Part shown: positions 1 through 64,000 of the stretch, piece by piece | Layout of the letters: every line of letters starts with the position of its first letter | How positions within the stretch are numbered: the first letter of the stretch is position 1 | From: Paecilomyces variotii | Taxonomy: Eukaryota | Strand: one strand, 5' to 3' | DNA length: 64,000 bases | Assembly (NCBI GenBank): GCA_004022145.1 | Contig: RCNU01000010.1 | Notes under the pieces: generated by a model | Told to the model about the DNA's origin: nothing | What the model saw: only the letters and a program-made list of their open reading frames with translations | Database searches by the model: none | Program-made: the position numbers and the translations under genes

Positions 1-131
1 GGCAGGTCACGAGATGATCTAACGATCAATGCGTTGTTGTAGGTCGTGGCAACCGACAAAAGTCCCTAATCGCTCAACGACAGCAAGTTTGCCAGACTTT
101 CCACGACAGTTGGCAGAGATGGCCCAGTGCT

Positions 132-2057
132 TCATGGTTTTAGTCCTCGGCTTCGATCGACGTCGAGGTGATATAACCCCTGTGCCCTTTGAAGTACGAG
201 AGACGCCTCTATACTCTGCTTGAACCTGTAAGAATGCCTAGATATGACGATCCTCGAGAGGGCACCAACCCTCGAAGGCGAAGGCAGAGATGACGGTAGG
301 TAACCAGAAGAGATGACCCCATGACCCTTGCCGACGAATATGGCTACAAAGCCGCCGTTCACCCGATCCCACGCGACAATATGTCCAGAACTTATCCACT
401 CACTCTGCTCTATGTCGGAGGCGGGTCGCATGCATAAGTAGCCAAGTTGCAGCAGGTGAAGGGTGTGCTCGTCTGCCATAGGCTTTCCCTGGCAGTCCAA
501 CCGCGCACAAACCAGACCTAATGAGGCGGGGTCCCAAGGGATGCGAGTATTGTGTCCAGGAGCACTTAGGCAATGGGAAAACTCGATGGGAGAACGCTGA
601 GGCATCCAAGCAAATTGGTTGTCCCAAGAGCCCATATGTTGAGTACAAAGCGGTATATCTTCCCCTTCATGTTCATCCAACAACTCGGCGATTCTACCAA
701 GATCAGAGCTTGAGTTCGAGCAACCTAAAGCACGGATTTCTTCCACAAAGCGTTGCGTCGTATGGAGACCCACATGATCACCATCCACAGTAAGGAAGGG
801 CTGAGATCCGATAGGGTGCAGAGAATCGTCGATCATTGAATGACAAGATTGAGCATTGTGCCATCCTAGACCAAGTCTCATCTCGATGGTTCGTAGCTGG
901 GAGTCTAGAAGGGCCATACAATTTTCCTTCCCCGCGAGTTCGAATAACTTGTCTGACAAGTGGTGATCAATAAGTAAATGTATCAGCCGAGATTCCGTTG
1001 AGATTTCTGGTAATGTATTGCTTGCACGTTCCGATATTTCTGTAAGACACAACATGGCTTCCTTCAGCCGTCCCGTATCGATAAATGCAGTCACACATGC
1101 ATATGAAGCAGCGATTAGCCTTTGGTTGCAGCCAGGAATTAGATGCTGCTTCAACGTGTTCCATACACTCTCCAGTGATTGTTCGGCTTGTAGCATTCCG
1201 AGAAGACAGGCATACTTTCCGATGACCCCGGCAGAGTCCTCCTTACCTGAGAGGTCGCATAGAACGTCACTCAATGTGTATTGAATATTGTGAGAACTCT
1301 GACCTTCTCCTGTGAGTAAATAGACCATCTGATTGTTGGCGTAGCCCGGATCCTCAAACCGTATTAAGCGTAGCGTGGAGAGGAGAGAAGTGATTAGCAA
1401 TTCACTATCAGCCGGTTCTAGCCTTTCATTGGTGATGCGTTTATAATCATCTATATGGCCTTTCAGTGCGAGAAACGAAAACGACAAACAAGCGAAGTGC
1501 ATTCCTAAGAAGGATATGTCCTTGGATATTGGTGTTCCGAGTTTATGCAGCCGCGTCACTAAGGCGTTCAAGAATGACAGTATCTCTCTAGATGGGTGAT
1601 GCTGGTGACACCGGTGAAGAGCTTGACTGAGAAGGTTGCAATGTTTAAGCAAGAATTCGCCATCTATATTCGTATTTATCTCGCGCTCGACGTATAGATA
1701 AAGGTCACGCAAACATGTTGCATTTTTCAGTGTTGATTGATCCTGTTGATGAGTGGATGGGATGGCTCTCCTTCCAAAGATACTCCATGGTGACAAAGGG
1801 GGTTTCAAGGCCCAAGGCGCGACAATAAATGACTGTAGCAGCTCATCGAGTTCAGATTCATGTAGAGTGACCTGCGGTTGTTGTGTAGTACCAGATAATG
1901 AGAACCGAAGCAACTGAGATGGAGTTGGCTGTGGGCGACCATTGCTATGCCCGTTCTTCGTCAGGTTATTAGGGAGTTTACTTTGAGATATAGAGCGTCG
2001 AAGGTAGAGCTGTAAGTTCTTTGGGGGCTTAATCCGGGGCAACTGATACGAAAACAT
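132..2057 (-). CDS. Conserved-looking hypothetical protein (641 aa), possibly mitochondrial
   Basis: Long uninterrupted ORF with a basic, Ser-rich N-terminus resembling a presequence. No recognisable motif. Divergent from SYF2. Confidence 0.7.
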   Translation of the reverse strand: MFSYQLPRIKPPKNLQLYLRRSISQSKLPNNLTKNGHSNGRPQPTPSQLLRFSLSGTTQQPQVTLHESELDELLQSFIVAPWALKPPLSPWSIFGRRAIPSTHQQDQSTLKNATCLRDLYLYVEREINTNIDGEFLLKHCNLLSQALHRCHQHHPSREILSFLNALVTRLHKLGTPISKDISFLGMHFACLSFSFLALKGHIDDYKRITNERLEPADSELLITSLLSTLRLIRFEDPGYANNQMVYLLTGEGQSSHNIQYTLSDVLCDLSGKEDSAGVIGKYACLLGMLQAEQSLESVWNTLKQHLIPGCNQRLIAASYACVTAFIDTGRLKEAMLCLTEISERASNTLPEISTESRLIHLLIDHHLSDKLFELAGKENCMALLDSQLRTIEMRLGLGWHNAQSCHSMIDDSLHPIGSQPFLTVDGDHVGLHTTQRFVEEIRALGCSNSSSDLGRIAELLDEHEGEDIPLCTQHMGSWDNQFAWMPQRSPIEFSHCLSAPGHNTRIPWDPASLGLVCARLDCQGKPMADEHTLHLLQLGYLCMRPASDIEQSEWISSGHIVAWDRVNGGFVAIFVGKGHGVISSGYLPSSLPSPSRVGALSRIVISRHSYRFKQSIEASLVLQRAQGLYHLDVDRSRGLKP

Positions 2058-2391
2058 AGATTATTGATGCTTTACAAGCTTAATAAGATGGGAACAAGGG
2101 CAACAATGGTAATAAGCAGAAACCCTTTGACGATGATGGATGCTCAAAAGCCGTCGAGGACGCAACGCTGCTGGTCAAGTGCGGCGGAAGTCACGAGGAA
2201 GGGCCAAATACAGGGGAGACGGATACGGTAACGTATCGTCACCCGACGTCACACCTGTTTCCTGTAAACCTTCTGGCCACCATCCAACGTCTTAACAGTC
2301 TTTCGACTATTACCGCTGTGCGTTGGGATCTGATTCTATCTTACCCACCTTTTATTGGCAGTGAAAAGTCATACCTATTTGCCCGCGGACG

Positions 2392-3412
2392 ATGCCTAGA
2401 GAAGATCGCGACGACAGCTCTCCACAGGGCGCAGAGCAAGAAAAGCCTACCTCGGCGGAGAAGGAGGTAATGGATGCCAAAGCCGGCGCAGCTTCAGATA
2501 ACACTGGAGCAGACGAGTCCAAGGAAGTTGATGCTGCTGCCAAGGCGCGTGAGAGGCAGGAAAGGTTCAAGGCTCTCCGCGCTCGCGCTGTCAGTGCTCC
2601 CCGCCCTACCCCAATAGCGAAATTTATCTCCCAATATGATTGCTTCCTAGGTTCATCTTGACTGACATTCAAACAGAAAGCGGCGACTGAGCGAAACCTG
2701 AAAGAGACAGCGGCGGAGTCTCAACGTCTTGCAACCGATCAAAGTCAGCTAGCATCACTATCTCGCAAGCACGCATTTGCGTCGCACAATCTGTTGAAGG
2801 CAGATACTGAAGCGTCCGGGGAAGACTTTGAGCGAAAAAGAGCTTGGGACTGGACAGTGGAAGAGTCAGAAAAATGGGATAAGCGCATGGAAAAGAAACA
2901 GCGACACCGTGATGACGTGGCATTCCAGGATTACAGACAGGATGCACGAAAGGTATATAAGAGGCAGCTGCGGGAGATGCAGCCTGATCTGGAAGGATAC
3001 GAGAGAGAAAAGATGGCTGCAATTGAAAGAGCTGCCGCCAGCGGTGGCTTAGAAGTCGTGGAGACCAATGACGGCGAGCTGGTAGCCGTTGACAAGAATG
3101 GAACATTCTACTCAACAGCCGACTCGACAGACTTCATTGAGAACAAGCCTGACCGATCTGCAGTGGATAAGCTCGTCAACGACCTGAAAAAGGCAGAAGA
3201 AGTTCGCCTCAGGAAACGCAGGGAGCGCCGCGGAGAAGACGAGCCAGATGTAACTTATATCAACGAAAAGAACAAGCAGTTCAACCAGAAGCTTGCCAGG
3301 TTCTATAACAAGGTATGGCTGGTCTTATACGGTATGAAGCAACCACGAGACTAACGTATGGTAGTATACTGCCGAGATCCGCGACAGCTTTGAGCGCGGC
3401 ACGATGATATGA
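2392..3412 (+). CDS. SYF2: Pre-mRNA splicing factor Syf2; exons 2392-2589, 2677-3312, 3365-3412
   Basis: Motifs DFERKRAWDWTVEESEKWD, YINEKNKQFNQKLARFYNK|YTAEIRDSFERGT. Two GT-AG introns with CTGAC/CTAAC branch points. Confidence 0.93.
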
Positions 3413-4471
3413 TTACAAAGATAGACTGGATCGACCCTGCACCAGATTACACTAACCCGTCATCAACCTTTGCCCAGCGCCAAAAAACCAAGGACAGCGT
3501 CAGAAACCAGGCTTTTCGCACAACTGCGCCTTTATGAATTGATTGGATAGCGGATACAAGCCATATCAAAAGGAAAAAGCAGAAAAAAGACCCAGATTTC
3601 CTTATATCTGTAGCGGCTTGCTACGGTGTTGACCATCCGTTTTCCGTCACGAGCTCAATGGTTCGAATCCGTTGGTTTGTCTGAAAGCGATTCGGGTGCT
3701 TCTTTATGATTGCGTGATCCTCTGAGGGAAATGGGCAATTCGCAGCAGTCTCCAGGTCCCGTTGCGAGACGTGCAGCCAACCTGGGGAGGTAAAACGATG
3801 GACCATCGTCACAGAATAAAGATTGAGAAGTCCTGTATACATGGTTGGCTCTGAGTCAAGACGATGATGCGGACACCAAGTTGGCATTGAAGTCGTGTAA
3901 CTGCGCAAGCTTTTGCCGAGGAATTCATGTATGGAGATCGTTCGCACAGGTACTTCAGGATTTATGGATATGAATCACATATTATCTACTTCTAACATTG
4001 CGAGTCAACCGGTCGCCGACTTTCACAACTTTTGCAGCTCCATCAGGCTGACGAGGGTGCATTGATAGAAGCGTCGATCTCAGATACTATGGAAAAACTG
4101 ATTTCGCTGGTTTCTTATGACTCCTTGCTGCTATCTACAGAATGAAGAAGGATTCGGTAGACAAAATCTCTGGGCGACAAGGTGACCACGAGTTTATAGG
4201 ACAATACATTTCAAAGGTTTCTTTATATGGAGAGTGTCTCTGGAAATTGATGAGGCGATGGATTTTCCCAAGATAGTGTGATTACACAACTATCATTTTG
4301 CAGACTGGTAACTAGTGACTGTATAGAATATAAAGACTGACACTGATCTATTACAGAAGATTTGAGGTAGCAATGAATGCACATATTCTGCAAATGAACG
4401 TCTTGAGATCAACTAATTTGACACACAAAGTCGATTCGAACTTTGGTCCTTCCCCCTTATTTCAGATACCT

Positions 4472-4504
4472 TTCTTCTTCTTCTTCTTCTTCTTCTTCTT
4501 CTTC
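4472..4504. repeat. (TTC)11 microsatellite just downstream of the hydrolase stop codon
   Basis: Direct reading of the sequence. Confidence 0.95.
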
Positions 4505-4512
4505 TCCTGTGC

Positions 4513-5409
4513 TCACTTTGGAGTAACTTTGTCAGCTAGGACAGTGATTTTCTTCACTAGCATGGCCGGTTGGCTCAGCATGGGGGAATGACCGGCGTTG
4601 CATCGATCAATTTCCGCATTTGCAGCGCGTGCAAATATCTCTTGGAAGTTAGTCGGAGCAGCTTTATCATTTTCACATATCAAATAAGTCGAGGGAATGT
4701 ATTCGTAAGCTGCCCGGGAAAGAGGGGTTTCCTGGACTTTGTATGACTGTGGAATCAACCGTGACTCCCACAGGGCCGCTTCCTCTGCAGGAAGGTCATT
4801 GTACAGTATCTCTGCACCGTTCTTGATGGTAAAGGTGCCGTCATCCTGGAGTTTCAAACGTTCATATTAGCGATGATTCCTTACTTTCTCAATGCATAGC
4901 TACTGAGACTTGATGGCAAAAAGAAAAGAAAAAAAAAAGCAATGGAATATCAACTATCTTACCCGAACGTCATTATTAGGTGATTCGCCAAAGGCTTTCA
5001 ACACAGATTGTCCTGGGGACAGTACAAATGCAGCGAAATAAAATAGATGAATCACACCACCTGGTGCACCTGCTTGTTTACGGCTCTCGTAGCTGAGTTC
5101 CTTGGGGACGGCATCGCTTCCAACCAGGCCACCGTACGAATGCATAATGACAACCACGTATTTCCCATCCTTTTCTATCAGGGATTGGAGCGCTTCAGTC
5201 ACGGCGCGCGAGTCGTCAGCCAATGTACGCGTAGGAAAGTCTGCATCGCCTGGATTGCAACTAGGAAGTTGAGGATGAACAGTTGGGTATCCTTCCGCTT
5301 CCAGACCCTTTATGAGAGTCTCATAGACCAGAGGAAGTTGGAATGAGCCCTGTACAAGTAGTAGGGTCGGTTTGTTGGTCACCGATGATGATGATGATGC
5401 TGTAGCCAT
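4513..5409 (-). CDS. Alpha/beta hydrolase (Abhydrolase_6-like), one intron at about 4850-4960
   Basis: HSYGG nucleophile elbow, YLICENDKA (Asp) and AGHSPMLSQP (His). Confidence 0.85.
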
Positions 5410-6755
5410 GGTCGACTGAAGGTTAACTCCGAGCCTTGGTTACTTGTTGGAGTTCCAACGTTAAGAGGGGAAAGACGGCTGAAGGAAAAGATGATGGGAT
5501 GTAGAATATTCTACAGATACTGCTGCTCCGGTCAGTGACTGATAGAATAAGTTCTCGATTGCTTGGGTTCGCGATAAATGGCCACAGTTTCAGGCAAATG
5601 AATAAAAGGTCTACCTCGAGACTTGACCACTCCCCTCATCTGATAGACCAATACAGCGTAACACTAGTGATCTCCAGCTCCTCGAGGCTAGTGTAATAAT
5701 TCGTGCAGGAGAATGACATTATTTCTGCCCCCACGGGACATTATCAGGCTACCTGACTGAATGTGCTCCGCGATCTTGATACCAGTTTAGTGACCTTTTG
5801 CGTTTAGTTAATGCTGGCCTGCCATTAACATCGCTGGCTCCATCAGTAGACCGTTGTCAGGAGCTCAATTTATTGATAGACTATCTCGTGTGTCGCTTGG
5901 GTGCGTAGCTTCAGCCCACGCTGCACCTGATAAAGAAAGTTTACAGACACAGGGGCCAAAACTATGGCGATCCTCAGCTCTTAAAAACCGTTCTCGCGTA
6001 GCTCATCCGATATATCCACGCTTGTAATTGCTGCTACAACCTAACTGGAATACCAATCTATGTGTTGGCAGACTTCTGTTCGGGTTGTGTTGTTGCTGTC
6101 TCGAGAGCCGATAAATCCGGTAAATCACTTATTATGATATTTTTAACCTAATATGGGATTATATCTGCCTGTCTCTCAGTGGTGATTCACTCTGCAAAGG
6201 TGCTCTCTGCGAAGAGGCTGAAATATATCGGTCAGATCGTTTATCCAATTCCCTATCCGCAAGTGACAGTCGTGACAAAATATGGAGACTATTTTCTGTT
6301 TACTGGAAATGGCCCAAAGAATATCAACCCATACCTGGATTGGTAATGTATACCACGCGTCAGCCGGTATGTAGCCTGTTGCAGTTCATGAGTCCTGAGA
6401 TCGGGTGCTTCGATGTTGACATCCCTACTTGTGCAGCAGCTTGACGGTCCTTACCCGAATTTCTCTGTCCTAGCTTGGATTCTCTAAGTATCCTGAAACA
6501 AGCGAAGCCATTTCACATATGCTACTACGCAGTAGGGTACTGATAGATTCTTATAGTTCACGGGTTTAGAACAAGACAAGCAGTGATAATTATAATATAA
6601 CATATTGGAGCAACCATGCTGAAGCCGACAAGACTAACTACAAGAGGTAATCCACAGATCCTCCCTTTACGCGCTTTACAGGTGGCATATCTACTTTGAT
6701 TGGGACTTGACGGAGCTCTCATCGCGTTTTGGAGTGAGCACTTTACTGCGTCTGC

Positions 6756-7804
6756 TCACAACATGCTCTTTCTCCACGCCCTTGTCGCCAGGGCCTCGAT
6801 CTTCTGGATATTGAGCGCGCCGCTCATCGCGTCATCACTAATTGCCTCAACCACTGCTTCACCGACCAAGTCAACCTTAAGGGGCTTCTGAGCCATCGTC
6901 CCTAAGAATCCCAGTCTACCACCCAGGAGAGTGTTGAGTTCCGAACCCACGATCCCTCCCAGCGCGATTGGCAACGTGAATTTCCTGTTTGAATCGTACA
7001 TAAAGCCTGGTCTGACGAAGATACTTCTCAAATCAGGTAGTGATGAGGCAATGAGGGTTTCGGCTTCTCTTTTGGTGGAAATGTATCGGCTGGGAAGGAT
7101 AGGCGCTCCCGCAGCAGCGGATATGTATACGAATGTCGGAACGTGTTCTCGGGAGGTCTCTTGTGCCAATGCAATAGCTGCCATTAGGTTAGCCTTAGAT
7201 CGGTAACAAGGACGTCTGAATCCGGGCACCAACCTGAATCTCTGTTCATGAACTCATAAGTCCATTGCCCATCGCTCTCCTGGGGCTTCAAGGGCTCCCC
7301 TTCCTTTCTTTTTAGCGGATCCTGGCTTCCTAGCTTCGATGGACCAAAGGCTCTCTGCAATCCACTGATTATAGATTCCCGTCCTGAAACCACTCCCTTG
7401 TAGTCTGCCTCCAGCAGTATACCCATTGTGTGCACAACAGCGTTCGCATCTTTCAGGAATGGCTTATAGGTGTCGGGCCTAACAATGTCGGCTTTTGCCC
7501 ACTCGACAGAATTTGCCCACTGCGGACGTCGAGGTGAGTCGATTAGATTCTCCCATCGCGGCTCGCCCGAACGACTAGGGATATCAGCAGTGGACTAGCA
7601 GACATCCATATTGAAATGATATATGCACCTTAATGAAGTTACCGACCAACCCCTTGCGACCGCCGCTTTGCAAATCCTAGAACCTAGCTGATGTCAGAGC
7701 TTCCAATTGAGATGAATTGAGAAGTCACGCTATTTGATGAATGACTAGATCTCCGTACCTAGAAACCCACTCCCACCAGCAACCACGATCCTTTTCGTAG
7801 CCAT
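6756..7804 (-). CDS. COQ11: NAD-dependent epimerase/dehydratase, Coq11 (YLR290C)-like, multi-exon
   Basis: MATKRIVVAGGSGFLG|SRICKAAVARGW Rossmann start, FVYISAA, RYISTKREAE (YxxxK) and RPGFMY. Confidence 0.8.
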
Positions 7805-7994
7805 TGAGTACGAAAAGATCACAGCTAGGAAATTGAATTAACGAAATAATCGAATAGTGATTGTGTATAATGAAGGACGTGCCTCAACGGACCATATTTT
7901 GTCGGGGGGTTCGGTTTCCGCAGAGCCCGGAAGCTCTGCTGAGCTCCGCGACTTTTGCTCGGAAAGTGACGACACCGCGTGGGCCGGCCGCGTG

Positions 7995-8002
7995 GTCACG
8001 TG
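7995..8002. promoter_or_regulatory. GTCACGTG E-box (Cbf1-like bHLH site) in the COQ11/YAF9 divergent promoter
   Basis: Exact motif near the middle of a ~360-bp divergent gap. Confidence 0.4.
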
Positions 8003-8164
8003 CTTCAAGGCGGAGAGATCGCGGAGGATCGTTTGCGGGCATTCTCCGCCACGATCGATAGTATCTTTCAAGGCCAGCACCTATTTTCTGTTCATCTGGC
8101 TGCGGCCCACTAACTGTACAATATACCGAAGCTTATTTAGGAGATTTCAGCTTCACTGCCTAGT

Positions 8165-9055
8165 ATGCCAGCCGCCACAGGTACAAAGCGCGTCAGGGTT
8201 GGTAGTCCCTTTTCGCTACGCCACTCTCGTTACAGTAATGGCTGACTCGTTTGCTATAGGGCGTTTCAATATTCAGACCTTTCGGTATGTTGAATGATAC
8301 TTTTCAGTAGCACTCTATATCAATACTTGCCTGTCCTGTTAACACAGCATACAGTCTACGGCAGCGAAGCCCAGCCCTTCGACCCCGCAAAGCGACCACC
8401 TAACGCGCCCGAGGACCACACGCATCAATGGCGCGTCTTTGTCAAGGGCGTGAACGACGAAGATATATCTTACTGGCTAAAGAAAGTGCAGTTTAAGCTG
8501 CACGAGACATACGCGCAGTCCGTGCGGACGATCGAGCAGCCTCCCTTCGAAGTCACCGAGACAGGATGGGGTGAATTCGAAATCCAGATCAAGCTCTACT
8601 TCGTGCCAGAATCGAACGAAAAGCCCCAGACGCTATGGCATAGTCTCAAGCTCCACCCGTACGGACCGGATGCTGAGGGCATGAAGGAGAGGAGGGAAGT
8701 CGTCGTCAGTCAGAACTACGAAGAAGTCGTCTTCAACGAACCTGTCGAGCAGTTCTACGATATTTTGACAGGTGGCTCTACCGGGGCGCAACCACAGAAG
8801 GGGAAAAGTGGGAAGAATTCCAAGCAACAGCAACAGCAGCAGGGTGGAAGAACGGCAGAGATTCCGTACAACGAGAGTCCGAAGAATCCATATAGCAGGA
8901 CAACCGAGAGTAAAGAACTCGATAGACTGACAGAGGCTACCAAGACGGTTGAGCAGATGCTTAAAGAGGAGAAGGCGAAGCTGGCTGAGCGTGAGAAGAA
9001 GCTGCAGGAACTGAAAGAAAGCGAAGGAATACCCCTCGCGACGAAGAAGAAATGA
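8165..9055 (+). CDS. YAF9: YEATS-domain protein Yaf9 (NuA4/SWR1); two short 5' exons then the main exon
   Basis: [58 protein letters not shown] and a C-terminal coiled coil. Confidence 0.93.
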
Positions 9056-10433
9056 GTTCGTTTTACGATACACACGACACGTCGTAATAATGACGGCGAC
9101 TGATGGTTGTTATGCCTCTCGATCCTGAAAGCAAGGATCCACCCCTTTGCATATACTCGAGCCATGTTTATCAGGTCGAGATGCTACATGCCGTTCAGCT
9201 TCAGTCGAAGCACCATCCATACAGAGCAGACTCTTTCGGCTTGATCGCAATACCGATTGTTCACATCGGAGCTCATGTCCTTGTCCTTCTGTGTCCTACA
9301 AGACCTATTACAAGGCTGAGGCATAGAAGAAATTCCAAGACAGGGACCGGATCGTTGCAGCGTCGACATCTCTGTGGAGACACGGGTACATGACGATTCG
9401 GAAGCGAATGAGACCATTGTTGTTGCTTCAATTAGAGACCAACGTCGGTCTTAACTGTACCATATAGGATCCATCATCAGATAGACATTAGTGCGTCTTT
9501 CCACTTCTACACCTTCCGGGCAAGCTGGTACCATATAGATACCAACTAAGCCACGATACCTGGTGCAATACAAAGCCAAAACCATCGACAAAAAGTTGGT
9601 ATAAAAAATTACATAGACTTCCTCATCTTCGTATACTATGAAGTCCTCCTCCAATTAAAGACCAGTCCTTTCGATGTAGATTATTCACCGCAGTCTTATA
9701 ACTAACTAACTGGTCAACCAATATAAGACGTCTTGCCGCGGGCTGATAAGGCCGCCCCCAAGACAACGTGCCCCCAACTTTATTTACATACTTGCACCAA
9801 GTTCAAAAGTTCTGGATTCATTCACTAAATTAACATCTAGTATCAAGCGTATTCTGCGCGCAACTTAACGTCTTTCCCAGCCTTTTATGAAGTATCCGTT
9901 ATCTTGACAGTACCAATCAAGAATTCGTCATTTATCAGATACGCCGCTCGTGCCATAATCGTAGATATCTCGTTGTACCAGTTCAGTTTCTCTGCTAAAA
10001 GCCCCTATCTTAGTACCAGGCCAGAACGAACTATGGAGGAACCGAATCAGCTTAATGACGAGGTGTATGAAAAGCACGACAAGTTCCGGGTTTTGAGAGC
10101 CTTATGGGAACTGTCCACGAGATCACCGTTCTCTACGGCATGGTAATCCCTACCTATCCAGGGCCTTTTGAGGAATGAATGTAATATTCTGCCATCGAAT
10201 CAATTTCGAATTCGGACAGTGGAAATAAAAAACATTAATTGATTCATTACGACCATGATAACCTAGACATTCCTAAAACTCCAGAAGCAATCTGTCCTCG
10301 GGGTTTATTCCCCCTTTAAGACTGCAATGTAGCCTAATACTAATGATGGTATCGATGAAAAGACAAAGACAAAAAGAATGAGAGCATACAGAACTCCCGA
10401 AAGGTACCACTCGCGTAGATATAGATATATCTC

Positions 10434-11894
10434 CTACGATGGCTCCTGCCTCAGCAACTCCAAGATCAAATCCTGCGTGCGTTGGACAGCGTCCAACTTC
10501 TCCTCAAGAGCAGCGCGACCCTTTTCTAGTTCTCGCCGGAACTCCTCACGGAGCTCTTCCTTAAGTTCCTCGAGCTTATTCGAAGAAGATGGAGCACCGG
10601 CAGAGTCATCGGGAGAATCCGCTGAAGCGTCCCTGTCTGCAGCGGCTTCTGGCTCCGCGTTCGATGCCGCCAATGCTGAGACAACAGGAGATGAGCGTGG
10701 GTTCGACGCTGCCGCGTCAAGATGCTTGTTTAGCTTGGTCGTCAAAGTCTCTACAATGGCGGAGGTGACGTTGGGGTCTTGCGGCACAGGCGAATACGGT
10801 GAATAATAGCCTCCCTCCCTCGCTGCGTCTCCAATACCAGCCAGAAGGGGTCTCGAGGAGAACATAGTGTCGAACCCCGGGGGCAACCTCACTCCTTGTG
10901 AAGAGCCGGGGTGATGCGGATGCGTTGGAGTCATTGGAGGTGCCATATATTGATTATCAGACGGACCTGTCGGCGCCCTCCACCTGTCCGTGGCCACTTC
11001 CCACGGCTTCCATGGACGGTCTTTTCTCTTTCTGCCCTTGCGCGCATCGCGATTTTCAATCCGCTTGGCTTCGGCCTCTTCGAAGCGTTCCCAATTCGGA
11101 ATCCAAGCATCAACAACAGCCCGCCATTCAGGGTTCGATGCATCCTGGCCTCCATTTGCTCTCTGCTCGGACAAGAATTTGATGCGCTGTTTAGAGACGA
11201 TTTCAACCTTGCGCCGCACTGAATGCCATGAATATGGATGACCCTGTTGGCGCGTGAACTCATTCGTTACCGTCTGCCACCAATCACACAGCTTGTTGCG
11301 TTCTCCAAAAGTGGCCGCGTGCTGGTTACAGATCTCAAAAAGACACACTTCCTCCTTCGTAGTCAAGCGTTTTCCATATTTAGGCGTACTCTCAGCTGCT
11401 TCCGCCCGTGCCGCAAAGCTGGCGAGAGCAGTTCCGGAATCTTCGCCCTGCTGAGCGCCCGGAGCGCTCAGAGTAGAGTAGTCGTCATCAGCTGGAGCAT
11501 CTTGCTGAGTAGGACCCCTGGAATCAGGACGGCTATCTGAATCATTGTTGCCAGAGCTGGCCGGAGTACCTGGAGCCGGAGAGTCTACGACTGGAGCAGG
11601 GTCCGATGCCCGAGGCCGCAGGGTGGACGATATAGCAGGCAGCGTGTTGGAAGTACGCTGAAACGCAGAGGGAAGCCACCGCAGTTGCGGGACCTGGTAC
11701 GAAGAGGAAGACCCCGTAGAAGTAGACGGTGGATGACTTCCAGAATGCGTGTCAGCATTCCACGGGAAAAGGGACATCTTTTAAGATAGAGCAGGCGTGG
11801 CTGGCCCAGATGTAAGTAGTATTGGTCGGGAGTTGAAAATTTTGAGATGGCGTTTCGAAATTTTCAGCTTTGTACGGCGACGCACAGAGTCCAT
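10434..11894 (-). CDS. Hypothetical protein with a Myb/SANT-like domain and C-terminal coiled coil; probable short first exon (MDS) and intron 11885-11778
   Basis: 447-aa ORF with a W-spaced helical motif (LFEIC..WWQTV..YSWHSVRRKVE). A GTGCGT donor, CTTAC branch and AAG acceptor join an upstream ATG in phase 0. Confidence 0.7.
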
Positions 11895-12238
11895 TCGCCA
11901 AGACAAGTAATTTTTAGCCCGGCCGTCTTCCCCACACGGCATTTGCGCAATAATATTCGTTTTGGTCGACACATTATTATTCTTTAACAACTACGAGTCG
12001 ATATGTTTTCTATCATTAGTCAAGTCGCTACATCCTTATGATCTCTTTCGTATGCTCATAAGGCGGTTCTTTATTCTAGACTAATTCCATCACTTCCATT
12101 CATTGCTAAATAAACGCGCCTATATCTATCGATGTACGTGTACATACAACCCAACAGCTGCAGGGCCAGCAATCGCCGCTTGTAGTAGTCTATTTCTACT
12201 CTATAATAATTACTACACGAGCCAATATCCTGCTTTAT

Positions 12239-13226
12239 CTAGATCTTTCCGTAGATCTTGACGCGCTCGTTGATGGGCTTTTGCGTCTTCTCGCCGGGCT
12301 GGCCCTCAGGCTTGCCAAAGACAAGCTGTGCGATCAGCTTCCACTCTGCAGGGACGTTCCACTTCTGAGCAACCTGGGCGTCAATAAGAGGGTTGTAGTG
12401 CTGAAGGTTGGCGCCGAAACCGAGGGACTCGAGGCCGACCCAGACTGTAGGTACAGGTTAGCGAGGAGCACTTCCAGAAATATGGAAACAGAAGATGAAA
12501 AGGGAAACATACGGAAGTACTGGTGCATGGCATTGGAGTCCCTGGCCCAGGGCTCGAAATGGTCCTTGTAGAGAGCGAATTTCTCACTGAAGGGCTTGAT
12601 GTGAGCCGGGTCCTCGTAGAACAGGATCTACAGATGACGCGTGGTTAGTCCATTGACAACTTTGTAATTCAAAACCCAACAGAACAAAAAAAAGCATGAC
12701 AGGATTAAGAACTTACTGTTCCAACAGCAGCCTTCAGACCCTGCAGCTTGGGCAAGGTCTGGTTCTTCCACAAGTCCTCAGGGATGGTACCTGTCTTGAC
12801 AAGACCGGCGAAGACCTCGATAACTACGTCCCACAGCTTCTCGTGCTCCTCATGCAGGAGGACGACCAGGCGGGTCGACTGGGTGTTGAACGAACTAGGG
12901 ACATTTTCGATGGCAGCATTCACGAGCTCCTCGATCTTGGCATCTGGCACGGGGCTCTGGTTGGAGAGCTTATAGATGGTACGGCGGGCCTTGGCCAGCT
13001 CGATGAGGGTGTCGGTGTGAGCCATTATGGGGGGTGTAGCTGCGAAACGGCGAGTATGGGAGCAGGAGAAGGATCGCGAGGGGATTGTGACAGACAACAG
13101 AGGGGCAGGCCAGCTGGTCTGACTGAGCGCGGGGCACGCGCGAGTAGATATAGGAGAGGTGCAGCGGACGGAACCCGCGACAAAGAGTAGAGTAGAACGA
13201 GATCGAACCACCAGACTGGAGGCCAT
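12239..13226 (-). CDS. Nitroreductase family protein (Frm2/Hbn1-like), 3 exons, with an N-terminal extension
   Basis: ARRTIYKL, VPSSFNTQSTRLVVL, ILFYEDP, SNAMHQY, ANLQHYNP and WKLIAQLVFG. Confidence 0.88.
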
Positions 13227-13759
13227 AGTATATGATTGGATGTAGAGATCTAGGATATTGTTATACAACGAGGCACTGTTAGTTTGGTGTGATAGAGACC
13301 TTCAATTGGTGGCAGACATTCAGCGGATAAATGGCACAAGTGTATATACCTAATCCACGAGACTTTAGCGGGATGGACGGACTGCGGAAGAACTCCTCGC
13401 TGGTTATAAATCGGGACGGAATTTGCGACGGCAAGCCTGCTTGTCGGGAGTTCTAATAGTAGCGGCTCTCTATCGGCTTCGATGGCCCGGAAGATCGGCG
13501 GGGCCTGCTTGCAATCAGAATTATCAGATTGTCTTTGGTGTCCGACTAATGCAGCTCGGGACAGAGTAGTTAAAGTAGGTTCCCATGACTAGGTAGTTAC
13601 CTTACATGAGAAGAATCAGTACAGTTAATGACATGTACACCACAAGATATCTGGGGAAATCCGCACTAGACGTCTCAAAATACACCTCAACAACGGTATA
13701 GGTAGAATTGTGCCTTGGCTTATGAGGCGATTCATTCACATCTTCATCATTTGCTTATA

Positions 13760-14400
13760 TCGTGCGAGGGTGCTATATTGGCCGAGGAACAAACCAAGCT
13801 TCTTCGCCTGGAGAGTATCCCTTGTGCGTCTGAAATTTGAATAGACCACCAACAAACATTGACTTGCTAGATATATAGTCAACTAGGACAAATCATACTG
13901 CCTATTGCCCAACACCTTCAACGGGAAGGTCCAGAGCGTATAACTTATAAATCTGGGTATAAGGTCCCTTTGAAGACTGGAGAGAATATCATATGCATAA
14001 ACTTTATAAGTATAACGCCTGTCCACGCAATAAAATAGATTTAATACAGCCGCCTTTATTACCGAAATAAAGAGGGTCATATATACCAGAAATAATCTTC
14101 CTACCTAGCTAGAGAACTTGAGGAGCGCATACACTCGAAGAACCTGGACGGTAGGTTTATATAATGCATCCATTTCCAACTTAAAAGGTATTAAAAACTT
14201 CCAAGCAAGTACTGCCAGCTCCTATTTCCCCCAGAAGTAGGGGGTGATAATAAACATAATAATCCAGCTAGACGCAATTCCTTTCTCACGCCGAGTTCTT
14301 ATTTTACGCTTATGCAAAAATTGAAAGTCACGGGCATTGAAGCGGTAAGATATATAGTTGAATTCAGAATTTCCAGCCCTTCGCGTAAGAACTGGAGGCT
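13760..14400 (-). pseudogene. Degenerate fungal protein-kinase-like gene with stops, frameshifts and RIP-like transitions
   Basis: Hand-translated fragments in colinear order: YAKGWKF*IQ; HPLLLGEIGAG..EVFNTF*VGNG; IYDPLYF; FYCVDRRYTYKVYAY..LQRDLIPRF; ALDLPVEGVGQ*AV*FVLVDYISSKSM; LFLGQY. Confidence 0.7.
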
Positions 14401-15105
14401 TTGAATATTCATTTAGAGATTGCTCCGCTATAACCGTAAAAGATTACCTAAAGTAAATAGACACTAGATAAGCTTTTCTACTGATAAATCAATCATGAAG
14501 AATGGCTTCTATTCTGTTGTAAGTTGTAGCGCAGATAGCAATAATAACAGGTCACAATGCGCTTGTTCTTTAAGTATGCACCGACATAGATATCAGCAGC
14601 AGGAGCAAACAATCGATAATTTCCACCAGATAAAAGATATATCATCCATACATATCGCTTCCAGCCAAATATTTGGTGATTTCTATGTCCTTGCTTGTTC
14701 CTATTACTATATCCGCGCTTGCCAATCGCAGACCCCTTCCCCCGGCACCGGATATTGACTATAGGCCTTTACCGTATCTGTGGTAAATCAAAGCACCTTT
14801 CCTAGTTCCCCGCTGAAAAAGGGTTGAACTAACTAAGGCGAAATAATATGACAATCGAAACTGAAAGTAAGGGTGAGCAGCCCTTGTTTCCAGAATGCCG
14901 CACTAGAAGCAACGGCGGTCATGGATACTTAAGACTCGTCTAGAGTTTCAAGCTAAGTAGGTAAAAGACACACCTTGGAAAAGCCCACGCGCGCAGACTC
15001 CGTATCAAGGATCAAACATCTCACTATTCTCTTCTTCGCGTACGATTAAGAATAAAATATCATAGTAACACCACGGGGAGCAAAAACAAAAAAGCAAGAA
15101 TAAAA

Positions 15106-15804
15106 ATGTCTCAATTCTCCAATCCCACTCATTCCATTCCTGAAATCTCTATTCGCGCTCCGTCATCAATCTCAACCTCAACCTCAAATGATAATACCAA
15201 AATCCCTTCTCATCCACCTCCTCCAACGACTTTCCTAACCTCCTCTCCCTGGAGCGTGACATACTCCACCCTCCCAATATGGAGATCCAAACGCAACGTC
15301 AAAATCACATACCAATCTCTCCCGCAAGGGTTTCTCGATGATCAGGTGACTTATCAGACCTGTCAAGGAGGTAGTGTGAAGACTGTTCATGGAGTTGATC
15401 GTCCTGTGTTTATGTCTGGTCAGCGACAAGATCTGGATAAGCATGGGAATGCAAATAGCGACTCTGATGCCGAGGCGGGGAGCTGGGCTTATCATTGGCG
15501 GGGGAAGGGGTGGTTGATGATTGCGTCTTCGAAATGGGAGGTTCTTGGGTATGGGTCTGTGCCTGGGGATGCTGATGGTGGTGGTGGTGGTATGGGCGAT
15601 GAGGGGCAGTCGATCGATTGGGCTGTTACTTATTTCGCCAAGACGCTGTTCACGCCTGAAGGCATTGACATCTACTCGAGGCCGAGTGCAAAGCTTCCTG
15701 CGACGTTGGTCGAGCAGATCAAGAAGGGGCTGAAGGCAACAGGAGATGAATCATTTCAGCGGCTGGTGGGAGATTTGTTTCTGGTCACGCATGATGAGGG
15801 TTAA
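15106..15804 (+). CDS. Conserved fungal hypothetical protein, lipocalin/calycin-like
   Basis: WSVTYSTLPIW..NVKITY, YHWRGKGWLMIASSKWEVLG and WAVTYFAKTLFTPEGIDIYSR. Confidence 0.75.
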   Translation: MSQFSNPTHSIPEISIRAPSSISTSTSNDNTKIPSHPPPPTTFLTSSPWSVTYSTLPIWRSKRNVKITYQSLPQGFLDDQVTYQTCQGGSVKTVHGVDRPVFMSGQRQDLDKHGNANSDSDAEAGSWAYHWRGKGWLMIASSKWEVLGYGSVPGDADGGGGGMGDEGQSIDWAVTYFAKTLFTPEGIDIYSRPSAKLPATLVEQIKKGLKATGDESFQRLVGDLFLVTHDEG

Positions 15805-16063
15805 GATTCGTTTTAAATGATGCTTGGATTGGGAAGTTGGCGCAGGATAGAGCCCCAAGCCAATTCGACGAATTATATTTCTGGTATTATGGTACAGGCA
15901 AAAGAGAACACCTCCCCTCCCAATCCGATGAAGAACCAGACCACCAACTATTGCAAAGTCACACAGAACGCCCCGACCATCTACTATACAGCTACCCTGT
16001 ATCCGATATAATGACCGCCCCTATGGCTTCAAACCGTTGTTAAATGGACATGCACATTAGTTA

Positions 16064-17250
16064 TTACTTGAGAGCACCACGAACGCGGTCCAAGGCGCAT
16101 TCGCTCTGTTCCTGGCCTCGTCTCTCCCCACGATACCAGCCCTCCCGGATGAGGCGATTCTCGATATCGAGCCAATACTGCGCTTTACCTCCCGCAGCTG
16201 TTTTGAGATCCAGATCCCCAAGGCGGGACTCGATCGGTTCATTTTCGCTAAAGGGCATCTGTGACTGTCAGCGGACTCGGTTCCACGAAAAGTATTTATG
16301 ACAGCTGAAATTAAGACTTATGGAGTGCTTGAGCTCTTTGGAACGTGATTTCGGTTCCATACCTTGATGAACATGGTGCAGTCCCGCAAGGTCATCGAAA
16401 GCGACATGTCATTCGACTGTGCTGGCTGCCCGGAGAGGCCTACTTCTTTCATGACTCTCTGGTGTTCTCGTAGTTTCAGCAATGTACTATTCCGGTACAG
16501 GAAACGTGCCAACCGATATCTGTCTGCACAGCCCTTAATAAAGCGAGTTGCACGCAGCACATCCTCCGGATTCTCCGACACGAGATCGAGAGGACAGAAT
16601 GACTGTTCTTCCTGACCCCCAGTCTTGCGAGCGTCGCTATTTTTCATCTCGCGTAGAGCGCAGGTCCGACAACGCCTGGCATTTGGTGGAGCAGAGGGAG
16701 ACTGGAAGAGCCACTTGGGCTTGAGTTCCGCCAGAGTGGTTCTTGGATCATGACTACAAGTCATATCTGTAATCAGAAGGCCAAAAGGCTCTGTTGTGGA
16801 TAGATAAACCCCGTGACGCTTTTTTGGGCGTTTTCTGAGTTTCTCATCTGCGCGGAGCTGCTCATTACATTTCTGAATGAGCCCTTTCGGAAGCCTAACC
16901 AGCGTCTGATCAATAAGTTCCTCTGGGCTGAAGAGAGGCCGAATGATCCTGTCGAAGTTGCGCGCGGTTTCTTGATAGGAAATGCCTGAGGATATGTGCT
17001 TACGCAATCGAAGCAGCTTTCCTTCTAACGGCTGACGATCGTCAACATCCTCTATCTCGGTAGGTGGAGGAGTCCCCGAACCATAATGAGCCTTTTCTGA
17101 CCCTATCGATATCTCCACAGAGGGCGCAATGATCCGATATACAATATTGGCACCACCCTCTGCTAGATAGACCAGCTGAGCTCCCAAGGGAAGCTCTAGT
17201 GTGAAAGGCCCCGACATTCGCTGCATCGAGTTCTCTGTGGGAGTCCTCAT
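16064..17250 (-). CDS. IPK1: Inositol-pentakisphosphate 2-kinase, intron at about 16259-16362
   Basis: YLAEGGANIVY, ELKPKW, CRTC..FCPLDL, TLRDCT and DLDLK motifs. Start codon uncertain. Confidence 0.9.
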
Positions 17251-19166
17251 TCTATCCCACACAAACCTAATCAGGTTCTATGTGGAGAGAAAAGGAAAAA
17301 AAGTATGTCGTGATGAAGTGGCTCGTCGGGTATCTGAATAAGTGGGACCGAACAAGTCGCAGCCAGAACTCAGATAAAGTTCCGAATATGCAATTATAAG
17401 ATGCAAGCAATAAACAGGGCAGCAGCAAACAATGCAGAATAGAATTTCCCTCGTGACGAAACGCGGGGAAATAAACAAGACAATAGCCTCCCAAAATGCA
17501 AGAAAAAGTAGCAAGCCCAAATGCAGGCTTATACGAACAGGGAAAGGGGGAAGGACGTCTGTACAGAACAGTCCGTGGCACCACAGAATTGGGTATTCAA
17601 GAGAAGCTTCACCGGTCCACAATACAGATGCACTACTCTGAAGTAGCAACGGCTGAGGATGTCTGAGCGATAGGCTCTATAGGACCGTCACGGGAACCCA
17701 ATGGCGTTGGCGGTAAGATCCAGGATCTAGCGATGCAGGCCGATGCAGGGTTTCGCTGTCTTTGCATCTGTAATACCTTCGATCTCTCCATGCCAACCAG
17801 GGGAGCCAGTTCCCTCGTTAGATCGTCGGACAAGGCAGACCAGTGGGCAGACTTGCACGGAGATGCTTCGTGTGCGATTGGAGAAATACACGGATGCCGA
17901 GAAGCAATGAGCTCGCCACAGTCCGACGGAACGATTGGGTTTCAGAAATGTGTTTTACAGGCAGATGGATCGGCCCGTAGCGTCAGTGAATAGTTTGTCC
18001 TGCAGCACGAGGCAGACCACAGTCTGTCGAAGTATATACGGGGGACACAGTGGTAGATATGCCAGTTTTGGCAGAATGTTGAAGTAGTGAACGTGGTTAG
18101 GACCCGGCGGATCTTAAAATAGGAACAATTCGGTTGCACGGGGGCCCCTAATTCGAAATTGTCTTGGAAGAACGAATGACGGCATCAACAGGCGCCAGTA
18201 ATGAACGGCAATAAAGTTGGAGAAGCTCTGGTGGCCAGATGCCTGGGCGGTTAGACCAGACGCTGACTCGGTCGATCCCCCAAGTTAAGTAGAGCCAGTC
18301 TCTTTTTAGGCGGTCGGGCCCCTGGAAGGCTTCGAACAGCTGAACCTTGGACGCTGAAACTAGGTATAGTAATGGAGGTTCTTTGCAATACGCTCCGCCA
18401 GGCCCAACGCCTGGGCTGTCACGAGCTGAGCTTCAGCTCAATCTTTTCCCAGAAGGAAAAGAGCTCCAGCGAATCTGATGCAAGAACAGCACCTGGAAAG
18501 TATGACAGTCGAGGGTAGTCTAGTTGTAAATTGACCGAGGCTGGCTGGCTGGCTGGCTGGACCAGAATCTTGCAGACTCACGATCTTGCGTCCCTCGGAG
18601 ATCGTGGCACTTTGTAGTCCGACTGCCTGGATAGCGGGTTTCTGGAAGACGCAAGCGCACGTCTGAGACCGGGATAATTCTGGGGGAGCCCTGGGGGAGA
18701 TTCTTTTCTTTGGTCTTAGTTCGAGCCTTAAGACTTTAGCTGGCGTTGAGCGTGAAGCGAGCTGGTTCGTGCGCCTGATCGAGACCGGCGGTTGCTGCTT
18801 CTGCCCCGCCACTGCCGTCACTTAACTGTTGTCTATTATTATTATCATTATCGACTACAGAACGAACTTGAGTACTTACCAGAGACATTCTCATCATCCC
18901 ATCTGATCTCAGCAAACTATCCTCCCCGTTCTACTCCGTACTGCCGTTCCAGTTTGCTCCATCCGTCCTGCGACTCCTCGAGGATCTCTCCCTCTGCAAA
19001 AGCGAAATTATCCCGTGGACCCTCGACACGCTATCAGCCTCATCTTGCCAGTCGTCGATCACCACGAGCCATACGGTCCGCAAGGCAAAACTAGTCTGAC
19101 ACAACAGGGTTCTTAGACTAATTAATCGATCCAAGTATCGTGCAGAGCGCTCACGCCATATCAACC

Positions 19167-19910
19167 ATGGCATCCACCTCGACGTTAGATAACATTGCTT
19201 CTATCCCCACGCCGGCGCACTGCACGGCCGATTTCTGCCTGATCCCGGTAGGTGCTCGCTTTCATTCCGTATTTCGATCCTGAAGAATTTTAGTTGCATG
19301 TTTTCAGTACTTCTTATGATGTTCTTTCTCCTCCTGGCCAGAGAGGGACAACAGTCCATTCCTTCCTGATAAGCCTGTGGCTTATCTACGGAAGTGGTTC
19401 TGCTCAGTAGTTATAGGGAACCGCGAAGTATATATCATAATTAAGAAAGCTCACTTGTTGAATGACATACTAACCGGCTGAAATCAAGATGGGAACGGCA
19501 TCCCCATCTGTCTCCGCCCAGGTGGCTGACGTGCAGCGCCTCGTGGAGCGATCCGGCCTGAAGTATGTGATGCACTCGGCTGGCACCACTTTGGGTACGT
19601 CCTCAAGTCTTATCCATCTATTCAGGCAGTTCCTCCTGTACAATTCGCGTTATACACTGACTGACCTTAACTTCCCATTGCTATAGAAGGCCCCTGGGAT
19701 AAAGTTCATCAAGTCATCGGCCAGGCGCATACCATCTTGCATGAACAGGGCGTCCTTCGGATTCAGACGGATGTTCGCGTTGGAACAAGGTTAGTTGCAT
19801 GAGGTATATTACTATCCCTGTTCACCCTCTGAAACTTTTACAGGACGGACAAGCACCAGTCGTTCGAAGACAAAGTCAACAAGATCAACCAGTTGTTAGG
19901 AAAGCAGTAA
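19167..19910 (+). CDS. ECM15: Ecm15 / UPF0045 (thiamine-binding fold) protein, 4 exons
   Basis: CTADFCLIP|MGT..SVSAQVADVQ..MHSAGTTL|EGPWD..RIQTDVRVGT|RTDK. Confidence 0.85.
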
Positions 19911-20306
19911 GGAATACAGATCTAGGGGTTGAAGTACGCTCCTCTCTGGCGTTTGATTGCTGGATTAATACGTAGCGGATTATACAATAGGATCTACTAT
20001 TTCCAATTCGAAACCATGAATAATATGCTATCTACCAGATGAATCTATCTACATCATCAACAGAAGTGGACGAGCAGTGAACTCAAGAGGATCCTTCCTG
20101 TTTCCAACCTCGTGATCTCAAGCAGCATAATAACACAACCAGTAACGCCTCGCTATGCCGAATCACGACAGATTATATGGTTGCCGTGCAATTATCATCC
20201 AATGAAAAGCAATATAGAAATACCCAAGCTTGACGTATAACCTAGAAACCGCAAAGAACGAGACCTTATTTTGAACGGTGCTGTGAAATGTATACCCAGG
20301 AATAAA

Positions 20307-21624
20307 TCAGAGCGAGATACCACCATTGAGCAGACCGCCCCAGTTACCACCAACCCAGACCCAGTTTCCGATCGATGGTTTTGCGCCCATCTTGACCTCA
20401 TCGACTAGATCAACCAAACCCGAGAAGACGCCAGAGCTAGAAGAGCTGGAGCTAGACGAGTCAGAGCTCGGAACGGGAACACGTCCCACAGCACTGGTAA
20501 CATTGTTCAGCTTATCAACGGTGGAAATGGCCGGGCCCTTGTTAAAGAAATCGACCAGGATGAAAGTTGGCTGGCGTCCCGAGTAGGTTTGTTTACAGGT
20601 CGTAGCGGCCGTCCCGAGATTCCCTGTACCCCCAGACGGAGCATTTGTGGTGTCGATGGCGTCGACATCGGGAATTTCAATTCCCAGCAATTCCTCCTGA
20701 TCTAGGAAGTGGTTCATAAATGGGAGTAGTCTCGAAGAAAAGGCCGACGCAGTATTTCCTTCGACAGATGAGGGGCGAGATGGAAGGCAGGAGAAGTTCG
20801 CTGCAGCGGTGACGTCGTAGGGGTTCTCGAAGATGAACGTGAATTCGTCCATCAGGTAGGGCGCAACGGTGTTCGACGACGGGTCCAAGGATGCAATGAA
20901 GGTCATCATTCGAGTTCCGTTGTTGATCAATTCCTGCAGCGTAGGCCAGGTGGTGGGGGCTGAAGACTGCGAGGGCGGCGTGTAAGCATATTTGACGATG
21001 CTGGCAGCTTCAAATTCGCTGTTGAGGTCAGAGGCAGAAGCGTCGTCCGAGTTGACCAGAAGTACAGTGATCACTGCGTACCGCAATGGGTAAGTATCAG
21101 TAACCATTATTTTTTTCCAATGACCGTTGATTCCCGATTCCACAACAAACACGCACCTTCATTAGGATTATCATCTAGCCATGTCTTGATCGATGATAAC
21201 CATGCACTCAATGTCCCCGCGTCCAGTAGATCGCAGCTCGAGTGGCAGAGATGCCACTCATTGTTTTGTTTGTGCACCTGTGCCGTCACCAACCGTACAC
21301 CCGCATCCAGCTGAACCGTCGTATTGAAGAATCTGTGCGACAGCCAAGTCAGTAAAACAAATTAAATCATCTTAAAGACAAACCCCAGAGGCAGGTTATC
21401 AAGATCGCATTCCCACATAATGATAAGACTTACTGATTCCCCGACGTAGAGTAGTCCGTCGACGCATCTCTCACGAACGGACTGTCATGTGCTCCTAGAT
21501 GTGTGATTTCTCCATAAGATTTGGAGCAGAGATCGGGCGAGTTATTGCATGCCGTCGTTCGTGGCGCGAGAGCCTCTGCAGAGACGAGAGGAGCGAGGAG
21601 CGCTAGGAGACCTAGTCCTAGCAT
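20307..21624 (-). CDS. Secreted PLC-like phosphodiesterase (PI-PLC X-domain), 3 exons
   Basis: Signal peptide, [32 protein letters not shown] and PTFILVDFF. Confidence 0.85.
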
Positions 21625-22969
21625 TCTGAATTGTGAATTGTGAAATTTCTCAACTGCTCTGCAGTAGTTCGAGAAGAAAAACCCAGAACAGAACCGGGTC
21701 TGTAAAATAATATATACAGAACACAAGTCTCCTGAACTGTGTCCAATTGGGGACTTTTAGCTGGCTGGCGACGGGTAGATAGGGAAACGCGCAACAGGGG
21801 CGATAATTAATCGATCTATCGCGGTGTTGGAATCGCACGATGGGAAAAGCAGGACATCAAAGGGGGAGGACGAGAAGGGAAGATCAAAAGAGCACCTCAA
21901 ACAAGAAAAAGGTCCTTGGTTCAACATCTCTCAGTCTGACACGCGCTCTGTGCCACAATAGAGTACGACAGTCACCCTACACTAATTAGCCCTGCGCCTC
22001 CCGCGGTCACTGAGGGCAACCACAGATCTCCCGCCAATTACGCCGTCCAGGACGATCTAATTACTCTCCCGTATTCTCCTCTTCTCTCTTCACCTCTCCT
22101 CTGGCAGGGTGTACGAATACAATAAATTAGTCTAGTCTATACCTATAGATACTTGAAAATGCTAAGCTGTCCCTCTAACAGTTTACTTCGATTCTGTCAG
22201 TTATTCTATTAATTGACGCGAGTCCCTTCTGTGACAGTTGGTGGATTTGTCTGACTCTTGCTATTCTTAGTAACAGCCGCGTCGGCAAAAACACAAGCCA
22301 ACCCAATCCTGACCCGCTCACTTTAAAGGCAATAACTAAACCCCCCGAATGGAGACTGTAATATACATGCTGCCTTGTTCTTGGATCCATGAAGAAAACA
22401 TATGGTATTTACTCTTACTGCGGTATTTGTCCATGTGATTAATCAAACCCACCAAAAGAGGACAACAAGGTGGTGGAGAAGGGCCGTGCCGATCAATCAC
22501 GATTTGCTTCCCCGGCTGTCGTAACTGAACTCTCCGCTGTAACTTACCAGGTCGCAACGGCAACGATGATCAATAATGATCCCCTCAATCTTCCATGCGG
22601 GCTGGTCAACTCTACCTTGATCATTTAGTTATGTAGTTTCCTCAGTACATTCGAATGGCGTCAGCTGCTTTACATTATTCTTGAAGATTGTATGCCCTTG
22701 GTAACAATTCTATTAGGTCCAAGCGCAGTTATAGTAAATGGTGAAGACGCCAGATTTCCTGCTGCTATCCTGGCCATTTAAAGAGGAAGTATACTCCGAC
22801 ATCAGTATCAATTATAATATGAAGCATTTGTCTCTATGCCAAGATAGGGTATATATAGTCTGACACCACATGATAATATACAGAAACGAAACCGAGCGCC
22901 AGCCAAGTCTAGGAAGAGAATAGGAACCATATCTGTAATATACAAGAGCACTTGTTGGATGTGTTCGCT

Positions 22970-25516
22970 TCAAATGTGAGGCTGTGTTCGGTAGAGCCTA
23001 TTGTTCCAAACCAGGCGATGGCTCCGCCGCAGCGACATCATTGAGCTTCGCGGGTTCAGCAGCCCTTGGAGATCGCGACGCTCCTGTCCGAGGAACAAGG
23101 AAGGCCCCCAGACCTTGAGCATGTCCCCAATGACCCTCGTTACATCGTAAGGGTTTTCCCGTCGCAGCAGTCGGTTCATCCGTCGGTTGGAATAACGTGG
23201 TGGACCAAAAAGCACGGCTAGACGATGTCGACAGGCTCGACGAATCCATCCCGTTTCCAGTCGAACCCCTTCTCGCTCGAGATCACGAAGAAGTACCAGC
23301 CCACGGACCCAGGGTACGAGATTCAGGCCTTCCACTCTCAATGGATTATATACTTTCGAATCAACATTGCTTGAAGGTCGTAGCTTGAAGCCCCATGCCA
23401 CAATAGCCATTTGCATCCTTGGGTTAAAGACGGCTCGAAGCACATCGCCTGGAAATGCTGGCTCCGTTATGGTGTTAGTGCCCATGACTGTGTTCCTTGC
23501 GGACGAGGCGACGAGATGCGCGACAATTGCCTTCCTCTTAGACGAATACCGATGGGCGAGCCAAAGAGCGAGCTCACAGAGGTCACTCCAACGATTCTTC
23601 ATTCCTAGGCGCTTCAAAGACTCAATCCAGATGTCAGAATCCACAGGCACACCTGTTTCTGCGGCTCTCCGCAGTACTCGAGTCACAAAGCCAATCTCGT
23701 CGACCGGATGGAGATGTCGTCTCGGCGAGGGACCCATTCCTTTTCTCCGGGGACTGAGCACTTCTTGGATCATGAAGTCGATGCTCTCCTTCGAAAGCAT
23801 CCTTTTGCGGATGAACATTTCGTCCACAATACGGCTGGCTGAGTTCCATTCTCCAGCGTTTATGTGTTTCCGAAAATGGATGTTGAACAAGTCCGGGTCC
23901 TCTTGGACTAACTCGACCAAGATGGCAAGCGTCATGTTGTATTGGCGCCAATCTCGAGCCATGTAATATGATACCAGAAGCGCCTCTTGCGTGGCTGCAT
24001 CCTCGAGTGTGTCTGGATGTTGGTCGCTGTGGAGTACATCGTACAGCACAATGTCCCTGTTCTCAGACGCTAGTTTCCGAACAACCCTCGAAAACACTGA
24101 GTCTCCAATGGAGATGCCGGCCTTCTGTAGACGTTTGATCTTCTCCAGAATATCCTGCGAACCATGAGCTCTCAGCGCCATCTCCCGCAGAGACTGCGGC
24201 CCGATAGCAGAGACCCCGAACATCTGGAGGCCCCCAACGATAACATCAGACGTAAAAGCTTTTGTAGCAAAAAGCCGTGCTCCGAACTCATCCTTAATTG
24301 GTCGTTCCTGGGGCCATGAGACTACAGCCTCATCCTTCTCCGGCTGTTTCTGCGGCAGTGGCTGGTCTTGCACCTCCAGTTCTGGGAGGAACCGAGCTTG
24401 GCAATACTCTTGGAACTTCAGACGCATTGTAGATTGATGTAGCTGCTTGATATTATCGAGCAAAGGTTGCACTTCGTCAAAGCTGTGGGGATGGTCGCCG
24501 CGTTCAACTAGAAAGTCGTGCATCACCAAAGCTTCGAAGACCCGTCCACGCTTCATAAGAGCGGGAACGACTAAGCCGTATACTCTCTGCCCCTCGACAG
24601 AGCGGCATATACCCTGGAGAGCCCGGAGCCCGGTAGATAAATGGTATGATTTGCCGTTTCTGAGACCGGAAGAAGGCCAAGTGATACGGCGTGAATTGCA
24701 CTGTAAAGCCCGCTCCAATATCCGCGTCAAATCATCGACGTGAAATAATTGTCTTTTCTGTAGTCTTTTATGCCACTGAACAGCCTGTTTTGGCCGGTCC
24801 CGATCCAGAAAGCCGCCCACAATGGCTTCATAGAACCTGCTCCATTGCTTGCCGCTGGTTTTCTGTAGCTGGAATGCGTAATCCACCAGATCATGCAGAA
24901 ATTTATCTCGGACCAATGCAGCATCAACAAAACTCTGCCAGAAAAAGTCCGCCTGCTCTCCTTCCACAGGGAGTGATATATCAGTATGCCTCGCTGTTAG
25001 ACCTTGCCAGATGTTTATCGTGCCGGCTTCCCCATAATGACGCTGGCGATACCGCAGCAGCTCCTCCCAGAGAACAAAATCATTTCGAAAATGTGACTTA
25101 TCGACCAATCTGCTCCCAATATCGTCCAAGTGGCCTATGTCTGATTCGTATTCCAGGTTTTCTGGCACCAGAGTCCAGTCTGCAGCAGACCTCCGAGCTG
25201 CCACCGGATCCGACTCATGCACCGCTTTCGATTCGACGAAATGTCTCGCATTTTGGGAAGAACCGAGATCGTGTATCCGAAGCTTCGATTGGAATTTCGA
25301 TTCAATTCGCGCTTGATTGGGTGAAGGTTCGCTATCGGCATCCAACGCGGGAAAGGGTTCGTGAGCAGCCACAGCGCGACTTGCTCGACGTGTCTGGCAT
25401 CGTATGCACCGCTCTCTCGAGCCCAATTGTTCTATACCGATGGATGTGCTGATAAGGATATCTAGAACCGAGACAGCTGATGGCCTCTTCAAGAGCCTCA
25501 GAAGAGCTGGGCGCAT
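22970..25516 (-). CDS. Pentatricopeptide-repeat-like mitochondrial protein
   Basis: About 850-aa helical-repeat ORF with an Arg-rich presequence (MRPALLRLLKRP) and PPR-like units (FYEAIVGGFL, YGLVVPALMKRG). Confidence 0.72.
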   Translation of the reverse strand: MRPALLRLLKRPSAVSVLDILISTSIGIEQLGSRERCIRCQTRRASRAVAAHEPFPALDADSEPSPNQARIESKFQSKLRIHDLGSSQNARHFVESKAVHESDPVAARRSAADWTLVPENLEYESDIGHLDDIGSRLVDKSHFRNDFVLWEELLRYRQRHYGEAGTINIWQGLTARHTDISLPVEGEQADFFWQSFVDAALVRDKFLHDLVDYAFQLQKTSGKQWSRFYEAIVGGFLDRDRPKQAVQWHKRLQKRQLFHVDDLTRILERALQCNSRRITWPSSGLRNGKSYHLSTGLRALQGICRSVEGQRVYGLVVPALMKRGRVFEALVMHDFLVERGDHPHSFDEVQPLLDNIKQLHQSTMRLKFQEYCQARFLPELEVQDQPLPQKQPEKDEAVVSWPQERPIKDEFGARLFATKAFTSDVIVGGLQMFGVSAIGPQSLREMALRAHGSQDILEKIKRLQKAGISIGDSVFSRVVRKLASENRDIVLYDVLHSDQHPDTLEDAATQEALLVSYYMARDWRQYNMTLAILVELVQEDPDLFNIHFRKHINAGEWNSASRIVDEMFIRKRMLSKESIDFMIQEVLSPRRKGMGPSPRRHLHPVDEIGFVTRVLRRAAETGVPVDSDIWIESLKRLGMKNRWSDLCELALWLAHRYSSKRKAIVAHLVASSARNTVMGTNTITEPAFPGDVLRAVFNPRMQMAIVAWGFKLRPSSNVDSKVYNPLRVEGLNLVPWVRGLVLLRDLEREGVRLETGWIRRACRHRLAVLFGPPRYSNRRMNRLLRRENPYDVTRVIGDMLKVWGPSLFLGQERRDLQGLLNPRSSMMSLRRSHRLVWNNRLYRTQPHI

Positions 25517-25741
25517 CAGGTGTAGAAAAGAAAAGAAATAAGAGCGCGAATGGAAACTCAATCATCCTCATTTGCTTGATATACCATGGAATGTCATAGC
25601 GCCTTCTAGCCGACCACCAGGAAATTATCCACAGTGCGATCCTGCCGACGTTTTGATAGCAATAACCGCTCCGAAGAATACCTGTTCGCACTCACCTTTT
25701 CCATAACAGCCCAAACTCGATGCAGTTGTGATTAGCCGGTG

Positions 25742-25759
25742 TCACATCACGTGATGTGA
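25742..25759. promoter_or_regulatory. Perfect 18-bp palindrome TCACATCACGTGATGTGA with an E-box core
   Basis: Self-reverse-complementary and centred in the PPR/COX7 divergent gap. Confidence 0.55.
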
Positions 25760-25915
25760 GTGACTAATCCGGGTGAGCTGACGGGCGGACCGAAAGATTC
25801 CCGGGCAGAAGGTCGGACGTCGAGAACGACAGAGCACGATCACCAGCGTCTTCTTTCTTCCCATTGACTTGCACCACCGCCTCGAGTACCTATTCTCTCA
25901 GCCAGAACCGCCAAG

Positions 25916-26538
25916 ATGGTTTCTCGCACTGTCCCTAGACTCGCTGGGTATGTGGATTCCGTCTACTTTTCGATGAGGGCCGCCTCGCACGATCCGTGCT
26001 AAGCATGACCTCAACCTCCCACTTTGACGTCTACACGTCAATTGAGCGAAACAAGCACCTTCAATACTCCAGACATGCATCAGCTGCTAATGCGGATCCT
26101 TTAACCTTCTAGATTCGTGTTCCGCGAGAACCGCGTCCCTTTCTACCAGCGCCTCTTCCAGCGTCACGACGGCAAGCGCCAGTGGTACAAGGTCAGTTTC
26201 GAGAAGGAAAATTAGAATCTACAGAATGCGGTCTGACACCCATTCTACAATTGATAGACCAACCGCAGTGGCTACATCCTTTACCCCTACTGGATCTCTA
26301 CCTACGGTCTTGGTCTCGGTGAGTTCTCCTAAGCGTCGCTACTAACGCACTATGGCTGATTACTCTCTCCTGCAGCTACCACCTGGGCTATGTGCCGGAT
26401 GGTCTTTGTAAGTACCATTGTCTATGATGTGTGATGCTAGTGGTTTCCGTGATGCCTACGGAAGCCGTTAGCAGCGACTTGAGAATCAACTGCTAACCGG
26501 TTCAATAGGGCCACAAGACTTTCTTCGGTTCGGACTAA
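25916..26538 (+). CDS. COX7: Cytochrome c oxidase subunit VII; exons 25916-25947, 26113-26191, 26258-26318, 26376-26407, 26509-26538 (absent from the ORF track)
   Basis: Spliced product MVSRTVPRLAGFVFRENRVPFYQRLFQRHDGKRQWYKTNRSGYILYPYWISTYGLGLATTWAMCRMVFGHKTFFGSD. All introns are GT-AG. Confidence 0.88.
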
Positions 26539-26767
26539 GCGCGTTATTTGAAGGCAACTCTCATCCATCTGTCTATTAGGCGGCGGTGTACTTCTAATGC
26601 CGGAAGGATAGATTGTGAAGACTTGGTTCGCGATTGTATATAAGACAAGCAGGGGATCAATGAAGAATCTATCCGTTTACTGAGTTATTTTTGATCCACT
26701 ATATTCGTGCCATCCGCGTATCTATGGAATTTGGAACCATATTGTTCTTGACCGGGCTACAGGATCT

Positions 26768-27586
26768 CTACTTCCGACAAATAATTTCTCCATGTGTCAC
26801 CGTGAACCATCCATCCTTTGACCTCACCCACTCCTTCCAGCTTTCCGAGATCCGTTCTAGGTCGTCCTTTTCACAAACACCGCCATTCACCGCATTCTCT
26901 ACGTACCCTGGCGAGATGACTCGCTCAGAGAACGCTCCACCCCAGTATTGTCTGTCTTGAGGTGAACTAAAACACCATGCACCCGCCGTGCAAGTTATAT
27001 CATCTCTCGCGAATCCAGCTTCCTGTGCCCAGACATGAATATAAGACCCCGGATTTGGGTTCCCACCCTTTTTCTTCGCGACTTTCATATAAACGTCAAA
27101 GAAATCATCCAATCCCTTAAGTCGAGGGTACCACGTCATGTCTGCAGACTCGCGCGCTGCTACGATTCCACCTTTCTTAGTGACCCTCCGCATCTCGCTA
27201 AGCGCTTTGACAGGATCAGGAACATGCTGCAAGACTTGATGCGCATGCACAACATCAAAAGTCTCATCTTTGTAATTTTCAAGGTTTAGGACATCTCCCT
27301 CTGTGAAGCTGACGTTTTTGACGCCCGCTTGCTCTGCAAACTTGCGAGCTTCGCCAAGTGGTGCGTCCGTAGTCTCAATACCGGTAACGTGTCCGTCCGG
27401 GACATGACGGGCAAGATCAGTTGTAAGAGTACCTGGCCCGCAGCCTACGTCCAATATGGCCATGTTAGGCCGCAGGTAAGGAAGCAGGTAAGCGGCGGAG
27501 TTCTTCACAGTTCGCCACTGATGGGTGCGAAGCACAGCTTCGCTGTGGGTGAAGGCGTAGACATTGGATGCAGGTTGCTGGGACAT
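26768..27586 (-). CDS. Class I SAM-dependent methyltransferase (UbiE-like), intronless
   Basis: ILDVGCGPG, FDVVHAHQVLQH and EMRRVTKKGG. Confidence 0.9.
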   Translation of the reverse strand: MSQQPASNVYAFTHSEAVLRTHQWRTVKNSAAYLLPYLRPNMAILDVGCGPGTLTTDLARHVPDGHVTGIETTDAPLGEARKFAEQAGVKNVSFTEGDVLNLENYKDETFDVVHAHQVLQHVPDPVKALSEMRRVTKKGGIVAARESADMTWYPRLKGLDDFFDVYMKVAKKKGGNPNPGSYIHVWAQEAGFARDDITCTAGAWCFSSPQDRQYWGGAFSERVISPGYVENAVNGGVCEKDDLERISESWKEWVRSKDGWFTVTHGEIICRK

Positions 27587-28440
27587 GGTGATAAAGAGAT
27601 ATTTCTGTCCGGGGTATAGAAGCCAATTGTATGGTTATGGGTATGTTCCCTATCGTCTCGTTAGTTAGTGTCGTGCGTTATAGAAAGTAAGATCCGAGTC
27701 TCGGAGTCGGATGAAAACTCACTTTGGAGATTGATCAACGCAGTTATTGGAAATTGTCTGCAGAATAGGATAACATGATATTGGAGGTAGTAGATATATC
27801 GTTGGCCACTTTGCTCTTCTTATAAACATAATCTAAACACCGCCCCGCTTGCTTGTAGGAACTCCGGAGCGGGTGACGACACGGCACCGGAGTTCCGAAC
27901 ATCTCTACTCTAAAAGGCCCGATGAACAGCTAAACACTTCAAAATAGAGCAACATAACTCAAACATAAGATAATCTAAGCTGTATTTAAATCCGTTATAT
28001 TATATATCAATGCTAAATGATGCCATGATATTCATATAAGCTCAAGCGTATTATTTTTACCGCTATGCAAGATAACCCCGCATAAAACTCTCATAAGCCG
28101 TAGACAATTAGCCATCAAGATCACAGATAATTCAATCATAGGTATTTATGCCAATGACAAGCTCAACCTAGTCTATATCACTCAGGAGCTTACTTGCCAT
28201 AGATTCACGTCCGTTCCATCAATTCTTAGCGAAGTTCTCTTCCTCTAACTAGTTAGGTCTGATCGGATGAGCTTAGTCAGCTTTCTCTATCCTTTGACGA
28301 CACCAACTATTTCCGGAATAATGCCGGCTCTTGAGGGACAGTAATGAAAGAAGGCCCGAAGCATTGACCTTATAGATATGGTGATCTGACAAGCAGCGTT
28401 TGATTCATGGTTTCGGCCTCTATGCATTCCTCGTTGTAGA

Positions 28441-30824
28441 ATGCCTCCCGAGAGAACCCCCAAGCGAGTACGTCAAGCATGTGAACCATGTCGGTGAGTA
28501 ACTACAACCTGAACTTTTAAGCACCAGCAGATACTGCCTGGTATCCGATCCTTAAGTAAGGTACTTATATCGCATCGTTGTACTGACATATAACATAGGC
28601 GTAAGAAGAATAAGTGCCCAGGAGAACAGCCAGTATGTTCGCACTGTGCGCGTTTACGACAGGAGTGCGTCTATGCTGGACAATCACGAGATTCAGTTGG
28701 CAACCGGAATAGTTCGGCGGAGAGGACCCCAGTAAGAGCCATAGCAGCTCCATATTCTTCTCGGAAATGGGTGCGTACTCTTTCTGTTGGGGTTGCCCCT
28801 TCTGAATCGTTCATGCAATTGATTGTATTATCTGGAAAGGAGGAACGCTTTGCCGACTTGGAAGCAAAGGTTACGCGAGTCCTTGAGTCATTAGGGTGAG
28901 CTTCTATCCTAGCTAATTGAGAAATAATCTCCCTAATGGAAAACTGCAGTCATCACAATGGGGCTGATAACCGCTCCGCTTCTAGACATCCAGGGAGAGA
29001 GGTGTCTCAGACACCAACAGAACCTACCATCAACATACCAGCAGTCGGTCTACCTCTTTCTCAAGAAAAGCTAGAATCACTGGGGGAATTATATCTTTTA
29101 TACTGTGACTGTCAGCCCCTCCCGCTGTTCCACAGAGCCAGCTTTATGAGAACCCTTGGCAGCAGGGATCCTGAAGTCATCTATGCTATACTTGCTCTCA
29201 CAATCCGATTTTCAGACGAAACTTTTTCAGCGGATAGGGATTTCTCTACTCTCGCTAACAAATATGCCGAAATGGCACGCACGCTTGTCATGGAGAGAGT
29301 ATCAGAAGGCCCAGTTGAACTTTCAACACTACAGTGCCTGTGTCTCTTGAGTCTTGTGGATTTCACCAGTAAGATATCGTTCTCGTGATATTGGTCTAGT
29401 TTTAACGATAAATGATAGATGGAAATACACATCGGTCCAGCATACATGGCAGCCTTGCGATGAACTTAGCGCAATGTGCCAATCTCGGTTCTGAGAGGCA
29501 TATGTTTGTCACTGATGTGGCTCGGGAAGAACGCCGCCGCTGCTTTTGGAGTATCTGCCTGCTGAAGCGTCTTCATGGCGAAGGATTCAGCATCCTCGAT
29601 CTAAGCGAAAACTCACCTCCTTTCCCGGAAAGCACAGGCAAACCTCCAGCAGCTCATCTTGGCGAAAGGGGTGTTGTTCAGGTCAATCAAGCCAACAACA
29701 GTATGAAAGACGAAGGGATCGTCGGCTATGTGATCATTCTCAGTGAGGTATTCTCGAAAACAGCGAGATATGTAAGGCATCGTGGCAGACCGAGCCATAT
29801 ACCTCCTTGGTCTCCGCAGTCCGAATATTCTAAAATTATCGCTCTTCAAATGGAAGTGGAGACTCGAATGCCCTCTACACATCGTTTTAAGACCGCCAAT
29901 CTCGCAGACAGATCTCTCGATGAACTCCAATCGAACAGAGATTACTGGGGTCCGTGGTTTCTGAACCAGTTTATGTATCACACTATCTTATGCCTGCTCA
30001 ATCATCCGCTTCTGTTGTCATTAAGCCTCCGTAACTACCGGAGCTCCATACCGGAAATCTTCCTGCAGCATACATCTGACCTGATATACTCTCATACCAA
30101 CTGGATTATTCATTTCATCAATTTCTTTGTCGAAAAGTCGTTCAGAGTCTCCGATCCTTTTCTCGGTTACAGTGCTGCGGTTGTGGCCACCATTGAGCTA
30201 CAGTTAAGTTTCACGGAAGACCAGGAAGTTAGAAAAGGGAAGCAGGATCGATTTTGGAAGTGTGTCTATTTTGTCAGGGGATTTGGGGAGCAGTGGCCGC
30301 ATATGGCACAGTTGGTATTCATAGACCTCCTGTCTATTCCTATATTACATGCTGATCAATGTGCTGGGTAACAGGCAGAGAGATTGGAGAAGTTAGAAGA
30401 CGCCATATCGACTTCATATCAGTCAGACACCGCTGGAAACAAAGGCTTGTTGATTGACCTTTCGAGAATCTGGGAGATCCTTGAATATCCACCTAGCACT
30501 TCGCCAGAATCTGCTAAACGCCTTTTCGGAGAGAGTCTCTATTGCGATCCCCATATTTCCAGAGGCGAGGTATCAAATGCGTCACCATTGCCTGAACCTA
30601 CCCGCCTGAGCTCACCACGAATGACCACACACGCAATGCCGCAGGGTCACAACTACATTTCGAGTCCGCCTATAGTTACTAACTATCAGGGAGGGCTCCC
30701 AAGCTCGCAAAATCTTCTACCACCCGTCCACGACGAGTTCTCCATACTGGCTGAGAACTTCTTTTCACAGGGACAGGATTTCCTTCGTGGCGTTGACGAT
30801 TGGCCGAACATAGGTAATTTTTAA
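28441..30824 (+). CDS. Zn2Cys6 fungal transcription factor with middle homology region, about 6 exons
   Basis: Spliced RQACEPCR|RKKNKCPGEQPVCSHCARLRQECVY, plus PLPLFHR and EERRRCFWS. Confidence 0.9.
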
Positions 30825-30941
30825 ATTATCTGTATTTGTGGGTTTGCAACTATTTCTACTAGCTTGATCATGCCCGAAAAAATGAACATGCTTGGAAAGG
30901 TCATAGCAGGCGCAGGTCTAGTCGCCACTGAGGTGAACACC

Positions 30942-32560
30942 TTAGTTGGCCTCAAGTGCCTGTTTGAAGACCTGGCAAAACGACCACACTTCGGTAAAGC
31001 TGTTGTACAGGGGGGCAGGAGCAACTCGGATAACATCAGGTTCACGCTTGTCACAGATGATGCCGGCATCCTGCAGAGCTTGGGAAACCTTTGGAAGAAG
31101 CCCTGGCTTCAGGAGGAGACTCAGTTGAGCTCCACGTGCCATCGGGTCTGCAGGTGTAATGATACGGAATTGACGTGTCTCATCTGTTGTGCCGTCCAAC
31201 AAGAGGTGCTCGAGGTACGCAGTTATGAGAACAGACTTCTTCCGGATCTCCACCATGGATGTCTCACTGAAGACAGAGAGTGCAGCGCAAAGAGATGCCA
31301 AGTCTATGGCAGAGGGGTTCGAAATTTGGAAGCCTCCTGCGCCAGGAATGGGGCGAAATTCTGTTTTGCGATCAAAGAATAAGTTTCCCTGAGTCATGCC
31401 CTTCATGGAACATATATACTAGCATATTTGGAAGACTTACTGTTGTCCATCTTGAACCTTACTGCCCTGTCACCACCATACCATCCGCTCAGACGGGGTC
31501 GATAGCGTGGGGAGTCTTCTCCCTGGCTGTAATCAACGACGCCATGTCTTTCATGGACGAAAAGACCACCCATGGACCCAGGGCCTGCATTTCCGTACTT
31601 GTAAGTACACCAGGCCGCAAAATCCACGTTCCAGTCGTGGAGTTTAAGTTCGACATTGGCATAAGCGTGCGCTAAATCCCAGCCAACGATGATGTTGCGA
31701 GCACGCGCATACTCAGTGATTGTCGGTATATCAAAGAGCTGTCCAGTATAGTACTGAACGCCGGGTAGAAGGAGGACGGCAGTTTCCTCAGCATGTTCAT
31801 CAATGGCAGCTAGAATCTTTGATGTCGAGATAGCGAATTCGCCATCATCCGGTCCAAGGAAGACCATGGATTTCTTCGGGTCAAGACCATGCCAGGTGAT
31901 TTGCGATTCGATGGCATACTATCTATGCGTTAGGATCAAGGGCTGGTAATTTACCGGTATAAGGAGTCTTCAGGGAATGCTCACATGGTCGCTGGGGAAT
32001 GCCTTCCAGTCCAGCAGGATTTTATGCTTGGTCTCGGAGGGCTTGTAGAAACTTGCCAGCAGCAAGTGGAGGTTCATAGTCAACGTGCCCATAGCCATGA
32101 CCTCTTTATGGGAAGCTCCGACTATCTTGCACATCTGTGCTGAGGCTTCCTCCGCTAGCAATTGCCATTGCTTAAGGGGTGAATCTTCCAGATCGGTGAA
32201 GTGGCCCAGCACCCCGATGGACGACCAAGTGTCGAGCTGGGCTTCCAGATACTTTGATGTGGCTTTAGGCTGAAGACCCAGCGAGTTACCACATAAGTAT
32301 ATGGAAGATTCAGGTGAGAGACCTAGAAAAAACATCATCAGTGAAGGTAGGGTTTATGCAGCAGGAAATGGAGGCATACCAGGCTTTGCTAGCTTCTTGG
32401 ATCTTATGTTGGCTACCGAAGGAATAATGAACTTCTCTCGAAAGCGGCTTAGAGCATCTTCGGCATCAAGTAGCTTTGCATATCCAGCTGTCCCAGCATG
32501 ACTGGGAAAGACTGGTTTCGTCACTTTTGACGCCGGGTTGAGATATGTTGAGTTCGTCAT
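30942..32560 (-). CDS. BNA5: Kynureninase (PLP-dependent), 4 exons
   Basis: [32 protein letters not shown] (PLP lysine), GWYG and [10 protein letters not shown]. Confidence 0.95.
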
Positions 32561-32742
32561 ATTGCTAGCAATGAGGATGAATGGAGAATAGATTTGTGCG
32601 TCCCTCTGGCGTTTCTATAGATCACAGATGGTTAAATTGCTCTAACGGCGATCAAACAGATTCTTCGTGATTATGTATGTCCCGGAAATACCTTTGCAGT
32701 GTAACACCTTCGCTTAGAAGTCCTCGTTGTCGTCTTACACCA

Positions 32743-32778
32743 TCCGCTTCCGCTTCCGTATCCGCCTTGGGAGATAAG
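32743..32778. promoter_or_regulatory. Four TCCG units at 6-bp period plus GATAAG in the kynureninase/IDO divergent promoter
   Basis: TCCGCTTCCGCTTCCGTATCCGCC followed by GATAAG at 32773-32778. Confidence 0.5.
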
Positions 32779-33086
32779 CAGCTACCCGTCACTTTCTCAA
32801 ATCATTCATCCGTGTGCTGCCATATGTTCACAGTTACCCCTGGTGGTATCATCCGCTAGAGATAACAGACTAGCATGATGATCCTGTGGTTCATGCACCA
32901 GATGCTTGTGACAGGTCGGACAAGCATTTGGTCTTTAACCCTCGAGTCCCTCGCCCCATTCCAAGTACTCATCTTTCTTCCTCGTCAATTTTTCTTTTTG
33001 GCAAACTCAAGCTTGATCAAAATTTTATCAAATAGAAGAACGAAAGCTCTTTTTGTTATTCACGTATTTATCTAGGCTGGTCCACA

Positions 33087-34499
33087 ATGCTGGCAACACC
33101 AGGTGCGATTCTAGAGGACTATGCAGTTTCACTTCGAAATGGCTTTCTTCCGGATACAACACCTCTAGCTCATCTGCCCGAGCCATACTACAATCCCTGG
33201 GAAAGCATTGCAGCTGATCTCCCGGATCTTATCAGAACCGGAAGAATCAGAGAAGAAGTTGAAGGCTTGCAAATCCTTTCGACCGATAAGTTGCATAACG
33301 ATGCGGAATGGCGGAGAGCCTATGTTGTCCTAGCTTTTCTCACACACGCTTATATATGGGGTGGCCAGAAGCCTAAGGATGTTCGCGCCCTCTGATGTCC
33401 TTTTCCTGCGTTGAATGGATAGAAAGCTCACAGAGTATATACAGGTCCTTCCCCCTGTGATATCTCGTCCGTTTCTGGAAGTCTCGGAACATCTAGAGCT
33501 GCCTCCTTGTGCAACTTATGCCGCCCTTAACCTCTGGAATTATGCTGCTCGCAGTCCAGATGGTGACCTTACTGATCCTGATAATCTGATGGTCACAAAT
33601 TCATTCACCAACACGATTGATGAAGAATGGTTCTTGATGGTATCAGTTGCTATTGAGGCTCGTGGTGCAAAGGCTATTCCCATGATGCTCAATGCAATTG
33701 ATGCTGTGAACATGAACGATTCTGTGCGTGTCACGGATCTTCTAAACGATCTTACCCAAGCCTTGGGAGAGCTCGCTGTCATTTTAGAAAGAATGTATGA
33801 GAAGTGCTCCCCGCCCGTATTCTACCATGAAATTCGGCCATTCCTGGCAGGAAGTAAGAACATGGCTGCAGCGGGACTCCCAGACGGTGTCTTTTATGAT
33901 AGAGGCGACGGGAATGGCGAATGGCGCCAATACAGTGGCGGAAGCAATGCTCAATCCTCTCTTATACAGCTTTTCGACATTGTGCTTGGAGTCGAGCACC
34001 GGTCCACTGGCGAGAGAAGCTCTAATGCTGGACCCCAAACTAAAGACAGGCTCGGATTTATAGAGGTATGTTACTATCCGAACATTGAAACCTCATACAG
34101 AGACTTACTGGTATCCGGTAGGAAATGCGAAACTACATGCCCGGTCCGCATCGACGCTTCCTCGCCTTGCTGTCCAGGGTTTCAAACATTCGGCCATACG
34201 CTATGGCCCACGCCTCATACTCTGATGTCAGACGTGCATATAATGAAGCCGTGCTTATGCTTGGCGTGTTTCGAGACAAGCATATCCAGATCGTCTCACG
34301 ATACATCATCATGCAGTCCAGATTGAAGGAGAACCACGCAGAAGCCAGACGTGTCAACCTTGCAACTGCATCTTCTGAAATGTCAAGCAGGAAGAATGAG
34401 CACTCTCATAACTTGCATGGGACCGGTGGCACATCCCTAATCCCCTTCTTAAAGCAGACTAGGGATGAGACTAGAGGTACAGCAAGGTACACTGATTGA
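33087..34499 (+). CDS. IDO: Indoleamine 2,3-dioxygenase; exons 33087-33380, 33445-34065, 34122-34499
   Basis: NGFLP, THAYIWG, YSGGSNAQSS, MRNYMPGPHRRFL, FRDKHIQIVSRYI (proximal His) and GTGGTSLIPFLKQ. Confidence 0.95.
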
Positions 34500-34988
34500 A
34501 AGCGACAAGCGCTCTATTGCTATTCTGTCATGGTGTTCTATTAGGTCATATATGGCAAGCGATGACTATTTCTTGGTTACGGATCTTAACGTTCTCCCCT
34601 TTCTTTCGGCTCTTGTTTGGTTTAGCTTTAAGTATATTGTTTTCTTTGGTTTTCTTTCCATATTCTACAGTTGATGACGAGGTAATGATGAGATCTTGTT
34701 CGCTCGTAAGAGTATTAAAGTGAGAATCAACGAAACATCTCTTAACTAGCAGGCACCTTCTCTCAGTTTGAACAAAATCTCCATACCATTTCCACGTAGT
34801 TTTCTAGCTCCAGAACAACCGAATATCACAGAGTCATGAGATCCCAATAACTTGTATTCATCCCGAAGACTCACAAGGATCCCGACCAGTGTTCAACCAT
34901 TCAGTTAAGTAATAGTTACTACTAGTTAAGTTATCTAGGTAGTACTACCAAGTATCGGTCACAAGCTACTCGGTGCTTCGAGGTAACC

Positions 34989-35036
34989 CGGATACGGATA
35001 CGGATACGGAAACGGAAACGGAAACGGATGCGGAGG
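34989..35036. repeat. Eight tandem CGGANN hexamers
   Basis: (CGGATA)3(CGGAAA)3 CGGATG CGGAGG. Confidence 0.9.
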
Positions 35037-37188
35037 CTGATATGTTAACTCCGCACCGAAGTACAGAGTTACTGATGCACCATCCGCTAAGTTCTCCGTA
35101 TACTACGGAGTACGGAGTACAGTGGGATGCATCCCACTGTAGGTAACGGCTTGTGGGTGTCGTCAGACCGTGCATACCACGGTAGGTCGTACCGCGTAGT
35201 AATTATTCCGTAACTCTCGAGTGATTCATACTGTTCTTGGACTTCGTGCTGACGGGACAGGGATACAAGTGCGATGTACCATCGTTAGAGTGAGGCAGTT
35301 AAAGTGTAACTTATGTGCATTGTTGTCCATGGAGGACAAGAATACGTATGACCAATTGTCCATCTATTTCTGTGATGGGGTCCAATAACCTATTATATCC
35401 GTGAAGACATTCCCGGCCCGAGAATTAAGTGCGTTTCAAGATTAATACGATAGTCAAGTCTATTTCAGAGATTATCTACAAATAGTCTATAGTATGCATG
35501 AGAAAAATACTATACAGTGTGTACTAAATGAGAAAGATGCGAACTTGATTCTCCCTCCAGAGTAGGATTAGGATGATATCCTGAGTCTGTAAACGCCCCC
35601 TAAGAGCAAAAGTCCGTCCCGACATATGTTTCTGAAAAGTCATATATCGGACCAGTAATCAAGCAGTCGGTATTTCGTAGTGTCGATGCTCGTCGGTTGC
35701 GTTATCTTCATGACGACTATAGCATATCTGCGGCACCTGAGTATCTTTACCCTAGCACCAGACTATTCATCAATCATGTTTCGAATATCGACATGCTCGT
35801 CATGCTCTGAATAGTCATATGCCGATTTAGAATATAGTTGAGTGACTTCGAACGGCGAGACGTATGCGTTTGGCTCATTTCGACGGATAGTAGTCGACTA
35901 TACCGGGCCGACAGTTCATTCTCTTCTTTCGACACTCAGCTAAATCTGGTGGGGACTTGAATGTGACAATACCTTATGCTGTCGATCTTCGCCGCCTTGT
36001 TTCCAATATACGGTGATATATAGACGGCAAGCAAGCCAATATCCGCGCAACCACATTTTCCAACCTCCCACCTCACTCGTAGGGGAAGTTGTCGGTCCTC
36101 GGCTGGCCCGCATATCTCCCTTGAGGAAAGGTATATTCAGCAGAAAGATGGCTCTTTGCGGGCATCAATGGGGCCCACTCCGCCCATTTTGCACGGATGG
36201 CTTGCAGACTGAAGAGTTTCTTTAGCTTATCCTTGAATGACGACATGGCTTGGCTGCGGGGCTGTGTCGAAACGAAACAGTGGAATATAGTTATGGGAGA
36301 TTATTTCTGTGGTTTGGTTTTGTTCCCCCAAAACAAACACATTATTCTATGGAAAATTTCTGGAAGAGATGCCCCCCTTAAATATCGACCTGACGTAACT
36401 TCAACGGCGCGGAAATCGGACCAATAGGAGCGAGCATTGGCCTGATAGCCTAGTGGGGCGCGTGATGTTACCTATTCGGGTAATCCGCAGATCTCTGGAT
36501 TATATAATCCATGTACAGATTAAGTTAGCGTATAAGGTTCATACAGACTCCGGCCCCGAAACTGGGCCGAAAGCCGTTCATTTACTAGATTGGAGAGACA
36601 ACATAAGAGTGTTTTAGTATGAGACTAGTATTTACTATCTGCAACTACGACCTGATGCTAGAATGATTATCAGGCTTCTTTTATGCTAGAACAATTATTC
36701 GTCAGGGGAGTAAATGACGACCCCGTACCTTTTGTTTCTCCAACTTCTAGAACTTCTCGCTTCTACAGTACATCACTCACTATGCAGCCAATCATGTGCA
36801 TAAACCAGTTGTAGAAACTACTTTCCGTGTACGATTTAGGAGTTTCTAGGCTCATCTGTTTTTTGATCTCGATTTTGGCATGCTACCCTCCTCTACTCCC
36901 ATTCCACTAGCGCTCTGTTACTCCTCCACTTCTCCTTTACTTCCCCACTAACTTGCGTCTCTTTGCATCCAGCGACCACTTCGGGGGTTAAGATAAAGCG
37001 CACAGGCCAGAATCAAATAGCTGAAGAGAGATGCGGTCTGGGAGTATGGTTCTCGTCCCGATCCAACCTCCGTACGTTTTCCAGGAAGAGCAACTCCGGA
37101 TAAAACCTAGCCGATAAGAAGAACTTTGGGCTATTCCGCCTGTTATGCACGAGTCCTCTTCAATATATCATGGAATGTTTGCAAGACA

Positions 37189-38422
37189 TTAAATCGGTGG
37201 AAGAATCTTAGCAGCTCTCATTCGGTCAAATGAGGTAGTATACCCCTTGACAGTTGGGATACTCTCCTCAAAGCCGATCGAGCGCGCTTTGTCAATGGAG
37301 TATTCCCTGTTGAAATCACCAGCTTCGATCAAGAAGGCCACAAACTTCCAGTTTGTTATCTCGAGATAACCTGTTTTCAATCCATGCTTCTGAACCAGGT
37401 TCTGCCAGGCACTTTTGTTCTTCTCCACAAATTCTTCGACCGGTGTGGTGTTTTCTGTAGGACCGCTGCCCTTGAGACCGAAGTACGAGCACAGGCCCGG
37501 CCAAACGTCCGCCCAGGTTACAACCTCACCATCCGTGATGTTGAAAATGGACGCATTTGGACACTTATCACGGTTAAGGGAAACATAGATCTCCATCTTG
37601 GCCAGAATATCCTGGAACGTGTCGGTATGGGTGGCTCTGTAACTCTTTTCCGTCCCTGGGAATGGAACAGTGGCGCCTGGGCCATTTACTTCACGCTGGA
37701 GAGTAAGATAGAAGGCGACTCCTTGCACGACATTCATCACGTTTCTACCGGGAACGAAACCCACAATCGCGTCTGGCCGAATCTCAGAGAAGGTCCACTT
37801 CTTTCCCTGAGACAGTTCTTTCAGAACGTCATGCTGAGAGTAGTAGAAGATGTTGCTCGCCCAGGGCTCCGGGATACGAGGGGCATCCTCCTTCAATGGA
37901 GCAGAAATGGTCACCTTATCGGGGAATTCAACGCCATAACTCTTGCCACCGGTTTGCAGGATGACAGTTTCCAGATTAGGGGCGACCTCGTTGATGGCCG
38001 TGATTGCGACACGGATAAGCTCCGTATTAACCTTCCTCAGTGATTGGAAGTCCCCGGTCTGAATGTATGCTAATGTAATTATGAGCCTCTGTCTTCTTCA
38101 AGAAAGCACATGCAGAGAGTTCTAGGACCCAGCGAAACATACCGCAGAAGTATACAATACTGACTGTCTCGACTTGCTCTACTTTCTCCTTTAGAGCCTT
38201 CACAACGCTCTCGACAGAACCCGTGAGATCAATACCCGAGACCAGATTAATGCGGGGATCCGCAGGAAGGTAAGCAGCTTCTTTGGTCAATGGCCTGTTG
38301 CACAGCCCTGTGATTCGATGAAACGTCGTTGGAGAGGGGTAGTTGACACTCGCATTCAGCAGCGCCCATCCTGATATGCCTGAGGCTCCGAAGACAAGAC
38401 AATGCTTTCCGTTTTGAGACAT
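37189..38422 (-). CDS. PRISE-family (progesterone 5-beta-reductase/SirQ-like) short-chain reductase, one intron at about 38071-38142
   Basis: LVFGASGISG, LQTGGKSYG, FYYSQ, IRPDAIVGF, FNITDG and KARSIGF. Confidence 0.87.
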
Positions 38423-39491
38423 ATTGCGAAGCTGAAATGATTCCTTTCTCCGGAGACGTTGAAGTTAAGAAGAGATGCAGTTTCCCAGATGCCTATCAAG
38501 AGAAGGTCCCTCGACTTACCCCTCCAGCACTTATATAATGAGTGGGTCTTCGGTACTTGATTCATCTTCTTTGATCCCGGATAATTGACTGCTTGGTCCT
38601 GTATTTGTAATCCGCCAATCAGACGGGTAAAGTGGGCTTCACTCCGAGCCTTAGTTGGAGATATAGTACAGACAAGCTGCAGGAAAGCAACTGTCCTTAT
38701 TTGCTTTTGATAGTCAGAAGATAGTATTAGAGATCATTCCGGAGTGCGATCTGCGGAGGACATCTGACAAACCTGAACGTAGCAGTCTGTCAGAGTCTGC
38801 TGAATAGTCAATAGATCAAAAGAACTGCATGTAGCACTTGCTTTAGATACCGATACAAGATGCCCAATACACGAGTTTGGTTTATACAGCAACCTTTGTT
38901 GCCTCAGCTCACTTGACTTTCCCAGAGTGTATATATATATATATATCAACCTTGGATTATTCTATTTAACGAGTCAGGACTGCGGGCTCCTTTTTTGAAC
39001 GTTTCTAAATTCTGATCTGAGCGCGCATCAAATTATGGTGACTAGGCCGCATCGCGAGTACCCATGATCAAAACCTCAATACATGGCAGTTGTACGAGCT
39101 GGTATATGGCTTCAAAAGCGGTGCATTCTGGAGTATTCGATGTTGTTATTGAAGTCGAGGTCCTTTCCGTTCTGGGCGATACCACCAAGTATTCTGCCGC
39201 AACTTACCGCCTGCAGTTGACTTCGCCATCGCGAACTGGGTCGAAATTCGTTAAGTCAAAGCTCCGTAAATTAAATTGCCAGCCAGATCTATTTATTGTA
39301 TCGCGACGTATCCCGGTCAAGTCGTACCTATCTCAATTGATCTCATCCTTCCAAAGATCCCGGACATCTCACGATCCTCGGAACACTCGCCAACGCGAAT
39401 AACGCCTCGAAAGCAACGCGCTCGTGAGCGCTGAAGAGGTATTGGAGAAGTTCCCTATCCAAACCTCCAAGGGAGAGCAGAGAAAGCCAAA

Positions 39492-40538
39492 ATGCCGAAA
39501 TATAAGTACCCTTTTGATCCTTGGAGTTGCCGTGGACGTTGACTGACCTGCTGTGCACTCTTCTGTAGGTCCTTCCATCATCAAGCCGCAAACGTCAAGC
39601 ATTCAGCAGCGCGAAGTGCCCTGTTAGCAAAGAAGATATCGAGCTGAAATACTGACCGGATTGACTGTCTCAGGCGATTATTGTGATGTCTACTTGACGC
39701 ACGACTCGATGAGCGTGCGCAAGGCGCATAATTCGGGAAGAAACCATCTGAGAAACGTGGTGGAATACTATCAACGTATGGCTTTACTACCCTTTTGGGC
39801 TTGCGTTTTTCGACGACCATATAACTGATTCGTTTCTGTTAGAAATTGGACATGAAAAGGCACAGTCGGTTATTGATTCTATCACAAGCTCATATGCTGC
39901 GGAGGGTCAGGTGAATCCCATGTTGCAACAAGGCGCACCGGGAGCATACCCTCCCCCTCCTCCGTTTGGCTTTCCAGGTAAGTCTGCAATTCAACAAGAC
40001 CTCCAGTGGATGTTTTCTAACTCATCCGTCCCTCAGGTCGACCAGGCCAGCTACCGCCACCACCTTTCGGCATGCCTGGCGGACCTGGTATTCCGCCGCC
40101 CGGCATGGTACCTCGTACGTCTCCCCTTTCCTATAACACCTTTTGTGTCTCTCCATCGCAGTAAAGCCTAACTATTTCCCGAATACAGCTCCTGGAGGTC
40201 GTGGCCTTCCTTTCCCTCCACCGTTCCCTCCTTCAGCAACAGGAACACCACCAACCGGTGGTTTCCCACCCCCATTGCCCAACATGCCAGGTGGTCTTCC
40301 TTTCCCTCCACCACCAGGAGGTCTGCCTCCTAACTTCCAAGTCCCTCCACCCGGTGCCCCTGGCGCCCCAGGCTTTCCACCTGTTCCTTCGATTCCCGGA
40401 CAGGCAGGACCAAGTCCGAGTCCCGGCCCTGGTGCAGCTGGATCGCCTCCCCCAGGCCCGGCAGGCTACGCAGCGCCTCCTGGTGGTGCACCACCGGGCC
40501 TTCCGGGTCCGCCTCCCGGTCTGGGAGATAAGCGATGA
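39492..40538 (+). CDS. U1C: U1 snRNP protein C; exons 39492-39501, 39559-39564, 39674-39775, 39843-39977, 40037-40114, 40189-40538
   Basis: Spliced [51 protein letters not shown] (U1-type zinc finger) with a Pro/Gly-rich tail. Confidence 0.93.
39502..39558 (+). other. Non-canonical AT-AC intron (57 nt) in U1C
   Basis: Begins ATAAGT, has branch GACTGAC at 39541-39547 and ends GCAC. Its removal restores the conserved reading frame. Confidence 0.8.
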
Positions 40539-41790
40539 TAAGTTCTATATGGCATAAAAAACTTTTCTTTTTTCTCTATGTTTGGTCTGGTCTGTCTGAT
40601 ACCGAGTTTCACATTGTGTTTTTTCTTACAATTTTCGGCATGTAATGCCCTATGTCTTCTTTAAATGAGACTCGCGAAATATCGCTTCTAGCAAAAATAA
40701 ACCCTGGCAGCTAAATTAATAGATATGCTAGGATATAAGCCCAAATAAACGGACACTCTTCACAACATCTACCCCTAAGGCATATCACATCTACACTCAC
40801 TCGAGACTAGTGCTACCATTCAATCGCCCCAACAGGCTACAAAATATGGTTACATACTACAGGTGAATATTGAAAAATGATTGTAAGTGAAAAGCGACAT
40901 CTATTCGTCATTCCCAGAATAAGCACTAATAATAACATAAATGTAGTATGGTACAGATCCGGACGAATCAAGGGACACGAGGAAGAAAAGTAGACGGAGC
41001 CCAGTATGGCCAAAAAAGGGAAAAGGGAAAAGAAAAACCGCATAACAATAGGAGAGTAGCAGAGGGAGAGACGCGGAGAGTGGGATCAGAAATAGATAGA
41101 TCTATACGGAACTTTCGGGTACTCTGATGGGTGGAATAACTTTCATGTATGTAACCTGAACGATAGTCGGTAAACTAAGGTAGGGTCAAGGAACTAGAAA
41201 AGATAATAGGTGAGGTATGCTCCGGAGGTTGAAAAAGGACCCTGACTTCTTTTTTCATCCTTTGCTCTCGAGGCGGGGGGGCTGCTCCTCTTTCTTAAGG
41301 GTATATGCTGACAGAAGAAAAATCCGCGAATTACAGCGCCAGAAGAAAAGACCCCACCAGGAAAAGGGAGCTGTCTTCGATGGAGGTGTCAGTTGCGTTT
41401 TTCTTTTAATAAAGACATCTCTCCAATTATGAAAAACCATAACCAGTACTCCTCGAGGTCAGCATGCGCCCCAGGGGAATGTGGAGTTCCCCTCAGAACG
41501 GAACAGGCACACGAAGTCCCACAAATGGCCCCAAGGCCAATTTTAACATGCATGCATCAGAACGCCAGTTGTAACAATACGAAGAAGAGACTCTCCTGAC
41601 AAGGACAGAATGAGAAAGAAAATGCTTAATACATAGGATTCCCACGGATAGAGATTCGACGAAAGTAGAACAGTCCGATCAAGAACCTTGATTAGTCAAT
41701 ACAGGAGAATGCAGCGCATGCAAAGACAACTGAGTATGAATTTGCCGTATCTTCATTTCGAACAAAGTGAAAGGAATGAGAACATTCTTT

Positions 41791-44092
41791 TCAATGTTCG
41801 TAGCCTGCCCCTCTCTGCCAAGGACTTGCATTGTGCTGAGCCCTGAATGCCTGCGGATTTGCCAGCGTTGCACCGCCGCGTGATCCCGGAGCAGGAGAGG
41901 GAGTCCGCCCAACGTACTCCGTTGTTGAGTACCCATTATTGTAACTTGGGGGCGGGCCTCGACTCTGCGACGAAGAGTTGCTGGAGCCGTTGCTCGGGAA
42001 CAGCGGTACCGACGGGTCAACAGGAGAGTGCGGAGATTGTCTAGCCGCATGCTGGGGCACAGCAATGCTATCATCGTTCTGGCGGCCGATACTGGCGCCG
42101 TTTCCACTAGAGAACGAGGTATCATCATCGTCGAACCCGGACTTGTATTGACCAGGTTTCAATTCTCCTCTGGCTGTAGCGCCCAGAGCATCGAGCTCAG
42201 TTGTCAACTGGGTTTGCGACTTGATGAACGATCCACGGTCGTCACGCATGGGCTGGTAGCGAGTGTCCGGATCTTTCGAGACGACAGCGTAGATAGAAGC
42301 GATCAAGACGAGGATCAGAAGAGTCAAGGCGAAGACTGCGTTGTAGATGAAGAAGACGACGCCCATAACACCTGTCACAATACCAGGCTGGTCGAAAACG
42401 TCACTGAAGACAAGGAGGAAGATAACGTTCAAGAAATTGACAGCGGCAATGGAGATGTTGTAAACGTTGGTCTTCTTGTCCATCCAAGGTCGGAGAACAC
42501 AGACTCCAATGAGGACGAGTGCTTCAATGATCACGAGAGCGACAGCTTGCACGGTCGGTGCTGCCTGGCTAAGACCAATAAACATACTCTTCACCAGGAT
42601 GTAGACAAGCACTGGAACGACGAAATAGTATGCAGTGGCTCGATACTGGACGTACAAGAAACCCCACTTGTTGAGACAAGTCGGGTCCGAGTAGAGGATA
42701 TAGGCCGGGTTCTTGTGCATGGAGACGGATCGCTTGGCCAGTCGGATAACCTTCAGTGCAGCCCAGCCCAGGGCGCCAGTCATTGAAACGAACATGATGA
42801 CAGCCAAGAGGACTTCGGCGGCAGAGTCGCGCTTGGTGAACTCCCACAAGCACAGGACGCACATCTGGGGATAACCGATCAGCGTCAATCGGAACAGAAT
42901 ACCTCTCAAGACAATCTTCCAGCCGTTTCTGAAATCCTGGAATTTGTCGCTCTTCATCTTGCCGGACTTCACAAGAAGCTCACAGATTCCCTTGAAGAGC
43001 GCGACGAAGAGCATGACAAACCCAACAAAAACGATGAAGAAGATCAGACCAGTCATGAAGATATTGGTCTCCTCGATATCCGCGCGGAACCCGACTCTAT
43101 TGATACCCCTGACAACGATCGCTTTCGTATTTCCGCTATCGCTGTTCGCCCTTTTCATGATATGGTTACCGGCTCGGACAGCCAGATCCTGGACATATTC
43201 CAGAGATCTCTTCTGTACGGACACGGATGTGGTAGCCAACTTCGTCAAAATCACCGACGGCGTACCACCTGTCGACCGCTGGTACCAAGTGCAAATAGTC
43301 TGCATGAATCCAACGTGAATGATACCCATACTCCACTGGAAGTTCTGCGTCCACGACTGCACGATGGGCGGTAGATGTATAGAGGTCAGGCCGATCATGG
43401 CCTGAGCTTGCATAAAGCTGAAGAGAGATAACGCGTTGGCGGCAACGTGAGCCGCAGTGTTCGAGTGGCCAAGTCCAGAAGTGATTGCAGAAGCAGCCAG
43501 ACCCAACCCAGCAATGACGGCGGTGGCCCAGCCCACACCCTTCTGATATACGGTCTTGCCATTGGACAGATCTGCTTGTACACATGCGATACTTTCCCCT
43601 GTCGTAGTAGAGTTGATGTAGACACGCACTTCGCCGTCCAGATCTGGGACTTGAAATGCGATACCTAGAAGTGGCACCATTAGCAAAGAACCGAGTGCCT
43701 CACCCTGTGTAACAGAACTCACCCGGAATCGCGTCGATCACGCTTTGGGGGATATCGAGAATGTTTGTCTTGATGTTGATTTGACCCGTGTTCATGGGAC
43801 AAAGACCCTCCAGATTCATCTCACAAGGGTTCAGAGTCTTCGTGATGGCTGTATAGCCATAAGCAATAACTTCCAGCTCTGCGACGACATGTCCGGAAAT
43901 GGACGACACTCCCACAATGTCGATGGCTATCGATCTGTTGTCTGGCGTGAATACAACATTGAAAAGACTTGCAGTGAAGCTCGAATTATCCTGGCACGGG
44001 TTCAACGAGTTGGATTCGATTAACCGGATGGCAGATACCAGCGGGGAGGAGCACAGGAAGACGAGGCATGACAGAAACGGGAGCAACCGCAT
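41791..44092 (-). CDS. FLC/Pkd2/Spray-family TRP-like membrane protein, intron 43665-43722
   Basis: Signal peptide, ML-like N-domain (FTASLFNVVFTP, LNPC..LCP), WTQNFQWSMG, WGFLYVQYR, LRPWMDKKTN and multiple TM helices. Confidence 0.92.
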
Positions 44093-45467
44093 GATGGCGG
44101 CTGTCGTAGATTAGCAGTCTCCTAGTAAGACTAATGCAGATGTTATAAGATTTTTTTTCAAGAGTGAACGTGACGACGTTCAACGGTCGATGAACGAGGG
44201 AATACGGCGCTCCAGAGCACCTGTCGAAACGACCGAATGTGGAAGTCCCGTGATGTACTATCCTATCGGGCGGCTGACCCGATAATCCAACTGCAGTGAG
44301 GGCAACACGATGGACGCGCGCGCGATATGGTTCCTTTTGCGCTGGTCGAAAGGATCTCTATATGTTCGTATCGTCGACTCAGGGCGTCATTGAATAGGTC
44401 GGATGTAGCGGTCGCTGGGATGATGGATAGGAGCGTATTCCCGGAAGATGCGGTAACGACGTAAGGATTGCAAGGTGATTGACCAGAGACTCAACCAGCG
44501 AAGAAACTTAGTGAAAGACCGTGGATCTGCGAAAGATCAAAAGAGACGATGAAACTGTAAACAGCGAAGTGGTTGAATCAGAGTAGTTTTGAGCGAGTGA
44601 GGGCGGCGACACACAGTATAGCCTGGCGGACAAGGGGTGGTTCGTTCGTTCGTGACGGAACGGACACGATCTCGATTTCGAGGTCGACGAGAGAACGACA
44701 GACCGGCGTGCAAGTCTGTCCGTTCTGGCTGACTCTCTCTCTCTTGGCCGTTGTCGAACTGCGAAAGGAGGAGAGTGACAAGGAGACACAAGCGTCCAGC
44801 CCAGGAAGCCGGGAGGGTTAGTGAGCCACAGCGTTAACTAGTAGTTAGCCTGAGGCCAGCAGGGTGAGACGGGGCGAAGAATGGACGGATGGCGAGGAAT
44901 GAATGGGCGCGGCGAAGGGGGCACACTGGAAAAAGGGCGCCAAGCAGCCAGCCAGCGGTCGTTCTCGGTCGTGCTCGAGGCCGGCGTCACCAGGAAACCG
45001 ACACCTCTGCTTCTTTGTTGCTTGTTCTGGGCTTGTTGGAGCGAATGCGATAGCCTCGAGGGTGCAGTTACGGGGAGACAAAGGTGACTTTACTCTTGAG
45101 GGAGCGTCGATAGAAAAGGGTCGTTTCGCATCTCGACGTCGTGTGGCCTATTCTCGAGCCAAGTGATCTCCCCCACGGCAGACGCAACCAGTATACGCGC
45201 GTCCCAGGATGAGGAGCCGCCCGGAAGCGAACAATGTCAGAGGCTGACCGTGGGCAAACCTTGAGAGGCGGGAGAGCCAAGATGAGGATGTACTGTGGGG
45301 TGTGGGCGCTGCAGATGTCGTGATGGATGATCGATCGAGGATGACGGCGGCCAGTCATCGGTGCTCTATCTCATTCTGCGAATCTGCGTCTTATTAGGTC
45401 GCCGCGTTGCCAGTCTACTACTCCGTAGTAGTCGCTCGACTCTGCCATTATTATCGACAGCAATTTT

Positions 45468-45502
45468 CTCTCTACAGCCAAGAACTCTCTACAGCCAAGA
45501 AC
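45468..45502. repeat. Tandem duplication of the 17-mer CTCTCTACAGCCAAGAA
   Basis: Two adjacent exact copies. Confidence 0.85.
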
Positions 45503-48500
45503 CAAGAGAAACGCCACGGTCGCTGAGTTTCTCTCAGGCCAGGCCACCAAGCCGTGACATTTCTTGGGTTATTACACCTGGAAGCATCGGAGGTCTCTCA
45601 TTATTCATATAATGAGGTCCCTCAACTGATGGTAACCCGCAAGCTGACACCAGCCTCATATGTTCATTATGTTTCCAATGGAATCAGACGAGTAATGTAC
45701 TGATGGCTGCTGCTTCTATCTAGAGAGAACTAATAACAAGTCACTTGTGTACTGTATAAAGTGAGTGCTATACAGGCTACTCGGCTTCTACATCGTCGCG
45801 TCTAGATTCTACCACCGCTTCTGGAAGACAACTTATTGCTTTCAAGTCAATGCTTTGACCATGATTGGAAGAAGTTACACTCCTAACACTGGAGACAGAC
45901 GGCATCTAGCACCTTTCTGGGTTAACGAACAGCTCTTTAATGGCGTCCGGCAGTTAGATAGTTCGCCGTACCAGTACCCTAAACCCCCTAGCATGTCTCA
46001 AAGCGTAAAACGCCTGGGTCGGTGCACTGCCTCGCTCAGGAGAACACGGGTCCCTTGGCCATTCAGGTCGCCCAGTTGCTGCACAATGGGCCTCTTTCGA
46101 ATCGATTGCTGCGTCATCTTGGTCTCCTGGCTTCCCCCGGATGTCTCCTCGATCCATGTATGCTTCTGGAGCCTTGACCTTCTATTCTTGGTTTGGTCTC
46201 TGGTAACGGTTTCTGATCGGGTTGACGGTCGCAATTATTATTATTTTATCTACCTGGCACTGTGCCCCAGGAGAGCGCGAAACTCTTGCTGATTCAGTCC
46301 TACTTGGAACAGCAGAAGCTGGCGTGTACATCCTTTGATCATGTTCACATTTTGATCTGCATTTAAGTCGCATTACGGGCGAGCAGATCGTTCCTCACCG
46401 TGCCGCTTGCGCAGTAAATCCGTACATTCATGACGTCTTTTAACTGAGGTTTCTTCCTCACTGCCCCACTGAGCTCTCAAATTCTTTGCGCGGCAGGTCT
46501 GATAGTGCTATTTTGAGTAGGACTCCTGTTCAGAACGATTTTGTACAGTTCTAGCTCGGCCATAGCCGTAGAGTATATAGGCGGAGTGCGGATACTCCAC
46601 GACAGGAGATCTACTATACTCCATATGCGTGGCTGTTATCATCATAGAATTAATAATAGCCTATGGAGTAGTTAGACCGCGAAGTATGTAAACCCCATTT
46701 TCATCTCTTACGGAGAGTCCCTGTCGTATCCGTATAACCGCCTCGGGACTCCGTCAAACTCTTTCATTATTGAAAGCGATCAAGTTCCACGGTTCGCCCA
46801 CGGCTTAAAATAGAACATCTATGAATAACAAACTTCAACACTGGCAAAATTAAAAAAACCAAATGTGCGTTTCCAAGGATCTGTACCATATAATTTCCAG
46901 CGTCGTTAACTCGTCTGCCTTATGGATCCTTTTTTCTCTTTTTTGCCTCCGGGGAACCATTCCCGTACAGAATTCGGATAGCCATTCAAGACCATTATGT
47001 ATTCCTCTTCAGTAATCCACATTCCAGAAGGCGGGAAATTATTATTGGAACTCTTCCCTTTTTAATTATTATTATCCACTTTCTCCGTGGTTCACTGTAA
47101 GATTTACTCGGGTCGGGAAAGGCAGACCGCTTTCTCTGGAGTTAGTTAGTACGGAGTAGTTTGTCTAATATCCAGGGTCCTGGTCCGTCCAGAGTCCGTT
47201 TGCAACATGAGTGTCTCGGATCTTAGGAAATGAAACAGTTCGACGCTTTGATTTGAGATGTTTGCTTTCTGAGGCAGACGGAAGAGTCTGGATCTGAGGT
47301 CTAGATGCAGAAGAGCGACTATTTGAAGCAGGACTCCTTGGCCTTCATCGCTGCCGCATGGTGACCTTTCTCAGTCGTCTGACCATGAGGGCAGTTGATT
47401 CCGAGACATGGTTGCAATCTTGCTCCAATCGCGTTTTTCTCTGGACTTGGCGCTGTTGGTTGAGATGAAAGCCCAGTCATAAGACAGGCTCATGAGAAGA
47501 GCAGTAAAAGTGACTACACAGTTCTTTGCCAAACCGGTGCAAACGTCTACATTCGTAAAGATAAGCTAATCTTCAATAGGAAATTTAACTGAATATGGAT
47601 ATTCCCTCGTTTCAGAGTTGGTAGACTAACAGTGAAACCGTAAAATATCCTTATGCCGTATGGAACCTACGTATCTACCGAACATCACGCAGAAGTGGAT
47701 CTACAGATAGATACCTAAATGAGCATAAAAAAAACAAACAAAAATGGCAAATCCAGACCTGTTGACTAGGTATCTCATGTAGCCGAAAGGAATGAATACA
47801 CTAAAACTAAGTATCCATCTCCATCGCCAAGCTGAGATATTTCAGCGGCTGTTCCCTGTCCTAACATCCTCATACGCCCTATTTATAGGAGGAGGGACTG
47901 CTATTAGAACCTGCCCTCAGATTTCTAGATGTCATCAAATCGCGTTGCGGGCTTTGGAATGAGAGAGATCATGTCCTCTCAGAAAGAGAACCGAATCCAC
48001 TTTCGCAATTCTTGATCTATATCCTCGAGTTACATATATGTCCATTGAGCGATCCCTTCATATTACGCCCCTAGCTTCATGCGGGTATTTACACTGCAGA
48101 TTCATTCGCAACATCTACATGTGTCTTCTGGATGACTCGTCTCGCGTGAGAATTTATAATTACCGAAAAGATGACTTCGGAGCAACAAATCTAGTCATGT
48201 TCAAGATTGGGCTAGATCAAGCGAAAAGATCATTCAGGCCTCTATTTCCGGATTTAGAGATAAATGGTCGTTCATCAGAGCTTCTCGGAATGCTGGCGCA
48301 GATTGTATCCTCGAGAGAAGATGGATGTCTTTTATTTTGTGATGATCGGGGATCGCTGCAGTCGCTAGAATAAATAGGCCGCATGGAGAAGTAGTCCATC
48401 TGTATCTGGATAATACAGCAATCGAGTATCGTGGCAAAGGAGTCCATAAGCCTCTAATCAAGGCACGATTGGTTGATGCAAACAACAACTTGGCGTCAAT

Positions 48501-51500
48501 TTTGCCAATCTAGTCACTGCTCCAGGGAGCGGTAGTAGTCGTAATGCTGAAAAGGCGGGATTATGACTTGCTTATACAAAAATTAGTTTTTACGTAGCGA
48601 TTTAGTTCATGGTCAAGGCCGGTATTGGCTAGACTCTAGATTGAAAAAAAGTGACCGGCTATTCGCGAGATGGATCGTTTGCTTCTGTGCCATATAGGCT
48701 TCGACAATTATGCTATATGACGATAAACTAGTCAGTTGCCTCGTCGACTTTTTAAAGTAACAGATACAAACGTGGACGATATTTATAGCTTCCTCCACAA
48801 GTCACATATCCATAGCTGCTCATCAACGCTGCCGAAGTTTATAGTGCTACAGTCACTGACTAGTTCCTGCTGGATATATAAGTAGGTACTCGAGACGTCT
48901 CTGTAAATACGCATCTTGCCTGCCGTTGAGTGATCTAGATGGGCGAAATGATGCTGAGTATTGATGAATCCAGCTTGATCGATTTTGCGTTGCCCATCAC
49001 ATGTATGCAACCTCTTTCAGAGAGTCGGACGATGCTCAATTTGGGCCAATCGATTGGTGCTTCTAATTCTCGTCACGTATTTGACTGCGTCTTTAGTTGA
49101 TTGGACCCTATCAATATTACGTCTTAAAATAGTCATAAATTACCTAGACTAAAAGTGGCTTCCTTTGCAATGATCCTGGTATTGATGGGCAAGGCTCTTT
49201 ATATATTGGTGCTCAAGTTTGGCCAGCTGACCTTCTTCGCTGAATCCAATTCCCAGCTGATATACTACCTGTGGTCTGATACTTGTCTAGGGATGACGCA
49301 CCGTGAGATTGTTCGGTTCGTAGTCTTGCTTTCGTAACTCTACTTATATGCCGTCGTACTTGTGACTTTTCCTTATGATGGATGATTATCTCAGGAAAAT
49401 AAGAATGTCTTCGGCGGAGCAAAATTCCTGTTTCCAGCAGCCTGCAATAGTATCTCCAGATAGAACTGTCTCGGTATTCGGGAACCCATCTTTCTGAAAT
49501 AACAACCAGATAGCTTCATCACTTAGTCCTTCGTAAGGACACTGACCAGTCACGGTTCATGGTGTGAAGAACCGAGAGAGAATAAATCTGATTATATGTC
49601 TCGGTATTCCGGGGCATAAACTAGCTGAGCTTCTCAAGTCCATGAGTCTGTCTCGCTTCTAATCCAAGGTGAGGCTGGGCATCGAGTCCCAATGCGCTGA
49701 AGTCGCAGATCCGGGAATTGAAGTCCTCATCCGCGAGCCACTGGTCAAGTCTGAGGTCGGAATGTCTCATTCACTTTGAACAAACATATGCGACACTGGG
49801 TCGTTTGACGGGCTCAACACTTCAAATCTGTCTCTGTCTCTGTCTCTGCGATATGCACGCGAGTTCTGTTGATGTATTACTTCAGATTACCCTTTGGATA
49901 GTATTCGAGTTCGACTAGTCCTTACCAGGATCGATAGACAGACACTTGGCGACACGCGGGTGCATTCCCGAAATCAAGTACATATCAGCTTCGTAATCCC
50001 ATCGTCATCAACAATCAACAAAATACATGACACTCCTTTCTAACGATGTTCTGGATACGATAGGTTTTGGCGCTCATGACCTGCAGAAGCAGTCCGCGTT
50101 GCGACATGGTATCTTGCGAATACACTCATCAGCGTGCATCTGAGAAAAGAAGAAGGAAAGTCGGTTTGAAAAATAGATAGAGTGCCGGTGCACTAGCATC
50201 CATTGATCATGTCGGATCTCCATAGAGCCAGCTAGACTTATGGGGCTGTTCCATGATAAACAAGTTCTCGCGACTGCTTTCTTGCGTGCAGTTCCTATAA
50301 TTATTCTCTTCAGGTCCGACTGCCTTATCAGATCGCAGAAGAGATGACGTCCTAGAACCGGCGCGAAGATATTCAATTGAGTTTACGGACGGAGAACCGA
50401 ACCATAGAAGTGAAGATCCGCGACTGCATGATTTTACCAGGTTTATCCCGCTTCGCCCAGAGAACCTGTAAAGTCGAGGCCATCGACCTTGTGTGGCTGG
50501 ACGGCGGACAGAAAGTGGGTGGTTGGACCATTGATGGTCCACTGCCGGCCGAACCGAACCTTGTCGCATGGTCCCGAGGAAAGAAAAAACATTGTTATAG
50601 TCTACGCCGACCTCGCAGTTGTAGGCAGGACGACGGCATAGAAACATGTGCGTATCCTACAGGCCCTGGAAGGCAGCGAATGTTCCGACATGCTCATATT
50701 CCGGTCTGTACGCCGTAAAGACTCGCCCGCAATAACGATGCCGTGGACTGATTCGATTGCTGCGCGATGGTGTGCAGCGATGAGTTGGCAAGTGTGAGAT
50801 GGAAGTTGCCGACCAATCGTGAGTCTGTGAAGCTCCCTGTCGTCTGGGTGACACCGGGACAGCCAAGCTGTGTGCTAGACTGCGAGTGGAGGTTGGCCTG
50901 GGGTTTGGTGGCTCTAGCTTGCGAGGAGTGGATTTTGGTCAGCAGCGGAACCGCGGATGCAACATCGAAAATCAGACTCGACGAGGTTTAACCAGCCTCT
51001 CGAGGGCGTTGTAGAAGGTACCGAGTAACAGTATCATTATTTGTGCCGGTCGCTCAAGTCTCAACTGCGCAGGGATAGCGATGATCTCTTTCACAATTAT
51101 CCCAGAATGTGCAACATCACACTTTAGAGGGCGCAAGCACGAGCGGAGAACAGGGCCATGTGTCCATCGGGCATTATTGACACCTTTCTTGCGACTGCCA
51201 TGATAATTGCGCGTCTCAGAGCGGTGAGACCGTAGGAGAAACAGTATGGTATACGGAGTCTAGGACGAATTGACCCGGCCACGTTGACTCTTGCCGGTGC
51301 TTCGGTTACCAGACTGAGCTGTGAATAGCGGAGGTAATCACAGTGATATAAGTATAGGTACATACCATTGACACGGATGTGCCAGCAAGGAAGCATGACG
51401 CTTGTCGAGTCTCAGGTCTTTATGTGATGGGCAGCTTTCCAACCCAATGTGGTTGTACTCCGTACCTGAGCAGCACAGTTCATCGAATGTGACTTGTGAG

Positions 51501-52423
51501 ATGAGGGAAGTCGTGGCGTCGAGTCGAGATCTGGCTGCCATACCTAGACTATGCGCAGCACTGGTTGCAAGGAGGCCCCGGGACGCATCCCCAGCCACTT
51601 TTATCTTGTCTGTCTGTGACGGGGACCTGTAAATCAGCGGTACGAAGTAGAGGTTGGGCCTGCGCCGCGAAGTCCACTGTTTCTTGACGCCAGCAAGTAT
51701 TATAGTAGTCCAGCAACACCGTTGACTGGTCCGCGGAGCTTCTCCCATAAGGCTCTGAGAGGCGAACGCTGGGACAATGCGTGGTAAACGATCCGCCCCG
51801 AGGATCCTCTCCTAGTCGAGGCTCCAACCACAATCTGAACTGACCCCGTCAAAGGCGGCGTTTGTTGTCGCCGCTAGTGAGCTGGGCTGCCCTCATGGGT
51901 CTCTCCGCCCAACTGGCTGTCCATCGTACTCTTCTCCCAGCCCTCTTCTTTCCCCGATCTTATTCATTTCACCCCTTGTATCTTCGATCTTTCCTGCTGC
52001 AACTTCAGAGGTTGTGGTCTGGTGGGAGGTCCCGTGGTCTTGAACGTTGGACTCTTGATCGTGTTGGTGCTTATCGGCCGGCGAGGTGAAGAGTGAAAGC
52101 GAAAGCCCCGCTGGTCTCTGGTAGCAGAACGCAGCTGCTGGGAGCCCTTGGTTGACCACCATAGCAACCTTCTGATCCTGTCAGTCAGGATTCTCACTGT
52201 GTTGGAGAACACCGAATCAGGATAAGGTTCGACCTCTAACACACCAGAACTCGAATAACTGGTATTCTTTGACCGATCTTACTAACACCAGACTGCCCTA
52301 CTAGTTAGTCTAGCCTTCACACCAGCTATTGTGTTGCTGGCTTTCGATATCATCACGCAACAACGATCTTCTCATCATATCTAATTTACAGGGTATGCAG
52401 CTATCTGCTTGAAAGCTCTCACA

Positions 52424-55400
52424 ATGGGTGTCGACGCCCGCAGACCTATGCTGCCCGCCCCCACTGAGTCCATCACTGGGGGGAGCGCAACCGGAACAGA
52501 TCTCGCAACAGACGTCTCTCGACGTACAGATAAGACGTCCTATTCCATCCCAGATGACGGAAGTCCCATCACGATACCGACTCGTCGCAAGTCACGTAAC
52601 CGTGACAAAGACGAATCCTCCAACAAGCTTACTCGCTCTTCCCATCAGTCACAGACCTCTCTTCTGATAGAATATTTCGAGGGAGGGAAAGGGACTGGAA
52701 GCTTGCATTCCAGGCCGAGTGTGAGAGTCAGGGTGACCCCATCTGCAGCGAGAAAGTTGAGGGACCAGACCGATCACATCCAAATAACGGAGTCTGGTGG
52801 AAGCCGGAAACCAGTCTATACCCGGCGCATTTCTCTCGGAAACTCATCGAAGCAAAAGCAGCCTCCAGAAGCAGCTATCGACGACCAGAGCATCAGCTCG
52901 TACAATTCTGCCGGCGACGAAGGCAATACAGCTCCCCGACGCTCGCCCCTCGAGATCGAATTCGTCGATCGTGACCAGACGAGCGAAGTGTCAAACGTAT
53001 CCCGGGATGCAAGATACATGCTGCCCACATCCGACATATCATCTATGCCACCAGACAGTTTACTGGACGGGCCGTCTGTTCAAACCCCCAGGCGCAAACG
53101 CAGCCAAAGCCTCAATAGAGAAGGCGCTCGAGAAGTCGACGACCTTCTAAAGGCTCCTTCGCGACGTCGTAGCCGCAGCCTGAGCAGGGAACGAATAGCT
53201 CATAAGGTTGCTGAGAAACTCAATAATCCGCCGCGCGACACGTCTGGCAACCATGCCAAACGATTGGAAAAGAGTATGAGCAGGGCCCACAGCAAAGAGC
53301 TCCTTGAGACAGACTCCAAATCATCTAGGCGGAAACTGCAGAAGAGTCGGGAAGATGACATCCCCGCCAGCCCAGAATCAAGCCTGCTTAGTGCCTCAGC
53401 AGTATCATCTCGACGCAAGTCGGGTGACCAATATTCCTTCCGCTCGGGTACGTCGAGGTCGTCTATCAACAACCCTAAACTGCTCGAGACAGTTGAAGAT
53501 GCGATCCGACGCTTGATCTTACCAGAACTGAAGGAGTTGAAGAAAGATCAGAAGGTCACCTCCAATACCTCCAAATTTGAACGTGAGATGGGTGCATCTC
53601 GTGGTTCGGGCAGCTCGGCTTCCAGAGATGAACTAGGACGACGTCTATCGAAGCATGCTAGTGCACCGGACGTGAAGAACCCCACGGTTATTCTTCACAA
53701 AAGCAGCAAAGACGAGGGCATTATTCTCTCAGATGATCGATCGACAGAGCACAAAGAACAAGAGAAGGAGAACGAGGTGACTTCTCCGTCGGGTAAGACC
53801 TACATAAAGGGCGCTCGTCCTGACTTGACGGAAGAAGAGAAACTACGTCGCCAGAGGAGCAAGGGACTGCGTGACGCTGAGGCTGCGGCTATTGTTGGAA
53901 CTGCCCTCACAACTGCAGCACTCAAACATCATGATTCCCAGTCCAGTATGGACAGACGAGAGCGCCGCAAGAGAAGGAGCAGGGGCCACAGCAGAGATCC
54001 CAGCTTTAACGAGACTGAACTCGTGTTCCAGAAACATAATGTTGCCCCCATGCCAATGCGCAGCGAAATTGACTCGGAGCTGACTCGGGAATCGATCCTT
54101 TCTCAGCGAACAGCGGGAACAGAAACATCCCACCAGGGAGTGGAGGTTCGTAACGTATCTCATGGCTCGCCACGAGGAGCTGGGTCATCTGGCTCGAGCA
54201 CACCTACTCGTCGTACTCCTCGCGGTGGTAGACAACTAGGCACCTATCACAGCAATATGTCAAACGGTGATCTTAGCATACACAGTGCTTCTGAGCGCGA
54301 GTTGCACAAGAGAAGTCATTATTCTCTCGCAGACTCCGACAGTGGTACTGCTGGTGCCATTGCAGCAGCCGCAGCAGCAAACCTCTTGGACGACCATCAA
54401 CCTTATGATAATGAAGCTGAGCCAGATTATGCAGACCAGAGAGCTCTGAGCCCTATTCAGAGTGTCGCGAGCGACAACAATGATACCGAACGAGGTGGAG
54501 AGTGGCACTTCGAGACTGCGGAGCATGGTGAACCCAGATTATCCATCGACTCCCTATCTTCTGCACCTAGTACGAGCCTTGCAAGGTCCAAACGATTGGC
54601 AGAGGCTAATTTTGCACAAGGAGATGAGACACAGGACCGATACGACAAAGCTGGGGCGGAACTCGGGTACGAAGAGGAGTCCCCCAGGGAACCGAAAGAA
54701 GGCCATTGGGAGGAGGAGTCTGAAACAGACGAGGACGACACATACCGCCATTCAACAGCCCGACCCAGTATTGAGGACATTGGAACCGATGAGAAACGGA
54801 TGACGAATTACACAGACGACAGCCTTGACGCCTCCTATGTGGACAAGGCCGCTGAGGGACGGCAGGTTTCTGACGGCGTTGCCGCGAAACCAGAATATGT
54901 CCATCCCCCCGTTGCTGTGGAATCGGCAGTGGCATCACTCCTCGATCCATCTGTTCTTTCAGGGACTCGTTCAGGCGTGGATTCCCCCAATCAGCACTGG
55001 GCTGGAAGTCCAAAAGTTGGTGGAGACGCGGCCGGGGACATGTATGGGAGCGACCGCGGAAGTCCCCTCAAACAGAGACAGGACGCCGCTACCCAGGATG
55101 AGACGTCGTTCCCTAAGCGTATGGGTGTTACATCTCCTCCTCAGAGCGTAGCTCAGTCATTTGAGGATGAGGATGAAGACGAGCAGCCACGAGGAGACAC
55201 GACTGGTGTGACAGATGCAGAAAGCCCCATGCCTGAAGATGAACATGTTCCTGACTCCGAGTCAGAGATCAACACAAACCCTTCCATTATTCAGGGTCCT
55301 ATTGCTGGTGTCCCGCATGATAATATGGACCATTGGCCCTATAACCCTACACCTCCAAAATCCTTGGGAGATCACTACTCCGCTGACCGAGACTTTGACA

Positions 55401-57485
55401 ATAACATGGCTGACGGCGGCATGGGATTTACGGATCCCACTGGTTATGATACCTACTATCAGTCTCCTTATGGGAATAGTTATGGGCACGATTATATGGC
55501 AGGCAATATGTATTCGACGCCACCCGGAGCGAAAGACGAAGGGTACATATCAGCGGCCAATCCACGCTCTCCAAGTATCGCGACGCCGGAACAGAAAGAC
55601 AAAGAATACACTGGTCTTTTTGATAACAGCCCTGATGATACGTTTACTCCAGGCCATCAGCGCCAAATTAGTGGCTATTCGCACGGAATCCCATCTCCTT
55701 TATATGACAGCGCCACTGGAAGGGGCATTGAGGCTATACAGTCGAAGGATATCGTTGCTCTGATGGATCATGTAAGTGCCACTCTCTGCTAGAAAGGACG
55801 CAGCTGCTAACATTCACCACCAGCTCACTGTGCGGGACGCCCAGCGGAATGCCAGGGACACCGAAATCCTAGTTACTCTGGTACGGAGTGCAGCCGAGAT
55901 GCGTAACTCATTCGAAGAAATGAAGCGTTTCATTGCTGCCCAGGATGGAATTATCATGGAATCCAACGAGAAGCAGCATGAGCGCACACATAAAATCATT
56001 GGCGGGCCGAGACCTCTTCCACCCAGTGGCTCTCGCTCGCGCCAACTGGCAGCAGAGGACGGCGAAGACTTGCGCTCGAAGAGGCGCAATGTCTTCAAAC
56101 GGGCATTGAAGGGGCTAAGCCTCAAATCTTCCAACGATTTGACTAAGATTGAAGATATGCTTATGCAGCTTCTGGACGAAGTCGAGGCTCTGCGCACTGC
56201 GCAGGGAGGTGGAAATGCTGGAGCTGGACCACAGCCCGCGAGCGTGGGATCGACTGAGCACGGTCATAGCTCATACCAAGATGGTTATGAGCCTGAAGGC
56301 CAAGCGGGCACTTCTTCCACTGGAGATCAGTCTGGCTATCTGTCTAATTCTTCACGCCCTGTTCCCGAATCCCATGGCTTGAGCGGGCGAAGAGGATCCG
56401 AAAATCGCGTCAGCACTGTTCCGGAAGCAGATGAAGAGCTCGAGACTGGTGATAAGCATGACCAGGAATTTTCCGGTCGCCGCTTTTCTAGCGATGATCG
56501 ATACTCTAGCCGCGAGGTGCGTGGCAACTCAGTGCCCTTATCTTCACCGCCACGAGTGCCCGTCGCATCCGGTGCTCTCAGCAACGAAACGTCGCCCAAG
56601 ACAAATGAGAAATCGAAGAAACACAAGTCCAGCAGTTCTTCGTTCTTCCCGAAGATATCCCGGTGGTCGAAGACCACTGCGTCTTCCATGGGTGATAATA
56701 TTCGCAACACCATCCAACCTAGTCGCAAGGAGCGCCCGTTTTCTGATGCGTCTCGCTCTGGCTCGGATCTCGTTCACGGACCGTACAACACAGAGGACTA
56801 TTATGATCCGAATGGCGATGACAAGATACGCTCAACGTACACCCTGGATGAAGGACGACGACAAGAAAATCGACCACCGTCTCCTCTCGTTCCCTCCCAG
56901 GTCTCCGACAACCCCAAATATCAAGCGCATCGAGATAGTCTAGACTTGCAGCATCCACAGCCTCGCCAGGGTCCCACCGGACGGTATCAGTCTCAATTGG
57001 AGTCAGAGGCGCAGAATTTCACCCCTACATCCCCCAACTCCGAACCATGGGGTTCCAACCCTAGCCTTCTACATCCGGGTCAAAATCAGAACCGATTTAG
57101 TTACGGAAGCCGCCTTTCACCAATATCGGATGCAGGCTATTCAGAGCAGGCCTCTCTGTCAGAGAAGCAGAACGCCCCTCCAAGACCTCCCAAAATTAAG
57201 GATGATGGGCCTCTCGTGCCTCAGCGGCCCCCCAAGGTCAAGGAAGAGGAGCAGCAGCCAAGCTATGCGGATCGCATCGCGTCTCGGGTAAGTAATTCTG
57301 TTATACAGGGGCTTTTTGATAACGCGGAACTAAACATTCTACAACAGGGTTCCATGCAATCTACTCCCCCTCAGCGCAAGCCAACCGGACCTCGCCCAAT
57401 CACTGGCTCTGGTCAGTACGGCTCGGGAAACGTCAGAAGACATCGATACAGAGGAAGTCCCGACCAGATTGATGACGACTACTGA
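52424..57485 (+). CDS. Large Ser/Arg-rich, mostly disordered fungal protein; introns 55772-55823 and probably 57288-57347
   Basis: 1127-aa and 569-aa ORFs joined by GTAAGT..CTAAC..CAG. Conserved-looking islands (TSLLIEYFEG, VEDAIRRLILPEL, LMDH|LTVRDAQRN). No enzyme motif seen. Confidence 0.85.
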
Positions 57486-58454
57486 ACTGGCAATGCACCA
57501 CTTCTCCCCGAATCCTCTCAACCATGGTGTATGATGTTACGCGTTATGATTCCTATTACTTTGTGGTCTTTTTGCTTTGAACATATGTTTTAGCGCATGA
57601 AACTAACGACATATGCTGGTTGCGCTCAGGTGGAAATGACCTATTGCATTTGGCTTCCACTTCTTTTCACGGGCAACCATCCTAATTGTGGATAATTTAT
57701 GATGGAATGACTGCACGCTGGCTTTTGCTATCATGTGGTTTTGTTGTAATTATGTTTTCTACTTTTATTTTCCTTGCCTTTATCAACCCCCTCAGTTGCA
57801 CATGTTTCCCCTATTCCCCATGTATCTATGCATTAACGACAAGCATACCCCCATCCGTTTACACTACCTTCTGTTCAAAAGCATGCAGAGATTCATATGA
57901 ACCTTTCTTTTCAGATGAAATTGCTATGACAGCGTGCTGGCACTTGGAATGAAATGCCTACGCTCATATGATGATAATGACCTACCCTTTTTGAATCGTT
58001 TTGGCTTTATAGATTACCCACCAGAAATGGAATAGCTTACGCTACACTGCCGCTACAGTAACCTTGGAGGCCTCCCTCCAGTATGGTGTCTTTGATTTTG
58101 ATGTAATTGACTAGACGCGTGTTGCCATAATTAGCTCTACGAGCTAAATTTATCCTATGTCAGAGGGAGTATGAAGATCTTCCGCACTGTCACAGTCAGA
58201 GATTTGTATTCAACTTCACGACGCGCTTTTGAGCTCTTATTCTGCCAAGATTTAATTGCGGCGTCACATCCGCTTTCCCGCGGGCAGAACCAAGGGTGGG
58301 GTGTTCGGCTTCCCAATGGACTGATATCCGCCGTTCGTCATATAAGAATGCGCCAAGGGAGCTACTAGAAACGCTGCTTATTTCATAGTTGGATACAAAA
58401 TATCTTATATTATTGTATTGGACACTTTCTGCCCTTCTCTGTCTATTGAAAGAA

Positions 58455-59527
58455 ATGAGCGATTCACCTCTAGACCTTCTGGTCTGTTCCACTTGTGGAA
58501 CGCAGCACTCGGCGCGGTCGTTGTCTTCGTGTAAGATCTGTGATGATCCCCGGCAGTATTTGCCCGCAACTGGGTAGGTGTAGTTCTCTAACCATTTACC
58601 ATTGATACTTGGACATAGTTCTATTTGGTTGGATACTTCCCCCGTGTCGAGTTTCGATCGCTGGTGGACTACCCTCGTTTCGCTCATCACTAACTCCACG
58701 ATTACAGACAATCATGGACAACTCTACGCACACTACAGCAATCAAAGCAATACCATAATGAATTCGTCATGGACAAGAATCACTCGGGACTGATAAGTAT
58801 CTATACTGTCCCGAAAGTCGCTATCGGCCAGCGCGCCATCTTATGCTGCACACCACAGGGAAATATCCTCTGGGATTGTATCACTTACATTGATGACGAG
58901 ACCATCAAGCGGATCAAAGAATTGGGGGGAATCAGCGCTATCGTGATCTCCCACCCGCATTACTTCTCGACATGTATCCATTGGGCTCAGGCTTTTGGCT
59001 GCAAGGTCTACCTTTCCAAAGAAGATCAAGAGTGGATAATGCGGTCGGGTCCAGAGCAAGTCTTGTGGTCAGGAGAAAGGCTTCCTTTACCAGGGGTCCT
59101 CGATATCGTCGCGATCAAAACCGGCGGACATTTCCCCGGCAGCTCAGTCCTATGGTGGGGATCGGCTAGGAAGCTGCTTGTCGCTGACACCATCATGGTC
59201 GTTCCCAGCGGCGTGTATCACACTGACAGGCTACCCGGGACAGCCTCATTTTCTTTTATGTGGTCTTATCCGAATTTTGTTAGTTACACATGGATTTTTC
59301 TCTTTGCGGGAAGTTGCTAATAGTTGATCTCTTAGATTCCGTTACCACCCGATGAAGTGCACAATATATGGAAAGCCATCAAGGACTTCGATTTTGATGA
59401 TGCCCATGGTGCCTTTGTTGGTCAGGATACCAGAGGAAATAGCAGGAAGAGGGTATTGGACAGCGCCAAATTAGTTGTCAAGTCGATGGGTTATGGTGAC
59501 CATGCTATTCATGCTGAGGAAGCGTAG
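58455..59527 (+). CDS. MBL-fold metallo-hydrolase with an N-terminal CxxC..CxxC; exons 58455-58573, 58708-59278, 59336-59527
   Basis: CSTCGTQ..CKICDDPRQY, IGQRA, NILWDC, ISHPHYF, GGHFPGS and SFMWSYPN. Confidence 0.88.
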
Positions 59528-59942
59528 CTTGTGATTCGCAGAGTCTGAGTTGAGTCCAGCTTTGAGCCAGAAGACTCTGCTGTTTTGTTTATTGTGTAAA
59601 TATTCCAGTCTAAGGGTCCTCCTTTTCCTCTTCTATTTTATCATGGCCATAACTTCCGATTAGTATCGCAGACAAGCTTTACATACGAGTCAGAACATGA
59701 AAGATCAAGTGGACAAGAAGAGTTAGGTCATGAAATAAGTCATGTGTAGAACTATCTCTAGATGAATGAATCGAATATCCCTCTTGGACATATAGTATTA
59801 GAATGGCCGTGCTGTAGCTTGATATATTCTTGGTGTTCTCTAATTATCAATATCAAGGTGTGAATGCGGGGTGGATTGACCGGGCGGGTGAAGCCAAAAA
59901 CAGTTCACAACTCCACTGGCAAGTAGTTACTTGACTAACTTA

Positions 59943-59945
<3 letters not shown>

Positions 59946-59977
<32 letters not shown>
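59946..59977. repeat. (CT)16 microsatellite upstream of the HAD gene
   Basis: Direct reading of the sequence. Confidence 0.93.
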
Positions 59978-59979
<2 letters not shown>

Positions 59980-60141
59980 GCAACTCAGGATCAGCGTACC
60001 TCTCAACTCGACCATCTGTCTTCCCCTTGCAAATTACAGTCGGTAAGACGCACTACTCCAATACGTCTTTGATAAAAGTCCCACTGTCGTTTATCCATGC
60101 TGAAGTCCTCCAGCAGAATATCAGCGTCTCTGGTTCGGACG

Positions 60142-61353
60142 ATGTCTTCCGCTCCTGGATATTCGCTGCGACAGCGCAGGTTCGCCCCATTGAACCCTGA
60201 GCTGAGCGCGAAGTCGGATGCGCCGCCTCTGAAAGGAATCGTGTTTGATGTTGATGGGACATTATGGTTAGTATTCTTTTGTCTCTTTTGGATTCTCTCT
60301 TCAAGTAAACGGTCACTTCCATGAAGTGGAAATAACATCATCTATTTGCTTTCGGGCGCGAGAATCTGTGATATGATCAACGAAGATTACCATGTCTTCT
60401 TCATGTTATTCCTGTTTCGAGACACGAATAGGTGGTCACATCTGAAGTTGTCTTCCATGAAGAGCTAACTTGGATTGGATTTCTGCCATATCAAAACACA
60501 TTTGTCTTATACTGTTTGGTCAATATTTGGATTGGGCCGAGTTTCTTCCTATTTCTATTCAACAATTCTCGATACCTTACTCCAGCCATGTACAAAATAA
60601 GAAAAAAAAATCACGAAGGAAATAAAACTAACTGCAAATAGTCTCCCCCAGCACTACATGTTCGGAGAGATGCGGTATGTCAACCTACCAACCCTTCAAA
60701 ACATCTCATTACACCCTCTCTAACGTTCCCCTCTTGCTATAACTTCCAGTGCAGCACTAGGAATCGACAAATCAGTCGACATCCTCGAACACATCCGGGG
60801 GCTGCCCACTCTCAAAGATCGCATGAAAGCCGTATCCAAAGTCCAGGAAATCGAGCGTGAAGCAATGCTCAAACAGCAGCCCCAACCAGGTCTTGTTCAA
60901 CTCATGGACTATATCGAATCTAGAGGCATGAGGAGGGCCTTGTGCACGAGGAATTTCGAGTATGTGGGCCCGTTTCATCTCTTCCTCTTCTTTCCTTGGT
61001 TTCAGATCACTGTGTGATATGGCATGAATCATGCCACACGTCCACAGCACATATATCATATCCCCTGGTGAAGTGCACAGATATATACTGAACAGTCACC
61101 ACTCCCCTCGATGCCCCCGCATACATATATATAGACTCGAAGTGCAGCCCACTAATTTCCTTCTTCCCCCCAGGGCACCGGTAACTCACCTCCTCCAGAC
61201 GCATCTCCCAAAACACGTCTTCCTCCCCATTATCACCAGGGACACACCCGACCTTCTTCCCAAGCCCGATCCAGCAGGAATCCTGCACATCGCTAGAGAA
61301 TGGGGTCTCGATAACCGCGCCGATAACCTCATCATGGTAAGTCAAAGCAGACC

Positions 61354-61392
<39 letters not shown>

Positions 61393-61733
61393 CATACATA
61401 CATATATCATACACCCTAATCCCAATCCCCATCTTCTTCCTTCCAAATTCCATATACCATAAATCCCATTTCCATGATACATATCTAACGACATAACTTG
61501 ATAAAAATAATTTACAGGTGGGCGACTCCATCGACGACATGACAGCCGGACACACCGCCGGAGCCGCAACTGTCCTGCTCCTGAACGACCGGAATACGCA
61601 TCTGAAAGACCATGAACACACGGATCTATGTATCGAGCGGCTCGATGATCTCGTTGATATTCTGGAAAATGGTTTCGTGGGTCATCGCGGAGGTGACAAG
61701 GCCTCAACGGAAGGGAGGGAGGAGGAAGCGTGA
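60142..61733 (+). CDS. HAD-superfamily hydrolase (YOR131C-like), 5 exons
   Basis: IVFDVDGTL|CLPQHYMF, ALCTRN, PKPDPAG and M|VGDSIDDM. Confidence 0.88.
61357..61386. repeat. (CA)15 microsatellite in the last HAD intron
   Basis: Direct reading of the sequence. Confidence 0.93.
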
Positions 61734-62224
61734 GTTTCTTTTTTTTTTAAGGGCTCAGATGCTGCGAATCTCGCATTGAGAAAGAGTAAAATAAAACCCG
61801 ATACTTTGAAACTATGTCTTTGGAAGATGGCGTTTAGTTAGTATGGGACACAGCAAGGGATAAGAGATTATTACGCGCATTATGTTAATGTCATAATGCA
61901 AGGTTAAGTTGAGGACTAGAGTTTTCTTTTTCATATCTGAGATTATTATCGCAAGGTCCCGACTGGGGTCCCAGCTATGGTATTTTGCTTAGACTAATCG
62001 CCTATCATCATGTTTTACACTGTACATGGCCGGTTTGTACATCACGGCACCAGTATGAGAATCGAAATCAAAGCAAAGTCCGAGTTTTGTGTTAAGCCGA
62101 ACGTCACAGCGCAAGAATGCTGGAAAGTATCCGATTTTCAAACCGGAGAAAAAGAAAGCTTTTATGCATCACCCAGTGGATCATTTGGGAGAACCACCCA
62201 TCCGTAACTCCCGGCTCGTCATTA

Positions 62225-64000
62225 TCATAGTCTATGCTTGTTCCAGGCTTTCTTAGCTGCACTTGGCATAGGACGATAGGCGTCCCCGTTTTGCCCACGT
62301 CTGTTGCCACCTCCACGGCCACCACCGCGGCCTCCCCTGTCAGAGCCTCTTCCGCGTCGAGGCGGAGGCTGTCTGGGCGGGCCACGGGGAGGGGGAGATC
62401 GAGGTAGAGGCGGTTGCCAGCTGTCTTTCACCCGCGACTCTCTGCCACGGTAAGGTTCAGGGTTAGGAGACAGAGAGCGCTGGCGCGTATTGTAGCCAGG
62501 GTATTCATCTCGATCGCGGTAAGTGTCTCTCGAGTCATATCCAGATCTACGAGTATCTTGGGGCCCAGCTAGGTTTTTGTCCTTACCAATTCCGCTTCCA
62601 AAACGGATATTGGGACGGCCTTGGTTCCGGCCTACTGGGTTTCTGAGGGCCGGTCTTGATAGCATGTCATCGCTATCTGGGGTAGGCGAGCGTGCATCGG
62701 CACGCCCTCTGATCCTCATTCCGCCTTGGCGGCCGTTCAGAGCGGCTCCGCCTTTCTGACTTGGGACCACTGCGTTGATGTTTGTAATCATGGAAGGATC
62801 ATAGCCCTTCAATGTCCATGAGGAAGATCGCATGGGTCGCGGAAGGGAAGGGCAATCTCCAACTAGGTGACGATTGCTCGTGCAATAGCAGCACGACAAA
62901 GACACAAGTACGGGGCCAGGGGACGGATGCCGTTTGGGGAATTTCCACATGTAGTCACAATCGAGTTCCAGGTGATCTTGTGAACCGCAAAAGTCGCATG
63001 GAACTTCTGCTGCTGTGCCTTTCAGGGCCGAGGAACACGCTGCATGATCATGTCCTCGCTCACGACATTTCTGGCATCTTCTCCAGGAAGGACAAAAGTT
63101 ACTCTCATGTTGATTCCAAGCTCCGCAGTGTTGGCACTGGACTTCGTCAGTATTTAGTTGACCGCAAGGGAATTTCAGCTCCACGATGGGATATGAACCA
63201 TCGTGGGTTGTGAAAAGGCATGCAGGAGCTTACCTCTTTGGAAGGACACACCTCCGCCAGGTGGCCTTCTTGAAAACATTCAGTGCATGTAACTGGTAGC
63301 GTAAGATCGAGATCATTCTCATCACGACCATAGAACACATACTTAACCTGGGTTTGGAGATCTTCATGGGCAAGGTCAGCAAGGGTAGAGGGGGGTGTCG
63401 GGTATCTACTGGAGAAGGAACGGAAACTGTCCTCCTTTGAGTGCAGTTTTGATGCCTCATTTGCGCTGCTTCCATTTGTCGTGGCAGAAGAATATTGACC
63501 GTGCCCGTTCACTGTACCGTTGACGCCCCCTTTGTGAGTAGCGGTCGGGAATGGATTCTCTTTCGAGGAAACACCACCGTCCTGTCTTTGGGCCTCCATG
63601 GTATTCTCAGGACGGGTACCGACATTGACCATAATGGAATCGTCTCCTTCTGAAATCTCCCCGGATTCTGAATCGTCAGAATGGACAAAGTAGGGGCCTT
63701 GGCCAGATGGAGCGGTGCTGGTATCCTTTGGTTGTCCCTCTGCAGGATCTGCCTTGCTATCCTTATTCTGTGATGACGTGACGTCCTCTCCCTCTTCCTC
63801 TGCTGTCGAGACAGAAGCACTGCGAGTGCCCCAGAATTTCTTATTCACCTCATCGAAACCGGAAGTGGCGACGTTGCTGTCGGGTTTGGATATCCTGCTC
63901 CCTAATTTCGTCCTGATCGCGCTTCTGCTACCTTGATTCCAATTAATTGCAGGAGCTGAACCTCGCAGAGGTGGCTGGCCGCTTTGTTCCTCTGCACCCT
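62225..64000 (-). CDS. Zinc-knuckle protein Air1/Air2-like (TRAMP subunit), 5' end beyond the window; intron 63137-63233
   Basis: Five CCHC knuckles (CTECFQEGHLAEVC, CQHC..H..C, CQKCRERGH..C, CDFC..H..C, CYCTSNRHLVGDC) and an RGG-rich tail. Confidence 0.82.

Follow-up and report, generated by a model that had tools for sequence, protein, structure and literature searches.

Organization of the U1C locus

Within the window, by which we mean the whole 64,000-nucleotide (64-kb) stretch of DNA analyzed, an intron-containing gene lies on the plus strand, and splicing the window by coordinates yields a 226-aa zf-U1 protein that begins MPKFFCDYC. Very probably the locus is a Eurotiomycete U1C (zf-U1) gene whose intron 1 is a real, U2-dependent AT-AC II intron. 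The features are as follows.

39492..40538, + strand: U1C (zf-U1) gene, coding span of 6 exons including the microexon; 226-aa spliced product
39291..39491, + strand: 5' UTR, minimum extent; transcript contig X1 extends 9 nt past 39300
39492..39501, + strand: exon 1, coding part ATGCCGAAAT; ATG 39492-39494; M P K and the first base of Phe4
39502..39558, + strand: intron 1, AT-AC, 57 nt; donor /ATAAGTAC at 39502-39509, end GTGCAC, acceptor GCAC/
39559..39564, + strand: microexon TCTTCT, 6 nt; completes Phe4, encodes Phe5 and gives the first base of Cys6
39565..39673, + strand: intron 2, GT-AG, 109 nt, /GTAGGT...CAG/; removed in contig X7, retained in X1
39674..39775, + strand: exon 3, zf-U1 zinc finger core, begins GCGATTATTGT; Pfam PF06220 match
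39776..39842, + strand: intron 3, GT-AG, 67 nt; joint 39775>39843 in X1 and X7
39843..39977, + strand: exon 4, from transcript contigs
39978..40036, + strand: intron 4, GT-AG, 59 nt, GTAAGT..CAG; joint 39974>40034 ('cut +3') in X1 and X7
40037..40114, + strand: exon 5, from transcript contigs
40115..40188, + strand: intron 5, GT-AG, 74 nt; joint 40114>40189 in X1 and X7
40189..40538, + strand: exon 6, coding part, Pro/Gly-rich tail; stop TGA 40536-40538

No upstream ATG occurs within 39291-39491, and at the other end the transcript runs on past 40700, with contigs extending beyond 40695. Against Pfam PF06220 (cut-off 22), exon 3 by itself reaches 62.2 bits and covers profile positions 7-38 of 38, while positions 1-6 are supplied by exon 1 and the microexon. 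All N-terminal C-C-H-H zinc ligands are present in the spliced model, with C9, H24 and H30 invariant in alignment A1; we take these to be the zinc-binding residues of U1C, with Cys6 as the first ligand. Cys6 is missing unless intron 1, the microexon and intron 2 are all processed as modeled, and a correct first zinc-binding Cys thus requires exact handling of a 57-nt intron, a 6-nt exon and a second intron in succession.

Transcript contigs define the AT-AC junction and the microexon

Transcript support consists of assembled contigs from two studies of the window's organism, and the sequencing runs compared were X1, X5, X7 and X15. The RNA label of the X1 and X7 runs is a guess, and we take both contigs as RNA-derived because neither contains introns 3-5, each carrying the three corresponding downstream GT..AG joints. 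In contig X1 (study P1), position 39501 is joined to 39559, skipping 57 nt bounded by AT and AC, and in contig X7 (study P3) it is joined to 39674 with exactly TCTTCT between. The block end at 39501 is the same in both contigs, the borders of intron 1 cannot slide, as the flanking bases at its two ends differ (0 shared letters), and the joints in X1 and X7 show intron 1 excised at exactly the AT and AC letters. Since these junctions occur in RNA-derived contigs, coincidence is not a concern.

Contig X1 retains intron 2 (contiguous over 39559-39775) and reaches a stop at 39645-39647, so that an unproductive, prematurely terminated isoform encoding 32 aa exists. The intron 2-retaining form was the sole form assembled in run X1. 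These contigs give no isoform proportions, and minor alternative junctions could escape them.

On the DNA side, positions 39300-40700 lie in one 47.6-kb contig of run X15 with 0 differences from the window, although the window itself may derive from X15, which is therefore not independent proof of A39502 and C39558. X1, X5 and X7 agree with the window there at whatever bases each covers. X15 shows the unspliced form only, which argues against a retrocopy.

These results bear directly on the first-pass annotation, which had been made from the letters alone. Its description of the locus (ATG, AT...AC intron, CTGAC, TCTTCT, second intron) is accurate, and its claim that an AT-AC intron and a microexon are needed to reach MPKFFCDYC is borne out by the junctions in the RNA contigs X1 and X7 from two studies. 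The 39501-TCTTCT-39674 junction that it proposed to look for in transcripts is present in X7, and the assembly error that it had considered, with G at 39502 and 39558, is not seen in X15, possible source of the window though this run is. Scripted splicing by coordinates also reproduced all of the alternative products it had traced: retention of intron 1 gives 16 aa and then TGA at 39540, joining GT39506 to AG39673 gives MPKYKRLL*, and joining GT39506 to AG39568 yields 30 aa before TGA 39645.

Other gene models were rejected. Use of the GT39506 donor leads to early stops in both spliced products. A different upstream first exon does not fit X1 and X7, which both continue from the 5' UTR straight into 39492-39501; the upstream exon spliced to 39674 that had been named as counting against the model is absent from both. 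A non-AUG start in frame entering the microexon would give a product without MPK. Microexon skipping (39501 to 39674) would keep the frame and give MPKCDYC and 224 aa; it is absent from the contigs examined, which a minor form could escape. One database model for Hymenoscyphus predicts the microexon-skipped form (equivalent to 39501-39674).

Homologous introns in other fungi

Among 80 metagenome loci, 59 have no intron before the zinc finger and 19 have an intron at the same position, of which 5 are AT-AC, 13 GT-AG and 1 GC-AG. The AT-AC state is thus dispensable for U1C, given the 14/19 loci with GT-AG or GC-AG introns and the 59/80 without one. All 6 sequences that begin with AT (the window and 5 loci) end in AC, all 14 loci with GT or GC end in AG, and no mixed pair (AT with AG, or GT/GC with AC) occurs in the 20 sequences formed by the window and the 19 loci. 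This strict covariation of AT/AC versus GT/AG is explained by a compensating terminal-base pair (PMC5029451).

The AT-AC versions are 50-57 nt long and have a branch motif 11-12 nt from the end (6/6); in the GT/GC-AG versions the motif lies 9 to 25 nt from the end, plus one spurious call at 3. Conservation in an alignment of the six AT-AC versions is limited to donor, branch and acceptor, and no regulatory cis element beyond these core splice signals is conserved in it. Contig X5, from a ~97.6%-identical relative, keeps AT and AC though 6/57 positions of intron 1 differ; the other introns differ from this relative at 1/74 to 10/59 positions, and intron 1 diverges as much as its neighbors.

Read-through signatures in the mis-predicted protein N-termini of named models, rather than genome DNA, were used to place the two states in fungal classes: Eurotiomycetes, Dothideomycetes and Lecanoromycetes appear to have AT-AC, and sordariomyceta GT-AG. 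The query for protein searches was the 66-aa stop-to-stop frame around exon 3. Taxon assignment of the metagenome loci by summed blastx scores was rejected, as Pro-rich tails and fused models spoil the ranking.

Intron 1 carries U2-type signals

The donor in the window has 0/6 mismatches to /ATAAGT, described as a very strong consensus of U2-type AT-AC introns (PMC5029451), and among the six AT-AC sequences ATAAGT occurs in 5/6 and ATATGT in one. The motif CTGAC at 39543-39547 is an ordinary fungal CTRAY branch motif and would place a putative branch A at 39546, 12 nt from the 3' end. Judged by these signals, intron 1 is a conserved and newly found member of the known U2-type AT-AC class.

Two other readings of the junction were weighed. 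The intron ends could have been misread in sequencing or assembly, or a false junction could stem from mis-assembly or from template switching by reverse transcriptase: non-canonical RNA-seq junctions are often artefacts, and the support here comes from contigs, with a DNA run that may be the window's own source. Yet the same 39501 junction was found in two studies (X1, X7), template switching is disfavored because no letters are shared across the 39501 joint, and splicing restores a universally conserved MPKFFCDYC N-terminus. AT and AC also recur in X5, the diverged relative, and at 5 independent metagenome loci whose intron sequence is otherwise unalignable, and an artefact is in our judgment extremely improbable.

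If a U12-type AT-AC intron of the minor spliceosome had persisted in this ascomycete, it would have the termini seen here, and the short spacing of 11-12 nt between branch and 3' end is likewise usual for U12-type introns. The remaining signals point the other way, the window donor being an exact U2-type /ATAAGT and the branch motif a fungal CTRAY. The U12 5' motif /ATATCCTT has 5/8 mismatches in the window and 4-5/8 across all 6 AT-AC sequences. No U12 branch motif lies within 2 mismatches near the 3' end of any of the six, the best TCCTTAAC-like match having 2-4 mismatches and lying 24-41 nt from that end; the scoring took TCCTTAAC, expected 10-15 nt from the 3' end, as the U12 branch motif and /ATAAGT as the consensus (PMC5029451). 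PMC2396436 and PMC10639083 describe Ascomycota as having no minor snRNAs, minor introns or minor spliceosome. An Rfam scan of the 64-kb window gave 0 matches, minor snRNAs included, a result that says nothing of the genome beyond it. A U12-type intron therefore seems highly unlikely, and the first-pass annotation's view that intron 1 has U2-type signals and no U12 motifs, in a kind of fungus regarded as lacking the minor spliceosome, agrees with the motif scores and with these sources.

Proposed splicing and origin of intron 1

For intron 1, we infer U1/U2 snRNP dependence, the branch point and the terminal A-C interaction from its motifs and by analogy with other organisms. Although -1 and +1 are mismatched, pairing over +2 to +7 would let U1 and U6 recognize /AUAAGU, and the lariat would branch at A 39546. 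In the second catalytic step an A(+1)-C(last) pair would take the place of the usual G-G terminal interaction, and AC may be chosen because its distance from the branch is fixed at 11-12 nt and the interval contains no AG. The intron may have arisen from an ancestral GT-AG intron at the same position by a compensated double change. The AT-AC state would since have been held by purifying selection as an old 'locked-in' variant, because a single reversion (to AT-AG or GT-AC) would block exon ligation. Intron 1 would then be constitutive, with no regulatory role required.

Removal of introns 1 and 2, on either side of the microexon, seems to be slow and to follow no fixed order. Contig X1 keeps intron 2, and of two further contigs L037 keeps intron 1 and L045 keeps intron 2, showing that removal is not always prompt. 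Such partial splicing fits a regulated step and a merely slow step alike.

Relation to known introns and microexons

U2-type AT-AC introns, such as those of human SCN4A and SCN5A (Sheth et al. 2006, PMC1557818), are rare, with 24 counted among ~610,000 introns of five species, and even distant species share the conserved borders. Like these, the U1C intron has AT/AC termini and a 5' splice site that equals the U2 consensus except at +1. Unlike them, it lies in a U1 snRNP protein gene of a filamentous ascomycete and is 57 nt long with the next 5' splice site 6 nt downstream. Genome-wide splice-site surveys give 0.03% AT-AC introns in gene models (PMC7072748, PMC4084796). Our literature searches turned up no account of fungal U1C with an AT-AC intron or a microexon, although the supplementary tables of such surveys, those two among them, may list the locus; PMC3091305 was set aside as a report of AT-AC introns, its matches being 'KS-AT-ACP' domain strings.

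In S. cerevisiae, an engineered intron combining G1A with a 3' AG-to-AC change splices (Parker and Siliciano 1993, cited in PMC5029451). The same compensating terminal pair operates there in an organism without the minor spliceosome, although that intron is a laboratory construct and the U1C intron is natural, frame-essential and evolutionarily old. The nested AT-AC intron of yeast RPL30 is endogenous and also a natural AT-AC junction in an ascomycete without U12 machinery (PMC5029451). It is a 1-2% side product with a 5' site unlike /ATAAGT, whereas the U1C intron is part of the productive splicing route, with a donor that matches /ATAAGT.

Very short exons are known from Trichoderma Xlr2 (20 nt, PMC11121469) and Fusarium CYP621A (1 nt, PMC12940212), which like the U1C microexon encode zinc-ligand residues or restore the frame and were overlooked by annotation. 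The U1C microexon differs in being 6 nt long, in lying beside a non-canonical intron and in occurring across classes. Switch-like skipping of it was not seen in the contigs.

Does intron 1 gate U1C expression?

A mismatched /AU donor, perhaps together with a crowded microexon, could tie productive U1C mRNA to U1 snRNP/U1C activity, with NMD removing the forms that carry premature termination codons (PTCs). Several observations are consistent with such a gate. Every non-productive form has an early stop, the intron 2-retaining contig is the only form assembled in X1, and another lineage has the transcript-like, 98%-identical contigs L037 (AT-AC intron kept) and L045 (intron 2 kept). That partly spliced, PTC-bearing forms are abundant enough for assembly is a weak hint, and the sole one, in favor of a sensor. 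In the human system, U1-C confers extra stabilization on mismatched 5' splice sites and alters the affinity of U1 snRNP for them, +1 and -1 mismatches included (PMC4383343). Human U1 snRNP proteins are cross-regulated via splicing, with knock-down linking U1C to an alternative exon of U1-70K that leads to unproductive mRNA (PMC3798272). The fungal gene resembles this pair in being a U1 snRNP protein gene with a splice choice that gives unproductive mRNA, and it differs in that no regulatory element was found in its intron. The AT-AC state also persists across three fungal classes.

Other evidence speaks against a gate. The divergence of intron 1 resembles that of neighboring introns, with only splice signals conserved, and at the homologous position 14/19 intron-bearing loci have GT-AG or GC-AG, while 59/80 loci lack the intron. 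A fitness valley between AT-AC and GT-AG explains the long conservation equally well, and crowding by a 6-nt exon alone predicts intron retention. The human U1-C binding data (PMC4383343) imply that more U1C would favor its own splicing, a self-reinforcing positive feedback and not a homeostat. We therefore consider regulation through this intron unlikely. Equally doubtful, or slightly more so, is the specific proposal that the AT-AC donor and crowded microexon form a rate-limiting checkpoint passed via U1C-loaded U1 snRNP. If such a checkpoint were real, fungi of three classes would make U1C synthesis depend on how 5' splice-site recognition is working, with retained-intron forms discarded by NMD. 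The 'autoregulatory fidelity sensor' of the first-pass annotation is, on the sequences compared, not supported so far.

Implications for splicing and annotation

As a U2-type AT-AC intron, intron 1 would provide a case of obligatory U2-type AT-AC splicing in fungi without a minor spliceosome, where PMC1557818 gives only hypothesized cases, in xylanase genes. The homologous AT-AC and GT-AG/GC-AG introns are a natural record of the second-step terminal-base interaction, and they also record a constraint, with a non-AG acceptor fixed 11-12 nt from the branch. Should the intron prove sensitive to U1C dosage, it would be a compact genetic tool for studying how 5' splice sites are proofread.

Many database U1C models have invented N-termini or are fused to a neighboring gene, and the true MPKFFC N-terminus, which carries the first zinc ligand, is missing from 104 of the 120 retrieved models. 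Permitting one AT-AC intron and a 6-nt exon would mend U1C annotation in Eurotiomycetes, Dothideomycetes and Lecanoromycetes.

The AT-AC intron model of U1C

Intron 1 of U1C is a new conserved U2-type AT-AC intron coupled to a 6-nt microexon. The initial observation holds, as does the intron model, on the strength of transcript contigs and comparative data. From 39492 the plus strand reads ATGCCGAAAT / ATAAGTAC...TTGACTGACCTGCTGTGCAC / TCTTCT / GTAGGT...TCTCAG / GCGATTATTGT, identical to the letters that the first-pass annotation gave for exon 1, intron 1, the microexon and intron 2.

39492-39501, plus strand, exon 1 (ATG at 39492-39494)
39502-39558, plus strand, intron 1 (AT-AC, 57 nt)
39559-39564, plus strand, microexon (TCTTCT)
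39565-39673, plus strand, intron 2 (GT-AG, 109 nt)
39674-39775, plus strand, exon 3
39776-39842, plus strand, intron 3
39978-40036, plus strand, intron 4
40115-40188, plus strand, intron 5

Exon 3 alone scored 62.2 bits against Pfam zf-U1 (PF06220; cut-off 22), and its match begins only at profile position 7, so the first six residues, with the first zinc cysteine, are encoded upstream. Coordinate splicing by script of 39492-39501, 39559-39564 and 39674 onward gave MPKFFCDYC..., 226 aa, ending at TGA 40536-40538. The alternatives that had been traced by eye all ended early when spliced by script: retention of intron 1 gave 16 aa (stop at 39540), GT39506 joined to AG39673 yielded MPKYKRLL*, and GT39506 joined to AG39568 gave 30 aa. 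The borders of intron 1 cannot be shifted because the flanking bases at its two ends differ. A script check found no ATG in 200 nt of the U1C 5' UTR.

Four public runs (X1, X5, X7 and X15) were compared with the locus, all as contigs, from which isoform proportions cannot be read and in which minor isoforms may go unseen. That U1C needs an AT-AC intron, first proposed from the sequence, is borne out by contigs of the same organism from two studies. The X7 contig (study P3) joins 39501 to 39674 with TCTTCT between them and also lacks introns 3, 4 and 5. The X1 contig (study P1), the only transcript contig assembled in that run, joins 39501 to 39559, skipping the 57-nt AT..AC segment, and lacks introns 3-5; it is continuous over 39559-39775, retaining intron 2, and by script encodes 32 aa up to TGA 39645-39647, the fully spliced form being that of X7. 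Both runs were labelled RNA by guess, but contigs from which four or five introns are missing must come from transcripts.

A single 47.6-kb DNA contig from run X15 spans 39300-40700 with 0 differences from the window and 0 joints, so A39502 and C39558 hold up, and a spliced retrocopy is absent. The assembly error raised as a possibility at these two bases is thus not upheld, though the window may have been assembled from X15, which hence is not independent. Run X5, a food-fermentation metatranscriptome, yielded an unspliced 8.4-kb contig from a relative with 33 substitutions and 6 gaps against the window over 1.4 kb. It keeps AT and AC, with ATGAGT as the intron 1 donor, and differs at 39504, 39512, 39521, 39523, 39531 and 39536 within the intron.

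Spliceosome type and proposed mechanism

Intron 1 carries U2-type signals and lacks U12 signals, as the first-pass annotation had judged. Its donor matches /ATAAGT at 6/6 positions, which PMC5029451 (citing Sheth et al. 2006) describes as the consensus, a very strong one, for U2-type AT-AC introns, and mismatches the U12 motif ATATCCTT at 5/8. For a branch motif the intron has CTGAC, of the ordinary fungal kind, placed 12 nt before the 3' end; no AG intervenes before the AC (the first AG lies at 39567), and motif scoring near the intron 1 3' end found no TCCTTAAC-like branch site. Survey passages on Ascomycota describe the phylum as without minor snRNAs and minor introns (PMC2396436; PMC10639083). 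The host fungus should have no minor spliceosome, and no Rfam family reached its gathering score on either strand of the 64-kb window.

U1 and U6 would pair with donor positions +2 to +7, tolerating mismatches at -1 (U) and +1 (A); the scheme of snRNA pairing with the donor is established. At the second step, an A(+1)/C(last) pair would replace G/G, the same substitution as that shown by an engineered yeast intron cited in PMC5029451.

Homologous introns in metagenome DNA

A metagenome contig scan retrieved 309 relatives, and the best 80 were classified in a ranking that favours loci with an uninterrupted N-terminus.

Table. Layout before the zinc finger in the best 80 of 309 metagenome U1C loci
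No intron: 59
Intron 1 only: 15 (12 GT-AG; 1 GC-AG, L075; 2 AT-AC, L037 and L063)
Intron 1, 6-nt microexon, intron 2: 4 (L016, L020 and L067, AT-AC then GT-AG, window-like; L058, GT-AG twice)
Intron 2 only: 1 (L045)
Truncated locus, unclassifiable: 1 (L060)

Intron 1 is present in 19 of these 80 loci, which are not phylogenetically independent (GT-AG loci L052, L053, L054 and L056 are near-identical), and invariably follows the tenth coding base. The AT/AC ends recur in other fungal U1C loci, where a first look at the window had suggested seeking them: this position is AT-AC in 5 and GT/GC-AG in 14. AT occurs with AC in 6/6 sequences (the window and 5 loci) and GT or GC with AG in 14/14 loci, with no mixed terminal pair among the window and the 19 intron 1 loci. 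AT-AC versions measure 50-57 nt, and in 6/6 their branch motif sits 11-12 nt before the intron end; GT/GC-AG versions measure 51-151 nt, with a spacing of 9-25 nt (a 3-nt spacing at L078 was an artefact of the search pattern). The immediate value of the intron lies chiefly in a natural series of covariation at the paired terminal bases and in a systematic correction to annotation.

At L075 (approximately 1437-1500) the homologous intron is GC-AG (/GCAAGC ... CCAG/, 51 nt), so all three recognised U2-type terminal pairs occur at a single intron position. Related GT-AG loci L046, L052, L053, L054 and L056 have a weak intron 1 donor, /GTAACC, in which +5 is not G, within an intron very rich in C, and L051 has /GTACCT; some GT-AG lineages, too, therefore have a poor 5' site at the first intron of U1C. 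The intron 2 donor is /GTAGGT in the window (39565-39570), in every AT-AC locus with the microexon (L016, L020, L067) and in L045, and /GTATGT in the GT-AG version L058.

U2-type AT-AC introns are a recognised and very rare class, with 24 among about 610,000 in five animals and plants (PMC1557818), and for filamentous fungi the relevant passage of that paper mentions xylanase genes alone, as hypothesised cases. AT-AC introns are given as 0.03% of introns in A. niger gene models (PMC4084796); with the rarity of the class, this makes the U1C intron probably one of a handful per genome. Filamentous-fungal microexons are described as characterised in very few genes (PMC11121469; PMC12940212). Searches of full-text literature yielded no description of an AT-AC intron or microexon in fungal U1C, though supplementary tables might list one.

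Splicing order and the question of autoregulation

In X1, intron 1 is gone while intron 2 remains. Two metagenome contigs of about 1 kb, L037 (1-1045) and L045 (1-1030), are about 98% identical across 5' UTR, coding sequence and 3' UTR, yet L037 has the AT-AC intron only and L045 intron 2 only. Genomes that close are very unlikely to show reciprocal intron loss, so the two are most simply taken as incompletely spliced transcripts from sister strains that share the layout intron 1, microexon, intron 2. If so, either intron may go first, and both forms accumulate enough for assembly. With only 6 nt from acceptor to next donor, there is hardly room for two splicing complexes to form simultaneously, and sequential, slower removal would be expected. 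L045 also carries a 1-nt deletion that shifts the frame in the Pro-rich tail.

The first-pass annotation proposed that the defective AT donor lets U1C regulate its own output, which we consider rather unlikely. U1C acts on precisely the site type present in its own mRNA, premature-stop isoforms are abundant enough to assemble, and splicing-based cross-regulation is described for human U1 snRNP proteins in PMC3798272. Yet the alignment of the six AT-AC introns conserves the coding flanks, ATAWGT, a CTRAY branch motif and the terminal AC, with no element beyond these splice signals, and intron 1 differs from the X5 relative at 6/57 positions, inside the range of the other introns (intron 5, 1/74; intron 3, 2/67; intron 2, 5/109; intron 4, 10/59). 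Most sampled lineages, moreover, have GT-AG or GC-AG instead of AT-AC, or no intron.

The sign of such a loop also counts against it. Human U1-C is described as further stabilising 5' splice sites that carry mismatches, +1C and -1C among them (PMC4383343), so more U1C should aid its own intron, and by analogy the loop would be self-reinforcing rather than a homeostat. The reading frame alone could explain long AT-AC conservation, without further function: reverting one end should block the second step, trapping the pair. AT-AC pairs are reported as more strongly conserved than GC-AG in general (Frey and Pucker, PMC7072748).

Database protein models and taxonomic spread

A 66-aa query around exon 3 retrieved 437 proteins, and N-termini were read for 120 of them. 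MPKFFCDYC starts 12 of these 120 models and in 4 more follows an extra upstream stretch; the N-terminus is wrong in the remaining 104. Many wrong N-termini are literal read-throughs of genomic splice signals.

Table. N-terminal signatures among the 120 models read (of 437 retrieved)
MPKYK; AAAT/ATAAGT; 9 models; Saccharata proteae, Aureobasidium sp., Rhizodiscina lignyota, Lambiella insularis
MH[SI][SF]VG; ATGCAC/TCTTCT/GTAGGT; 6 models; Polytolypa hystricis, Penicillium sp. IBT 31633x, Gomphillus americanus
...LFCDYC before the finger; AC acceptor; 3 models; Microthyrium microscopicum, Penicillium sp. IBT 18751x
CRNIC / CQNIS (ATAAGT-type donor in frame +1); AT donor; 4 models (P0062, P0072, P0110, P0119); P. 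atrosanguineum, P. maclennaniae, Neophaeotheca triangularis
MPKC... with ...VFCDYC; GT donor, AG acceptor; 5/5 models; Gaeumannomyces tritici
...VFCDYC; AG acceptor; Botrytis sinoallii
MPKCDYC; GT donor, microexon skipped by the predictor; Hymenoscyphus fraxineus
MPKFFC[KET] then GDYC; intron 2 only; 5 models; two Fusarium, Epichloe, Paramyrothecium, Lachnellula

By NCBI lineages, these mis-modelled proteins, as distinct from named DNA, point to AT-AC in Dothideomycetes, Lecanoromycetes and Eurotiomycetes and to GT-AG in sordariomyceta. The simplest history would be one GT-AG/AT-AC switch early in Pezizomycotina, then many losses of either intron. Among the models listed, the window's U1C protein is closest to those of Rasamsonia emersonii and Polytolypa hystricis (71% identity each), which places the organism as a Eurotiomycete, no finer. 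The 'VG' of the MH[SI][SF]VG models also implies a /GTAGGT intron 2 donor. Eight Penicillium models of 592-780 aa (P0024, P0044, P0090, P0096, P0099, P0102, P0113, P0114) carry an unrelated upstream protein fused to the U1C finger and tail, apparently because GT-AG rules cannot model the true first exon and microexon.

Surroundings of the locus

U1C is flanked in the window by the following features.

37189-38097, minus strand, open frame of 302 aa, upstream of U1C
38930-38946, (TA)n microsatellite, approximately 8-9 repeat units, some 550 nt before the U1C start codon
41791-43737, minus strand, open frame of 648 aa, hydrophobic and membrane-protein-like, downstream of U1C
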